Part shown: one piece after another, positions 1 through 64,000 of the stretch
Position numbering within the stretch: the first letter of the stretch is position 1
Layout of the letters: each line of letters starts with the position of its first letter
NCBI RefSeq assembly: GCF_006345805.1
Contig: NC_042997.1
Location: 204,600,001-204,664,000 of the forward strand
DNA length: 64,000 nucleotides
Direction of reading: 5' to 3'
DNA from: Octopus sinensis
Taxonomy: Eukaryota
The notes under the pieces: model-generated
Told to the model about the DNA's origin: nothing
Database searches by the model: none
What the model saw: the letters and a program-made list of their open reading frames with translations, nothing else
Position numbers and translations under genes: made by a program

Positions 1-15
1 ATACACACACATACT

Positions 16-397
16 CTCTTTCACTCTTTTATTTGTTTCAGTCATTTGACTGTGGCCATGCTGGAGCACCACCTTTAGTCGAGGAAATCAACCCCAGGAC
101 TCATTCTTTGTAAGCCTAGTACTTATTCTATCGGTAGCTTTTGTCAAAATGCTAAGTTATGGGGATGTAAACACACCAGCATCGGTTGTCAAGCAATGTT
201 GGTGGGGACAAACACACACATATATATATATACATATACATATATATGACGGGCTTCTTTCAGGTTCCGTCTACCAAATCCACCCACAAGGCTTTGGTCG
301 GCCCGAAGACACTTGCTCAAGGTGTCACACAATAGAACTGAACCCGGAACCATGTGGTTGGTAAGCAAGCTACTTACCACACAGCCACTCCTGTGCC
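16..397 (-). mobile_element. tRNA-headed SINE, family A (octopus OR-like), full length
   Basis: Minus strand has a tRNA-like head (A-box-like TGGCTGTGTGG, B-box-like GGTTCAGT), an internal (TA)/(CA) microsatellite, and the 3' tail GGTGCTCCAGCATGGCCACAGTCAAATGACTGAAAC. The same sequence recurs at 2658, 24795 and 55780. Confidence 0.85.
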
Positions 398-454
398 TAT
401 ATATATATATGTATATATATATGTATATATATAACGGGAAGGTTTACGAAAATA

Positions 455-605
455 AACAAAAGACGAAGGCAGGTGGAGTACAAACAAATGTATTAGTATG
501 GCACTCAGGAATATAATAGAACAAATCTTTCACGTTTCGAGCCTACGCTCTTCGACAGAAAGATACACAGAAAAAAACAAGGAGAGAAACAAGGAGAGAG
601 AAAAA
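455..605 (-). mobile_element. Penelope-like terminal-repeat fragment carrying a hammerhead-like motif (525-564)
   Basis: Homologous to 9600-9735 and 35675-35815. Minus strand 564->525 reads ATCTTT CTGTCGA A GAGC GTAG GCTC GAAACGT G AAAGAT. Confidence 0.55.
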
Positions 606-613
606 AATGATAT

Positions 614-646
<33 letters not shown>

Positions 647-924
647 GAGTTACTATATGATTATATTATTGGATATTAGACTGACTAAAGAACTAGAGAC
701 ACACGTGCATGCATACACACACACATAAACACACACGCAAACACACTCACACACACACACACACTGTAGATTTTTGTAATTTAGTCTGCTCTCTGTATAG
801 TTAAGTAACTTCTATACTGAGTAGTAGTGTCAGTTATGAGCTACAGAGAGCAAATATAGGAAAAATAAGGATAAACACATGTTCCTCCTCCTCCCCCTCA
901 TCCCTAACCCTGTCGTTGTCGTTG

Positions 925-1135
925 TCATCATCATCATTTAATGTCCTTTTTTTCCATGCTGGCATGGGTTGGACAGTTTGACTAGAACAGATGAGCCAGT
1001 GCGCTCTGCCAGGTGTTGTGTCTGCTTTGGTATGGTCTCTACGGCTGGATGCCCTTTCTAATGCCAACTGCAAAGTATGCCAAATACTCTTCACATGGCA
1101 TCAGCACTGGCGAGGGAGCCAAGTTTTCACAGCAC
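925..1135 (-). mobile_element. RTE LINE 3' end (5'-truncated)
   Basis: (CAT)n tail plus the TTCCATGCTGGCATGGGTTGGAC...GGATGCCCTT family core. The family is linked to an RTE ORF at 52105-53115. Confidence 0.75.
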
Positions 1136-1159
1136 TCTGTCGATTACAATGATTAATGT

Positions 1160-1690
1160 TCCAGGTGATCGGGTCAATGGAACAACCTACTCATGAAATT
1201 AACGTGCAACTGGCTGAGTACTCCACAGACACACATACCTATTTCTTTACTAGCCACAAGGGGATAAACACAGAGAGGACAAACAAGGACAGACAAATGG
1301 ATTAAGTCGATTATATCGACCCCAGTGCGTAACTGGTACTTATTTAATCGACCCCGAAAGGATGAAAGGCAAAGTCGACCTCGGCGGAAATTGAACTCAG
1401 AACGTAACGTCAGACGAAATACGGCTACGCATTTTGCCTGGCGTGCTAACATTTCTGCCAGCTCGCCCTTAAGATAATTCTCATGGAGATTCAGCATGAC
1501 ACAGAATGTGACAAAGCTGACTCTTTGAAATACAGGTACAACTCATTTTTACCAGCTGATTTGCTTTGGAGCGTTGTTAAAGTAAGTGTCTGGCTCAAGG
1601 ACACAACATACTGCCAGATATTGAACTCACAACCTTATGTTCATAAGCCAAATGTCCTAACCACTAAGCCATGTGCCTTCACACAAGCAC
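1160..1690 (-). mobile_element. tRNA-headed SINE, family C, split by a family B SINE insertion
   Basis: 1160-1240 and 1470-1690 together match the intact plus-strand copy at 14890-15205. Confidence 0.7.
1241..1468 (-). mobile_element. SINE family B with Nin/Deu-type central domain
   Basis: Minus strand begins GGGCGAGCTGGCAGAAATGTTAGC and contains GAGGTCGACTTTGCCTTTCATCCTTTCGGGGTCGAT, which resembles the Nin/Deu SINE core (from memory). Multiple copies in the window. Confidence 0.8.
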
Positions 1691-2166
1691 CTACAGGATA
1701 AGATGCCCTCAACTAAGAAGGGTATAGATTTGAAGAATAAGAAACTATGATAGAAGAAGGGGAGCAGATGTCTTGCTGAAGAGGTGAATACATGGCTTGC
1801 TCACCTGGAAAATAGGAAAAATGAAAATAGAGAAAGAAAGAGATGTGAGGTCCAGGCACAACATAAATGTAAAACAGAATAAGATAGAAGAGCGAAAAAG
1901 GTAGATGTATAGGTAAATATATAGATGTAGATACAGATATATATATATATGATGGGTTTCCTTCTGTTTCCCTCTACTAGATCCACTCACAAAGCTTTGG
2001 TAGGGCTGAGGCTATAGTAGAAGACACTTGCCCAAGGTGCCATGGTGTGTGGGACTCAACCTGGAACCATGTGATTGGAAAACAAACTTCTTACCTCACA
2101 GCCACACAGCCTATGTGTACAGGAGGATCTTACACAGACTAAGCTATAGGACTAGCTATCTACATA

Positions 2167-2260
<94 letters not shown>

Positions 2261-2657
2261 TATATATATAAATTATGTGTATAAATAAATGCACACTGAG
2301 CTTACATCTGATTATATTTGTGTATTTTTAAGTAGGTGGAATTACACATTTATTTATGTAAGAGTCATCAAAGTAGCTTCAAAGGATTGTCTATTGAAGA
2401 TGTGATACCTTTGATGCATAGCTGTCACTACTCAGGCATTAGTGAGATGATTCTAAAGAATGAAATAATTAATCAGTTGTTTTTCTTGTTATTTAATCAT
2501 TGTATGTATGTAGGTTGGTGTAATACACACACACACTTTTACTTTTTTCAGCCAGAGGGTGTGACCATGACATTACATGTATTGGCTTGATGGATAGATG
2601 GATGGTTGGATGGATCACCGGGAGCAGCTGTTTGGACAAAAAAAAATACATCTAAAA

Positions 2658-3070
2658 TACGCAGGAGTGGCTGTGTGGTAAGTAGCTTGCTAACCAACCA
2701 CATGGTTCCGGGTTCAGTCCCACTGCGTGGCATCTTGGGCAAGTGTCTTCTGCTATAGCCCCGGGCCGACCAATGCCTTGTGAGTGGATTTGGTAGACGG
2801 AAACTGAAAGAAGCCTGTCGTATATATGTATATATATATATATATGTATGTGTTGAGTGTATATGTTTGTGTCTGTGTTTGTCCCCCTGGCATTGCTTGA
2901 CAACCGATGCTGGTGTGTTTACGTCCCCGTTTCTTAGCAGTTCGGCAAAAGAGACCGATAGAATAAGTACTGGGCTTGCAAAAGAATAAGTCCTGGGGTC
3001 GATTTGCTTGATTAAAAGGCGGTGCTCCAGCATGGCCGCAGTCACATGACTGAAACAAGTAAAAGAGAAG
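2658..3070 (+). mobile_element. SINE family A, full length
   Basis: Head GCAGGAGTGGCTGTGTGGTAAG...GGTTCAGTCCC and tail GGCGGTGCTCCAGCATGGCCGCAGTCACATGACTGAAACAAGTAAAAGAG. Confidence 0.9.
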
Positions 3071-3072
3071 AG

Positions 3073-3300
3073 TAACTCTTTCATTATCATATTTCTGTTG
3101 AAGTGCAGTCCTTTTGCTTCAATTAATTTCGAAAATAATGAAGAATTTAGTAAAAATAACTTTGTCATTATTAAGTTGGTGTTTGGAACATAAATTAACA
3201 TGAAACTATGAGTGAAGGTTTTAATTTAGATCATTTCAAAACTGGAAGTTTGTATCAGAGACAGATGTGAACTCAGGTAGGATGGTATCAAAAGAGTTAA
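3073..3300. mobile_element. piggyBac-like MITE (degenerate)
   Basis: Ends TAACTCTTTC... and ...AAAAGAGTTAA. End motifs match, in the opposite orientation, those of 48402-48629, which ends GAAAGGGTTAA (TTAA-CCC-type termini). Confidence 0.5.
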
Positions 3301-3336
3301 ATATGTACGTGAATATCCATGTGTGTCAGTGGCGTA

Positions 3337-4228
3337 TATGAGGTCTGATCAAATTGTATCAAGGCTGGTACTATAGAAAGAAAGCTACAACAATATCAAT
3401 TCTTCTTCAAAATAGTCCCCTTCTGAAACTGCACACTTTATAATAATAATAATGAAATTATTGTATACAGTGTTCAGGTGCACCACAACTTGTCAAAAGT
3501 GCGTATAAAGCATCTGCAGTAATGTACAAATGTCTGGAAAGCGAACAGTGTATGAGTTAGATACATGCTTGCATATGTATGGAGGGGAGAAAATCAGGTG
3601 TAGTGTTGGCGAATCTCAGGAAGCATGGAAGTTTTGAAGGATGCAGTGCTCTGGCAACTAACAACTGATGCCGGCAGTTTGTTCCATGCTTCAGCAGCTC
3701 TTAGCGTGAAAAAATGTTTCCGAAAATCATGGGCGCTGTGCTGTTTTCTGACTTTGTAAACATGTCCACGGGTGTTATTTCACATTGTTTCCATTGTTGG
3801 AAGCATTCCTGGAACTCTTGTTTTGGGATAATGAGCAGCTGCCTTGTCACATTCCGTTGGATTTCCTCAGCATCTTGAAGCCTTGGTTAGGTCTTACACT
3901 GGGAAGACTGAGCCTTGACTTCAAGATAATCGCCAAAGACCCATAATTCATGACCTGTTATGACTGTTTTTTAAAAAGGTTTTGTCTTCCTCAACACTGT
4001 CAAGGAGATCCTGCACAGCTGAAACTTAATCTTCTTTTTGAGGTAGCCACACTCTACACACTTTACTTCCAAGCACGTCTATACACAATGGAAGTGAGTG
4101 AGAATGTTATAACTTGGTGTGCATGAGTGAAGGAGTTTACGGTCAAACTGTACCAGGTGGCTTCACTTTGCATACTTTAGCTCTGTTCCCATAGCAACAG
4201 TCCAAGTGCATTTTGATCAGACCTCATA
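3337..4228 (-). mobile_element. Internally deleted mariner relic
   Basis: Perfect 17-bp inverted repeat TATGAGGTCTGATCAAA at 3337-3353 and 4212-4228, including TA. Minus-strand remnants GHELWVFG..EVKAQSSQ, EEIQRNVTRQLLIIPKQEFQECFQQWK and SEGDYFE are mariner-like. Confidence 0.8.
3433..3778 (-). mobile_element. CR1-clade LINE 3' end nested in the mariner
   Basis: Minus translation TRGHVYKVRKQHSAHDFRKHFFTLRAAEAWNKLPASVVSCQSTASFK is a CR1 ORF2 C-terminal signature. It is followed by an (ATT)n tail. Confidence 0.85.
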
Positions 4229-4465
4229 GTAATTATTGTCAAAGGATATGAACTATACCTTCTACAACAACAGCATTGCTATAAAGAAAATCAGTCTCAG
4301 TCAATGAATTTATACATTTCACCAAAAGAATGAACACAGGTTCCGTGTCAGTGGAATGCCAATCACCCTTTGTTCCTTATTTTTGTTTCTCTCTCTCTCA
4401 TTATCTTGCCATCCGTTTGTACATATAATGTAACTAGCTGTCAGGTGTGCAATTCTGTTTTAGAG

Positions 4466-5000
4466 CAGGACTCACCAAACTATGACCCACAGGTCAGATC
4501 CGGCCCACAAAGTCAGTTCATCTGGCCCACTGCTGCACGGTACATTTTTGTGTGAGTACCGGCAATGAGAGTTCATTTGCCTCTGGTATGGCATCAATGG
4601 AACAACTTATGTCTGTGAACAAACGTTTTCAAAAATGAAGTCAGCACATCGAACGAGGTTGACTGATGAACATTTAGAAGCATTTCTCTTGGTTGGATGT
4701 AGCAATTCCAAAGCAAATATTGATGATATCTTAAAAGCTAAACACACCAGTTTCACAAATCTCACAAATCTTTTCTTGCTGCTTAGTTTGTAAGATTCAG
4801 ATATGTGTGCACTGGGTGTGATATAACGATCTTATTGCTAATATCGCCTTCTTTGAAAAATTTTTGGTAAATAAAAAATGTTGGCTATCTTTATTTTTTT
4901 GTGTATTCGCTGTATTGTATTGATGAAAATGGTTATGTGGCCCATGCTCATCATTCTCTCAGTTATCTGGCCCAAAGTGATAAAAGTTTGGTGACCCCTG
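4466..5000 (+). mobile_element. Non-autonomous hAT (Charlie/SPIN-like) element
   Basis: 16-bp imperfect TIRs (CAGGACTCACCAAACT; reverse complement of right end CAGGGGTCACCAAACT). 8-bp TSD TTTTAGAG/TTTTAGAA. Internal TTYVCEQTFSKMKSAHRTRLTDEHLE resembles the hAT C-terminal dimerisation region. Confidence 0.85.
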
Positions 5001-6306
5001 TTTTAGAATAACTGTCAAAGTATTTCATAGCAGGAGACAGGAAAATTGTGATCTCTGATTATATTTTCGAGTGATTTAATATTTATGATGAATTCACTAT
5101 GTTTGATGGGTGTGCAGTGCTTACCTAGGACACCTAGTATTGGTGAATTTGGATATACCTATGAATATATGTGTAATTGTGGGTGATAGCATATATGATT
5201 TGACTAAAAGTATCTTTTTGACTTTGTTATTAGTATCATCAATCTAAGGAAGCAGGAATTTTTGGCAATAACGAAATACCTGTGAGTCACTGAGAGAAGA
5301 TGCTTAAGGTCAGCAGTTCAACAGAATTATGCAAGTTTTTGAATGGATTTTTAATGCACAAGCTATATCCCCCCCCCCCCACATCCTCTCTCATTGTTGC
5401 TCTTATGACCCAAGAGAGTAGCCATGCTCATGCATGATTTTTGTGACCATATACACTTGTGACCTTTTCACAATTATAACACAATACACATGCTGTGGCC
5501 CCATGTGCTTGATCATGTCTGTAGGATATCACTCAATCAAAGGGTCAGCAAACTGTATCCTGTCCTGAAACTTGTTTTGTGTTTGGAGGCTAAATTCACT
5601 TAGGTTTACACGGCAAACACAAGACAGTATAGAATCAAGTTGTTGTTTTGTTGTTATTGTTATTTAGTCGATTGAGTAGAATTGCAATGTTTCAGCTGTA
5701 ACCATACAATCAGTTCTTCTGGCATTGTGCATCTCTTGCTTTTTATATTGGTAGGGTGTGATTTGATGGATGAAATATAATTCGACCTTTTCACACACAC
5801 ATACATATATGTACACAAACACAAACACACACACACTCACACATGCCAATTATGAGGCTAATTATATGTAAAATTATAAGATTTTTCTGTTGTCAAAGAC
5901 CCATTTATAAACCGTACAAAGTAAAACTCTGTTGAGGGAGACAGACAGTCACTGCATCATGTTTACTTGATATAAAAATTCCTCACACAGTTTTATAAGA
6001 CTTTACAAAATGTTGGTTGCACAAAAGATGCCAGTAACAGAAACTTTAAAAAAAAACCCAGAAAGACAAGATATTTGAAGAAAAAACATCCAATTATTGA
6101 AGCTGAATTTTTTAATATTGTTTTCCTCTTTGACTAAGTTATGCAAAATTAAAGATACAAGAAAAGATAACTGAATGTTTGCTGGTCTCTTGTAATAAAC
6201 AATATTTTCGTAATTTTGTTTTAATTAAGTTTGTTTTACTTGAAAATTTAGTTGTGGAGCCAATGCAAACATTGCAATTGTTTGGATATACTTCTCACTT
6301 TCTCTC

Positions 6307-6337
<31 letters not shown>

Positions 6338-6795
6338 CATCATCATCATCGTCGTTTAACATCTACATTCTATGCTAGCATGGGTTGGACAGCTTGACTG
6401 AGGGCTGGTAAGCCAGAAGGCTGCACCTGGCTCCAATCTGATCTGGTAAAGTTTCTACAGCTGGATGCCCTTCCTAATGCCAAATACTCCAAGAGTGTAG
6501 TGGGTGCTTTTTATGTGCCACCGGCACGAGGGCCAGTCAGGTGGTACTGGCATCGACCACACTCAAATCATGCTTTTTACAAGCCACCGGTACGGGTGCC
6601 AATCAGGCAATACCGTCATTGGCCACGACAATGACTTCCCTTGCCTCAACAGGTCTTTGCAAGTGCAGTTTATTGCCCAATGATTGAAGAGTACTCTTAA
6701 ATGGGCTGGTTATGCTGCACTGGCGTAGGCCACAGTTACAGTCTCACTTGGCTTGCTGGGTCTTCTCAAGCACAGAATATCTCCAAAAGTCTCAT
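6338..6795 (-). mobile_element. RTE LINE 3' end including the last ORF codons
   Basis: (CAT)n tail, family core, repeat units, then GAGACTTTTGGAGATATTCTGTGCTTGAGAAGAC, homologous to the ORF end at about 52650-52690. Confidence 0.8.
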
Positions 6796-7049
6796 ATATA
6801 TAAGTAAAAGGGATTTTGGAGAGAGATATTATTTAGGTGGATACTGTATTAACTTTCAGTTAAGTTCTTGTCAATGGCTAACCACAATGGTCAGTATCTA
6901 ATGTCTGTGACTACATTTAGTTGTTAGTCATGCCATGAATTTTTTTAATGGTTATTTCCATGTTCTCTTTGCTGGACAATAAAAATTGTCTGGAGAGTAT
7001 ATTAATGTTAATAATAAGAATAAAGAGTATGGAGACTTGAAGATCCTCA

Positions 7050-7750
7050 AAATTTATTTTATAGTTAAATACAGCATATCATGATGACCTGCACATGCGT
7101 TTCAACTGCAATGACTACTCACTGTTGCAAATGCAACTTATAATATTGTCGGTGCAGCTTCATCAGGGTCCATCTATTTGGTCATCCTCAAAGTGAACAG
7201 ATTGAAGTAAATTTTTGTTAGTTAGTGTTCTGTGAGAGGTGGGGGTGTTGTTATTTATAGGTATGTGCTGTTGATCCCAACTTCACCCCAGTCACTGTCT
7301 GAAGTTAGGCTTGGTCTTAAAATTGGTTAAGGTTGCAGTTACTGCTTTTGTAAGGCTCTTTGTTTGTTTTAGTAGTTGTGTGTATTATTTTTGACTTCAA
7401 GTGTAGTGCTTGAATTGAAGGCTTCTTCTTTATTTATATTCATGTTTTGGTTGGGCTGCACATAATTTGTGTTGCACATTGTGCAGGGAATTTGTTTTTT
7501 TTATCAATGATGGTTATTAAGAATTCTTATGTTTAGGTTATGTTGTTCAATTTGTTATGTCAAGCTCAATTGTTGCTGGGGCATTGGCTATCTAGAATTA
7601 TCTTTATATCTCTTAAAAGTTCGATCATGCTTGTGTAAACATCTAAGCTTGTTCATGACTTGTATTAATTAATGCGTGTTTTCATGTAAATATTTGGTAA
7701 ATCTCCTCTACACATATGTTACATCGATTTACCCCTACTCAATAAAGCTT
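7050..7750 (-). mobile_element. Degraded Penelope-like 3' fragment with a degenerate hammerhead-like motif
   Basis: A-rich minus strand with weak GIY-YIG-like traces. CTGATGA-AGCTGCA...TGCAGTT-GAAAC...GTC lies at 7166->7086; stem I does not pair cleanly. Confidence 0.4.
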
Positions 7751-8131
7751 AGCAATACTAAATTAGTTCCCAATCAATAGAATAACTATTGCTTTTGTCT
7801 TTAATTGACCAAATGAATCTCTTTCTCTCTCTCCTTCTCTCACTTTTCTGTCCCCCCCTCTCTCTCTATATATATATATACACATATAAAGAATAAGGAG
7901 AAAAATGGAGAGGTGATTAATAAAATTATTTAACAATTATAAAATATAATTATAACAAATAAATAATTTTATTAATTACCTCTCCATTTTCTCCTTATTC
8001 TTTAAATATATAAATATATGAACCACGGTTTATATGCTTACCTTATAGTTGAGCTTTCTATAGATTGGTAACTAACCAGTATTTTAATTGGATTTATGAT
8101 CCCTTAATGAGGTTTATTACCTTTACTTGAT

Positions 8132-8176
<45 letters not shown>

Positions 8177-8199
8177 TGGAATCAAAATGTTCCCAGAAT

Positions 8200-8660
8200 A
8201 ATTATATTTAATGCCGGTGGCACGTAAAATACACCAATCTGACCGTACAACAGGCACCCATGCCAACCCCCTTGCTTGCGAAGACATGTTGGGGCAAGCG
8301 AAATCGAAATCGAATTGAACCAGCCAGGATCCCTGGTCTGGTGGTACGTAAAAAGCACCATCCGACTCGTGGCCGATGCCAGCACCGCCTCGTCTGGCTT
8401 CCGTGCCGGTGGCACATAAAATACACCAATCCGACCGTGGCCGTTGCCAGCCTCGCCTGGCACCTGTGCAGGTGGCACGTAAAAAGCACCCACTACACTC
8501 ACGGAGTGGTTGGCGTTAGGAAGGGCATCCAGCTGTAGAAACACTGCCAGATAAGACTGGAGCCTGGTGCAGCCTTCTGGCTTCCCAGATCCCTGGTCGA
8601 ACCATCCAACCCATGCTAGCATGGAGAACAGACGTTAAACAACGATGATGATGATGATGA
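8200..8660 (+). mobile_element. RTE LINE 3' end with 3-4 internal ~60-bp repeats
   Basis: Repeated GTGCCGGTGGCACGTAAAA..CACC units, family core and (GAT)n tail. Confidence 0.8.
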
Positions 8661-9503
8661 AAAAATAACTAACTTATTTGCCTAAGTTTTAATATCATCT
8701 CCCTCGAAGTAGTCACCTTGCACAGCAATACACCAGTCCCAGTGTTCCTGTCACTTTTAGAATCCAGCCTGGAGGTTGTTTTCCATGAGTGAGTTCAGGA
8801 CCTTCTGCAATTTGCTCTTGATCTTGACAATGCTTTTAAAACGGCAACTTTGATCTGTATTTTCATCTTGGAGAAGTGATGGAAATTTGCAGGTGTTAAA
8901 TCAGGCAAATAGGGTGGGTGTGGAAATGCTACCATGTTGCTTTTGGCAAGTGAGGAGAGCTTGATGATAGGATGCATTGTCGTTGTGAAGAATCCAATTC
9001 TTTGCACTCCACAGATACAGTCACTTTTGTCAAAAGTCCTCCCTAAAAAGCTTCAAAACATCGGTGACTGTCCTCCAATGATCCTCAGGCACAAGCTGAT
9101 GAATTTTCTCCACATTTCTGCGAGTGACACTCATGGCAGGTCTTCCAGTTGGCTCATCTTCCAGGGGTGTTCTTCTACTTTTGAAGCACCCATTCCACTC
9201 GAAGCATTGTGTACAACCCATTGCTTCATCACTATAAGCTCACTGAAGCATGCTCAATGTCTCTGTAGCAGACTTCCCAAAATTTCATGTTAGATCTTTA
9301 TTGCAACTTCCTGACCATGAAAAAGATCGCAGACTACAGCATACACATGATCACAAGAATACAAATTTCACAACTTGTGAAGTAAATACAGCAATGTCAC
9401 TTGGCATGCTGCCTTATGAAGGTCACTACTAGCTCTCATTGTGCATGCAACCATTTATATTGGTGTACTACAGAACTAGTTCAGGAACTTTTTGATACCA
9501 CCT

Positions 9504-9506
<3 letters not shown>
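8661..9506 (-). mobile_element. Internally deleted mariner relic
   Basis: Minus: FEWNGCFKSRRTPLEDEPTGRP (HTH region), HPPYLPDLTPANFHHFSKMK (YSPDL motif) and QGDYFEGD C-terminus. One TIR-like end, GAGGTGGTATCAAAAAGTTCCTGAACT, at about 9479-9505. Confidence 0.85.
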
Positions 9507-9589
<83 letters not shown>

Positions 9590-9599
9590 ACAAAAAAAA

Positions 9600-9735
9600 C
9601 AAAAGACGAAGACAGGTGGTGTACAAAACAAACAGATGTATTAGTATAACGCTCAGGAATAGAAAAAGTCTTTTACATTTCGGGCCTACGCTCTTCTACA
9701 GAAAGGGACACAGAAAAAAACAAGGAGAGCATCAA
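9600..9735 (-). mobile_element. Penelope-like terminal-repeat fragment with hammerhead-like motif (9670-9705)
   Basis: Homologous to 455-605. Minus strand reads CTTT CTGTAGA A GAGC GTAG GCCC GAAATGT A AAAG. Confidence 0.5.
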
Positions 9736-10301
9736 GGAGGTGTTTGTGTGTATATCTGTGTATGTGTATGTGTACAAGTGTCTTTTCTTGTATACATAAT
9801 ATGTAGCATATATAACTTCATATTTAAGATTTTCTTCTTAGCTCTTTAATCATCAGCATTCCAGTAAGATGATGATTAAAAGGTTTAAACCTCTGAGTAG
9901 GATTGGTGGATTTGTCAAAAAGGATGGATTTCAAAGAAAATCGCAAAAGCAAGAATAATGGGGAATATATAATAAGAAATACTGAAACAAACACAGTAAA
10001 CAAATGAGTCAAAACAGTTTATTAGAGGAATACGAACTGTTGAACAGGTGTGGTGCTTCACCTGAAGTATGTATTGTGATGTCTCAAATGAGAATTCCAG
10101 AGTTATGTACCAGGTTTCATCTCGTGTTACCTGTCAAAGTCATATGTTTTCTTGTGCTGTCTAATTAAAAATGTGTTGCTCACATTTAACAACAGCTTTG
10201 ACTCATTATTGCGTCGTTTGCACCAATATAAATTGTTTTACAGTATAGCATGGATTAGGATGGGATAGGGTAAATGAATACACAGGGTGTATGTATGTAT
10301 A

Positions 10302-10332
<31 letters not shown>

Positions 10333-10334
<2 letters not shown>

Positions 10335-10690
10335 CATCATCATCATCATCATCATCATCATTGTTTAACGTCCGTTTTCCACGCTAGCACGGGTTGGACG
10401 GTTCGACCGGGGTCTGGGAAGCCAGGGGCTGCACCAGGCTCCAGTTTGATCTGGCAGAGTTTCTACAACTGGATGCCCTTCCTAACGCCAACCACTCCGC
10501 GAGTGTAGTGGGTGCTTTTTACGTGCCACCTGCACAGGTGCCAGGGGGTCTGGCATCGGCCACGATCGGTTGGAGCTTTTAACGTGCCACCAGCACGGAA
10601 GCCATCCAAGGCGGCGCTGGCAACGGCCACGTTCGGATGGTGCTTTTTATGTGCTACCGGCACAGAAGCCAGTCAAGGCGGTGCTGGCAA

Positions 10691-10695
<5 letters not shown>
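10333..10695 (-). mobile_element. RTE LINE 3' end
   Basis: (CAT)n tail, family core and repeat units. Confidence 0.8.
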
Positions 10696-10731
<36 letters not shown>

Positions 10732-11049
10732 TCAAACTATGAGAAAGTGATGATTGGGGTTATATTTTAAGAATGTCTCCAGCAAAACACGGCGTGGTTA
10801 AGGAACTGGGAAATGTACCTCAAAAAACACGTGTAGCCAAGTTATAAAGTAGTAAGTATTTAAATTAAAATTCTTTTATATGGTAAGATGAAGGGCCTAC
10901 TATCTCTAAATGAAAATATATATTTCCTCATTGTGAATAATTTGAACCCCTGTTATGCCGGAATTTTTATTCCCTAACAAATAAAATTAAATATATATAT
11001 ATATATATATTAGCATTTGTTTTATGTTATAATCAAAACAATTTTACAT

Positions 11050-11282
11050 ATATCTATGTTTGTGTGTCTTTGTGTCTGTGTTTGTCCCCCACCATCACTT
11101 GACAACCTATGTTGGTGTGTTTATGTCACTCTGACTTAGTGGCTCAGCAAAAGAGACCAATAGAATAAGTATTAGATTTACAAAGAATAAGTCCAGGGGC
11201 TGATTTCTTTGACTAAAACTCTTTAAGGCAGTGTTCTGGCATGGCTGCAGTCAAATGACTGAACATGTAAAAGAATAAAAGA
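11050..11282 (+). mobile_element. SINE family A, 3' half
   Basis: GACAACCTATGTTGGTGTG...GAATAAGTA...CATGGCTGCAGTCAAATGACTGAAC. Confidence 0.7.
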
Positions 11283-11313
<31 letters not shown>

Positions 11314-11478
11314 TGTATGTATGTGTGTGTGTATGTATGTATTATGTATGTAAGTATGTGTGTGTGTGTTATGTATGTATGTATGTATGTATGTAAGTGT
11401 TTGGATGTATGTATGTATGTATGTATGTATGTATGTATGTGATGTGTGTGGTGTATGTATGTAGTATGTATGTAAGTA

Positions 11479-11509
<31 letters not shown>

Positions 11510-11641
11510 ATGTATGTAAGTGTTTGGATGTATGTATGTATGTATGTATGTATGTATGTATGTGTGTGTGTGTTATGTATGTATGTATGTATGTATGTAA
11601 GTGTTTGGATGTATGTATGTATGTATGTATGTATGTATGTA

Positions 11642-11672
<31 letters not shown>

Positions 11673-11812
11673 AAGTATGTGTGTGTGTATGTATGTATGT
11701 ATGTATGTATGTATGAATGAGTGTGTGTGTATGTATGTATGTATGTATGTATGTATGAATAAGTGTTTGTGTGTGTGTGTGTATGTATGTATGTATTATG
11801 TATGTGTGTGTG

Positions 11813-11843
<31 letters not shown>

Positions 11844-12075
11844 GTATGTGTGTGTGTATGTATGTATGTATGAATGAGTGTGTGTGTATGTATGTATGTA
11901 GTATGTATGAATAAGTGTTTGTGTGTGTGTGTATGTATGTATGATGTATGTATGTATGTGTGTGTGTGTGTGTAGTATGTATGTATGTAGTATGTAAGTA
12001 TGTGTGTGTGTATGTATGTATGTATGAATAAGTGTGTGTATGTATGTATGTATGTATGTATGAATGAATGAATGA
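11283..12075. repeat. (ATGT)n/(GT)n compound microsatellite of about 790 bp with higher-order units
   Basis: Read directly. Recurrent interruptions TAAGTGTTTGGATG (x3) and GAATAAGTGT/GAATGAGTGT. Confidence 0.95.
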
Positions 12076-14889
12076 ATGATTAAAGTGCTTACAACTGTTT
12101 CTGTTACATGAAGTAGTGCACTCAGAACAGTGCTTGTGCAACAGCTTCCTTGGAGCCACACACACACACACACATGCATGCCTGCACACACATCATCATC
12201 AGCATCTTCATCTAACATCCATTTCCCATGCTGGCAAGAGTTAGACGGTTTGACAGGATCCAGTGAGCCGTAGGGCTGTCAAGCTCCAATCTCAGCTTTG
12301 GCATGCTTTCTACGGCTGGATGCCCTTCGTAACATCAAAAATAATTTTCGTACCTATGTTCTTTTGATGAGTTATAAACGTGAAACCATGTGTGCCCAAT
12401 AATGAGGACTGTTTTGATTAGAAACTGTGTCCATGTCAAAATATATATATATTGTGATATTTCTCTGCATATTTAAATGTATATGTGCCCTCCCTTATTT
12501 GTATATGAGGGGTTATATATACATATGTAATATGTACATACACACACACATATATATATATATATGTGTATGTATGTATATATTTTTTACATATATGAAC
12601 CTGTATGTCAGCATCGAAGGTGGATGTTAAATGATGATGATGATATATATGTGCATGGGTGTATGTGTATGTATGTGTGTGTGTGTATACATATAAAGAG
12701 CTAGACAGATAGCTAGACATACCAATGGATGGACAAGAAGACAGATGGACAGGCAAATATAACTGTTTTAAAATTTTTCAATAATTGTGTTGTAAGAGAA
12801 AATTACTTTAATAAGTGACTAAAATAATTCACAATAGTAACAACAAACTAATTCACGTAGAAATTTTGGTAAACTTTAAGTGACTTACCTGTGAAATTAT
12901 AGAAGAAAGTGGAGGATGAATGGTTTGGAACTGTTAATAAGTAGAATGGTCCCCGGGTTATGAAAACTGTTATCTTGACATAGGAAGCTGACTCAGTCTC
13001 TTGGAGAGAAGACAGTGCTGGGAGGGTGGGTAAGAAGAGAGGAAGATAGATCGCCTCTGTGTATGTATATAAGAGAGAGTTAGGTATATAGGGGTGGAGT
13101 GGGGTGGAATGATGTTAAAGGATGTAGAGATAGTTAAATAGATGTGGGAGGAGATAGACAGTGTGTGTTATAGTTAGAAAAAAAAAGGGAGGGAAGAGAA
13201 AAAGATTACAATGCTAGTAGAGAGGTATGATGGCTGTATAAGATGTAAAAGGGAGTGAGAGGTAAAGATAAAAGGGAGTGATAAGGAAAGAGAGGGAGAA
13301 GAAAATGTAGAACTGAAAGTAGGAGAAGATAAAGGGAGGTGGTAAAGGGGATGAGAAAGTGTGGGGGGGAATAAAAGAAGAGAAAAAAAATGTGTTATAA
13401 ATGGAACTGTGTGTGTAGAAATTGTTGGGAGGTGGTGTTAGGTGTTGACGAAAGCAACTTACTATCAAATCTTGCAATATGCCAAAATCTAAACATCATC
13501 AACAGCAACAACAACAACAGCAGTAGTAGTAGTAGTAGTAGTACACGTTTCCATAACAACAAGAATTCAATTTGACAAAATTTCCAAAGTTTAATATTCC
13601 TCTCACTCCATGTTATTGGGAATATAATATTGGTCTAATGTTTTATAGAAGGCTGGACATTGTTGGGAAGTTGTGATATTCATGCTTTCCAGAAGAGCAT
13701 TTAAGCTGAAAGGGAGGTGTAAAGGAATCAACTGAAGGAAGCTTTAGACCTGCTAAAAAGAACTGCCAAATCTTTTTCAAATTACACCTAGCTAGCCAAA
13801 CAAGGAACCTCTATGTGGTTACTAGATTTGCTAGAGATGGGTGCCAAATCTCCCTTAAATCAAAATCTTCTGAGTCAACGAAAAAATTTTTATGTGGTCA
13901 ATTAATCTGCTAGAAATAATTGCCAAATCTCCCTCAAATCACATCCTACAGAGCCAGCCACTAAACAACCATGTAGAACAGCATCTAAGCCTCTTTTGAA
14001 TCATACCTTGTTATCTTAAAAACAATAGGAAGGAATGATACATTAGATAATGTAACCCAAGATACATCTAGGTTAAAACACAAATTCTGCAGATAATGAT
14101 GTGTGTATCGATAACAAATAATCTGTTGGAGGAGAATTGGTGGGGATGTTTGGAATAAGCTTAATGCTAGTAGGGAGTGAAGAATATAATATTTTGAGAC
14201 CTTAAACCCTTTGAATGAAAATGAAAAAGGGAGAGAAAGGCAGACCAGATAGCTAGCTAGATAGAGATAGAAAAGGAGGGAAGTTGAGAATGGGGGAAGA
14301 GAGAGACAGGGTAAGTGGTGCTATCACTTGGGTTGTAAGTTTAAATAAAGTGATGAAAGATCTAAAATGGGGGACTGATGTCTTGACAAATGTTGGGTAG
14401 AGGGGTCCTTTTATATTTTTCATTGTTATGGCCCAGAGGAAGGGACTATATTTATGGTCTTCATAAACTCTCAAAGACAGGTGAGGCTGATGCCATTAGC
14501 ACTCTGTTTGAACAGTTGCAAGTTGAATATTGCAGGAAAGACATATGAAAGGAGGAATTCCAGCAGAGAAAATGCTCTGAGGGGGAAGGATTGGGTGAAG
14601 TGGTTAATTCAAAGCTTAGGGTGGTGGACACAATATGGGTGATGAAAGGGGGGAGAGACTATGTTTAAGTGTGTTGAAAGTGTCTGTGTGGAGGTGGTAC
14701 GAGACTGATAAGTTCTGAAGAGCAGAAACCATTGTAGTAGTGGTAGAAAAAACAGAGGGAGGAGACAACATGTTTATGGACCACATGTTGGAGTGAGTGG
14801 CAAAGTGAATTCTTACCAATTAGTTGAGTGGTCACTTTTTTGATGTAATCTAGAATATGTGTGTGTGTGGGGGGGTATTTGAAGAGAAG

Positions 14890-15205
14890 GCACATGGCTT
14901 AGTGGTTTGGGTATTTGGCTTACAATTGTAAGGTCATGAGTTTGATTCCTGGTGGCACATTATGTCCTTGAGCAAGACACTTCATTTCACATTGCTCCAG
15001 TCCACCCAACTGGCAAAAATGAGTTGTACCTGTAATTTCAAAAGGGCCACCTTTGCCACACTTGATGTCATGCTGAATCACCCTGAGAGCTATGATATGG
15101 GTACATGTGTCTGTGGAGTGCTCAACCACTTGCACATTAATTTCATGAGTAGGCTGTTCCGTTGATCAATTCAACTAGAACATGCATCGTCACAACTGAC
15201 AAAGT
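14890..15205 (+). mobile_element. tRNA-headed SINE, family C
   Basis: Head GGCACATGGCTTAGTGG...GAGTTTGATTCCTGG followed by TGTCCTTGAGCAAGACACTT. Homologous to 1160-1690. Confidence 0.75.
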
Positions 15206-15558
15206 GCGCGCGCGTGTGTGTGTGTGTGTGTGTGCTTGTATGTGTGTGTGTGTGTGTGTGTAGCACAATCACTGTCCCAGAAGTGGGAGTGGTACTCTAC
15301 TGGAAGTCTCATCTGATCTTTGAAGAAGGTTAATAGTTGTTGAGGACTGAAGTATTATCTGGTTCTAAAGAGAAAGATCAGTCTTTGAGATGTGGAGAAG
15401 TGTATTTGTCTGGTGAGATCTAGTGAGGTCAAGTATTTGGAAGTGTGGTGAGGGTTCTAGCTGTATACTGTCATGTTGGAATGTGGATGGAGTGTGATGT
15501 TGTTCTCTTGGTATGTGAAGTGATTGGTGTCATTATTATCATTATTATTATCATTATA

Positions 15559-15591
<33 letters not shown>

Positions 15592-15594
15592 GAG

Positions 15595-15790
15595 GTGGTG
15601 AGTTGGCAGGTTCGTTAGCAATCTGGGAGAAATGCTTAGCAGCATTTCATCCGTCTTTACATTCTGAGTTCGAATTCCGCTAAGGTCAACTTTGTCTTTC
15701 ATCCTTATGGGTTCATAATAGTTGAGCACTGGAGTTGATGTAGTCGATTTACCCACTTCCCAGAATTGCTGGCCTTGTACCAAAATTTGA
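15595..15790 (+). mobile_element. SINE family B variant
   Basis: GAGTTGGCAGG...GAGTTCGAATTCCGCTAAGGTCAACTTTGTCTTTCATCC. Shares its 3' part with 46357-46545. Confidence 0.7.
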
Positions 15791-15829
15791 AACCATTATT
15801 ATCATTTTTAGTATTATTATTATTTAAGA

Positions 15830-16010
15830 CGTCGCACAGTATCCAATATCGTGATGTTGTCGCTTGAAGATATTGTGTCTTCTGGAGGTTTGCACTGTTT
15901 GTCAAGTCACAACAAGGACCTCACCCAGACGGTACTTTATGCAATATGTGTGCAGTTCCAAGTAATGCCAATTATTGCAATATACCTAGATTGTAGAGTG
16001 CTTCTAAAGT
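15830..16010 (-). mobile_element. R4/Dong-type LINE extreme 3' end
   Basis: Minus translation IALLGTAHILHKV, typical of the R4/Dong ORF end. Flanked by (AAT)n. Confidence 0.55.
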
Positions 16011-16018
16011 TTTCAGAT

Positions 16019-16560
16019 TATTATTATTATTATTATTATTTTTTTTTTTTTTTACTTTTAATCTGCATGTTTGTTACGGTCACTTGCCAAGACACACCCA
16101 GTTTCCTGGGGCAAGTAAAGGATAAGAGATGTTACAGTGTGACTGAAAGCTTGGGGAGGGGAAGTAGTGAAATATCTTCATGTAATACAACATAGACATT
16201 TAAATTTATATGGTTTTTCTAAGGATGTGGGCAGCACTTGTTAGTACAATCTTTTGGATTTCTCTGAGACATGGTTCTCCTGGGATCTTATCTAGATGTT
16301 TCTGTCATTCCTTTTTTTTATCATATCTAGAGCACCTACAATAAGAGGAACAGTTCTCGTTTTCAGATGCCACATCTTTTGTATTTCAATTTCCAGGTCT
16401 TTATATTTACTTAGTTTGTCAAATTCCTTTACAGATATATTTTTGTCAGTGGGAACACTTACGTCTATTAGTGCACAAGTATTTTCTTGCCTGCCTTTAA
16501 TAATTATATCTGGTCTATTTGCATGGATTATTCTGTCAGTGATGACTGGAAAATCCCATT
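16019..16560 (-). mobile_element. R4/Dong-type LINE 3' fragment (restriction-like endonuclease)
   Basis: Minus: WDFPVITDRIIHANRPDIIIK...CALIDVSVPTDKNISVKEFDKLSKYKDLEIEIQKMW...PLIVGAL, a frameshift, then IQKIVLTSAAHILRK*. Poly(A)+(AAT)n tail at 16019-16045. Confidence 0.9.
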
Positions 16561-16744
16561 ATTAGTTACTATTATTATTATTATTCATGGTATGTGTGAA
16601 TGTTTTACATTAAAAATCAATGTCCTTGATACCGTATCACAACCAGTTTCCTTAGATATTGTGGACCTTTCTTACAATCCTTATTCCCCAAAAGAGCAGA
16701 TCTCAGAATTAATGCAACTCTCATAGTTTCACGTGTAAAAAGAT

Positions 16745-16975
16745 TTGAGCAAGGTCATTGGCAGTACCGCCTGACTTGCCCCCGTGCCGGTGGCACGTAA
16801 AAAGCACCCACTACACTCTCGGAGTGGTTGGCGTTAGGAAGGACATCCAGCTGTAGAAACTCTGCCAGATCAAGATTGGAGCCTGGTGCAGCCATCTGGT
16901 TCGCCAGCCCTCAGTTAAAATCGTCCAACCCATGCTAGCATGGAATGCAGACGTTAAATGATGATGATGATGAAT
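16745..16975 (+). mobile_element. RTE LINE 3' end
   Basis: Family core and (GAT)n tail. Confidence 0.8.
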
Positions 16976-17045
16976 TCTGACAGTGACAGTGCCTAGAGCA
17001 CCTATAACATCTGAGATTACTTTTGTAGAAACCCTCCACAATCTT
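16976..17045 (-). mobile_element. Small R4/Dong RLE fragment
   Basis: Minus translation LWRVSTKVISDVIGALGTVT. Confidence 0.5.
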
Positions 17046-17164
17046 TGTTATTATTATTAATATATTTTTTTCAACATTTCATTATATGCAAACCGCCACA
17101 CTAATAAATATCTGTCTTTGTATTGTCCCCCTCATCTGTCGCCCTTGTGGCAAATAAATGAAAT

Positions 17165-17170
17165 CATTAC

Positions 17171-17211
<41 letters not shown>

Positions 17212-17222
17212 TTGGCTTTTGC

Positions 17223-17266
<44 letters not shown>

Positions 17267-17277
17267 TTGGCTTTTGC

Positions 17278-17320
<43 letters not shown>
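17165..17320. repeat. (TAT)n microsatellite with a duplicated ATATTTGGCTTTTGCTTT interruption
   Basis: Read directly. Confidence 0.95.
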
Positions 17321-17399
17321 TGCTGTTGAAGAAGACATGACTGGCATGATGCCAGAGTCAATACAGACACGACACAGTGTGTCTAGTTTAAACATGGAT

Positions 17400-19260
17400 G
17401 ATGCTTAGGTGCGGAACGGAAGTTTAGAATGGAATGAAGGTTGGCACCATCTGTGTTGTCGTGAGTGTTGTGGGAGGTGATGGCAATTTAGTCATTGGTA
17501 TATAGGAGTAAGAGTGTGATGACAAAACCTGAAGTACAGGGCACAGCAGAGTCGATAAAGTGTTGGGGAGAGAGAGAGAGAAGAGAAAAAAGGAGAAAGA
17601 TTGAGAGAGGATAAGTGAGAAGGAGAATGAGAGAGAGGGAGAGAACAAGAGAAAGAGTTCCTTAGTACACACACTGTGATGGTGTGATGGACATTATCAG
17701 AGATGGTAGTATTGGTGGTTTGTAGCGACTGAAGATACTTTCTCTCTTGGCGTGAAAGTGAGCATAGTGATGAGTGACATGGAATGGAAAGTGAGAGTTT
17801 TGGTGGATATGTTCTTGGTGAATGCCTTGTGGAACTGGATGCAAAGCAGGTAGCATGTATGGCGGCTTCCTCAGGAGCACTGATCACAGAGCCATCACCA
17901 TGATGGAAAACATATTTTCCATGCTGGCCTGCGTTGGATAGTTTGACAGGAGATGGCAAACTTGAGAGCTGCACTGGGTGCCATTATTTGTCTGTTTTGG
18001 TATGACTTTCATGGCTGGAAGAAGCCCTTTCTAAAGTCAACCACTTTGCAGAGTGTGCTGGGTGCTTTTTACATGGCACCAGCACCAGCAGGGTTGCTAA
18101 GTAGCTTGCAAGACAAAGACCTCTCAGTTGAGAGAGGGAGTGGAACCAAAAGAAATAGCTGTGTGGCAAGCAAGAGATTAAAGTCTGATAGAGGGACAGA
18201 GATACTTGTCTTACAATAGAGGAGACACTTGGCTACTTCAGGAAGGAGAAGAAAGTGGGAGAGACTTAGGGAGAAAGATAGAGACAGTCAGAGAGAGAGA
18301 GAGAGGGGAGATGGAGAGAGAGGGAGAGAGAGAAAGAGAGAGAGAGAGATATAGAGAAATAGATGGTGTTGGAAATGTACTGGCGTCTACACAAGGAGTC
18401 TACCCACGGAGAACTGTGGGGGTGGAGTATAAGTAGTACAAAGGGGATAGAAAGGGATGTTCCATAAGAGTGTGAGGGAATATGTTTAGAGAGCTTGAGG
18501 AATGTGTCCCCACCTCTCTGCCAACACTTCAGATGGTTCAAATGCTGGTCTTCTATGAGTTGCAGTACCAGGAAAAAGAAACCAAACTTGTAGGGTGGGT
18601 GGTTTTCTCCACAAGTTGTATGTTCTATCTTTTTTCACTTATTTGAACTTTTGTGGCTTAGTAACTTGTAAAATACTTAGTGGTGGTGTTGGGACTTAGT
18701 GCAGTGATTTTTTTTTGGGGGGGGGGGTATAGAGGAGTACAGTGAAGTATATGTATTATCAAGAGTAGTTGGTGTAGAACTAGCAGAGCTCCTACTAATC
18801 TCCTGACTTGATGTGCCATAACAACTGGTGGGTATAGAACCTTGAATAGAATGTGGACATGTGGTTGGTAATGGTGATAAGGTTGTGGTTGATCAAGTCA
18901 ATAGATACTGGAATGGTTATAGTTTGGTGGAGGTGAGAAAGAGATCAATGTCGTTTGGTGTCTGACATTTAGGGATGTATGTCAGGGATGAAAGTAAATA
19001 TTTTAAAGAAATAAGGATTTCAAAGGATTCAGTTTCTATACTGACAGTTATCAGCAGGGAATGAGTGGGAGAGCAAAGAAGAGTTATGAACTGTAAAGTC
19101 TATGGCTCTGGTGAAAACTGAAGTGAGACGTCGAGGTGGAAGAGTAAATTCTACATATGCAGTGAAATCTCTTCTAAGAGTGAAGTCCATGTGTAATCTG
19201 GACAGCAGAGATGGCCTATGTGTAAGGTTCATGAGATTTGTCTTGGAGAGGAATACCATG
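17400..19260 (-). mobile_element. Highly degraded Penelope-like RT-region fragments
   Basis: GA-rich plus strand. Weak minus-strand traces (RTYPPKLSLSIPCHSSL, SIPF) resemble PLE post-RT segments, with many disablements. Confidence 0.4.
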
Positions 19261-21639
19261 TGTTGATTGTATGTTAGTAAGAATTGCTGTTTGAGGGCAA
19301 GGTTGGACTGGAGTCAATGGATGTTAGAGAACAGGAGGAAGAATTATGTAGCAGTTTTAGAATTAGTTTTTGGCATCTATGGAAATGTAGAGGATGTCTA
19401 TATTATGAAGTAAGGATGATATTTATATGGAGCTGGGTGTGAATGCTTGCAAAAGAGCAAGCACTGGTGAGCCAGAAGATGGTGTTGAACTAAGTGGTGT
19501 GATGCACCAGGGCTAAAGCAGTTTTTATCATAAGTCTGAGAGATCAAACCTAACTTGGGGCTAAATAACAAAAAACAACAACAACAACATTCTTGTAGTT
19601 TTTTTTTTATGATTTAGTCATAGGAAAGATGGTACTGCCCTTGATCTATTGCAGTGTTTCTGAAGATGGTGGTGGGCAAAGAGAGGGAGAAAAGCCCAAC
19701 TCAAGCTTATTCTCAGTCAAGGAACCTGGTTCAAATGCTCACAACTCTTTCTCTGTAGACATTGATATGACACTAAATTTCTCACTCAAATACAAAAATG
19801 CATAATTTACTCATGTTTCATCATTTCCAAGGGAATTTTTTTCATCCCTGGTTCACCATCCAATCTCTCGTCCTTCCTCAGCCATGATAACCTCCTCCCC
19901 TCCCCCACCTTCAGTAACTGTTCACTTGACAGCCTGCCATCTCATAGCACAACACTTCCCACTAACCGTCAATTGTCTCCTATTGTGAGATCTATTCCTT
20001 AACTGTTCACTTGATTGATAAATCTCTCAGAATCTTTACTTTCAAAATTACCATTTTTTTTTACATATAAACCTCCCAGAGTATCTCTCCTATTTCTCAT
20101 TACTTTGATCTCACTTTTGAGTTATAAATTGTGTACATAATATTTCAATCCACCCACCTACCTACCTACCTACCTACCTACCTACCTACCTACCTACCTA
20201 ACTACCCACCCACTCACCTATGTACATACGTACCTACCTACCTACCCACCCACCCACCTACCAACCTGCATCTATAAATTACTACATAACTATATGTGTA
20301 ATCACTCAACCTTTTAGAAATAGTAGCCAAATTTTCACCAAATTATATCCTACCATCTTAAAAATAAAAACACAAGCATTTTTACAGTGAGTCTTTCACT
20401 TGTGGTTGTATTTGCAACAGTTTATTATTCCTATTATTGTTGTCGTTTTGGTGGGTGAGAACATCCCTCATGATGGTGCAGATGGAACTGGATTATTACC
20501 AAATTTTCTTTTTGATATATTTTACAAACAGAGAATTTCAATACATTAAGATGTTTAACCCAGTACCTGGGATAGATAGATTTGTCTTTCAAACAACATC
20601 CTATTTTAATTTCTTGTTTTCCTCAATGAGAAAAGCAGTGAGTTGTTTGTTAACAAGGAAGGAAACCTTCGAACAAATAGATACAAAATCTAAAGAAGAT
20701 AAACAAAATAAAAATTTTAAAAAAAACAGGATAAAAAATATGGTGATAAAACAAAGATACACCTGAAAAAATAAAGTCAAAATTTCATATCTCAAAGCAA
20801 ATTTGTTTGACATAAAAGTGATAACAGCAACACCCACACCACATATACACACATATTTGTTGGCAAACAGAAAATAAAGACAACGTTGGAGCTCATACAT
20901 AGACATTGGCATCAAGTGAGAAATACAGACATGAAGACAACAGTTTTACCCAAATCATTGGCAACAATTTCTAAGCATGATCAGATCACAGTCCTAAATA
21001 GAGCTGGAGAAAAATCCTATTTGAAAGGACTCAATAGAATTTATTTAGGAATGGGCAATGAGAAAACTGATCTGCTTTGTCACTTGAAGGCAGGTGGGGT
21101 CTTTATGTCTGCCTTTATACAGCCAGTGAAGGGAAATTCTGACAGATGTAAAGGTAATCATTGAGTACACAGAGTGGGTTAAAGCTTATGATATTATTTT
21201 TCTGACCACCAAGACAAAGGGAAAGGTGCAGAGATAGCCAGGTCTTATGCATAAACCTCTCTAAATGAGCTTGAGCCCCAGTAATATAAAGGTAACAGTT
21301 GGAAATCTAGACCCCTGGTTAATTGTTGTCTTTGAAGAGCAATAAAGGTAAGTGAAAGGTGCATAAGAAACAAGGAGCAATATATAGTTGGGAGAGATTG
21401 TAATGGATTTGTAGGTCTTTATTGATCTTCAATACTGCAGTGCTTTACTAGAGCTGTGCTCAGTTGATGGAGCAGATGGAGGGCATAAGATGGTACAGAA
21501 ATAAAAATCAGTTTTTAGAGCTGTGATAACAAGAGCCATGTAAGGGCTGTTGTTACCAATGAAGGGCTGGTGGAGCAGAGAAAAAGGCAAGGCAGTAGGA
21601 GAAGCAGAAGATTCTAATTTCTAGAGCATAGTTGGTTAC

Positions 21640-22445
21640 AAATCTGGTTGCAGCCCTTGCACAGCCTCTTCATCCTATGATGAGCAGAACATATTGGACT
21701 TGTGACCACCACATCACATCACACTTTGAAAGTTATGCATTTGCAATCCAAGAACAGGAGATTGCTACTAAATACCAAATCAACAAAAGAGACAGCGAAG
21801 GCCTTGGAGTTTCAAGATGCAACTGTAAATGTAGTTTGTGTCATACTTCTGTGGAAGACATCACACATATGACTAGCAGCTGTCCAAAAATGTCATCAAA
21901 GTACTACCTCCCTATGTGACATGACGTTTTGTGAAACCATATACAATGTCACACTATCAGACATCCCCTACTCCCTACTCCTGGCATAGGTGCCAGGAGT
22001 GAGTGGAGACTGTCCTGAAATAAATATAGAGAATCCCCCTGTTATATAATATGTACAAAAATACCAGCACAAGAAATACTGGTGGAACATTGCCATCAAA
22101 AAATCTGTGAAGTGTAAGCCTAACAGGCCAGATATTGTTGTTTGGAACAGACAAGAAAAAGTATGTACCACCATTGAGATCAGTTGTCCTACTGATATGA
22201 ATAACTCTTTGAAAATCAAAGAGAAAGAATAACTATGGACAACTGTTTCAAAACCTCCAGCTTCTATATTTGGATTACAAATTTATATTTATACCATAAT
22301 AATTGAAACACTTGGTTTCATAGGTAAATACCTAATTGCCACTCTAGATAAACTTGGATTTTCAGAAAAAGAAATCAAACAGCTGATTTGCACATTACAA
22401 ATACAATCTATAAGTGGAACATTAAAACTATGCAAGACTTTGACA
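21640..22445 (+). mobile_element. R4/Dong-type LINE C-terminal fragment (CCHC + RLE)
   Basis: AFAIQEQEIATKY, CSLCHTSVEDITHMTSSCP (CCHC), KPNRPDIVVWNRQEKVCTTIEISCP (PD-(D/E)xK-type motif), FIPIIIETLG. Stops and frameshifts present. Confidence 0.85.
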
Positions 22446-22458
22446 TTGTTTTAGTTAG

Positions 22459-22690
22459 GTGGCGAGCTGGCAGAAACGTTAGCATGCTGGGCGAAATGTG
22501 TAGCCATATTTCGTCTGTCATTACGTTCCGAGTTCAAATTCCGCTGAGGTCGACTTTGCCTTTCATCCTTTCGGGGTCGATAAATTAAGTACCAGTTATG
22601 CACTGGGGTCGATGTAATCGACTTAATCCGTTTGTCTGTCCCTGTTTGTCCCCTCTGTGTTTAGCCCCTTGTGAGTAGTAAAGAAATATA
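22459..22690 (+). mobile_element. SINE family B, full length
   Basis: GGCGAGCTGGCAGAAACGTTAGC...GAGGTCGACTTTGCCTTTCATCCTTTCGGGGTCGATAAA...GTAGTAAAGAAATA. Confidence 0.85.
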
Positions 22691-22789
22691 TATACAAAGA
22701 TGGCACTTTGTATCTTTGTTAGAAAGCAGCTCCTTCTTCAGAGGAAGAATTTAAATAATTAAAAACAGAAGAGAGAGAGAAACATACAT

Positions 22790-23110
22790 CATCATCATCA
22801 TTGTTGTCATCATCATTGTTGTCATCATCATTCAACATCTGTTTTCCATGCTGGCATGGGCTAGACAGTTTGACTGGAACTGGTAAGCTGGAGAGCTGCA
22901 CCAGATTCCAATTTGATTTAGCATGGTCTCTACAGCTGGATGCCCTTCCTAATGCCAACCACTCCAAAAGTGTAATGGATGCTTTTTACATGCCACCGGT
23001 ATGGGTGCCAGTTATGTGACACCGGCATCAGCCATGACTATGGTTTCACTTGGCTTGATGGGTCATCTCAGGCATGGCATATCGCCAAATGCCTCAGTCA
23101 CTTGTCATTG
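22790..23110 (-). mobile_element. RTE LINE 3' end
   Basis: (CAT)n tail and family core. Confidence 0.7.
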
Positions 23111-24152
23111 CTTACATACATATCTTGGTATGTTTGCATGCATGCTGACGACCGCTCTGTTCAAAGTCTCTCTTGACCAGAAATGGCCTGAACTCTTTGT
23201 ATGACTACCCTCCCTGTACATAACTCCCTGTCCTCCTACATGGCCTTGCTTTTGCTTTTTGAGCCAATAAAAATTGAATTGAATTGAATTAAATGCAGGT
23301 TAGCTTGCTTAATATAGTTTGCTGAAAATGTTTACAAAGCAGTCAAAACTAAATCTGTAATTGTAAGAAAGGTTATTAATATTAATGAAAATTACCTGTA
23401 GAAAGAGTAAGAGGGAGAACTTAATTGACCCAGAAATTAAACAGAGAGATGCAGAGTGTGGGGTACATGTATGTCACATTCTTCCAGCTTCAGTTTGTTA
23501 ATAATTCTGCACTCTTAATGCCCAAAATAATTTCAGGTTTCTATTGACCCTTGCATGGCCACTTAAACTACCTCAGCAGTCAATATTGATTACATTGCCA
23601 CACCCTGGTCTAGAACACATTTCAGAAAGGTTGAGTTTGGTTTAAGAAAGACAGGTTTGTGTCTTCCATCATAATTAACAAAGAGTAACTAAGAAGGAAG
23701 GGGCAATAACAGACTACAAAGTTAACACTGTCTATTACTCAATGAAATATGATTAAGACACAAATCATTTGTACTTGGCTGACATCACTCTAGATTTAAA
23801 ATAGATACAACAAAATCATTTGCGTAATTTGTTTTAGTGCCTTAGAAAACATTTGTTGGCGATATCCTTACTGTAACCATATTTTATGGGAGGATATTTA
23901 TAGTGTTACACTAAAATAGAAGACAAGACTGCAGTGTCCGAGAATCAATGCTGCTTCTGTTTTGTGGCAGGGATGATATCAGAGATGCTTAGTATTGAGG
24001 AAAACAGGTTTCATTTTAGAATAAAATATGACGTAAGTTTCTAGAGTTATCAGGCACCTGAACCATACAAAAGTTATATTAATTGACTCACCTGCCATTT
24101 ACTTACTTTGCATATATATTGTGTCTGTGTGTGTGTGGGTGTGGGTGTATAT

Positions 24153-24199
<47 letters not shown>

Positions 24200-24231
24200 T
24201 ATATATATGTGTATTTGTGTATCTTTATCTT

Positions 24232-24317
<86 letters not shown>

Positions 24318-24794
24318 GGACAACGGAAATTAAATGATGTGGATGGTGATGATGTATGCGTACGTATAGAGTACACACACACACATACACATATATGGAA
24401 ATAATTGGCTGCTATTCAACATGTTAGTTATTCTCCAGAGTTTTCTTGTACTTTTCACACCAAAACATTTGGACCAGAAGATTGAAGATTTTAGAATTAG
24501 TAAATAATAATAATGATGATGATGATGATACCACCACCACCACCACCACCACCACCACCAACAGCAACACTAGAAGTGGCAGCAGCAACAACAACAGCAA
24601 CAACAATAATAAAAATGATTTCTTCATCAACCACAAAGGATTTATATAAAGGAAAGCATTAAGGACTGTAAAGGACAAAACATTGAGTGTACTGTTGTGT
24701 GTGCTTGTCTGTGATGGTGTGATGGTTTTGTGTGTAAACAGGTTTAATAAAAAAGAAAAAAGAAGGAGGTAATATTAAATTATAATAATGAGTA

Positions 24795-25200
24795 TAGGCG
24801 CAGGAGTGGCTGTGTGGTAAGTAGCTTACTAACCAACCACATGGCTCCGGGTTCAGTCCCACTGCGTGGCATCTTGGGCAAGTGTCTTCTGTTATAGCCT
24901 CAGGCCAACCAAAGCCTTGTGAGTGGATTTGGTAGACGGGAACTGAAAGAAGCCTGTCGTATATATGTATATATATATGTATGTGTGTGTGTATGTTTGT
25001 GTGTCTGTGTTTGTCCCTCTAGCATTGCTTGACAACCGATGCTGGTGTGTTTACGCCCCTGTCACCTAGCAGTTCGGCAAAAGAGACCGATAGAATAAGT
25101 ACTGGGCTTACAAAGAATAAGTCCCAGGGTAGATTTGCTCGACTAAGGGCGGTGCTCCAGCATGGCCGCAGTCAAATGACTGAAACGAGTAAAAGAGTAT
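24795..25200 (+). mobile_element. SINE family A, full length
   Basis: Near-identical to 2658-3070, including the 3' stem-loop CAGTC-AAAT-GACTG. Confidence 0.9.
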
Positions 25201-27330
25201 TCTTCAATAGGGAAGAGATGCTCATTGTAATGATCATTGAAAAAGCCCATAAAACCATGAGTGCCTCTTAAAAACTCCATGAAACCATGGATACCCTTTC
25301 TCAATTCCAATGTCCAATTTACAGGTGTATTCTTAGGGCAGGCCTGTTCACTCATATCATGCATGTCACTCTCATCCACCTTTCAACACAATGGCTGGAA
25401 GGCAACACTTCCCTCTCCACCCTTACTTCGAGTAAAACTTGAAGAAGTTGATGAGGGATTGACCAAAACAGAAAATCTTCAGCCTCTTCAATCTCATCCA
25501 CCATACACTCTCTTTTGCTATGGCCACTAGGCATATAAAAAATACCTACTCTTCTTGGTTAAAAAAAGGTGGCAGGGCAATCTTCATGATAGATTCAGTT
25601 GATAGCTGGATCTGTCCTACATATGACGGGTGATGTTTGACAAATCCACAGATCAACAATACCATGGCACTGGACATGTGTGTGTGTGTAGGATGATTTC
25701 ATTACCCAGAATGAATCTTGGACATGCTTGGCTGATTGCACTTCTGTGCCTATAGAGTTTATCTTGAACTGGCAATACTTCCCAGTAGCACTATCAGGTT
25801 AGGGATTTCTGGAAATTAGCCATGGACCACAACTTGAAAGTCCTTTGGAAAAGACAAACTACTTGACTTCCCCCAATAACCAGAGTTTCTCCAAGAATGT
25901 TGTCCCTCTTGCCTACCACTCATCCCCCATAGAACTCCAATGTGGAACTTCCATCGACTGCATTGTTGGCTGAGGGCTGTGGGCATTTGTCAACACTCCA
26001 GGTGCAAGTGCCCTTTCTTGATCCAGGACTGTAGCTCCATGAATGAGATGAGCTACAGAAAATCCTGTCTGACAACATTTGCATGCCATCAAAGAAACAC
26101 TGGAAATGTTGCAGCCTTAGTACATATCAGCACATCATTAGCTGCATCATATCCAGTCTTCCACTCAGTGGCTGCTGACTACAAATGGACCATCTGACTA
26201 GCAGAACTCATCTCTTCTGCAGAAAGTGGACGAGAAAGCATTCCCCTTTGATCAGCATTGAAGTAGCGCAAGAGACGATGATCAGGTGATAATAGATGAC
26301 GCAAATAATGCATGTATTTGCCAACTTTACCTGACCCTTCAGGGACAGCTTCCTCTCTGTCCATTTCTTGGTGAGATTGGCTACCTCGCTCATCATCTTC
26401 CAGTTCTTGTCCATCTGGAGGTCCAGACCAAACCAAACCAAACCCTGAGTAATTTAAATGGTCTTTCTGTCCAGCACCCTATGATGATGTTGGTCAGCAT
26501 AGACCTGCCTCTCCAGATGCTGGGCTGCAGGCCCACTTCTCCTGATTCATCTTTGCTTCAGTCCTTTAGGGTAGTGCCAGTCTCCTCAATTTTGGAAATA
26601 TCTGACATTATTACACAGACATCATCCACACAAGCTGACATAAATCTTCTGTATCCTAGTTCACATGTGATGCCCCTTGAAACATCCAGCTTCCACAGTA
26701 ATGGTTCAAGAGCCAGCATGTACAGAATGAGTAAGAGTGGGCATTCTTGATGGACCAAACATGCAATGCTAAAGGATTCCAATAGTTATTTATTTTGATC
26801 ACCAAACAAATGTTGCTGTACATTGCAGAGATTCAGACTCTGAAAATGGGAACCAAACTGTCCACTGCGAGGACAGCCTCCAAGTATTGGTGATTGTCCC
26901 TATTGGAAGCTTTCCATTCCAGGTTCCTTATCTACCCTCCCTATGATGTACCACATGAGGTGGTGGTTAACATGGATAGATCAGTTTAGGATGGTGCATG
27001 TTTGTATATTACTGACCAGTCTATCAATGACAAGCACCAATCTCCTTGCCAACAGTTTGACAAAAATCTTGTAATTTGCATTTAGCAGAGTTAGGGGCCT
27101 AAAGTTATTTATTTTCTCTCAGCAGTACCACTACACCTTGGCTCACCAGACTGGAAATTCTCCCATTTTGGTGCCAATTAAAATAGACAAGAGATCACTG
27201 AACGAGTCTGGCATATAGAAATAAAGCTTGAAGGACAGAGCATCCAACCCTGGGACCTTGTGCAGCTAGCCCTTGTGCAGTTAGCCATTGTGTTATGTAC
27301 GTCTTTGGCTGTTATTGGCATTTTGCTAAA
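25200..27330 (-). mobile_element. Degraded Tx1/L1-clade LINE (RT through C-terminus)
   Basis: Minus: KVPGLDAL, INFRPLTLLNANYKIFVKLLARRL, LYMLALEPLL, SACVDDVCVI (degenerate YADD), WTERKLSLKGQVKLAN, C-terminal ERWMRV. Many stops. Confidence 0.85.
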
Positions 27331-27344
27331 AATTCTTTCTATAT

Positions 27345-27500
27345 TAAACAAAAGGCCTGAAAATTTTTGGGAAGGGGCTTGTCAATAACATCACCCCACT
27401 GCTTGAATGGTACTTATTTCGTTGACCCTGAAAGAATAAAAGGCAAAGATGGCCTTGGCAGAATTCGATCTCACAATGTAAGGCTGGAAGAAATGCTGCT
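27345..27500 (-). mobile_element. SINE family B variant fragment
   Basis: GGTACTTATTTCGTTGACCCTGAAAGAATAAAAGGCAAAG on plus is the reverse complement of the Nin/Deu-like core. Confidence 0.6.
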
Positions 27501-30500
27501 AAGCATAAAAATAATGATGATGATGATGATAAAAGTCTGGACTGCACTGAAGTTGAAAGAAGTTAAAAGGTGGTATTTTCAAGAGGCATAGTGAGTCTTG
27601 AAGAAATTGCGATTTGAAGAAGAATGCTCAACTGGTATGAAAACAGCCAATCTAACCTGGATAGTTTGTGGTTTAGGCCTGTTTATTTATATAACGGAGG
27701 GGTATAAATGGATACAGTGGGGCTACCTCCCCTTTCTTTACTTAATCTTCCTTAGATAAGCAGCTTTTAATCATTATCAATATTTTTTTTATTGTATTTG
27801 CAACAGTTAGAGAAGAGAGATGGAGCAAGAGAGAGAAGTGAGGAGGCAATGAATGTGGAAGAGAGAGAGAGAGAGAGAGAGAGATGGGGGGGGGAGATAA
27901 TGGCAGGTGGTGGGTTGGGGTGGCAAAAAAGAGGTGAAGTGAATAAAGAATATCATATATGACATTTTAGAGTTTCAAAGGAAAAAAAGAGAAAGAGATG
28001 AACAAGAAGGTGGTGGTGGTGATGGGTAAATTAAAACTATGGTGGAAGAGATGCATGGAGGTGATGATTAGAAAAAGGTGTTTACTTGGTGAGAAGGATG
28101 AAGAACTAATATATATATATATATAAATGAATAAATAAATAAAAATATAAAATAAATTGAAATTTTTTTTCTGAAAATCTTGTGGACCAAATTTTCCCAA
28201 CTTGGTTGTGTGTTTGAGCTAGATAATTTATGACTAAAGAATCTCTGAAATATACAGTCTTTGAGATATTTACAGAATTATTTTGGGTTGAGTAAAAGAA
28301 GGGGAACAAAAACTAAAAGAAAAATTACATTTTGATAATAACAAGAGTGACAGAGACGTACCAAGATTTTGGTGGAAAACACAAATAACCAATGAAGTTG
28401 GTAATGCAATAGTTCTGACCAATTTCTTGTCTTCTTTTCACTATTAATGTTATTTTGGTTCTCTGAAACTACAAAAAAGAAGGATTATATGAGAATGTAC
28501 ATATCTGATTTAAATATTTTATTAATTTACCTCTTTATTTCACATTCAGTATCTAATTGGGAATATTCTTCAGTTATCAGGTGATCTGCCTGTCCTTAGT
28601 CATCATCGATGTTGTTGTTGTCACTATCTACTTTGTTATTGTTATTGCTATCGTTGTCATTATTGCCATTGTCACCATCATTGTTTAACGACTATGCTCA
28701 TTGACATGAAGAGTTTGACCGGATCAAATGGGGGCAAAAGTTTCATGTCCTGTCTTCTTTAATATGATTTCTATGGCTGGATGCCCTTTCTAATACTAAC
28801 CACTTTACAACATGTATTTGGTGCTTTTCTTGTGCCACCAACACGAATGAGGTTGCCATGCAGCTTGCAAGACTTTGAGCTTTGAAGGAAAAAGTGTTGA
28901 GAAACTATGCCTTAAGAATAAGGAGCAGAAAGTGGTAAAGTATGAAAGAAAAAGGCCAAAGCAGAACTGATTCCTAGATGTAGAGGAACTACAAGACTGT
29001 TCATGTTTTAGAAGAGAGTGGTGGGGCTGGAGAGTGATTGAGAAAAAGGAGTGAAGAAGTGTCGGAGTGGATTTTCAACACATGAGGTGGGTAGAAATCA
29101 GTGGGGCATAGGTGAGTGGGAGGAGTAGGGGATGTCTAATAGCGTGAAGAAGCAGAATAGAAATGATGAGATAGTAAACAGGAGAAGAAAGAGAAATGAC
29201 ATGCTGTTGGGTTGTTTGCAGGAGTGGACGGTGAAGAGAGAGGCAGGTGCAGTGTATGAGGTGGGTGAGACATATGGTGGGGGAGGAGAGGAGAGATAAT
29301 TTGATGGCATGGTGAGGGGTGGTGATCAGTGAAACTATGGGTGGAGAGAACCAGGAAACTTCATCACTTAAACTAAGAGTAGTTGTATTCTTTCTCACTA
29401 TGATTCTGTCCTATGTAGGGACAGTGGAACATTTCTGGGTTATTTTTATTTAATTTACATTGATGGCAGCCATGTCGGTGGTGGGTGGAAGTGACCGGGT
29501 TTTCAATAAGTGTTATGTGTGCTGCTGCTTTGATATTTCTAACTTTTCACTAGAATTCTTTATCAATTATGGAAATTTCCTTTAGCATATTCTATGAACT
29601 TTCTCTGGCAATTTCCTGTAGTGGTGAAACTCTGTCCTTCAATGATAAAGATTTAATTGTTTGATCAAGTGAACTACCTGTTACTGAAGAAGTGTGGAAG
29701 TGGCTGAGAAATCCACAAACACATTCACCCTAAAGGTAATTCTCAAGCAGAACCAACACAACACAACACAGAGGGTGACAAGACTTCTTTTTGAATTACA
29801 GGTACACTCCACCCTACACCTGATGGACTTCTATATAGTTTCCATCAGCCCGATTTCACTCACAGCATATGGATCAACCTGAAGTAATAGTCAGTGACAT
29901 TTGCCCAAGATGCCATACAGTATGATTGAACCCATGATCTTGTGGTTGAGAAGCAAACTTCTTAACCATTCACCCATACTATGCCTACCCCCTGTTATAG
30001 AGACAGAATGCATTTGTTAGACCTGTAGATCTGCAGCCTAAGAATGGCTGCAGATCTTATGTATTAGATATTCTTGAGTGTAATTAATTTCTTATTAATT
30101 ACACTCATCGTTTAAGTGGTTTTGTTTCCACTGATATTTGGATTCATGCTCTGCTGCTATTCTTCAATACAAAAATGCTAGTGTATGGTTATCTAATACT
30201 TCATCTGAAACATCTTCTTTCAACAAACTGTGCTCTTATTGTAGTGACTCACTGAAACACAGTGGTTTTAAGGATAGGATTCATCATCATCATTGTTCAA
30301 CGTCCACCTTCCATGCTGGCATGGGAGGGACAGTTTGACAGGAGCCGGCCAGGCAGAAGCCTGCACTAGACTTCTGGGACTGTTTTGGACGGATTTTTAC
30401 AGCTGGATGCCCTTCCAAATGCCAACTACTTTACAGTGTGGACTGGATGCTTTTTAAGTGGCACCTGCACTGATAGGGTCACCAAGTACCTTGCAAGACC

Positions 30501-31489
30501 AAAAAAAAAAAACTTTTGAGAGTGAAGGGGACATTGGAGGAGTTGATATTGTGTTAGATGATGAAAGGTTAGAGCGAGACAGAGACACAGATTATTTACA
30601 AAAATAATAATGATGATAATGGTGATGATGATGGTGATAATGATGATGACAACAACAATGACAACAATAATGATGATGATAAGTAATGATTTTTAGACAA
30701 TGAAAAATAGAAAAGGCAATAATATACATTTTTGTTCACTGTTTGGCATTAAAGTGTATATAAGATATAAGATTTTAAAAACAAATACTGCTTGATTAAG
30801 TTTTAGTCATACACAGAAATTTGCTACAAAAATACTATGTATTAATAGTAAAAATATTTGATGCATATCTACATACAGTTTTTATTATTTGTTTTAACCT
30901 TGTAAAATGTCTGTTAGATAATTTGTATTTTGAAAATGGTTTTCAAAAGTATTTACAGTAATGATTTGGTTTCTGAAGATGAGATTGATTTGATGACTAA
31001 GAACCCATTTTTAAATAGCATCAACAAACTTTCAAAAATCTTGTAAGCTATTTTGACTTAAATTTGTCAACATGTATCTAAAAAAAAAATAACAATATCA
31101 GAACTTCAAAAACATTTGGAAGATGGTATGATGGTTGAAATATTTGCATTTCTGAAAATGTGAATATATTACTCTAGAGGATTCAGTCATAAATAGACAT
31201 TCTGAGCCAACATAACTTGGTTGCCATAAACTGAATTAGTTTGTTAGGAACATACCCAACACTTAAATACACACATATGCACACATGCACACACACACAC
31301 ACACATATGTATATACATATACATACACACACACATACACTTATATATATAAATAGGAAATAGTGGCACAACAAGGTAATAATGTTTGCTAGAAATAGCA
31401 GTTGATAACCATACGGTGCTATATAAAGCTGGAAAATAATACTATTGTATTGTAATAATATTTATATATGTATATATATATATATATAT

Positions 31490-33245
31490 AACATAAGGAC
31501 TCACTGAGGCAATGGCTAGTGACCGAGACCTTTGGAAATATGGTGTGCTTGAGAAGACCGGGCAAACCAAGTGAGACCATAACCCATGCCCTATGCCAGG
31601 GGTGTAACCAGCCCACTTATGCATACCTTTCTTTAATTGGACATTAAACTCTGCTTGCGAAGACCTGTTGAGGCAAGTGAAATCGAAATCAAATTCGCTG
31701 AGGTGGCCGATGACAGCACCACCTGACTGGCATCCGTGCTAGTGGAACGTTAAGAGCACCATCCAAGTGTGATCGTTGCCAGGGCCGCTGACTGGCTCTT
31801 GTGCCGATGGCATGTAAAAAGCACCATTCGAGTGTGATTGTTACCAGCATCGCCTTACTAGCACTTGTGCTGGTGGTATGCGAAAAACAACATTCGAGCG
31901 AGGTCATTGCTAGTGCCACTGGACTAGCTACTGTGCAGGTGGCATGTAAAAAACACCATTTGAGCACGGCTGTTGCCAGCACCATCTGACTGGCCCTCAT
32001 ACCGGTGGCACTTAAAAGCACCCACTATACACTTGGAGTGGTTGGTGTTAGGAAAGGGCATCCAGCTGTAGAAACTCTGCCAAATCAGATTGGAGCCTGG
32101 TGCAGCCATCTGATTCACCAGTCCTCAGTCAAATCGTCCAACCCATGCTAGCATGGAAAGTGGACGTTAAACGATGATGATGATGATGATGATGTATATA
32201 TATTTATTGGTATATATATGTGTGTGTATATATATATATATATATCAGTCCGAGATGTATCGCTAATGGTAAATGTTTTTGATTTTCACTCTCGATAAAT
32301 CTATCCTTTTTTTGTGCCCCTAGCACTTGGCATCCTTATTTAGGAGCCCTTAATTATATTTCTATATGAATAATATTTTTCTGTATGAATAATATTTTGT
32401 CTAATGACTAATTTGTCTTTTGTGCTGGGCCACTGGTAGTAATCTATGTTATTACCCTTTGTTTACATATATATATATGTTACCAATGCCGGTGGCATGT
32501 AAGAGAACCATCCGTTCGTGACCATTGCCAGCGCCGCCCCGACTGGCCTCGTGCCGGTGGCATGTAAAAAGCACCATCCGTTCGTGTCTGTTGCCAGCCT
32601 CGCCTGGCCCCCGTGCCACCGGCACGTAAAAAGCACCCACTACACTCACGGAGTGGTTGGCGTTAGGAAGGGCATCCAACTGTAGAAACACTGCCAGATC
32701 TGACTGGGCCTGATGAAGCCTTCCGGCTTCACAGACCCCAGTTGAACCGTCCAACCCATGCTAGCATGGAAAATGGACACTAAACGATGATGATGATGAT
32801 GATGATGATATATATATATATATATGTGCATATGTATATATATGTGTGTGTGTGTATATATATATATAAATATATATAGTGTCGCTTTACTGGCACCAGC
32901 GTCACCTTACTGGCACTTGAGCCCCATGCTAGTAGGGTGCTAAGAGCACCATCCGAGCGTGATTGTTGCCAGAGCGGCTAACTGGCTTCCGTGCCGGTGG
33001 CATGTGTAAAAAGATTCGAGCGAGGTCGTTGCCAGTACCACCTGACTGACCCCCATACCAGTGGCACGTAAAAGCACCCACTACACTCTCGGAGTGGTTG
33101 GCGTTAGGAAGGGCATCCAGCTGTAGAAACTCTGCCAGGTCAAGATTGGAGCCTGGTGCAGCCATCTGATTTGCCAGCCCTCAGTCAAATCGTCCAACCC
33201 ATGCAAACATTGAAAGCGGACGTTAAACGATGATGATGATGATGA
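31490..33245 (+). mobile_element. Three consecutive RTE LINE 3' ends (about 31490-32195, 32470-32810, 32880-33245)
   Basis: Each ends with the family core and (GAT)n. The first includes the ORF terminus (GAGACCTTTGGAAATATGGTGTGCTTGAGAAGAC) and about 4 internal repeats. Confidence 0.8.
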
Positions 33246-33362
33246 TAGGTATATATGTATATATATATGTGTGTGTATGTATATATAGGTGTTTGCGTAT
33301 TTACAAATATATGTATATATATTTATTGGTATATAAATGTGTATATAGGTATATATAGGTAT

Positions 33363-33438
<76 letters not shown>

Positions 33439-33561
33439 TATATGTATGTGTATATATATGTGTATATATATGTATGTGTATGTATATGTGTGTATATATA
33501 TATGTGTGTATGTATATATGTGTATGTATATGTGTATATATTATATATATATATATATGTA

Positions 33562-33592
<31 letters not shown>

Positions 33593-33606
33593 GTATTATA
33601 TGTGTG

Positions 33607-33637
<31 letters not shown>

Positions 33638-33648
33638 ATGTATATGTG

Positions 33649-33689
<41 letters not shown>

Positions 33690-33700
33690 GTGCAAAACTG
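33246..33700. repeat. (TA)n/(TG)n compound microsatellite
   Basis: Read directly. Confidence 0.95.
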
Positions 33701-33756
33701 ATTGGTAAGTTCAGCCATAATGTATATATAATGCTGTACACTTCAATATACATACA

Positions 33757-34170
33757 TATCATCATCATCATCATTTAACGTCTGCTTTCCATCTTGGCAT
33801 GGGTAGGACGGCTTGACTGAGGGCTGGCAAGCCAGAAGCTGTACCAGGCTCCAATCTGATCTGGCAAGGTTTCTACAGCTGGATGCCCTTCCTAACGCCA
33901 ACCACTCCAAGAGTGTAATGGGTGCATTTTATGTGCCACCAGCATGGGGGCCAGTGAGGTAGTACTGGCATAGACCACGTTCAAATGGTGCTTTTTCCAT
34001 GCCACCAGCATGGGAGCCAGTCAAGCAGCACTGGCAATGACCACGCCCGAATGGTGCTTTTTACATGCGACCAGCACAGGACCAGTCAGGTGGTGCAGGC
34101 ATCAACCACGTTCGTATGGTGCTTTCTTTCACAGGTGCCAGTCAGGTTGTCCTGGCATTGGCCACATATG
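33757..34170 (-). mobile_element. RTE LINE 3' end
   Basis: (CAT)n tail, family core and 3 repeat units. Confidence 0.8.
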
Positions 34171-34638
34171 CATGTATCCATCCATCCATCTATTTTCTCC
34201 AGCCACTCTTCCTGGTGATGGTGATGGGGGTGAGGTTATGGAGAGAGTCTGCATGACCATCTCTTCTTTAGGGTCAAATAGGAAGCAACAATCATTAGAC
34301 TTTCCAGCTGGATCCCTAAGAGTGACTAACAGAAACCATGGATATTATCTGACTATCTCATCCCTAGGTCTCCTGCCAATTGGATTGGCTTGAAGAATAC
34401 TTGCATTTCTTTGCAGTGACATTCTAATCACATGCCTGTATTACCAGAACTGTGACCTCTCAGTGCAGAGAAGGTGCAGCTCACCTTAAAATGAAACTCC
34501 CTGATTTCTGAGCTATGCACACTGTCAAATAATGTTCATATACATGCACACAAACACACATGCATACATACACACATATATATGTATATATGAATGTATC
34601 TATGTATGTGTGTGCATATGTGTTCATGTGAATATGTG

Positions 34639-34714
<76 letters not shown>

Positions 34715-34851
34715 TGAGTATATACATTTCTTAGAACATATGAAGCTAAACATGTTTAATTTAGAAACTCTGGAAATCTTTCATTGTTATGGTTGAATCC
34801 TATCAAATAGCAACAGATGTAAAATATCTCTTTATCGTCTGGAAATGTAAG

Positions 34852-34889
<38 letters not shown>

Positions 34890-35408
34890 GCACACACACA
34901 CACACACATGTACAGAAATATAAATAAATAGTTATAAACAATCTCTCATACACATACACTTAGAAAAATATATCTTACACACATATACCCAAACATAAAA
35001 ACACATTAATGCTCATTCATACCCTTTATACACACACGTGTGTGGGCACGCATGTGTGTGTGTGTGTATATATGTATGTATGTATGTATATATATATTTA
35101 CACAGGTAACAGATCTCAAAAGTTATTAGCCAATCAGGAGCTTTTACTCAATGACGTCATTGGTGGTCAGGTTTTCAGCCAAAAAGGCAATCAGCCATTA
35201 TATATGCATTTTTCTTCCTTTTTTGTTTCTTTCACTGACTCTCTCTTCCACAATTCCTTTCTACATGTGTACTTCACTTTCTTTTCCTTCTTTATCATAC
35301 AACCATCTTTCCCTCTTCTTTCATCTCCCACATTCTGTCTGTCTCTTTCTTCCCCTCTCTTTCTATCTCTCTCTGTATGTATGTAATATATATATACATA
35401 TATATATA

Positions 35409-35621
35409 AGGCGAGCTGGCAGAAATGTTAGCACGCCGGGTGAAATGCGTAGATGTATTTCGTCTGCCGTAACGTTCTGGGTTCAAATTCCGCCGAGGTC
35501 GACTATGCCTTTCATCCTTTTGGGGTTGATAAATTAAGTACCAGTTACGCACTGGGGTTGATGTAATCGACTTAATCCATTTGTCTGTCCTTGTTTGTCC
35601 CCTACCTTGTGGGTAGTAAAG

Positions 35622-35625
<4 letters not shown>
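35409..35625 (+). mobile_element. SINE family B, full length
   Basis: Matches 22459-22690. Confidence 0.85.
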
Positions 35626-35674
<49 letters not shown>

Positions 35675-35815
35675 GGGAGACGAAGACAGGTGGTGTAGAT
35701 AACAAACAGATGTATTAGTTTAAAGCTCGGGAAGTGAAGAAGTCTTTAATGTTTTGAGCCTATGCACTTCCACAGAAAGGAACACAAAAAGAAACAGGGA
35801 GAGAAAATAAAGAAT
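35675..35815 (-). mobile_element. Penelope-like terminal-repeat fragment, degenerate hammerhead-like motif (35744-35779)
   Basis: Homologous to 455-605 and 9600-9735. Core reads CTGTGGA. Confidence 0.45.
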
Positions 35816-36991
35816 GTGTAGTGGCTAGTGATATATCATGGCGAATGCCGGACAGATATATATATATATATATTTATGTATGCATACACACACTCACATG
35901 TATATGAATATATATATATATATATGTATCAAATGAAATAAAATAAAAAACAGGACACAAAGGATGTTATTTCATTTGATACATATATCCTCTCACCTAT
36001 GCTACTAGCTGGCATATACAGGTGCTTACATTCATCAAGTATTCACCCTGAATTTATTGTACCTACCTGAACATATATATATATATATATATATACATAT
36101 ACTCATGTATATACACACAGAATCTTTATCTTTCTTTCTCTTCGTCTGTCTCTCCCCATTCTTTTTAATCTTATCTTTAATCTCCTTTAAATTCAAAAAT
36201 TCGAAATGGTATCATGTTGTCAGCACTCTCTAAAAATCTGTGAAAAAACAGGCTTTAGATCACAACCACTGTTAAAAAAGATATACAGATCTTTGAGAGG
36301 TGCCACCATTTGTTTTCTGTTTCCTTCTCTTTCTTTCTTCTCCTCAAGCATCAATGATTGTGCTTTCCACACACACATGCACATTATAAAAAGCAAAATT
36401 TTATAATTTCATATATGTTTCTCATACATACACATTATCATCATCTCTTAACATCCTACTGTGTTGATGTTAGAGAGCAGCCTTGAAAAATGAATTGGCC
36501 AGCTGTGACCAGGACTCTACAGTCACAATATGGGGCCCTAACCAGTAGATGATCATAGCTACATATGCACACACACACACACACATACATAGTGAAATAA
36601 ACTGCAAACATTTTACAGATGTTTTCTAGTTTCATTGTAAGCTCTACAGCTGTTTCTGGAGTTAAAATACAAACTGCATCATCACTATAATTAAAATAGA
36701 AAAAATATATAATTAATAGGCACAGGTGTGAATGTGTGGTAAGAAGTTTGCTTCCCATCCACATGGTTCTGGGTTCAGTCCCACTGCATGGCACCTTGGG
36801 CAAGTGTCTGCAATGACATATATATATATATAGTTATGTTGTTTGTCTTGTTTTCCATTTGTGTCTTTTGTTGTTCGAAAAAATAGTTCATGTTCCATGT
36901 ACTCGTACTTTGTATCTTTTTATTGTACACGTTTTGTGATATCCTGTGGCCACATATGCATTTATATATACGTATAGATGCAAGTATGTAC

Positions 36992-37038
<47 letters not shown>

Positions 37039-37263
37039 TAATCCTTTCTACTATAGGCATAAGGCCTGAAATTTGGGGAAGGGGACTAGTCGATTACATC
37101 GATCCCAATGTTTCACTGGTACTTAATTTATCGACTCCAAAAGGATGAAAGGCAATTTGAACACAGAACGTAGGGATGGGTGAAATATTGCTAAGCATTT
37201 TGTCAAGCGGAAGTGTACTTGCATAGCAAGTGACCTGATCTGAGATCGTGTGCTGGAACGAAA

Positions 37264-37455
37264 ACAATTGCAGTGTGGAAGGTGTTTATAAGCTATTTAA
37301 GAAACACACAAAATCCATTAGATTCACAAAATCCCTTAGATTCACGCGGTCTAAAAGCGACGAAAATATTTTGACAAATTTAAACGTTGAAGTGAATCTA
37401 ACAGATTTTATGTGTTTCTTAAATGGCTTATAAACACCTTCCATGCTGCAACTGT
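37264..37455. mobile_element. Foldback/MITE-like element with about 64-bp inverted arms
   Basis: 37264-37327 is a near-perfect reverse complement of 37392-37455. Confidence 0.75.
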
Positions 37456-38074
37456 ATATATATATATATATATATCTTCATCGAGACAAGACGGCTTATC
37501 CTGTCCCTCTCATAAGCTGTCTCCTTCATGTGTTCAAAATAATTTTTCCATCGTCTTGGCTTAACAGCCCTCAACGTTTGTTTTTACTGTGTTATTCTCT
37601 TTGTCCTGTCTAGTTTTGTTTTTACTGTCCTGTTCTTGTTACCACTTTTACCCCTCTGCAAAAAATCCCAAATTTGATTTAATTTGCTTTGCAGGAAGGA
37701 CTGTTTCAATGAAGTCGCATCTTGTCCTTACCTTCGAAACGCGGAGTAGACAAAACAGGGACAACTGAAGACGGGGAATATTCTTTATTTGTATGTCTCA
37801 TTTCTCTGTATTTTCATTGTTTGAAAAAAAGTTCGTTTCCATGTTTTTGTTTTTATATTTTCGTTTCTCATTGTGTTCAACGTTGTTTTGATGTCCTGTA
37901 CCCATATATGCATGTATATATACATATATATGTAGGTATGTACATATATGTATATATGCATATATTTATATATTATTTATATTATATATATATATATAGG
38001 TGCGCGCGCGTGCATATATATAAATATGTAAGTATATGTTATACCTACAACTTGATTTTAAACAAAGCTTTGAC

Positions 38075-38285
38075 TTGATTTCGTTTTTGGATTTGGTTTG
38101 CAAGATTCTTTATGTGAGTTTGTGTGCTGAAGCATATTCTGTTGTGTCTGGGGAGAGTCATTTTCTTTTGTTGCCTTATAATTTAACATACTCACCACTA
38201 AAATTTCCACTTATTTCTTTTTTATTTAAAAAAAATTTTTTCTAAAATTTTCGTTGCGTCTTGCAATCTTTTCACTAGTTTTGAC
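38075..38285. repeat. Interspersed repeat (possibly PLE terminal sequence), also at 40368-41147 and 57178-57320
   Basis: GGATTTGGTTTGCAAGATTCTTTATGTGAG...GTCTGGGGAGAGTCATTTTC...TTTTCGTTGCGTCTTGCAA recurs in both orientations. The class assignment is inference. Confidence 0.7.
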
Positions 38286-38606
38286 TTGGATTACTCTCTA
38301 AAAACAGCATAGGTTTGGGTTTTCACTCCTGCTTGGGAGCTACTCTCATATGCAATGATATAGCGATGATGGGCATAAGATGGGAGTTTTGGCTCTTATT
38401 TCTAGCTCATTTAGCGACCATGTAGATGCTCTTCCTGAGGGAGCTAAAGCGAAGTCAAAATATTTTTATTTGAATATTACAAAGCCAGCCTGTTGATTGT
38501 GACTAATATAGTTAAATGGCAAACCAAGCATAGAAAAACTTGAAATGTTTGAAAGAAAATGTAATTGAATGGATATACATATATTTTGGAACATATTTTA
38601 TTTGCA

Positions 38607-39002
38607 ACTAGCAGTATCGCCCGGCGTTGCTCAGATTTGTTTTGACCCTTTAGAATTGGAACTTTTGAGAAGTAAAAATCTTTCCATTATGTAGCTTGTT
38701 ATTCTCTTTAAGTGAACATTTTTCTGGTTGAAATACACCGAAAAATGGCGACACAGCAGTCAAAAAATCGTATAAAATAGGGATTTTCATAGAAAGAAAG
38801 CACCTTTTTGATGTAAATAATTTTTGGTGTTTACATGGTCCGATTTGAATTTTTTCTTCTACTGAGGGAAGAGCAAGCCTTCTTCTATCATACTTTCAAT
38901 TTTGGTCAACTTGCGCCACAGGGTCTCGAAGGAGATTGTGTTAGTTGAAGGCTACCAAACCTGCCATACACAGACAACTTCAGATTTATATATAGAGAGA
39001 GA
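38607..39002 (+). mobile_element. Non-autonomous Helitron/Helentron-like element
   Basis: Starts ACTAGCAGTATCGCCCGGCGTTGCTC and ends CATACACAGACAACTTCAGATTTATATATAGAG. These termini resemble, from memory, invertebrate non-autonomous rolling-circle elements. No TSD seen. Confidence 0.5.
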
Positions 39003-39344
39003 TTTACAAGATCATGGGTACTGGCCCAAGTGTGTTCTACTCATGGTTATTAGTATTTAAAGTATAAGCCGTCATTATGAAAAACTCTATATATGTGGTT
39101 TCTAATTTATGAACAAGGACAACAATTTTAAGAAGACATTAGTGGATACCATCGGCCTCAGTACTCGACAGATACCTCATTTTATCGACTCTGACGGTGG
39201 TGGAGGCGGTGTATGAAAATAAACGTCGACCATGGCAGTGTTTGAACTCTGAAAATAACGAAGACATTTTCTAAAATATAAGTCTGCTACAGTAATTTGA
39301 TAAAATTTTAACGAATCTTAATGTAGTTGTTTGAAAACAATCTA

Positions 39345-39472
39345 GAAAAACATCTTACCCTGAATTTTTATCCCATTCTTCCTCGAGTTTCATTGATGTC
39401 GTCTGCCGTTCATATTTTATTTAAAAAAAGTTTTGTTGAGCAGACGATAGTTTATTGTAAAGCGCATGCGTG
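39345..39472 (-). promoter_or_regulatory. Putative promoter/short first exon, minus copy (NRF1-like GCGCATGCG; donor CAGG|GTAAGA at 39359/39358)
   Basis: Inverted homolog of 39922-40057. Motif and donor read directly; function inferred. Confidence 0.35.
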
Positions 39473-39921
39473 AAATGATGAGCGATATATAAAAAAATAA
39501 TTAAAACCACTTTTCACTGTCCAACCACCATCGCCATCTCCTTTAAGTGATATCCCTACTGACATCACCACCGCCTAAATAAATAGATAGATAGATAGAT
39601 AGATATTTTTTTCTTTACTACCCACAAGGGGCTAAACATAGAAGAGACAAACAAGGACAGACAAAGGGATTAAGTCGATTACATCGACCCCAGTGCGAAA
39701 CTGGTACTTTATTTATCGACCCCGAAAGGATGAAAGGCAAAATCGTTTCTGCCAGCTTGTTGCCTTCGATAGAATGTGTGAGAGAGAGAGGCTAAAATTA
39801 AAATGAAAATTATTTTTGAATGGCAAATAACTAGAATTGAGCTTTGTTATTAACTAAGTATTGTGGTGGTGGTGGTTGGGCAGCAAAAAGTAGTTTTTTG
39901 TATTTTAATTACTTTATTGCC

Positions 39922-40057
39922 CACGCGCATGCGCTGTTACAATAAATTATCGTCTGCTCAATCAAAACTTGTATTTCTTTAAGAAAATGGACAACGACAG
40001 ACGACGTCAGAGAACAAGTGGAAGCAGGAGAAAAAGGTTTAGGGTAAGGTGTTTTTA
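39922..40057 (+). promoter_or_regulatory. Putative promoter/short first exon, plus copy (CGCGCATGCGCT; donor TAGG|GTAAGG at 40043/40044)
   Basis: Inverted homolog of 39345-39472. CpG-rich in an AT-rich background. Confidence 0.35.
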
Positions 40058-40367
40058 TGGGTTTGTTTTAATTACGTAAACTGTATTCTCTGAAGACCTT
40101 CTGCTGTTCAGCTCTTTTAAGAGTTTCTTGGCACCGGTCAACAGACGTCATCGTGGCACAAGTGGAGAAATGAGAAAGTTTAGGACATGGTGTTTTTATG
40201 TTTTATTTTTTTTAATAACCGTATTTGTCAAAATTCTACAAATGTATTCAGACAGAATAATGTTATAGGTGATGTCTTTGATTTCATTCCGTAGTTACGA
40301 TTGTTCATTTCACAGCATAAAGGAAAATATTATTGATAACAACTCACCAAGAAGACGACTTAAAAAT

Positions 40368-41147
40368 ATTTCGTTTTGGGATTTGGTTTGCAAGATTCTT
40401 TATGTGAGTTCGTGTGTTGAAACATATTCTGTTGTGTCTGGGGAAAGTCATTCTCTTTTGGTGCCTTATAATTTAACATACTCACCGGTAAAATTTTCAC
40501 TTTTTTTCTAATTTTATTTTCCTAAAATTTTCGTTGCGTCTTGCAACATTTTCAATAGTTTTGACTCTCTATTGAAAAGGTTGCTAGAGGCAACGAAAAT
40601 TTTAGGAAAATAAAAATAAGAAAAAAGTGGAAATTTTACCGGTGAGTGTGTTACATTATAAGGCACAAAAAGAAAATGACTTTCCCCAGACACAACACGA
40701 CATAAGAATATAACATTCAGAAATGTTGTTTCTTGAGGTTGCTCCTTCCATGCAAGCTAAGGAACTTTTATATCATCTCAAAAATTAAATATTTCAGAAA
40801 AATATACAATTCCATTCCACAATTTTCAAAATAACCGTGGAAATCCCACGGACACTGGCAGTGGTCAATTTATATGTTTTAGGAAACAATATGTAAACAG
40901 ATTTCGTCTTTGGATTTGGTTTGCAAGATTCTTTATGTGAGTTCGTGTGTTGAAGCATATTCTGTTGTGTCTGGGGAGAGTCATTTTCTTTTGTTGCCTT
41001 ATAATGTAACACACTCACTGGTAAAATTTCCACTTATTTCTTATTCGGTTAAGGACAATAAAAATAAGGAAAAAGTGGAAATTTTACCGGTGAGTGTGTT
41101 ACATTATATGGCACGAAAAGAAAATGACTCTCCCCAGACACAACAGA
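40368..41147. repeat. Cluster of four copies of one repeat forming two palindromes
   Basis: Arms 40431-40558/40569-40696 (10-nt spacer) and about 40961-41035/41073-41147. Confidence 0.85.
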
Positions 41148-42696
41148 TTATTATAACTAATTATTAATAATGAGAAATATTCATTAGTAAATTGTATTTT
41201 ATTGTATTATTTCTTATACAAATGATAGCATCCGAAAAGAAAAGTTAGTCGCCCTCTTGTCGTCGATTTTTAACTCTTAGGTTTTTTATATGACTTGAAG
41301 AATAATCCCATCGATGTAGGGATCGATGGGGTTATTCTTTAGAAGACCCTGTTGTTTAAATGCACCTTCATTCATTTAGTATTTATCATGTGTAATCTGT
41401 TACATGCAGCCAGGTCGAAATTTGAACTTGTAAACCATTATTTCTCTCTGGTTTTAAACTTTTTTATTCATTGGAATACTTAAGTAGCGTTGAAAGAATC
41501 AATCAACATTTGAATATAGGGGTCATTGTTACTTTCTTGTATCGTTTTATTTCAACTGGAATACAGGGTCCCTCAAAAACCTCTTAGATTCATCATTCTT
41601 GATAAACATTCCAACAACATAGGCACAGTATGCAGCTGGTATAAACCATGATACTAAAAAAGAAATGGTAAAACATAGCCATATGTTGATACCATTACTG
41701 ACTGCCCAACTTTATTGTTTAAAATATGGGAGGGTATTTTTCTCGTGCTCTGCAAATAAATAAATAGATTCTTCGACTAAAGGAATTTGTTTAAAATATT
41801 TTGCTAGCTGACATTAAGCTCAAGTTATTGTAGCTTATCTCCAGGCCAGCACTAACAAAGGTGTTCCAGCCGGGACCATCTTGTCTTGTTAGGAACATCA
41901 ATGAAACACATTAACCAATGTGTTCTTCCCTTTTACAGGGCGGTTTGTGTGTGTTTTGAGGGAGATGTGGCAGTTATTTTAGCAACCAGTTAATTCATAT
42001 AAAGAAGGAATCAATCCCAATTAGAGAAACACTAAACTCAAATAATCGCTTTATTATAAGCAACAACAATACCTCCAAATTACGATTAGCAACAAAACAC
42101 TGTTTTAAACAGATTTCTTCATTCAGAGTTTAAAGTTATTTCAAAGTGCGACTGGAAAACTTCCAGTATTTTACACAGCCATTTGGTTTGGTGCAAGTAA
42201 AGTTAGGTAGCTGGTTAAGGTGGTTTCATGTAGCTAATTTTACTGTTTTATTATTTTTTCCCAGACACTATCATGATTTATATTGCTACGCATTATATGT
42301 TTGATGCTGAAATATTTATCAAGAATAATTAATCCAAGAGGTTTTTATCGCACCCTATATTTTATAAAAGAGAAAATGGCTACTATATTCATGTTAAGTT
42401 TATTGATTTTGTCAAAACATCAAACGTGGTTCAGTGGTAAAAGCATTGGAGACGACAGAGGAACACTGGTTTACAAGGCCAAATTCGATCCTAACTACAT
42501 GTAACATACGTGATAAATATCGAATGAACGAAGTAACGTCTGCATCAGGAAAAAGAAGGGTCTCTTAAAAAGTTGACATCGATCTCGTTTGTCTAATGGA
42601 GCTATCATTGAAGTCGTATAATACTTGGGTGGGAGATTAAACTCGGTGAGGAGGGAACGGTCGAACTTTTGTTTGAAAGTTATCATTGATAGAAGA

Positions 42697-42911
42697 TGTT
42701 ATGCGTGTAGTTTGTTGTATTGGGAAGGACAACCAGTTGAAAACCATTGTTATGTTTATCGTGTTTATTGACGTTACTTATATGGACGACACATCACCGT
42801 GTAGTGATACATTGTTTACTTAACACACAATTTGTATTGTTCACTAACAAATAGTGCCAAGAGTATGGAGTAGTTTGGCATTCGCAAACACACAGATATG
42901 AATGTGTAACA
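42697..42911 (-). repeat. 3' LTR (215 bp)
   Basis: TGTTATGCG...GTGTAACA on plus. No differences from 45416-45630 found by eye. Confidence 0.95.
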
Positions 42912-42923
42912 TCCCTTCTTCTT
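42912..42923 (-). other. Polypurine tract
   Basis: Minus strand AAGAAGAAGGGA immediately before the 3' LTR. Confidence 0.85.
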
Positions 42924-42991
42924 GAAAAAAAAAGGGGTCTCTTGGCAGTGAAGACAACTATGAGTAGTCTCCCTTGCTCTATGGATTGTCA

Positions 42992-44056
42992 TCATGTCTT
43001 TTCTTTTTCTTTAGCGGTATCGAACCGGTGGCAGAATGTTCTTTCTCCATCTGGTGGATCTTCTGCTTCGCACCGGTGTCTGAGGTGTGTTGTACACGTT
43101 TTCCTCGGTAGCTCTGGTGTTGGGCGGATGTGGGCCCTGTTGCGTCTCAGCTGCCTACCAGATTCTGTTTCTATTATATATGATCTTGGGGTTTCAGCTC
43201 TACTGACAACCTGTGCTGGGATCCATGTTTTAGTTATGGGATCTTCAGTATGCACATTTTATCCTCCAAGCATCTCAGGTAAATATTGTGCATGTTTGTT
43301 GTGATGCCTCTGTGCTCGTTCTTGAGTGGCTGCTAGCTTTGCCCTTGTTTCTTTCTGGTCAATAGGAGGTTGGATCTTAGTTGGCAGGGTAGTTTTATAC
43401 TTCCTGCCATTCAGCAATTCTGCTGGGGATTTCATATTAGCTCTCAGTGGAGTCGCTCGTAGGGACATAAGTGCCAGGTGTGGGTCTTCCCTAGTCTTCC
43501 GGCATTTGACTAGTGTTCTCTTCACTGTCTGCACCTGTCTTTCTATAAACCCATGACCTTTGGGGCAGTGTGGAGATGAAGTTTCAATATTGAACCCATG
43601 TTCATCAGCTAGTTTTTTGAATTCTTGTGACGTGAACTGGGTTCCATTGTCACATATGATCTGCTCTGGTATTCCTTGCTCTGCTAGGAGTCCTCGGGCC
43701 ACTGTAGTGATTGTTTTGGCTGTCAGGTCTTTCACTTTTCTCACAAATGGAAATTTGGAGTAGTAGCAGGCCATTATTAAATACCATTCTTGGCCTTCTG
43801 TGAATAGATCTACTCCAATAGTTTGCCATGGCCTTCTTGGGATGTCACCAGATATCATTTCCTCCTTTTGTTGTGAGGTTTTGTACTTTTCTATGTCTTT
43901 GTACATGCTCTTATTGGTTGTCACATTTACAATGTGGTGGACCTTTCTGCTTAGTCCTTCCATCTCCTTTTTGTTTGTGATTGGTGGTCGGTTTTTGATA
44001 GGCATATCACTTACAATCCTGCTTGGAGCTGCTTTCACTTCAGCATTGACCGACAC
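42992..44056 (-). pseudogene. Gypsy integrase (DDE core intact, HHCC absent; in-frame TAA at 43261-43259 before the C-terminal module)
   Basis: PWQTIGVDLF...IICDNGTQF...GFIERQVQTVK with 35 residues between D and E. After the stop, the same frame continues WIPAQVV..AETPRSYII....GRQLRRNR. Confidence 0.9.
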
Positions 44057-44061
44057 AATAT

Positions 44062-45291
44062 TTAACCTCCTGCAGGTATCGAGTCCAAGAATTGCTGGGC
44101 CTTCTGTTCACATAAAATGTACACTCGATTGATTTCCCTTTGTGTCCCCTTTATTGTTGTTTTCCCCAGTTGTGGGATTCTGGTACCTCCGTACGCAGTG
44201 AGGACCACATCACTTGGTGTGAGGATTCCTTTCCTGACCCTATCCTCTTCTGTCATATTTTCTGGGAACATCTTCTTGTATAAGCCGACAGGCAAGATAT
44301 CACTCTGGGCCCCAGTGTCTATCTTCAGCCTTAAGTCTATGTTTGTTCTTTTCCTTCCGGCCTTCTTTTGAATTTTTATCGTCGTGTATGCCTCATCTTC
44401 TTTCCTTCGGTCGTCCTTTCCCTTCTCATGCACATTTATTATGCCGATTGCTAAGAATTCCTCCTCTGAGGTGCTTTGTTCCTGTTGTTGTGCATGTATA
44501 TCCCTTCTATTTCTGCTCCTCTTTGAAACTTGGGGCTTGTATCTCTGGGATTTTGTTATCCTACACATTTTTTTCCAGTGGTTCAGTTTTCCACATCCTT
44601 TGCAGTGTGTACCGAATGCAGGACATTTTTTCCGGTCATTAAATTCATGCTCTGTACCACAGTACCGGCATGTTCTTTGGTTTTGGGTTTGTGTCCTGTC
44701 CTTATATACAGTATCTACACTGCTATCTAGTGGGCTTGCTTGTAAGCTTAGTGAGGCCATTTGTTTGGTAGTGGCTTCAAATGCTCTTGCAGTGTCTACT
44801 GCTTCTACCAACTGGAGAGCGTCCTTACCTATTAGCGATTTTTGCACTTGTTTGTGGGCACACCCCCATATTAATTGGTCTACAATTCTCTCCTCCCTGT
44901 CTTTGAATTTGCATTTCTCTGCAACATTTTTCAGTCTTGACAGGAAATTGTCTATTGTTTCTTGTGGGGCTTGTTTCAGGCCCTGGAATTCGTATCTCTG
45001 AATTCTGTGGTTTGACCTGGGCTCTAAGTGCCTCTCAAATTTTTCAAGAAGTGTATCTGGGTCATTGCAGTCTAATTCTGACATATCCCAGCTATTGTAT
45101 AGGTCTATTCCTTTATTACCTGACCATAAAAGGATATAACTTACCTTTTCATCGTCAGTTGTGCCTTTCAGGAAACTTTTGAAAGCTAGTTGAGCTTTTT
45201 GTTTGAATTTTTTAAATTCTTCAACGACATCACTGGAATCCCAATTCATAATTGGATGCAGATTCATCTGTACGGCGACGGGGGTCGCCAT
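44062..45291 (-). CDS. Gypsy Gag-aspartic protease, 409 aa, frameshifted near the protease end
   Basis: Two Cys/His knuckles (CRYCGTEH...C and CKGCGKLNHWKKMC) and protease LKIDTGAQSDIL. The expected GPAILGLDTCRRLNIV lies in another frame at about 44110-44055. Confidence 0.85.
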   Translation of the reverse strand: MATPVAVQMNLHPIMNWDSSDVVEEFKKFKQKAQLAFKSFLKGTTDDEKVSYILLWSGNKGIDLYNSWDMSELDCNDPDTLLEKFERHLEPRSNHRIQRYEFQGLKQAPQETIDNFLSRLKNVAEKCKFKDREERIVDQLIWGCAHKQVQKSLIGKDALQLVEAVDTARAFEATTKQMASLSLQASPLDSSVDTVYKDRTQTQNQRTCRYCGTEHEFNDRKKCPAFGTHCKGCGKLNHWKKMCRITKSQRYKPQVSKRSRNRRDIHAQQQEQSTSEEEFLAIGIINVHEKGKDDRRKEDEAYTTIKIQKKAGRKRTNIDLRLKIDTGAQSDILPVGLYKKMFPENMTEEDRVRKGILTPSDVVLTAYGGTRIPQLGKTTIKGTQREINRVYILCEQKAQQFLDSIPAGG

Positions 45292-45402
45292 CTTGTATTC
45301 CTTGTTTATGTTGTCCGAAGCGTAGCGATGTTTTGTTTGTTGATTTCCTCGTTCGTTGTGTTCCTGTTTTGTTTTGAGAGCACAATTCCGGATTAATTGT
45401 TT

Positions 45403-45415
45403 ACCGCTGCCACCA
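45403..45415 (-). other. Primer-binding site, tRNA-Leu
   Basis: Minus TGGTGGCAGCGGT abuts the 5' LTR and is complementary to the 3' end ...ACCGCUGCCACCA of metazoan tRNA-Leu(AAG/UAG), recalled from the vertebrate sequence. Confidence 0.8.
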
Positions 45416-45630
45416 TGTTATGCGTGTAGTTTGTTGTATTGGGAAGGACAACCAGTTGAAAACCATTGTTATGTTTATCGTGTTTATTGACGTTACTTAT
45501 ATGGACGACACATCACCGTGTAGTGATACATTGTTTACTTAACACACAATTTGTATTGTTCACTAACAAATAGTGCCAAGAGTATGGAGTAGTTTGGCAT
45601 TCGCAAACACACAGATATGAATGTGTAACA
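45416..45630 (-). repeat. 5' LTR (215 bp)
   Basis: Apparently identical to 42697-42911. Confidence 0.95.
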
Positions 45631-45714
45631 GAAGAAATAACACGATAAAATACAATTTGTCTATAAACATTTCTCAATATAATAAATAAAAAAAATAAAT
45701 GCGCCCTTTTTAAA

Positions 45715-45940
45715 GTCTAGCCAGGCTCATGGGCCCGGTTTCTATGGTGTATGTGTTCCCCAGCTGGACAGGACGCCAGTCCATCGCAGCGTTACTCATT
45801 TTTGCCATCTGAGTGGAATGGAGCAACGTGAAATGAAGTGTTTTGCTCAAGAATACAACGCATCACCCGGTCCAGGAATCGAAACCACAATCTTACGATC
45901 ATGATGCTGACAGCCTAACTACTAAGCCACGCGCCTCCAC
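45715..45940 (-). mobile_element. tRNA-headed SINE with MetaSINE-like central domain
   Basis: Minus: GGAGGCGCGTGGCTTAGTAG...GGTTTCGATTCC head (as family C), then GCGATGGACTGGCGTCCTGTCCAG...AGAAACCGGG, resembling the Meta domain from memory. Confidence 0.55.
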
Positions 45941-46356
45941 TCTCAATATAATTAGTCGTAATTGTTTCTTACACACTGTTGTCTAAAACATGACAATGTA
46001 ATTATATTAATAGAGCTTTAGTTATAATCCCAAAGCAGTGAAACGTTATTTGTAATAACTTTGTGGATGGTGGATGGGTAGACGTTAGAGCATCAAAAAG
46101 ATTGTTGTGTGGCATTTATTCCATCTCTTTACGTTTTGAGTTCAGATGCCGCTCTGCTGATGGTATGCACGAACGTCTTCCCCTCAAAATTTCTGCCCTT
46201 CTGCATAAATTACAAGCCATATATACAGAGTGCCTCATAAAGCCTGGTTACATTTTAAAAGCAAGCAAACAGATTGGAACATAAATGGACCAGTGCCAAC
46301 ACTCTTGTAAATTACAAATGAAAAATGTTCCCCATCAATATTAGTAATTATATCAA

Positions 46357-46545
46357 GGCAGCGAGCTAGCAAAATCGATAGCATGCTGGGCGACCTGCCT
46401 AGTGGCATTTCGTCTGTCTATGTTCTGAGTTCAAATGCGGCTGGGGTCGATAAAATAAGTACCAGTTGATCCCTAGGTTTGATGTAATTGACTTAGCTGC
46501 TCCCTGAAATTGCTGGCCTTGTGCTAAAATTTGAAACTAATATTA
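46357..46545 (+). mobile_element. SINE family B variant
   Basis: GGCAGCGAGCTAGC...GAGTTCAAAT...GGGGTCGATAAAATAAGTACCAG. Confidence 0.7.
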
Positions 46546-47059
46546 GTAACTATAAGAATATCCATTTATTTAAATGAGATTATCTTCTTTCGTCTGCTCC
46601 AAGTTGTTTCTATGCTTGTTTATCCAACTAATTATATTAGTCATCATTAGCAGTGTGGATTTCTAATATTTAAAAAAAAAGTATTTTGATTTGGCTTTAG
46701 CTTCTTCAAGGAGAACCTATACATGATCACTTAACAAGCTAGTAACGAGAGCCAAATTTCTCTCATACTGTATTGAGTCATCTTAAAAACGAGGAAGGAC
46801 ACATTAGATAATGTAGTCCTGGATAGCCCTAAAAATGAGATGGTCATAAGTGGATCATTATTGATCATAAGTTTGCTCAGTCAGGGCTGATCTGAGACTA
46901 AACAGCAACATCAACATGATAAATAAGGGTTTTGATGATAAAGACCAGACCATTAAGAATGTCATATTATACACACACACACACACACGAACAATCACCA
47001 TGTCTCTCTCACTATTGCTCTCTTTATCATATCTTACTCACTAGTGTAGCTAGTGTGCT

Positions 47060-47500
47060 GCCCGGGGCAGCCCTTTCGTTTACCACCACCGGACCCCACA
47101 AAAAACACATATTACCTACAACAGACCCATACATAGGTCTTTCAGCAGCCACTCTGTTGACCCAGGGTAGCACTACTTCCTCCAGGCACTTGATGTAGGC
47201 CTCTGTGTTGAGTCTGAGGCCATGTGCAAAGATGAATGGAGGCATAATGTCACCATCACTAGTGATCACTCCAAACACCATGATGTCAGCTGGATGTTTG
47301 ATTTTTACCACTCTCTGTACATGTTTTAGGGACACAGCAAGCCAATGGTTGTTCTGTGTGTTCACCATCTGTTCATATTGGAGCTTCTAGCATGAATGCT
47401 AAGCAGTACAGCATATCATTTCCAAATTTCTGACAGAGTGAAATGTGTAATGGTGCTGTTTTTCTCACAGACAGTGCCCAACTGACCCTCTTTCACTGTG
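47060..47500 (-). mobile_element. IS630-Tc1-mariner (maT-like) transposase fragment
   Basis: KHPADIMVFGVITSDGDIMPPFIFAHGLRLNTEAYIKCLEEVVLPWV resembles the catalytic-domain segment of maT/DD37D-type transposases. Internally deleted. Confidence 0.75.
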
Positions 47501-47848
47501 TAGTTAATAAAATCAAAAACAAACAATATGCACATATAAAATAAAAAATATAAAATGGTGACAATTTATCCATTGCATCCTGGATATTATATGTGGCCGA
47601 TACCAGTGTCGGCTGACTGGCATGTAAAAAGCACCCACTACACTCTCAGCTTGGTTGGAATTAGGAAGGGCATCAAACTGTAGAAACCTTGCCAAATCAA
47701 ATTTGAGCCTGGTACAGCATCCCAGCTTGCCAGTCCTCAGTCAAACTGTTCAACTCACGCCAGCATGGAAAACAGAGGTTAAACAACAACGACATTGATG
47801 ATGATATATATATACGTGGCTCTTCTTGACACCATTACTTCTCATACC

Positions 47849-47880
<32 letters not shown>

Positions 47881-48401
47881 TACATACATACAGGATATCA
47901 TTATGTTTTATTGATAATCCAAGTGTATTCCACCTCTTGCTACCAGTTCCAAAATTAACATTTCATTGATATTCTACCCTCTTTACAACAACAAGAATGG
48001 CAACAAAGACATTTAGTAAATGTTGTAATTTGTCAGTAACACAATTCTTATCTCAGTTGGATATCTCATGGCACCGTAATGATAGTTTCAAGAAAGGTTA
48101 TTTAACTACCCACCCTATTTAGTAATTTCTTATATGAGGCTAATAACTCCCTTCCCCAGAATTCTACAACATAAAACATACTTTTGATGAGATGAACCAC
48201 CAAATACGCAATGATAAATTACATTATCAGGATGTACACAACATTACAGGAAGTTTGAAAGTTACCTTGTGGAGGGGACAGAGCAACAAATGGTTTGACT
48301 AGGGAGCCTCTATCTGAGCTTAGAATCTGCTGAAAATAGCAGCTAAATGTCTTTCTCATGACATTCTTGGAATACAGGGCTACAGGGCCTCTGTGAGAAA
48401 T

Positions 48402-48629
48402 TTAATCTTTTTGATACCAACCCAGCTGAAACTGGCTCTAGCTCTGAGTACAAATGTCTTGTTTACATAAGTTCTGAATTAAAATCTTCCTCTAAACCTT
48501 AGTCACAATTTATGTTCCTAACACTAGCTGAATGATATCTAAGTTATTTTACTAATTTCTTTGTTATATTTAAAGTAATTGAATGAAACACAAAGCATCT
48601 CAAAATAAATACAGTAATGAAAGGGTTAA
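48402..48629. mobile_element. piggyBac-like MITE
   Basis: Ends TTAATCTTTTTGATACC and GTAATGAAAGGGTTAA. End motifs match 3073-3300. Confidence 0.5.
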
Positions 48630-49703
48630 CCATACAGAACTGGTATGTTTTCAGATCCCAGGAAGGAACCTATAAAAATTCTAGAAGGCTGAAAGTTGTT
48701 TTTTTTTTTAAAGGAAGGGTCCTATAGATATTCATAGTGAACTTGAACTCTGATAGATCCTCCTTGGTCTGCTTAATCAGGACTACCTTGGAGCTAGGAA
48801 TAGATTCTACAACAGCAATAACAACAACAAGTCAATAAGGGAGCTTGTACATGATTGCTCAACTTGCTAGAAATAACAGCTAAATATTCCTTTAATCACT
48901 ACTATCGCATCTCAGAAAGTAGATAATATGGTTCTAGACTCTGAGTATAAAAGATATGAAATGTCTTTCAGCATAGGTCTCTTTGATCAAGGCCTAACCT
49001 GGGATTAACCAATGCCAAATTAATAAAATGTTTAAAACAAGATTCACTGCCATCTCCATAGTCTACAGTTTATAAAACTTTCATGTTGTCTGATGTCATT
49101 AGAGTTATCAACCTTGAGTTAAGCTTTTAAATTTTAAATGTCTAGAGGGACATTTTCTCTACTCATTGCTTGGATAATCCCTGTTAATTGAAGTTATTGA
49201 ACACAGCTATATGTGAGATCCTATTTGTAGCAAAATATTATGGGATTAACATTGAACTAATCAATATAGTAGAATTACTAAATTCCAATAAGACTATTTT
49301 TTAATACTGTTTATTTGACTCTCATTAGATATATATTTACGTACTCTTGAATTTATAACTCACATTATAATAGTAACCTGGTAGTTATTGTATGGTTTTG
49401 AACCTTGTACCATTATGTAAACTTATGTACCCCTTCCGCTCTCATGGAGGACATTAAATGAGGATGATGACGATGATGATGACAACGGCGATGATGAGTT
49501 TATGTCTTGACAATTATTTACATTTTAATTTTCAAAAAATAGCCTTCAGCTACTATCATTAGCAGATTGAGAAAGGAAATTGAGCAAATCCCAATGAATT
49601 CTTAAATGATAATGAAATCAGTCAGTTTGGTTCTCATCTGAAGCAGCTGAAAAAACCTTGGACCTAATTTTACACTGAATTAAAATACACTCCCACATTC
49701 TCC

Positions 49704-49736
<33 letters not shown>

Positions 49737-49789
49737 TGGTATGTGTGGTGCGGTGTGTGTGTGTGTGATAATCTTAGATACCAAATGCC

Positions 49790-50060
49790 TCTTATGACTT
49801 GTGTCATATATCACAAAACTTACAAGACAATATCTGGACTTGAAAGGCATATGCTAGTTCACAAAAACATTCCTTCAGAATCAGATTCCAAAGAGTAAAG
49901 ATATAGAAGAAACTTGAATAATATCTGTCACTTGTGTTTCAAACTCTGTCAGTCGGCAGCTGGACTTAAAAGTCATCTGAGGGCTCATCAACGGAGTGGT
50001 TGTGCTGTGTGGTGTGTGTGTTGATGGGATGGTTATCATCTGTCAAGATGAAGCAATCAT
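49790..50060 (+). pseudogene. RTE-like 3' end with two C2H2 zinc fingers
   Basis: CVIYHKTYKTISGLERHMLVH (second Cys mutated to Tyr), a stop, then in frame CHLCFKLCQSAAGLKSHLRAH (CX2CX12HX3H). (CAT)n tail follows. Confidence 0.6.
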
Positions 50061-51629
50061 CATCATCATCATCATTATCATTTAACGTCTGCTTTCCATG
50101 CTAGCATGGGTTGGATGGTTTAACTGGAGTCTGGGAAGCCAGAAGGCTGCACCAGGCCCAGTCTGATCTGGCAGAGTTTCTACAGCTGGATGCCCTTCCT
50201 AACACCAACCACTTCATGAGTGTAGTGGGTGCTTTTTACGTGCCAGATGAGGCTGGCAAACAGCCATGATCGGACGGTGCTTTTTACGTGCCACCGGCAC
50301 AGAGACCAGATGAAGCTGGCAACGGCCACGATTGGATATATTTATGTTTGATAATAGCTAATATAAGTGCTGGTTTGTTGGTTGGTTAATTTCTTTACAT
50401 TCTATAGAAAGGGGTGAGAGAGAGTAAAAAAAAGATACAGAGAAAATTAACATATGAGGTGTAGGATGAATGCAAGTATTAAGCTTGGTGGCAGGTAGTG
50501 AGTAAATGTACACCCATGTGTACACACACACACATGTGCACATGTATACAAAAAGAGTCAGTGTTGCAGTTTTGTTTTGACTCTTAAGAACCCATCTGTT
50601 TCTAAGTAGGACACCAATAAACTGAGTTGATCTGACTTCATGGTTCCTTCTATGGTGGGGAGTTAATGCTAAGATATAAGGTACTAGTGGAGTGCATAAT
50701 TAGCCAGTAGTTTCTAACAGTGTGGAACGAGAAACTTAACAGGAACATATGTTTTCATACAGAACAGAAAATGCCTTGCAACTCACATTTTTTTACAAAC
50801 ATTTCTTTGAAAATGCAGATTAGTTACGTTTCTGGTTTAGTTAAATATAGTTTAACAAGTCTGGTATAAAATTGTCAGATACAAGGTTATAGATGTTCAG
50901 AAAGGGAACACTTTGTTAAAGTTAAGACTGGGATTTATTTTATTGACACCTAGAGGGATGAGAATCAAACTTGACTTTGCAGAGATTGATCATAAAAGGA
51001 TATAACAACTTAGTATAAAGCATTTTGCTTGATGCTCTACTGGTTCTGTCTATCCACATATACTTCAAAGTACAATATTTTTACTCTGTTACTCTCTTAC
51101 CTGCTTCAGCTCAGTAGCTGTGACCATGCCGGGGCACTGTTGAGAAACAATATAATAATAGTATATCAAGTCATCATGTCAGATGATAAGAATGATAAGG
51201 TGTGTTATTGCAAGTGTGTGTGTGTTCTTGTGTACTCATGTCTAGATATCACATGATGGTTGAAACTGGGCATCATCATGCAAACAAGGTTGTTCATTCT
51301 CAGTCTTCCTTGGAAAACTTGTCTAGCTATGTGGAAAAATGAATTACTTGGAAACAGAAAGGGCATCCAGCCATAGAAAATCTGCTTCAACAAATTCTGT
51401 CCAACTTACTGGAGCATGGAAAAGTGGGTGTTAAATGCTGTTCTGCTATATTTTTGTTTATATATTACCTATCAACACTCATTTCACCACTTCCTCTTCC
51501 CTCTTTATCAGCACGCGCACGTACACACACGAGTACACACACACGAGCACACACACACGAGTACACACACACGAGTACACACACACGAGTACACACACAC
51601 GAGTACACACACACGAGTACACACACACG

Positions 51630-51669
<40 letters not shown>

Positions 51670-52104
51670 TTGCTCCTCCCTTTCCCCTCCCCTATGTGCT
51701 CATTCTGGACAAAACTTAGATGAGAAAAGTCTTAATGGTCCTCATGAACACATTTACTTGTTTTCTCCTCTTTGAATTCCTTATTCTGTCTTACCTTTTC
51801 TCTTTCTCCTTCTTTCATTGTGTGTTTGTGTTTGTTAAGACTGGTCCCTCTAATAGTGATAAGCATTATGTGGTGGTCATGCCCTGTAAGGTGGTTGGCG
51901 TTAGGAAGGGTATCTATTTGTAGAAACCATGCTACTTCAGACTGGAGTCTAGTGCAGCTCCCCAACTTGCCTACTCTAGTCAAACTATCCAGCCTATACC
52001 AGCATGGACAATGGGCATTAAATGATGATGATGATGATGGTGAGAAGGATGATATAGTATGTGTGTGTATGTGTGCAAGTATATAGTATATATATAGTAG
52101 TATA

Positions 52105-53115
52105 TCATCATCATCATTGTTTAATGTCTGTTTTCCATGCTGGCATGGGTTGGACAGTTTGACTGAGGTCTGGAGAGCCAGTGGCTGCACAAGGCTCCAA
52201 TCTGATCTGGCAATGTTTCTATAGCTGGATGCCCTTCTTAACACCAACCATTCTGAGAGTGTAGTGGGTACTTTATACATGCCACTGGTACAGGAACCAG
52301 TCAGGCAGTCTTGGCATCGATCATGTTTGGATAGTGCTTTTTATGAGCCACCAGCACGGGAGCCAGTCAGAGGGTACTGGCATCAGCCATGTTTGGATGG
52401 CGCTTTTTACGTGCCACCGGCACAGGAGCCAGTCAGGGGACACTGGCATCGACCACATTTGGATGATGCATTTTACATGCCACCAGAATGGGAGCCAGTC
52501 AGGGAGCACTGGCCATAGCTACGATTTTGGTTTTATTTGACTCAACAGGTCTTCTCAAGCATATCATATTGCCCGATGCATTAAAGGTACTCTCAAATGA
52601 GCCAGACATGCAACACTGGCATCGGCCATGGCTGCGATCTCATTTTAGTTGCCAGGTCTTCTTAATCACAGCATATCTCCAAAGGTCTTGGTTCCCTGTC
52701 ATTGCCTCTGTGAGGTCCAATGTTTGAAGGTCATGCTTCACCACCTCATCCCATGTCTTCCTGGGTCTACCTCTTCCATAGATTCCTTACACAGTTAGGG
52801 TGTGGCACTTCCTCACACAGCTGTCCTCATCCATATGTAACCCATGACCATACCAGCACAATCATCTCTCTTGCACACCACATTTGATGCTTCCTATGGT
52901 CCAACTTTTCTCTCAGGGCACTTACACTCTGTCGTGTATGCACACTGACATTAAACATCCACCGGATCATACTAGCTTCATTTCTTTCAAGCCTATACAT
53001 GTCCTCAGCAGTCATGGCCCATGTTTCACTACTGTGTAGCATGGCAGTTTGCACACATTCATCATACAGTCTACCTTTCATTTTGAGCGAGGGGCCCTTA
53101 GTTGCCAGAAGAGGT
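52105..53115 (-). mobile_element. RTE LINE, about 1-kb 3' fragment linking the ORF to the abundant 3' UTR family
   Basis: Minus: KGRLYDECVQTAMLHSSETWAM...RLERNEASMIRWM...RRL.WYGH..HM...GRGRPRKTWDEVV (RTE C-terminal signature), then about 4 repeat units, the family core and an (ATG)n tail. Confidence 0.9.
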
Positions 53116-53580
53116 AGGAGCATACACACACACACCACATAAAATGTATATATTTGTATATGCATGTGTGTCTATATATATTATGTTGATATGTGTGTTT
53201 ATATAGGTATATGTATATTTTTACTGATAGAGCTAATTACCATTTCTCCACATCTGAGTATACCTATCCTTGTACACATTCTAAAATTAATTTTATTCTA
53301 ATTACGGGAGAAACTCCTGGATTTCATCCCCCACATACATGTATACTTTCTCGTCCATAATGCTTTTCTGTGTATATGCATAAATGTAATCATTTTCCCA
53401 AACAGATTGCACTCCATGTTTGAAGCTCCAATGAAGCCATAAGGTGTTATTTAGGCACTCAACTTGGAGGCCACTGCATCTAGTAGCAGAAACAGCTGTA
53501 AGCTAATGAAGTTCATAAGATAGTTGCTTATTCCTTTGTTATTTCATTTTCTTACACACACATACACTCATGCATGAATA

Positions 53581-53925
53581 TATTGCCTCAGTAAAGCTGG
53601 ACTTAAGAGCCATCTTCGTAGTCATAAAGCAAGACAGATGAGTGACAACCTGGCCACTGGTGGTGGTGTAACACACCATACTAATCATATCTGTCGGGCA
53701 TGTGGAAGAGAGTGTAATTCGGCAGGAGGACTTAAATGACATGCAAAGGTACATGAAGCCCAGTTACAACTACAGCTGGCTATTACTGGTAAAAGTATTA
53801 GTTGCCAATTCTGTACAAGACATTGTAGATCTTTAACTGGGCTAAAAAGTCACATTTGATCACAACACCAGTAACAGTTAAGCTTCGTGCAATGGCCATA
53901 CTCGATAACGAGGGGGCAGCCATAA
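53581..53925 (+). pseudogene. RTE-like 3' end with three tandem C2H2 zinc fingers (first partial)
   Basis: One frame: YCLSKAGLKSHLRSH...CRACGRECNSAGGLK*HAKVH...CQFCTRHCRSLTGLKSHI*SQH. Both stops are TGA at Arg-like positions. 3' hairpin CTCG-ATAA-CGAG. Confidence 0.65.
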
Positions 53926-54639
53926 TATATATATATATATATATATATAAGAGAGAGGGAGAGGGTCTATATGTAAGACCCAGAGATGTTCAATATAGAA
54001 AACACATAGCAGTGCTCTAGTGAATTGAACTTACACTTTGAAATCTTTGTTCAGGACTAAATCCACTGGGTGAAAAGTGGCTATAAGAGGAATCCGAGTG
54101 AGCTGATATGGAAGACAGTGATACAAATACACAAATCAACATGTTTGGGCCTTGATATATAAAATATGCATATAGACCCAGGTAGACAAGGGGCGAACTA
54201 GTGAGAAATGATCTTCAGATGTTGGGCCTCATAGAGGGAATAACAGGGGATCAAGACTTTTGGTAGTTTGCTGAGCTTGAGAAGACACATCAAGCTAAAT
54301 AAAATAGGGGTTTTCCTTGCATACAGGCATGTTTTTCTGCATCCCTCTTCAGTTGAGCATTTTTAATCTTGTAGGCTTGTGGGTGCTGGTACCATGCAAA
54401 AAGCACCCGTACCAGTGCTGTGTAAAAGCACCCATACACTCTGTAAAGTGGTTGGCATTAATTAGAAAGGGTATCTAGCTGTAGAAACTATGCCAAAACA
54501 GACATGGAGCCTGGGCAGCGCTTCGGCAGGCCAGCTCCTGTCAAACCATTCAACCCATGCCAGCATAGAAAATAGATGTTAAGTGATGATGATGATGATG
54601 ATGATGGGATATATATATATATATATATATGTAGTTAAT

Positions 54640-54800
54640 CCAAACAAGAAAGCACAAAAAAACACAACGTGAGGACGTGGAACAAATATAGTATTATTGG
54701 ACGCTCAGGAAAGAAGGAGGGTTTAACGTTTCGAGTGGAGCTCTTCATCGGAAACATAGGAGAAGGAAAGATCCAGAGAAGGGAAGACAGAGGAAAAAAA
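54640..54800 (-). mobile_element. Penelope-like terminal-repeat fragment with minimal hammerhead-like motif (54721-54755)
   Basis: Minus strand reads GTTT CCGATGA A GAG CTCCA CTC GAAACGT T AAAC. Confidence 0.5.
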
Positions 54801-54812
54801 ATTGCCAACGGT

Positions 54813-54850
<38 letters not shown>

Positions 54851-55779
54851 GAGAGGGAGAGAAATAAAAACCAAAAATATTCAGAAGATGAACACTCATG
54901 TATAAGCATTTAGATATTTATATATTTAGAGAACAGATTTACACGGAGTACAAAAGATGCAGAAAACTAAGGGGAATGGGCATTGTAATTCTTCAAGAAG
55001 AAATTTCGATGTGGATGGAGCTGGGTGTTGAAAAGAAATGCTTCAAAAGGTTTCAGGGACCAGCTAACATTGTGGAGATATGTTGTCTAGTTTAAAGAAC
55101 TTAATGATCTACATGGAGTACTTCATACTAATTGCCATCAATCTGGCTAATGATGAAGATAATAAGGTGGATGGAAGACGTGACGGGTTCTTGTAAAACG
55201 CCAGGCCTGGACATTTTAGAGAACACTTTTGACATGTGTGTATATGATATAAGACTGGGAAGAAAATATATGATGAAGGGGATTACTTCTTAGTGTAATC
55301 TCTTTTGAAGGGGATTTAGGTTAGGAAATCATATTCTTGTACTCCTCAGCTCTGAACCTTTTTCTTCCCTTGCTTTTTGTGTATGTATGTAGGCATGCAT
55401 ACATAGAGAGAGGAAAAGGAGGGGAGAAAGCGAGAGAGAGAGTGAGAGGAGGGAAAAGAGATGGAGAGCAAAGCAAGAAGGAAACAAGAGTCTGAAAAGA
55501 AGAGAAAGTAAAGGACGTGAGGAGACTTATCGTAAGCATTAGATGTAGTGAAAGATAAATATACTCACTCCTCTCTCTCTCTTTCTTTATGTGTGTGTAT
55601 GTGTGCATATGTTAGTGTATAATTGTCTCCTTGTCTAGTTGCCTGTCTAGCCATATGTTTTTATACATGCAACTATAAATAAACACAAACATAGATGTAC
55701 AAACGTAAAATACATAGCAATATAAATCTGTATATAAGTACACAATCATACATATATGTATGTATATATACATACATAT

Positions 55780-56172
55780 ACTCTTTACTCTTTTCAGTCA
55801 TTTGACTGTGGCCATGCTGGAGCACCGCCTTTAATCGAGCAACTCGACTCCGGGACTTATTCTTTTGTAAGCCCAGTATTTATTCTGTCGGTCTCTTTTG
55901 CCGAACCGCTAAGTAACGGGGACATAAACACCCCAGCATCGGTTGTCAAGCAATGCTAGGGGGACAAACACAGATAGACAAACACACACACGCACATATA
56001 TATACACATATACGACGGGCTTCTTTCAGTTTCCTCTACCAAATCCACTCACAAGGCTTTGGTCGGCCCGAGGCTATAGTAGAAGACACTTGCCCAAGGT
56101 GCCATGCAGTGGGACTGAACCTGGAACCATGTGGTTGGTAAACAAGCTAATTACCACACAGCCACTCCTGAG
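55780..56172 (-). mobile_element. SINE family A, full length
   Basis: Reverse complement of 2658-3070. Confidence 0.9.
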
Positions 56173-57409
56173 ACTGAAACACATGATCATATATACACAC
56201 ACACACTTTACTCCACACAAGGACATATGGAGACACAAGCCCACACATATAGAGATGCACATCCATACATACAAACATGGTACATAGTTGCAAAACACAC
56301 ACACACACACAAAGACATGCACACATATAAAAAACTTACACATACATATATGTTTTAATGTGAACTATATAAAATATAGTGGGTGTGTGTGTATGTGTGT
56401 ATTGGTGTATATATGTATGCATGTATATATGTGTACATATTACATGTACATCTATATATATATACATCTACACATACATGTACACATATACATCTATATC
56501 TATAGAAATACATCTATACATATACATGTATACATATACAGCTATACATATACATATATATATATACATGTATACATGTATATATATATATATAAGCAAT
56601 AATAAATCTCTGAATGAGGTATAAACAGTAACTGCACGACAGTGTGAGGTATATTTGCCATCTCAATATGGCTAACCACTAAGGGTGGGTGTTACTGTAG
56701 CTTGTAGCCCCAGGAGAACATCTCCTCCAGCTGGCTTTAGGCACACTTTCTGTGCCCTTATGGTATTTGCAAAGGGAGGTCATCCTTCCCTCGTCAACCT
56801 AAGTGATACGCACGGACTGCATATGGAGACACACATATAGAGATGCACATCCATACATACAAACATGGTACATAGTTGCAAAACACACACACACACACAA
56901 GGATATGCACACACATGGAGATAGAGGTGCATACCTATACAACCACATGCTCACACATACATAGAAAATACACAAGCGTGGACATGCAAGCATATGAATA
57001 TGCAGAATACATACATAGAGATGCACACATATACATATATACATATGCATACACACACATATATACGTACATACATACATACATACACACGTACATGCAT
57101 GCATAGGCACACACACACACTGACCCACACACATACGCACAAACAAACAAAAAGGAATGCAGTGTAAATAACGTACAGAGTCAAGACTATTGAAAAGGTT
57201 GCAAGACGCAACGAGAATTTTAGGAAAATAAAAAGAAGAAATAAGTGGAAATTTTACCAGTGAGTGTGTTAAATTATAAGGCACAAAAAGAAAATGACTC
57301 TCCCCAGACATAACAGAATATGTGTATATATACAAGTATATATATGTGTGTATATATATATATATATATTTATATAAGTATATATATTATATATATATAT
57401 AAGTATATA

Positions 57410-58260
57410 TGTGTCAGACCAGTGAGACCCGGCAAGACCAGTGAGAACAGTCAAAATCAAGATCAAACCAAATTGAGGTCGATCAACATCAGGGCCCCCG
57501 TGCAGGTGACACGTAAAAGTACCATCCGTTCGTAGCCGTTCGCCAGCCCTGTCTGGCCCCCGTGTAGGTGGCACGTAAAAGCACCATCCGTTCGTGTTCG
57601 TTGCCAGCCTGGCCTGGCCCCCGTGCTGGTGACAAAAAAGTACCATCCGTTTGTGGCCGTTTGCCAGCTCTGTCTGGCCCCCGTGCCGGTGACACTTAAA
57701 AGCATCCCACCGTCCGTTCGTGCTGGACGGTTTGCCAGCTCTGTCTGGCCCCCGTGCTGGTGACACGTAAAAGCACCATCCGTTCGTAGCCGTTTGCCAG
57801 CCTGGTCTGGCCCCCCATGTCGGTGACACGTAAAAGCAACCATCCGTTCGTTGTCCGTGCCAGCCGTCGCCTGGCCCCCGTGCCGTGACACGTAAAAGCA
57901 CCATCCGTTCGTGGCCGTTTGCCAGCTCTGTCTGGCCCCCGTGTTGGTGGCACGTAAAAGCACCATCCGTTCGTGTCCGTTGCCATGCCTCCCTGGCCCC
58001 GTGTCCGGTGACACGTAAAAGCACCATCCGTTCGTGGCCGTTTGCCATCTCTGTCTGCACCTCGTGGCAGGTGCACGTCAAAAAACACCCACCCCACTAA
58101 CCTCACGAGTGGTTGCGTTAGGGAAGGGCATCCAGCCGTAGAAACCTGCCAGATCTGGACGGGCCTGATGAAGCCTTCCAGCTTCACAGACCCCAGTTGA
58201 AACCGTCCAACCCATGCTAGCATGGAGAACGGACGCTAGATGATGATGATGATGATGATG
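57410..58260 (+). mobile_element. RTE LINE 3' end with nine tandem ~62-bp units (57493-58056)
   Basis: Unit GGCCCCCGTGCCGGTGACACGTAAAAGCACCATCCGTTCGTGGCCGTTTGCCAGCTCTGTCT, followed by the family core and a (GAT)n tail. Confidence 0.9.
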
Positions 58261-58261
58261 A

Positions 58262-58515
58262 TTATCATCACCATTGTTTAACGTCCGTTTTCCATGCTAG
58301 CATGGGTTGGACGGTTCGACCGGGGTCTGGGAAGCAAGGAGGCTGCACCAGGCTCCTGTCTGATCTGGCAGCCTTTCTACAGCTTGATGTCCTTCCTAAC
58401 GCCAACCACTCCGTGAGTGTAGTGGATGCTTTTTACATGCCACCGGCACAGGAGCCAGATGAGGCTGGCAAATGGCCACAATCGGTTGGTGCTTTTACGT
58501 GTCACTGACACGTGT
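58262..58515 (-). mobile_element. RTE LINE 3' end, tail-to-tail with the previous copy
   Basis: (CAT)n tail and family core in the opposite orientation. Confidence 0.8.
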
Positions 58516-58529
58516 GAATATATGTATAA

Positions 58530-58570
<41 letters not shown>

Positions 58571-58577
<7 letters not shown>

Positions 58578-58823
58578 GTTGTATACTGTCAATCTAACAA
58601 GATCGTGACAGTAGGGGTACACCACCGCTGTATAGCCCTAGAAAGCATCGAATGCCTTCTGATAGCTTTGACGCATTTTTTCCCCTGTGTCCTTATAAAA
58701 AAAAAAATTTTTTTAAATGTGTCAAAGCTATCAGGAGGCATTCGATGCTTCCTAGGGCTATACAGTGGTGGTGTACCCCCTACTGTCACGTTCTTGTTAG
58801 ATTGACAGTATACAACCATTCTA
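58571..58823. mobile_element. MITE with about 105-bp inverted repeats, flanked by TA
   Basis: TAGAATGGTTGTATACTGTCAATCTAACAAG... on the left and ...CTTGTTAGATTGACAGTATACAACCATTCTA on the right, with few mismatches and a ~40-bp spacer. Confidence 0.85.
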
Positions 58824-58874
58824 TCGCCCCACCACCGTACATATCTCTACGAGAGATTTAGAAATTCAATATTT

Positions 58875-58876
58875 CT

Positions 58877-58908
<32 letters not shown>

Positions 58909-58946
58909 ATATATATTATATTATATATATATTAGTATATATATAC

Positions 58947-59044
<98 letters not shown>

Positions 59045-59722
59045 TATATATATTAGTATATATATCATATGTGTATATATATATATATATTAGTATATAT
59101 ATACATATGTGTATATATATATATTGTATATATATATACATATGTGTATATATATATATATTAGTATATATATATACATATGTGTATATATTATTATATA
59201 ATACATATGTATATATTAATATATATATTAGTATATATATATACTATGTATATATATATATATTAGTATATATATAATATACATATGTGTATATATATAT
59301 ATATTAGTATATATATACATATGTGTATATATATATATTAGTATATATATACATATGTGTATATATATATCTATTAGTATATATATACATATGTGTATAT
59401 ATATAATTAGTAGTATTATATACATATGTGTATATTATATATATTAGTATATATATACATATGTATATATATATATATATTAGTATATATATACATATGT
59501 GTATATATATATATATATATCTTAGTATATATATACATATGTGTATATAAATATATATACATATATGTGTTATAGATATATATATATTAGTATATATATA
59601 CATATGTGTGTGTATTATATATATATTAGTATATATATACATATGTTGTATATATATATATATATTAGTAGTATATATACATATGTGTGTGTATATATAT
59701 ATATATATTAGTATATATATAC

Positions 59723-59761
<39 letters not shown>

Positions 59762-59778
59762 AGTATATATATACTATG

Positions 59779-59821
<43 letters not shown>

Positions 59822-59863
59822 TATATATTACATGTGTATATATATTATATATATATATATATC

Positions 59864-59896
<33 letters not shown>

Positions 59897-59914
59897 TATA
59901 TAATAATATTATTA
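58875..59914. repeat. About 1-kb (TA)n field with a recurrent ATATTAGTATATATATACATATGTGT higher-order unit
   Basis: Read directly. Confidence 0.95.
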
Positions 59915-60795
59915 GAGACAAAACCACTATTTTGCAAAACAAACAGGAAAGACTTAATCAATACATATAAATTTTAAAAAAAGTCAAAAAAAAAAACCGC
60001 CACTACAATTGTTATAGAGTTTAGTAAAGGGAGATTTTATCATTATATATTTTTGTGAGTTTTGGTTTGTCATGGTGGTTTTATTAAGGAATTCGTAGTA
60101 ATTTGTGTCTATTTGCGATGTCTGTTGTTTTATTACATTGTTTCATTCATAATTTTTAAGTAATGTTCGTTTTACCAGTGCAATAAATTTTTAATTCCAT
60201 TTGTTCCATTTCTCCATTCATAATTTTAAATGATGTCCGTTCTAGAGCGGGAATGTGGGTTGTATGTGTGTGTGAGGGAGTATGAATAAGTATTGTGTTG
60301 AAGTATTTGGCTATTTTATTTATTTATCGTTGCCTAGACGTTTTTATGTGTATGTATAGGGATATATATATAGGTGTGTGATTTAGTGTATTATTTAGAT
60401 ATGGTTATATATTAGTTATGTGTGTATGGGTGTATATATAGTTTATTTTTGGTTTTGTTTTATATTTTATATTTTATATTAAATTGTTGATAGGTTTATT
60501 TTAGTTTATATATTGTTATATATTGATTATATATGGATTATATATAGGTTATATTATATTAATATTTTATATTTTTTCATTAATACTTTAATTATTTTAA
60601 AATTATTAGTTTTATATTTTAAAATATTGATATTTTAGATTGGAAGTCCACCTGAAGATGTCGATCAGGACAAGAAACAATTGTAGTGGCGGTTTTTTTG
60701 ACTTTTTATTAAAATTTTATGTATTGATTAAGTCTTTCTTGTTTGTTTTGGCAAAATAGTGGTTTTGTCTCTATAATATTATATATATTTTACTA
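59915..60795 (+). mobile_element. Truncated Penelope-like element with an inverted terminal segment
   Basis: 59915-60010 is the reverse complement of about 60677-60775. The PLE call is inferred from this inverted arrangement and the hammerhead motif at 60648-60689. Confidence 0.6.
60648..60689 (+). ncRNA. Minimal type I hammerhead ribozyme candidate
   Basis: CCAC CUGAAGA UGUC-GAUCAG-GACA A GAA ACAAUUGU A GUGG: 4-bp stem I, 4-bp stem II, palindromic stem III and a GUA cleavage triplet. Confidence 0.6.
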
Positions 60796-60947
60796 TAAAA
60801 TTGGATTTAATCCTAAATCTGAATTTTTCCCTGTAAATTTGGATTATTCCCTAATATTTATTATATATATATATATAATATATAATATATTAGTATATAT
60901 AGATACATTTGTGTGTATATATATATATTAGTAATATAACATATGTG

Positions 60948-60979
<32 letters not shown>

Positions 60980-61176
60980 TATATATATATGTATAAAAAA
61001 AAGCACCCACTACACTCACAGAATGGTTGGCATAAGGAAGGGCATCCAGCCATAGAAACACTGCCAGATCAGACTGGAGCCTGGTGCAGCCTCCTGGCTT
61101 CCCAGACCCCGGTCAAACTGTCCAACCCATGCTAGCATGGAAAACAGACGTTAAACAGTGATGATGATGATATAAG

Positions 61177-61184
<8 letters not shown>

Positions 61185-61235
<51 letters not shown>

Positions 61236-61350
61236 GTGTGTGTGTGTATATATATATATATGTGTTTGTGTATATATATATATGTGTGTGTATATATATA
61301 TATATGTGTGTGTGTGTATATATATATATGTGTGTGTGTGTGTATATATA

Positions 61351-61383
<33 letters not shown>

Positions 61384-61547
61384 GTGTGTGTGTATATATA
61401 TATATATGTGTGTGTATATATATATATGTGTGTGTGTATATATATATATATATGTGTGTGTGTGTATATATATATATATGTGTGTATATATATATATATA
61501 TTGTGTGTGTGTATATATATATATGTGTGTGTGTGTATATATATATG
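61185..61547. repeat. Alternating (TA)n(TG)n microsatellite
   Basis: Read directly. Confidence 0.95.
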
Positions 61548-61550
61548 TCA

Positions 61551-61642
61551 GCCTGCATAGCGCAGTCGGTAGAGCATCAGACTTTTAAGAACTGTCAAGT
61601 GATGAAATCTGGGGGTCGCGGGTTCAAGTTCCTCTGCGGGTG
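61551..61642 (+). tRNA. tRNA-Lys(UUU) gene or pseudogene with a 19-nt canonical intron (61588-61606)
   Basis: Cloverleaf GCCTGCA TA GCGC AGTCGGTA GAGC A TCAGA CT TTT A [intron] A TCTGG GGGTC GCGGG TTCAAGT TCCTC TGCGGGT G. Close to the metazoan tRNA-Lys(UUU). Defects: one D-stem mismatch, one T-stem mismatch, and U at position 61. No CCA and no adjacent T-run terminator. Confidence 0.85.
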
Positions 61643-63506
61643 ACTAGAGCCAGGGCAAATAATATACTGGATCTCTGCTTCACAAACAATATGGACATTA
61701 TCCATAATGTTAAAGTGATGCCGACATTGGTCTCGCATCACAACATAATAAAGCTGTCTATGTATGGACCAAAAGCATCCGCAGACACACAGCCTATATG
61801 AAGCATCCACAATCTCTCCAAACTAAACTTTCATAAAGCAAATTGGAAGTTGATTGAGAAAGAGATCCTCAAACAGGATTGGCCTAAATGTCTTTCCACA
61901 CTAGACATTGACATGACACACAAACGTTTCATGTCCATAATACAAGCCATATGTGACAAATATGTCTCAGTGTGCAGGGCCAGCACACACAAAAACAGGA
62001 TCCCTAGAGAAAGGAAGATTCTTATGAGACGACGAACAAGGATTGCGAACTGCCTGATCAAGCACACCAAAAGTGGTGAGACGTCTCACCTCGAGAGAAT
62101 GCTAATGGAAATTGAGAAAAGTCTGCACCAGTCTTATGAAAAGGAGAGAGCAGATAAAGAAGCTTGGGTAATAAAGAATATCAAGTCAAACCCTAAAGCT
62201 TTCTTTAAGTTTGCCAAAGAGATAGCCACAGTGCGCCAGAGGATAGGACTTCTCTTCCAAAAAGATGGCTCCCTCACAGGAAATCCCACGAGGATAAGTA
62301 AAATACTGAACGAACAGTTCCAAAGTGTATTCACTACACCTCTAGGACACAAGCAAGTAAACAACCCAGAAGAATTCTTTGCCACTTTACCTGTAGTCAA
62401 AGTGGCAAAAATTGAGTACATCAACATTGAAGATGATGATATCACACTGGCCATAAATGACACAAACGATTGACACAAACTCAGCTGCGTGACCTGATGG
62501 ATTTCCAGTGATCCTTCTCAAATCATGCAAACGAGCCCTTGCAAAACTGCTACAGCTTCTTTTTCAGCGCTTTCTTGCAAGTGGTAAGCTCCCAGTCAAA
62601 TTGAAAGAAGGGATAATATGCCCTATCCATAAGGGAAGAAGCAGAGCAGATGCTAAAAAATTATAGGTCTATCTCTCTGACCTCACACATCAGCAAAGTC
62701 ATGGAACGAATAGTCTGCAAGAAGCTAATCATGTTCCTTGAAGAAAATGACTTGCTGACTGACACCCAGCATGGATTTCGACCAGGTAGAAGCTGTCTAA
62801 CACAGCTCCTGCAACACTATGGCTGGGTGTTAAAACAGCTACTAAATGGCTCAAGTGTGATTGTGATATATCTCGACTTTGCAAAAGCCTTTGATAAAGT
62901 CGACCATGGTATGATCTGTCACAAACTGCATGATCTCGGCATAGGCAGAAAACTTGGAGAGTGGCTGCACAACTTCCTAAAAGATAGAAGGTAGGCAGTT
63001 GTGGCCAATGGAGCCACCTCCAAGGAAACACAAATAACAAGCGGTGTTTCACAGGGCACTGTCTTGGGGCCACTGCTGTTCATAGTGGCCCTTTCAGATA
63101 TGCCCTCAGTTGCAAAGATGGCCACCCTTGCTATCTATGCAGATGACACAAAGTTACCCCAACGGCAGAGTGGGGCGCCACTGCATGGTGCCAAAGATCC
63201 CAACATCACCATCAAAATACAGGTTCAGATACTGCAACAGCTTGGGTTTCAGGGGACCACAGCTCTTCAATATACTTCATAAATGCCTGAGAGACCTGCA
63301 TGGTGTGGATGTGGATTTCTTTAAAACTAAACTGGTTCTCTTCTTGTCAGGGGTTCCAGATGAACCTACCTCTCAGCAGGAAACACAGAATGGGCAGTGG
63401 CATTGAACTCCCTTGTTGATCAAGTGCCACGTATCAGAGGTGGTTTCACATACTAGTGTAGCTCATTCAACGGTGGTGCCCCAGCATGGCCGCAGCCTTC
63501 AGGCTG
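61643..63506 (+). mobile_element. 5'-truncated, internally deleted APE-type LINE (CR1/jockey-group-like)
   Basis: In order: NNILDLCFTN...SHHNII (endonuclease end), NFHKANW, PDGFPVILLK, NYRSISLTSHISKVMERI, QHGFRPGRSC, YLDFAKAFDKVDH, SGVSQGTVLGPLLF, IYADDTK; then a deletion to RGPQLFN..VPDEP and the 3' stem-loop. Stops, frameshifts and a short duplication near 62458-62483. Confidence 0.9.
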
Positions 63507-63529
63507 TTATATTTTTAAGGATTTAAGGA

Positions 63530-63833
63530 TATGTGTATATATATATAAGTATATATATATAAGTATGTATATATATGTATATATATATGTAAGTATGTAT
63601 ATATATATATATATATATATGTCTGTATACATATAAGTATATATATATATATATGTGTGTATATATATAAGTATATATATGTGTATATATATATATAAGT
63701 ATATCTATATATGTGCATATATATATAAATATATGTGTATATATAAATACATATATGTATATATAAATATATATATATATATATATGAGTATATATATGT
63801 GTATGTATATATATATGTGTGTGTATGTGTATG

Positions 63834-63865
<32 letters not shown>

Positions 63866-64000
63866 ATATATATGAGTATATATATGCATGTGTGCATATA
63901 TATATGAGTATATATATGCATGTGTGCATATATATATGAGTATATATATGCATGTGTGCATATATATATATCAGTATATATATATACATGTGTGCATATA
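63530..64000. repeat. (TA)n-based compound microsatellite
   Basis: Read directly. Confidence 0.95.

What the first reader, a model, noticed from the sequence alone, without database searches (positions are those of the whole stretch)
61551..63506. Unspliced tRNA-Lys fused flush to a 5'-truncated LINE: possible tRNA-LINE chimera or SINE precursor
Seen: the tRNA ends at discriminator G61642, and the next base starts an in-frame LINE endonuclease remnant (TRARANNILDLCFTN). There is no CCA, the intron is retained, and there is no Pol III T-run until about 62550. Both sides of the composite are microsatellite. Established: snRNA-LINE chimeras (e.g. U6/L1) arise by template switching or RNA ligation, and tRNA SINEs are thought to originate as a tRNA promoter head plus a LINE 3' end. 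Inference: this may be a pre-tRNA/LINE chimeric retrocopy, or a Pol III-driven long non-autonomous element (an intermediate in SINE birth). The simpler alternative is a LINE inserted immediately 3' of a genomic tRNA gene.
Basis: partly seen in the sequence, partly recalled or inferred. Interest (0 to 1): 0.8.

Follow-up and report, generated by a model that had tools for sequence, protein, structure and literature searches.

The report
Pre-tRNA-Lys fused to truncated LINE retrocopy
A decayed copy of an unprocessed lysine pre-tRNA (short leader, intron and two trailer bases, no terminator) is joined head-to-tail to a 5'-truncated LINE inside a TA microsatellite; it is most likely a one-off by-product of the LINE reverse transcriptase switching templates, a process already known in mammals and fungi, and not a new mobile element.

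Summary
A 92-nt intron-bearing tRNA-Lys(UUU) copy sits at 61551-61642. A 5'-truncated LINE with an endonuclease and a reverse transcriptase domain follows, but its homology starts at 61648, not 61643. Between them lie AC, shared with the source genes' trailers, and 3 unassigned bases (TAG).

The tRNA comes from a family of at least 60 intron-bearing genes clustered on contig C6. Their flanks are conserved to at least -45 and +24, and all listed copies have a T-rich terminator. The window copy shares only about 6 leader bases and 2 trailer bases with them and has no terminator. What was copied is therefore the extent of the primary transcript, not a piece of DNA.

The "downstream microsatellite" starts as the LINE's own (TA)n tail. 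About half of the other truncated copies of this LINE abut TA repeats at their 5' edge. Here the TA repeat abuts the tRNA leader, not the LINE edge.

The junction is unique in the 2.7-Gb genome, and the tRNA part is decayed (38 against 59 bits). A T5 run that is present in all four aligned LINE copies would stop Pol III before the LINE tail.

Verdict: a single-event pre-tRNA/LINE chimeric retrocopy is the best reading (about 0.7). The SINE-precursor reading is not supported. This is a new member of a known kind.

The parts
61177..61544 (.). Upstream compound (TA)n(TG)n microsatellite, the presumed 5' part of the target site
   Evidence: TRF array 61177-61548, period 2/24. TA-run cover of the 40 nt before the leader is 0.55, against a window background in which only 4-7% of positions reach 0.35.
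61545..61550 (+). Remnant of the pre-tRNA 5' leader (ATGTCA). Only 3-6 nt can be assigned because ATG could also belong to the microsatellite.
   Evidence: Most C6 cluster genes have ..cgcATGTCA before position +1. Their conserved flank further upstream (ttcaaaagatttaatctatctaaatttt..) is absent in the window.
61551..61642 (+). Unspliced tRNA-Lys(UUU) pseudogene copy: exon 1 at 61551-61587, intron at 61588-61606 (19 nt, boundary ambiguous by 1), exon 2 at 61607-61642
   Evidence: ARAGORN. Rfam tRNA scores 38.2 bits here against 59 bits for intact genes. It differs from the nearest gene L032 (C6:34527852), which has an identical intron, by 5 substitutions within the tRNA.
61643..61644 (+). First two bases (AC) of the 3' trailer; the T-run terminator that follows in the source genes is missing
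   Evidence: Most C6 cluster trailers start with AC (ACGATTTTT, ACATATTATTTT, ACACAATTTT, ACGTTTT). All listed copies are T-rich within 18 nt.
61645..61647 (+). TAG: three junction bases that match neither partner (filler or non-templated addition)
   Evidence: LINE copies read ..CAACCA[A/G]CCAGGG at this point. No tRNA-Lys gene in the genome has the trailer ACTAG.
61648..63530 (+). 5'-truncated LINE body: last ~35 codons of the endonuclease domain, linker, partial reverse transcriptase, C-terminal region and short 3' UTR ending ..TTTAAGGATTTAAGGAT. The frame is broken by stops and frameshifts.
   Evidence: Alignment to three longer copies at 92-93.6% identity. Pfam RVT_1 and Exo_endo_phos_2. 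The 3' end is defined by 10 other copies.
63149..63154 (+). Site of a 597-bp internal deletion in the reverse transcriptase region, at an AAAGT microhomology
   Evidence: Alignment A4, columns 1531-2127.
62560..62564 (+). First T5 run downstream of the tRNA, a potential Pol III terminator about 970 nt before the LINE tail; present in all four aligned LINE copies
   Evidence: T-run scan; invariant CTTCTTTTTCAG in A4.
63531..64000 (+). (TA)n-rich tail of the LINE, merging into a long TA array that continues about 690 bp past the window end
   Evidence: Other copies carry (AT)n tails directly after ..AAGGAT. TRF arrays at 63536-63986 and L084:9-691.

Best explanation
This is a single-event chimeric retrocopy. 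A LINE whose 3' end is a (UA)n tail began target-primed reverse transcription at a nick in a genomic TA microsatellite. After copying about 2.4 kb of LINE RNA, up to the position that is now 61648, the reverse transcriptase left that template, possibly at a broken 5' end, and added or picked up 3 bases. It then continued on a nascent, unprocessed pre-tRNA-Lys(UUU) from the C6 gene cluster: 3'-shortened trailer, both exons, the intron and the 5' leader. It ran off at the transcript's 5' end, and the cDNA was joined to the upstream TA/TG repeat. The product is tRNA-head plus LINE-tail in sense orientation. It never amplified and has since decayed as neutral DNA.

Shown: the two parts, their boundaries, their source families, the uniqueness of the junction and the decay. 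Inferred: the order of events, template switching rather than RNA ligation, and a single event.
For: (1) Transcript-limited homology. Fourteen C6 paralogues share their upstream flank to at least -45 and their downstream flank to +24. The window shares only ATGTCA and AC with them.
(2) All listed family members with an intact 3' exon, and nearly all of the 100 listed of 189 looser matches (3 mismatches allowed), have T-rich terminators within 12-18 nt. The window copy has none, and ACTAG occurs nowhere else in the genome.
(3) The intron is retained and there is no CCA, so the template was a precursor and not a mature tRNA.
(4) The LINE part is a typical 5'-truncated copy ending in the family's own tail.
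(5) About half of 20 other truncated copies abut a TA microsatellite at their 5' edge, against 4-7% of positions in the window that reach the same TA cover. Here the TA repeat abuts the tRNA leader (cover 0.55), while the LINE's own 5' edge has cover 0.
(6) The ages are compatible: 2.8% private substitutions in the LINE part against 5 differences in the 92-nt tRNA (6 of 100 with the leader and AC).
(7) Other copies of this family show 5' inversions and fusions to other retroelement RNAs, which suggests a switch-prone enzyme.
(8) tRNA/LINE-1, U6/LINE-1 and 5S/LINE-1 chimeras made by template switching or ligation are documented (bioRxiv 10.1101/2025.02.02.635956; PMC4476161; PMC2104539).
Against: No target-site duplication can be read because both flanks are low-complexity TA repeats. 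No empty or orthologous site could be examined, as no related genome is available here. The local region is unusually TA-rich, which weakens the target-site argument (likelihood ratio only about 7). The age comparison rests on 5 substitutions. The 3 junction bases and the missing U-run require an assumed 3'-trimmed acceptor RNA or internal invasion. The junction was not checked against reads.
Confidence: 0.7

Rival explanations
1. Two successive events. An earlier retro-insertion left a solo pre-tRNA copy with a (TA)n tail, that is, an extremely truncated LINE event that switched to the pre-tRNA. A second LINE of the same family then integrated into that tail right next to the tRNA.
For: The family often sits in TA repeats, so a TA tail would attract a second insertion. 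The 'TA' inside ACTAGA could be a last repeat unit.
Against: The second element's 5' junction would have to fall within 1-3 nt of the tRNA trailer out of a tail of tens to hundreds of bp. The divergence of the two parts is compatible with one age. No solo tRNA-plus-(TA)n copies were seen among the listed dispersed copies.
Confidence: 0.12
2. Plain adjacency. A LINE inserted by chance into the 3' trailer of a resident, DNA-duplicated tRNA-Lys gene.
For: This is the simplest event on paper. The genome holds very many LINE copies and at least 189 tRNA-Lys-like 3' ends, so a few chance adjacencies are expected genome-wide.
Against: A DNA-level copy from the cluster should carry the conserved upstream flank, and the displaced GATTTTT.. 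trailer should reappear after the LINE. Instead the TA/TG repeat starts about 6 nt upstream of the tRNA, and TA repeat follows the LINE for more than 1 kb. The LINE's 5' edge does not lie in a TA target.
Confidence: 0.07
3. RNA ligation before reverse transcription. A pre-tRNA fragment with a 2',3'-cyclic phosphate end was ligated to a 5'-OH LINE RNA fragment (RtcB type, as proposed for U6/LINE-1), and the fused RNA was retrotransposed.
For: It gives the same final structure. RtcB-mediated ligation is listed among the known and proposed mechanisms for LINE-1 chimeras (10.1101/2025.02.02.635956, section 28). From general knowledge, RtcB is also the tRNA-splicing ligase.
Against: The junction lies in the trailer, not at an exon-intron boundary or at the RNase Z site where defined tRNA ends arise. 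Three extra bases at the junction fit non-templated addition by a reverse transcriptase better than ligation.
Confidence: 0.06
4. The composite is, or was, a Pol III-driven non-autonomous element: a nascent SINE transcribed from the tRNA promoter and mobilised through the LINE tail.
For: It has a tRNA head with A and B boxes, a LINE 3' tail and sense orientation, which is the textbook SINE blueprint.
Against: The junction is unique in 2.7 Gb. At 1.98 kb it is far longer than a SINE. The T5 at 62560, present in all four aligned LINE copies, would end Pol III transcripts about 970 nt before the tail. The last base of the B box is mutated and the tRNA score has dropped from 59 to 38 bits.
Confidence: 0.03
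5. Assembly artefact: a false join between a tRNA-containing read and a LINE-containing read.
For: The locus is surrounded by long microsatellites, which are hard to assemble.
Against: The join lies in unique, non-repetitive sequence, not in the microsatellites. The tRNA copy carries private substitutions found in no other copy, so it is not a cluster gene pasted in.
Confidence: 0.02

Closest known systems
U6/LINE-1 and other small-RNA/LINE-1 chimeric retrocopies of mammals (PMC4476161; 10.1101/2025.02.02.635956)
   Same: A Pol III transcript in sense orientation at the 5' end is fused directly to a 5'-truncated LINE that ends in its own tail. Each junction is a single copy. The events are attributed to template switching during target-primed reverse transcription, or to RNA ligation.
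   Different: Here the LINE is a single-ORF element with a (TA)n tail in a cephalopod, not L1 with poly(A). Target-site duplications cannot be read. The partner is a tRNA precursor, not U6.
tRNA/LINE-1 chimeras of primates (10.1101/2025.02.02.635956: 21 loci)
   Same: tRNA sequence and LINE sequence were inserted together in one event.
   Different: The primate cases are mostly tRNA halves (about 1-37 nt) in antisense orientation, ascribed to twin priming or self-priming. This one is full-length and sense-oriented, and it carries leader, intron and trailer, so it derives from the unprocessed primary transcript.
Chimeric retrogenes made by LINE template jumps in Magnaporthe grisea (PMC2104539)
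   Same: A non-mammalian LINE reverse transcriptase fuses copies of different cellular RNAs by template jumps.
   Different: The partner RNAs differ, and in the fungus some composites are multicopy.
tRNA-derived SINEs (tRNA head plus LINE-derived tail)
   Same: The order of modules is the same: tRNA-related promoter region followed by the 3' end of a partner LINE.
   Different: This composite is single-copy, 1.98 kb long, contains an internal Pol III terminator and is decayed. It resembles the proposed first step of SINE birth, not a SINE.
RTE-2_OV, the RTE-clade LINE of Octopus vulgaris (PMC9115989)
   Same: A single long ORF with endonuclease and reverse transcriptase, and a 3' UTR made up mostly of a microsatellite.
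   Different: Neither sequence identity to RTE-2_OV nor clade placement was tested here. [quoted passage not shown]

Membership tests
LINE-mediated chimeric retrocopy (template-switch type) | The 5' module is a copy of a cellular RNA limited to the transcript's extent, without promoter or terminator flanks | tested here: met
   Only ATGTCA and AC are shared with paralogues whose flanks are conserved to -45/+24; there is no T-run.
LINE-mediated chimeric retrocopy (template-switch type) | The 3' module is a 5'-truncated LINE in the same orientation, ending in the LINE's own 3' tail | tested here: met
   61648-63530 plus the (TA)n tail, aligned to longer copies and to 10 other 3' ends.
LINE-mediated chimeric retrocopy (template-switch type) | Direct junction with no more than a few extra or microhomologous bases | tested here: met
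   Three unassigned bases (TAG) lie between the trailer AC and the LINE.
LINE-mediated chimeric retrocopy (template-switch type) | The whole composite is flanked by one target-site duplication and the LINE's preferred target | tested here: inconclusive
   Both flanks are TA repeats, as for about half of the other copies. No duplication can be defined in low-complexity DNA.
LINE-mediated chimeric retrocopy (template-switch type) | An empty site lacking both modules in a related genome or haplotype | not testable with these tools
   No related genome is available (header).
tRNA-derived SINE | Many dispersed copies sharing the same head-body-tail junctions | tested here: not met
   The junction is unique with 0-3 mismatches allowed.
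tRNA-derived SINE | A Pol III transcript can reach the LINE-derived tail (no internal terminator) | tested here: not met
   T5 at 62560-62564, present in all four aligned LINE copies.
tRNA-derived SINE | Internal A and B box promoter | tested here: inconclusive
   The A box TAGCGCAGTCGG still fits the consensus. The B box reads GGTTCAAGTTC, with its last base changed. Activity was not tested.
Functional tRNA-Lys(UUU) gene | Intact cloverleaf, native flanks and a T-run terminator | tested here: not met
   38.2 against 59 bits; 5 private substitutions; no terminator; no conserved flanks.
RTE-clade LINE | A single ORF with an apurinic-type endonuclease and a reverse transcriptase, and a short 3' UTR ending in a simple repeat | tested here: met
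   Exo_endo_phos_2 and RVT_1 lie in successive frames of a copy broken by frameshifts (L082); (TA)n tail.
RTE-clade LINE | Phylogenetic placement of the reverse transcriptase within the RTE clade | not tested
   No reference set of LINE clades was available. The assignment rests on architecture and on PMC9115989.

The most novel reading that the evidence does not exclude
The locus may be a preserved instance of the first step of SINE birth: a LINE reverse transcriptase capturing a nascent, still unprocessed Pol III pre-tRNA and welding it to its own recognition tail. If this LINE family does so recurrently in octopus, whose genome is rich in SINEs, a genome-wide catalogue of such failed founders would make the template-switch model of SINE origin directly testable. 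It would also show that nuclear pre-tRNAs, not mature tRNAs, are the substrate.
Probability: 0.15. Interest if true: 0.65.

Novelty: new member of a known kind. Interest (0 to 1): 0.38.

Why it matters
Chimeric small-RNA/LINE retrocopies are well documented for mammalian L1 and for a fungal LINE. This locus extends the phenomenon to a cephalopod LINE with a microsatellite tail. It also shows an unusually informative partner: a full-length, sense-oriented tRNA precursor that still carries leader, intron and trailer. That places the template switch in the nucleus, on a nascent Pol III transcript. The product has the module order proposed for newborn tRNA-SINEs. As a single decayed locus it has no likely function. 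Its value is as a mechanistic footprint and as a search image for a genome-wide survey.

Tried and rejected
(1) Strong-stop or primer-tRNA origin, as in older models for tRNA-Lys SINEs. Rejected because there is no CCA and the intron, leader and trailer are present, so the template was not a mature tRNA.

(2) Pol III read-through from a master locus. Rejected because the junction is unique and a T5 present in all four aligned LINE copies lies inside.

(3) Target-site duplication. Both flanks are TA repeats, so nothing can be read.

(4) The two other dispersed Lys copies, L052 and L053, were examined as possible further chimeras. Both keep T-run terminators and are followed by unrelated sequence or a SINE, not a LINE.

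(5) A survey of LINE 5' ends with full-length copies. The supposed 5' terminus of L082 proved to be a truncation, and other copies extend further. No more genome DNA could be fetched, so the true full length and any ORF1 remain unknown.

(7) Rfam microRNA hits in the flanks (mir-297, mir-3149 and others) are all far below the gathering score and are low-complexity artefacts.

(8) Comparison of orthologous sites. Not possible because no related genome is held.

Full report
**The locus and the observation.** ARAGORN finds one tRNA in the window, at 61551-61642 on the + strand. Rfam's tRNA model scores it 38.2 bits, above the gathering score of 29. With the canonical intron position 37/38 it is a tRNA-Lys(UUU) with a 19-nt intron. 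ARAGORN's label 'tRNA-Stop (tta)' is an intron-placement artefact, which it repeats on intact family members. There is no CCA. T runs of 4 or more on the + strand occur only at 61583-86 (the anticodon loop itself), 62560-64 and 63512-16. Downstream, broken reading frames hit RVT_1 (E=1.5e-15 and 5e-5) and weakly the last 40 positions of Exo_endo_phos_2.

**Where the tRNA comes from.** A search of the window's own genome with 61545-61650 finds about 40 scored copies at 89-95% identity, intron included. Nearly all lie on contig C6 at 34.52-34.97 Mb. Pattern searches list about 55-60 copies with an identical 3' exon, on C6 and in a second cluster on C10, and 189 matches when 3 mismatches are allowed. 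All of the listed exact copies, and nearly all of the 100 looser matches that were listed, have a T4+ run or a T3-C-T3-type T-rich stretch within 12-18 nt of the discriminator. Intact genes score 59 bits.

The oriented table shows that most C6 paralogues share an upstream flank (ttcaaaagatttaatctatctaaattttcgttgaatcgcatgtca) to at least -45. They also share a downstream flank (acgatttttcttttggaaattgtc). The window copy shares only ATGTCA upstream and AC downstream. Further upstream it has (TA)n(TG)n, and downstream it has TAG followed by the LINE.

The nearest gene is L032 (C6:34527852), which has an identical intron. The window copy differs from it by 5 substitutions within the tRNA. Three are C>T changes, two of them at CpG. 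One weakens a T-stem pair and changes the last base of the B box. The copied unit therefore has the extent expected of a Pol III primary transcript: short leader, exon, intron, exon and the start of the trailer. It does not have the extent of a DNA segment.

**Where the LINE starts and ends.** A search with 61551-61760 returns the window plus 39 LINE copies at 94-98% identity, all of which begin to match at query position 98-102. In the alignment, 14 of 17 copies continue 5' with ..GCTGCAACCA[A/G]CCAGGGCAAATAAT. The window matches only from AGCCAGGG at 61648, the L002/L018 subtype. This leaves 61645-47 (TAG) unassigned. No tRNA-Lys gene in the genome has the trailer ACTAG.

The 3' end is defined by ten other copies..GCCGCAGCCTTCGGGCTGAAACATTTTTAAGGATTTAAGGAT followed by (AT)n of variable length and then unrelated flanks. 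Here it merges into a TA array of about 1.15 kb.

Against three longer copies the window element is 92-93.6% identical. It carries 49 private substitutions in 1730 comparable sites (2.8%), a 597-bp deletion after 63149 at an AAAGT microhomology, and a 7-bp insertion. A longer copy (L082) shows Exo_endo_phos_2 followed by RVT_1. The window's breakpoint lies about 35 codons before the end of the endonuclease domain. The architecture, one long ORF with a simple-repeat tail, resembles the RTE-clade LINE described in Octopus vulgaris (PMC9115989). Clade membership was not tested.

**Is the junction multicopy?** No. The 210-bp query, a 24-nt exact pattern and a 28-nt pattern with up to 3 mismatches each find only the window. 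With the T5 at 62560, which is present in all four aligned LINE copies, and the decayed tRNA, this removes support for an amplifying Pol III-driven element.

**Which edge is the integration edge?** I collected 20 other 5'-truncated copies. About half have a TA-rich microsatellite directly upstream: 6 of the 16 have TA-run cover of at least 0.35 in the last 40 nt, as do L082, L005, L024 and L026. Only 4-7% of positions in this window reach that cover. In the window, the 40 nt before the tRNA leader score 0.55 and the 40 nt before the LINE's own 5' edge score 0. The composite as a whole therefore sits in the family's preferred target, which favours insertion as one unit. The argument is modest (likelihood ratio about 7) because the neighbourhood is TA-rich. 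No target-site duplication can be read in such sequence.

**Mechanism.** The structure matches the known class of LINE-mediated chimeric retrocopies: U6/L1 (PMC4476161), diverse RNAs including tRNA (10.1101/2025.02.02.635956) and fungal LINE chimeras (PMC2104539). Reverse transcription starts on the LINE tail at a nicked TA repeat, proceeds about 2.4 kb, and then continues on a second RNA to its 5' end. The three extra bases fit non-templated addition at a template jump. The absence of the U-run implies an acceptor with a trimmed 3' end, or internal invasion. These steps are inferred.

RNA ligation before reverse transcription would give the same product. It is less attractive because the junction lies at no defined tRNA-processing site.

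A two-step history remains possible: a solo pre-tRNA retrocopy with a TA tail, later hit by a second LINE. It needs a coincidence of 1-3 nt. Plain insertion next to a DNA-duplicated gene is contradicted by the missing flanks and terminator.

Other copies of this family show inverted 5' segments (L073, L077), a fusion to a 63%-identical LINE (L074), and a SINE half fused at an AAAC microhomology without resuming downstream (L068). These would fit a switch-prone enzyme but were not followed up.

**Comparison and novelty.** The primate tRNA/LINE-1 chimeras are mostly tRNA halves in antisense orientation (10.1101/2025.02.02.635956). Here the partner is full-length, sense-oriented and unprocessed, and the LINE is a microsatellite-tailed element of a mollusc. 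This is a new member of a known kind. It has the module order of a tRNA-SINE but fails the defining SINE features that were tested: copy number and a transcript that can reach the tail. It is best described as a dead-end product of the reaction thought to found SINEs.

**Limits.** No related genome or reads were available. Genome DNA could not be fetched, so there is no genome-wide survey of such chimeras, and the LINE's full length remains undetermined.

Noticed in passing
G000 C6:34.52-34.97 Mb (loci L032-L060) and C10:21.96-22.05 Mb: There is a large tandem cluster of at least 60 intron-bearing tRNA-Lys(UUU) genes with flanks conserved to -45/+24. A second cluster has the same or a one-base-different 3' exon but different trailers (TA.., CAC..).
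   Followed up: partly
L052:1470-1640 (C16:14928930): A dispersed tRNA-Lys copy that keeps its terminator sits between a 19/20-matching inverted repeat (GCGAACGCCGTAGATATGGA ... TCCATATCTACGGCATTCGC). The origin of this arrangement is unknown.
   Followed up: no
L053:1380-1760 (C9:16683407): A dispersed tRNA-Lys copy with a terminator is wedged between the 3' end of one SINE copy and the 5' end of another.
   Followed up: no
L068 (C5:129640266 region), minus strand: The 3' half of a common SINE is fused to a 5'-truncated copy of the same LINE at an AAAC microhomology. The SINE does not resume after the LINE tail. This may be a second Pol III-RNA/LINE chimera.
   Followed up: partly
L074:557-1520 (C13:69427430 region): A segment of a different LINE family (63% identity) is joined in sense to this LINE at a position about 740 bp further 3' in the reference. 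This may be a LINE/LINE template-switch chimera.
   Followed up: no
L073:922-1059 and L077 (rc) 696-1345: Inverted segments of the same LINE lie directly 5' of truncated copies, as in twin priming.
   Followed up: no
window 63149-63154 and about 62460-62470: The LINE copy has a 597-bp internal deletion at an AAAGT microhomology and a 7-bp insertion (CACAAAC) relative to three other copies.
   Followed up: partly
window 61001-61170: A fragment of another interspersed repeat ending in (GAT)n lies between two TA arrays just upstream of the locus.
   Followed up: no
window 61188-61470 and 63571-64000: Rfam microRNA models (mir-297, mir-3149, mir-466 and others) hit the TA/TG repeats at 22-49 bits, against gathering scores of 75-101. 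These are low-complexity artefacts.
   Followed up: yes
window 61551-61642; L032, L035, L041: ARAGORN calls the intron-bearing Lys(UUU) genes 'tRNA-Stop (tta)' or 'Leu (taa)' because it places the intron one or two bases off. Automated annotation of this family could be misleading.
   Followed up: yes
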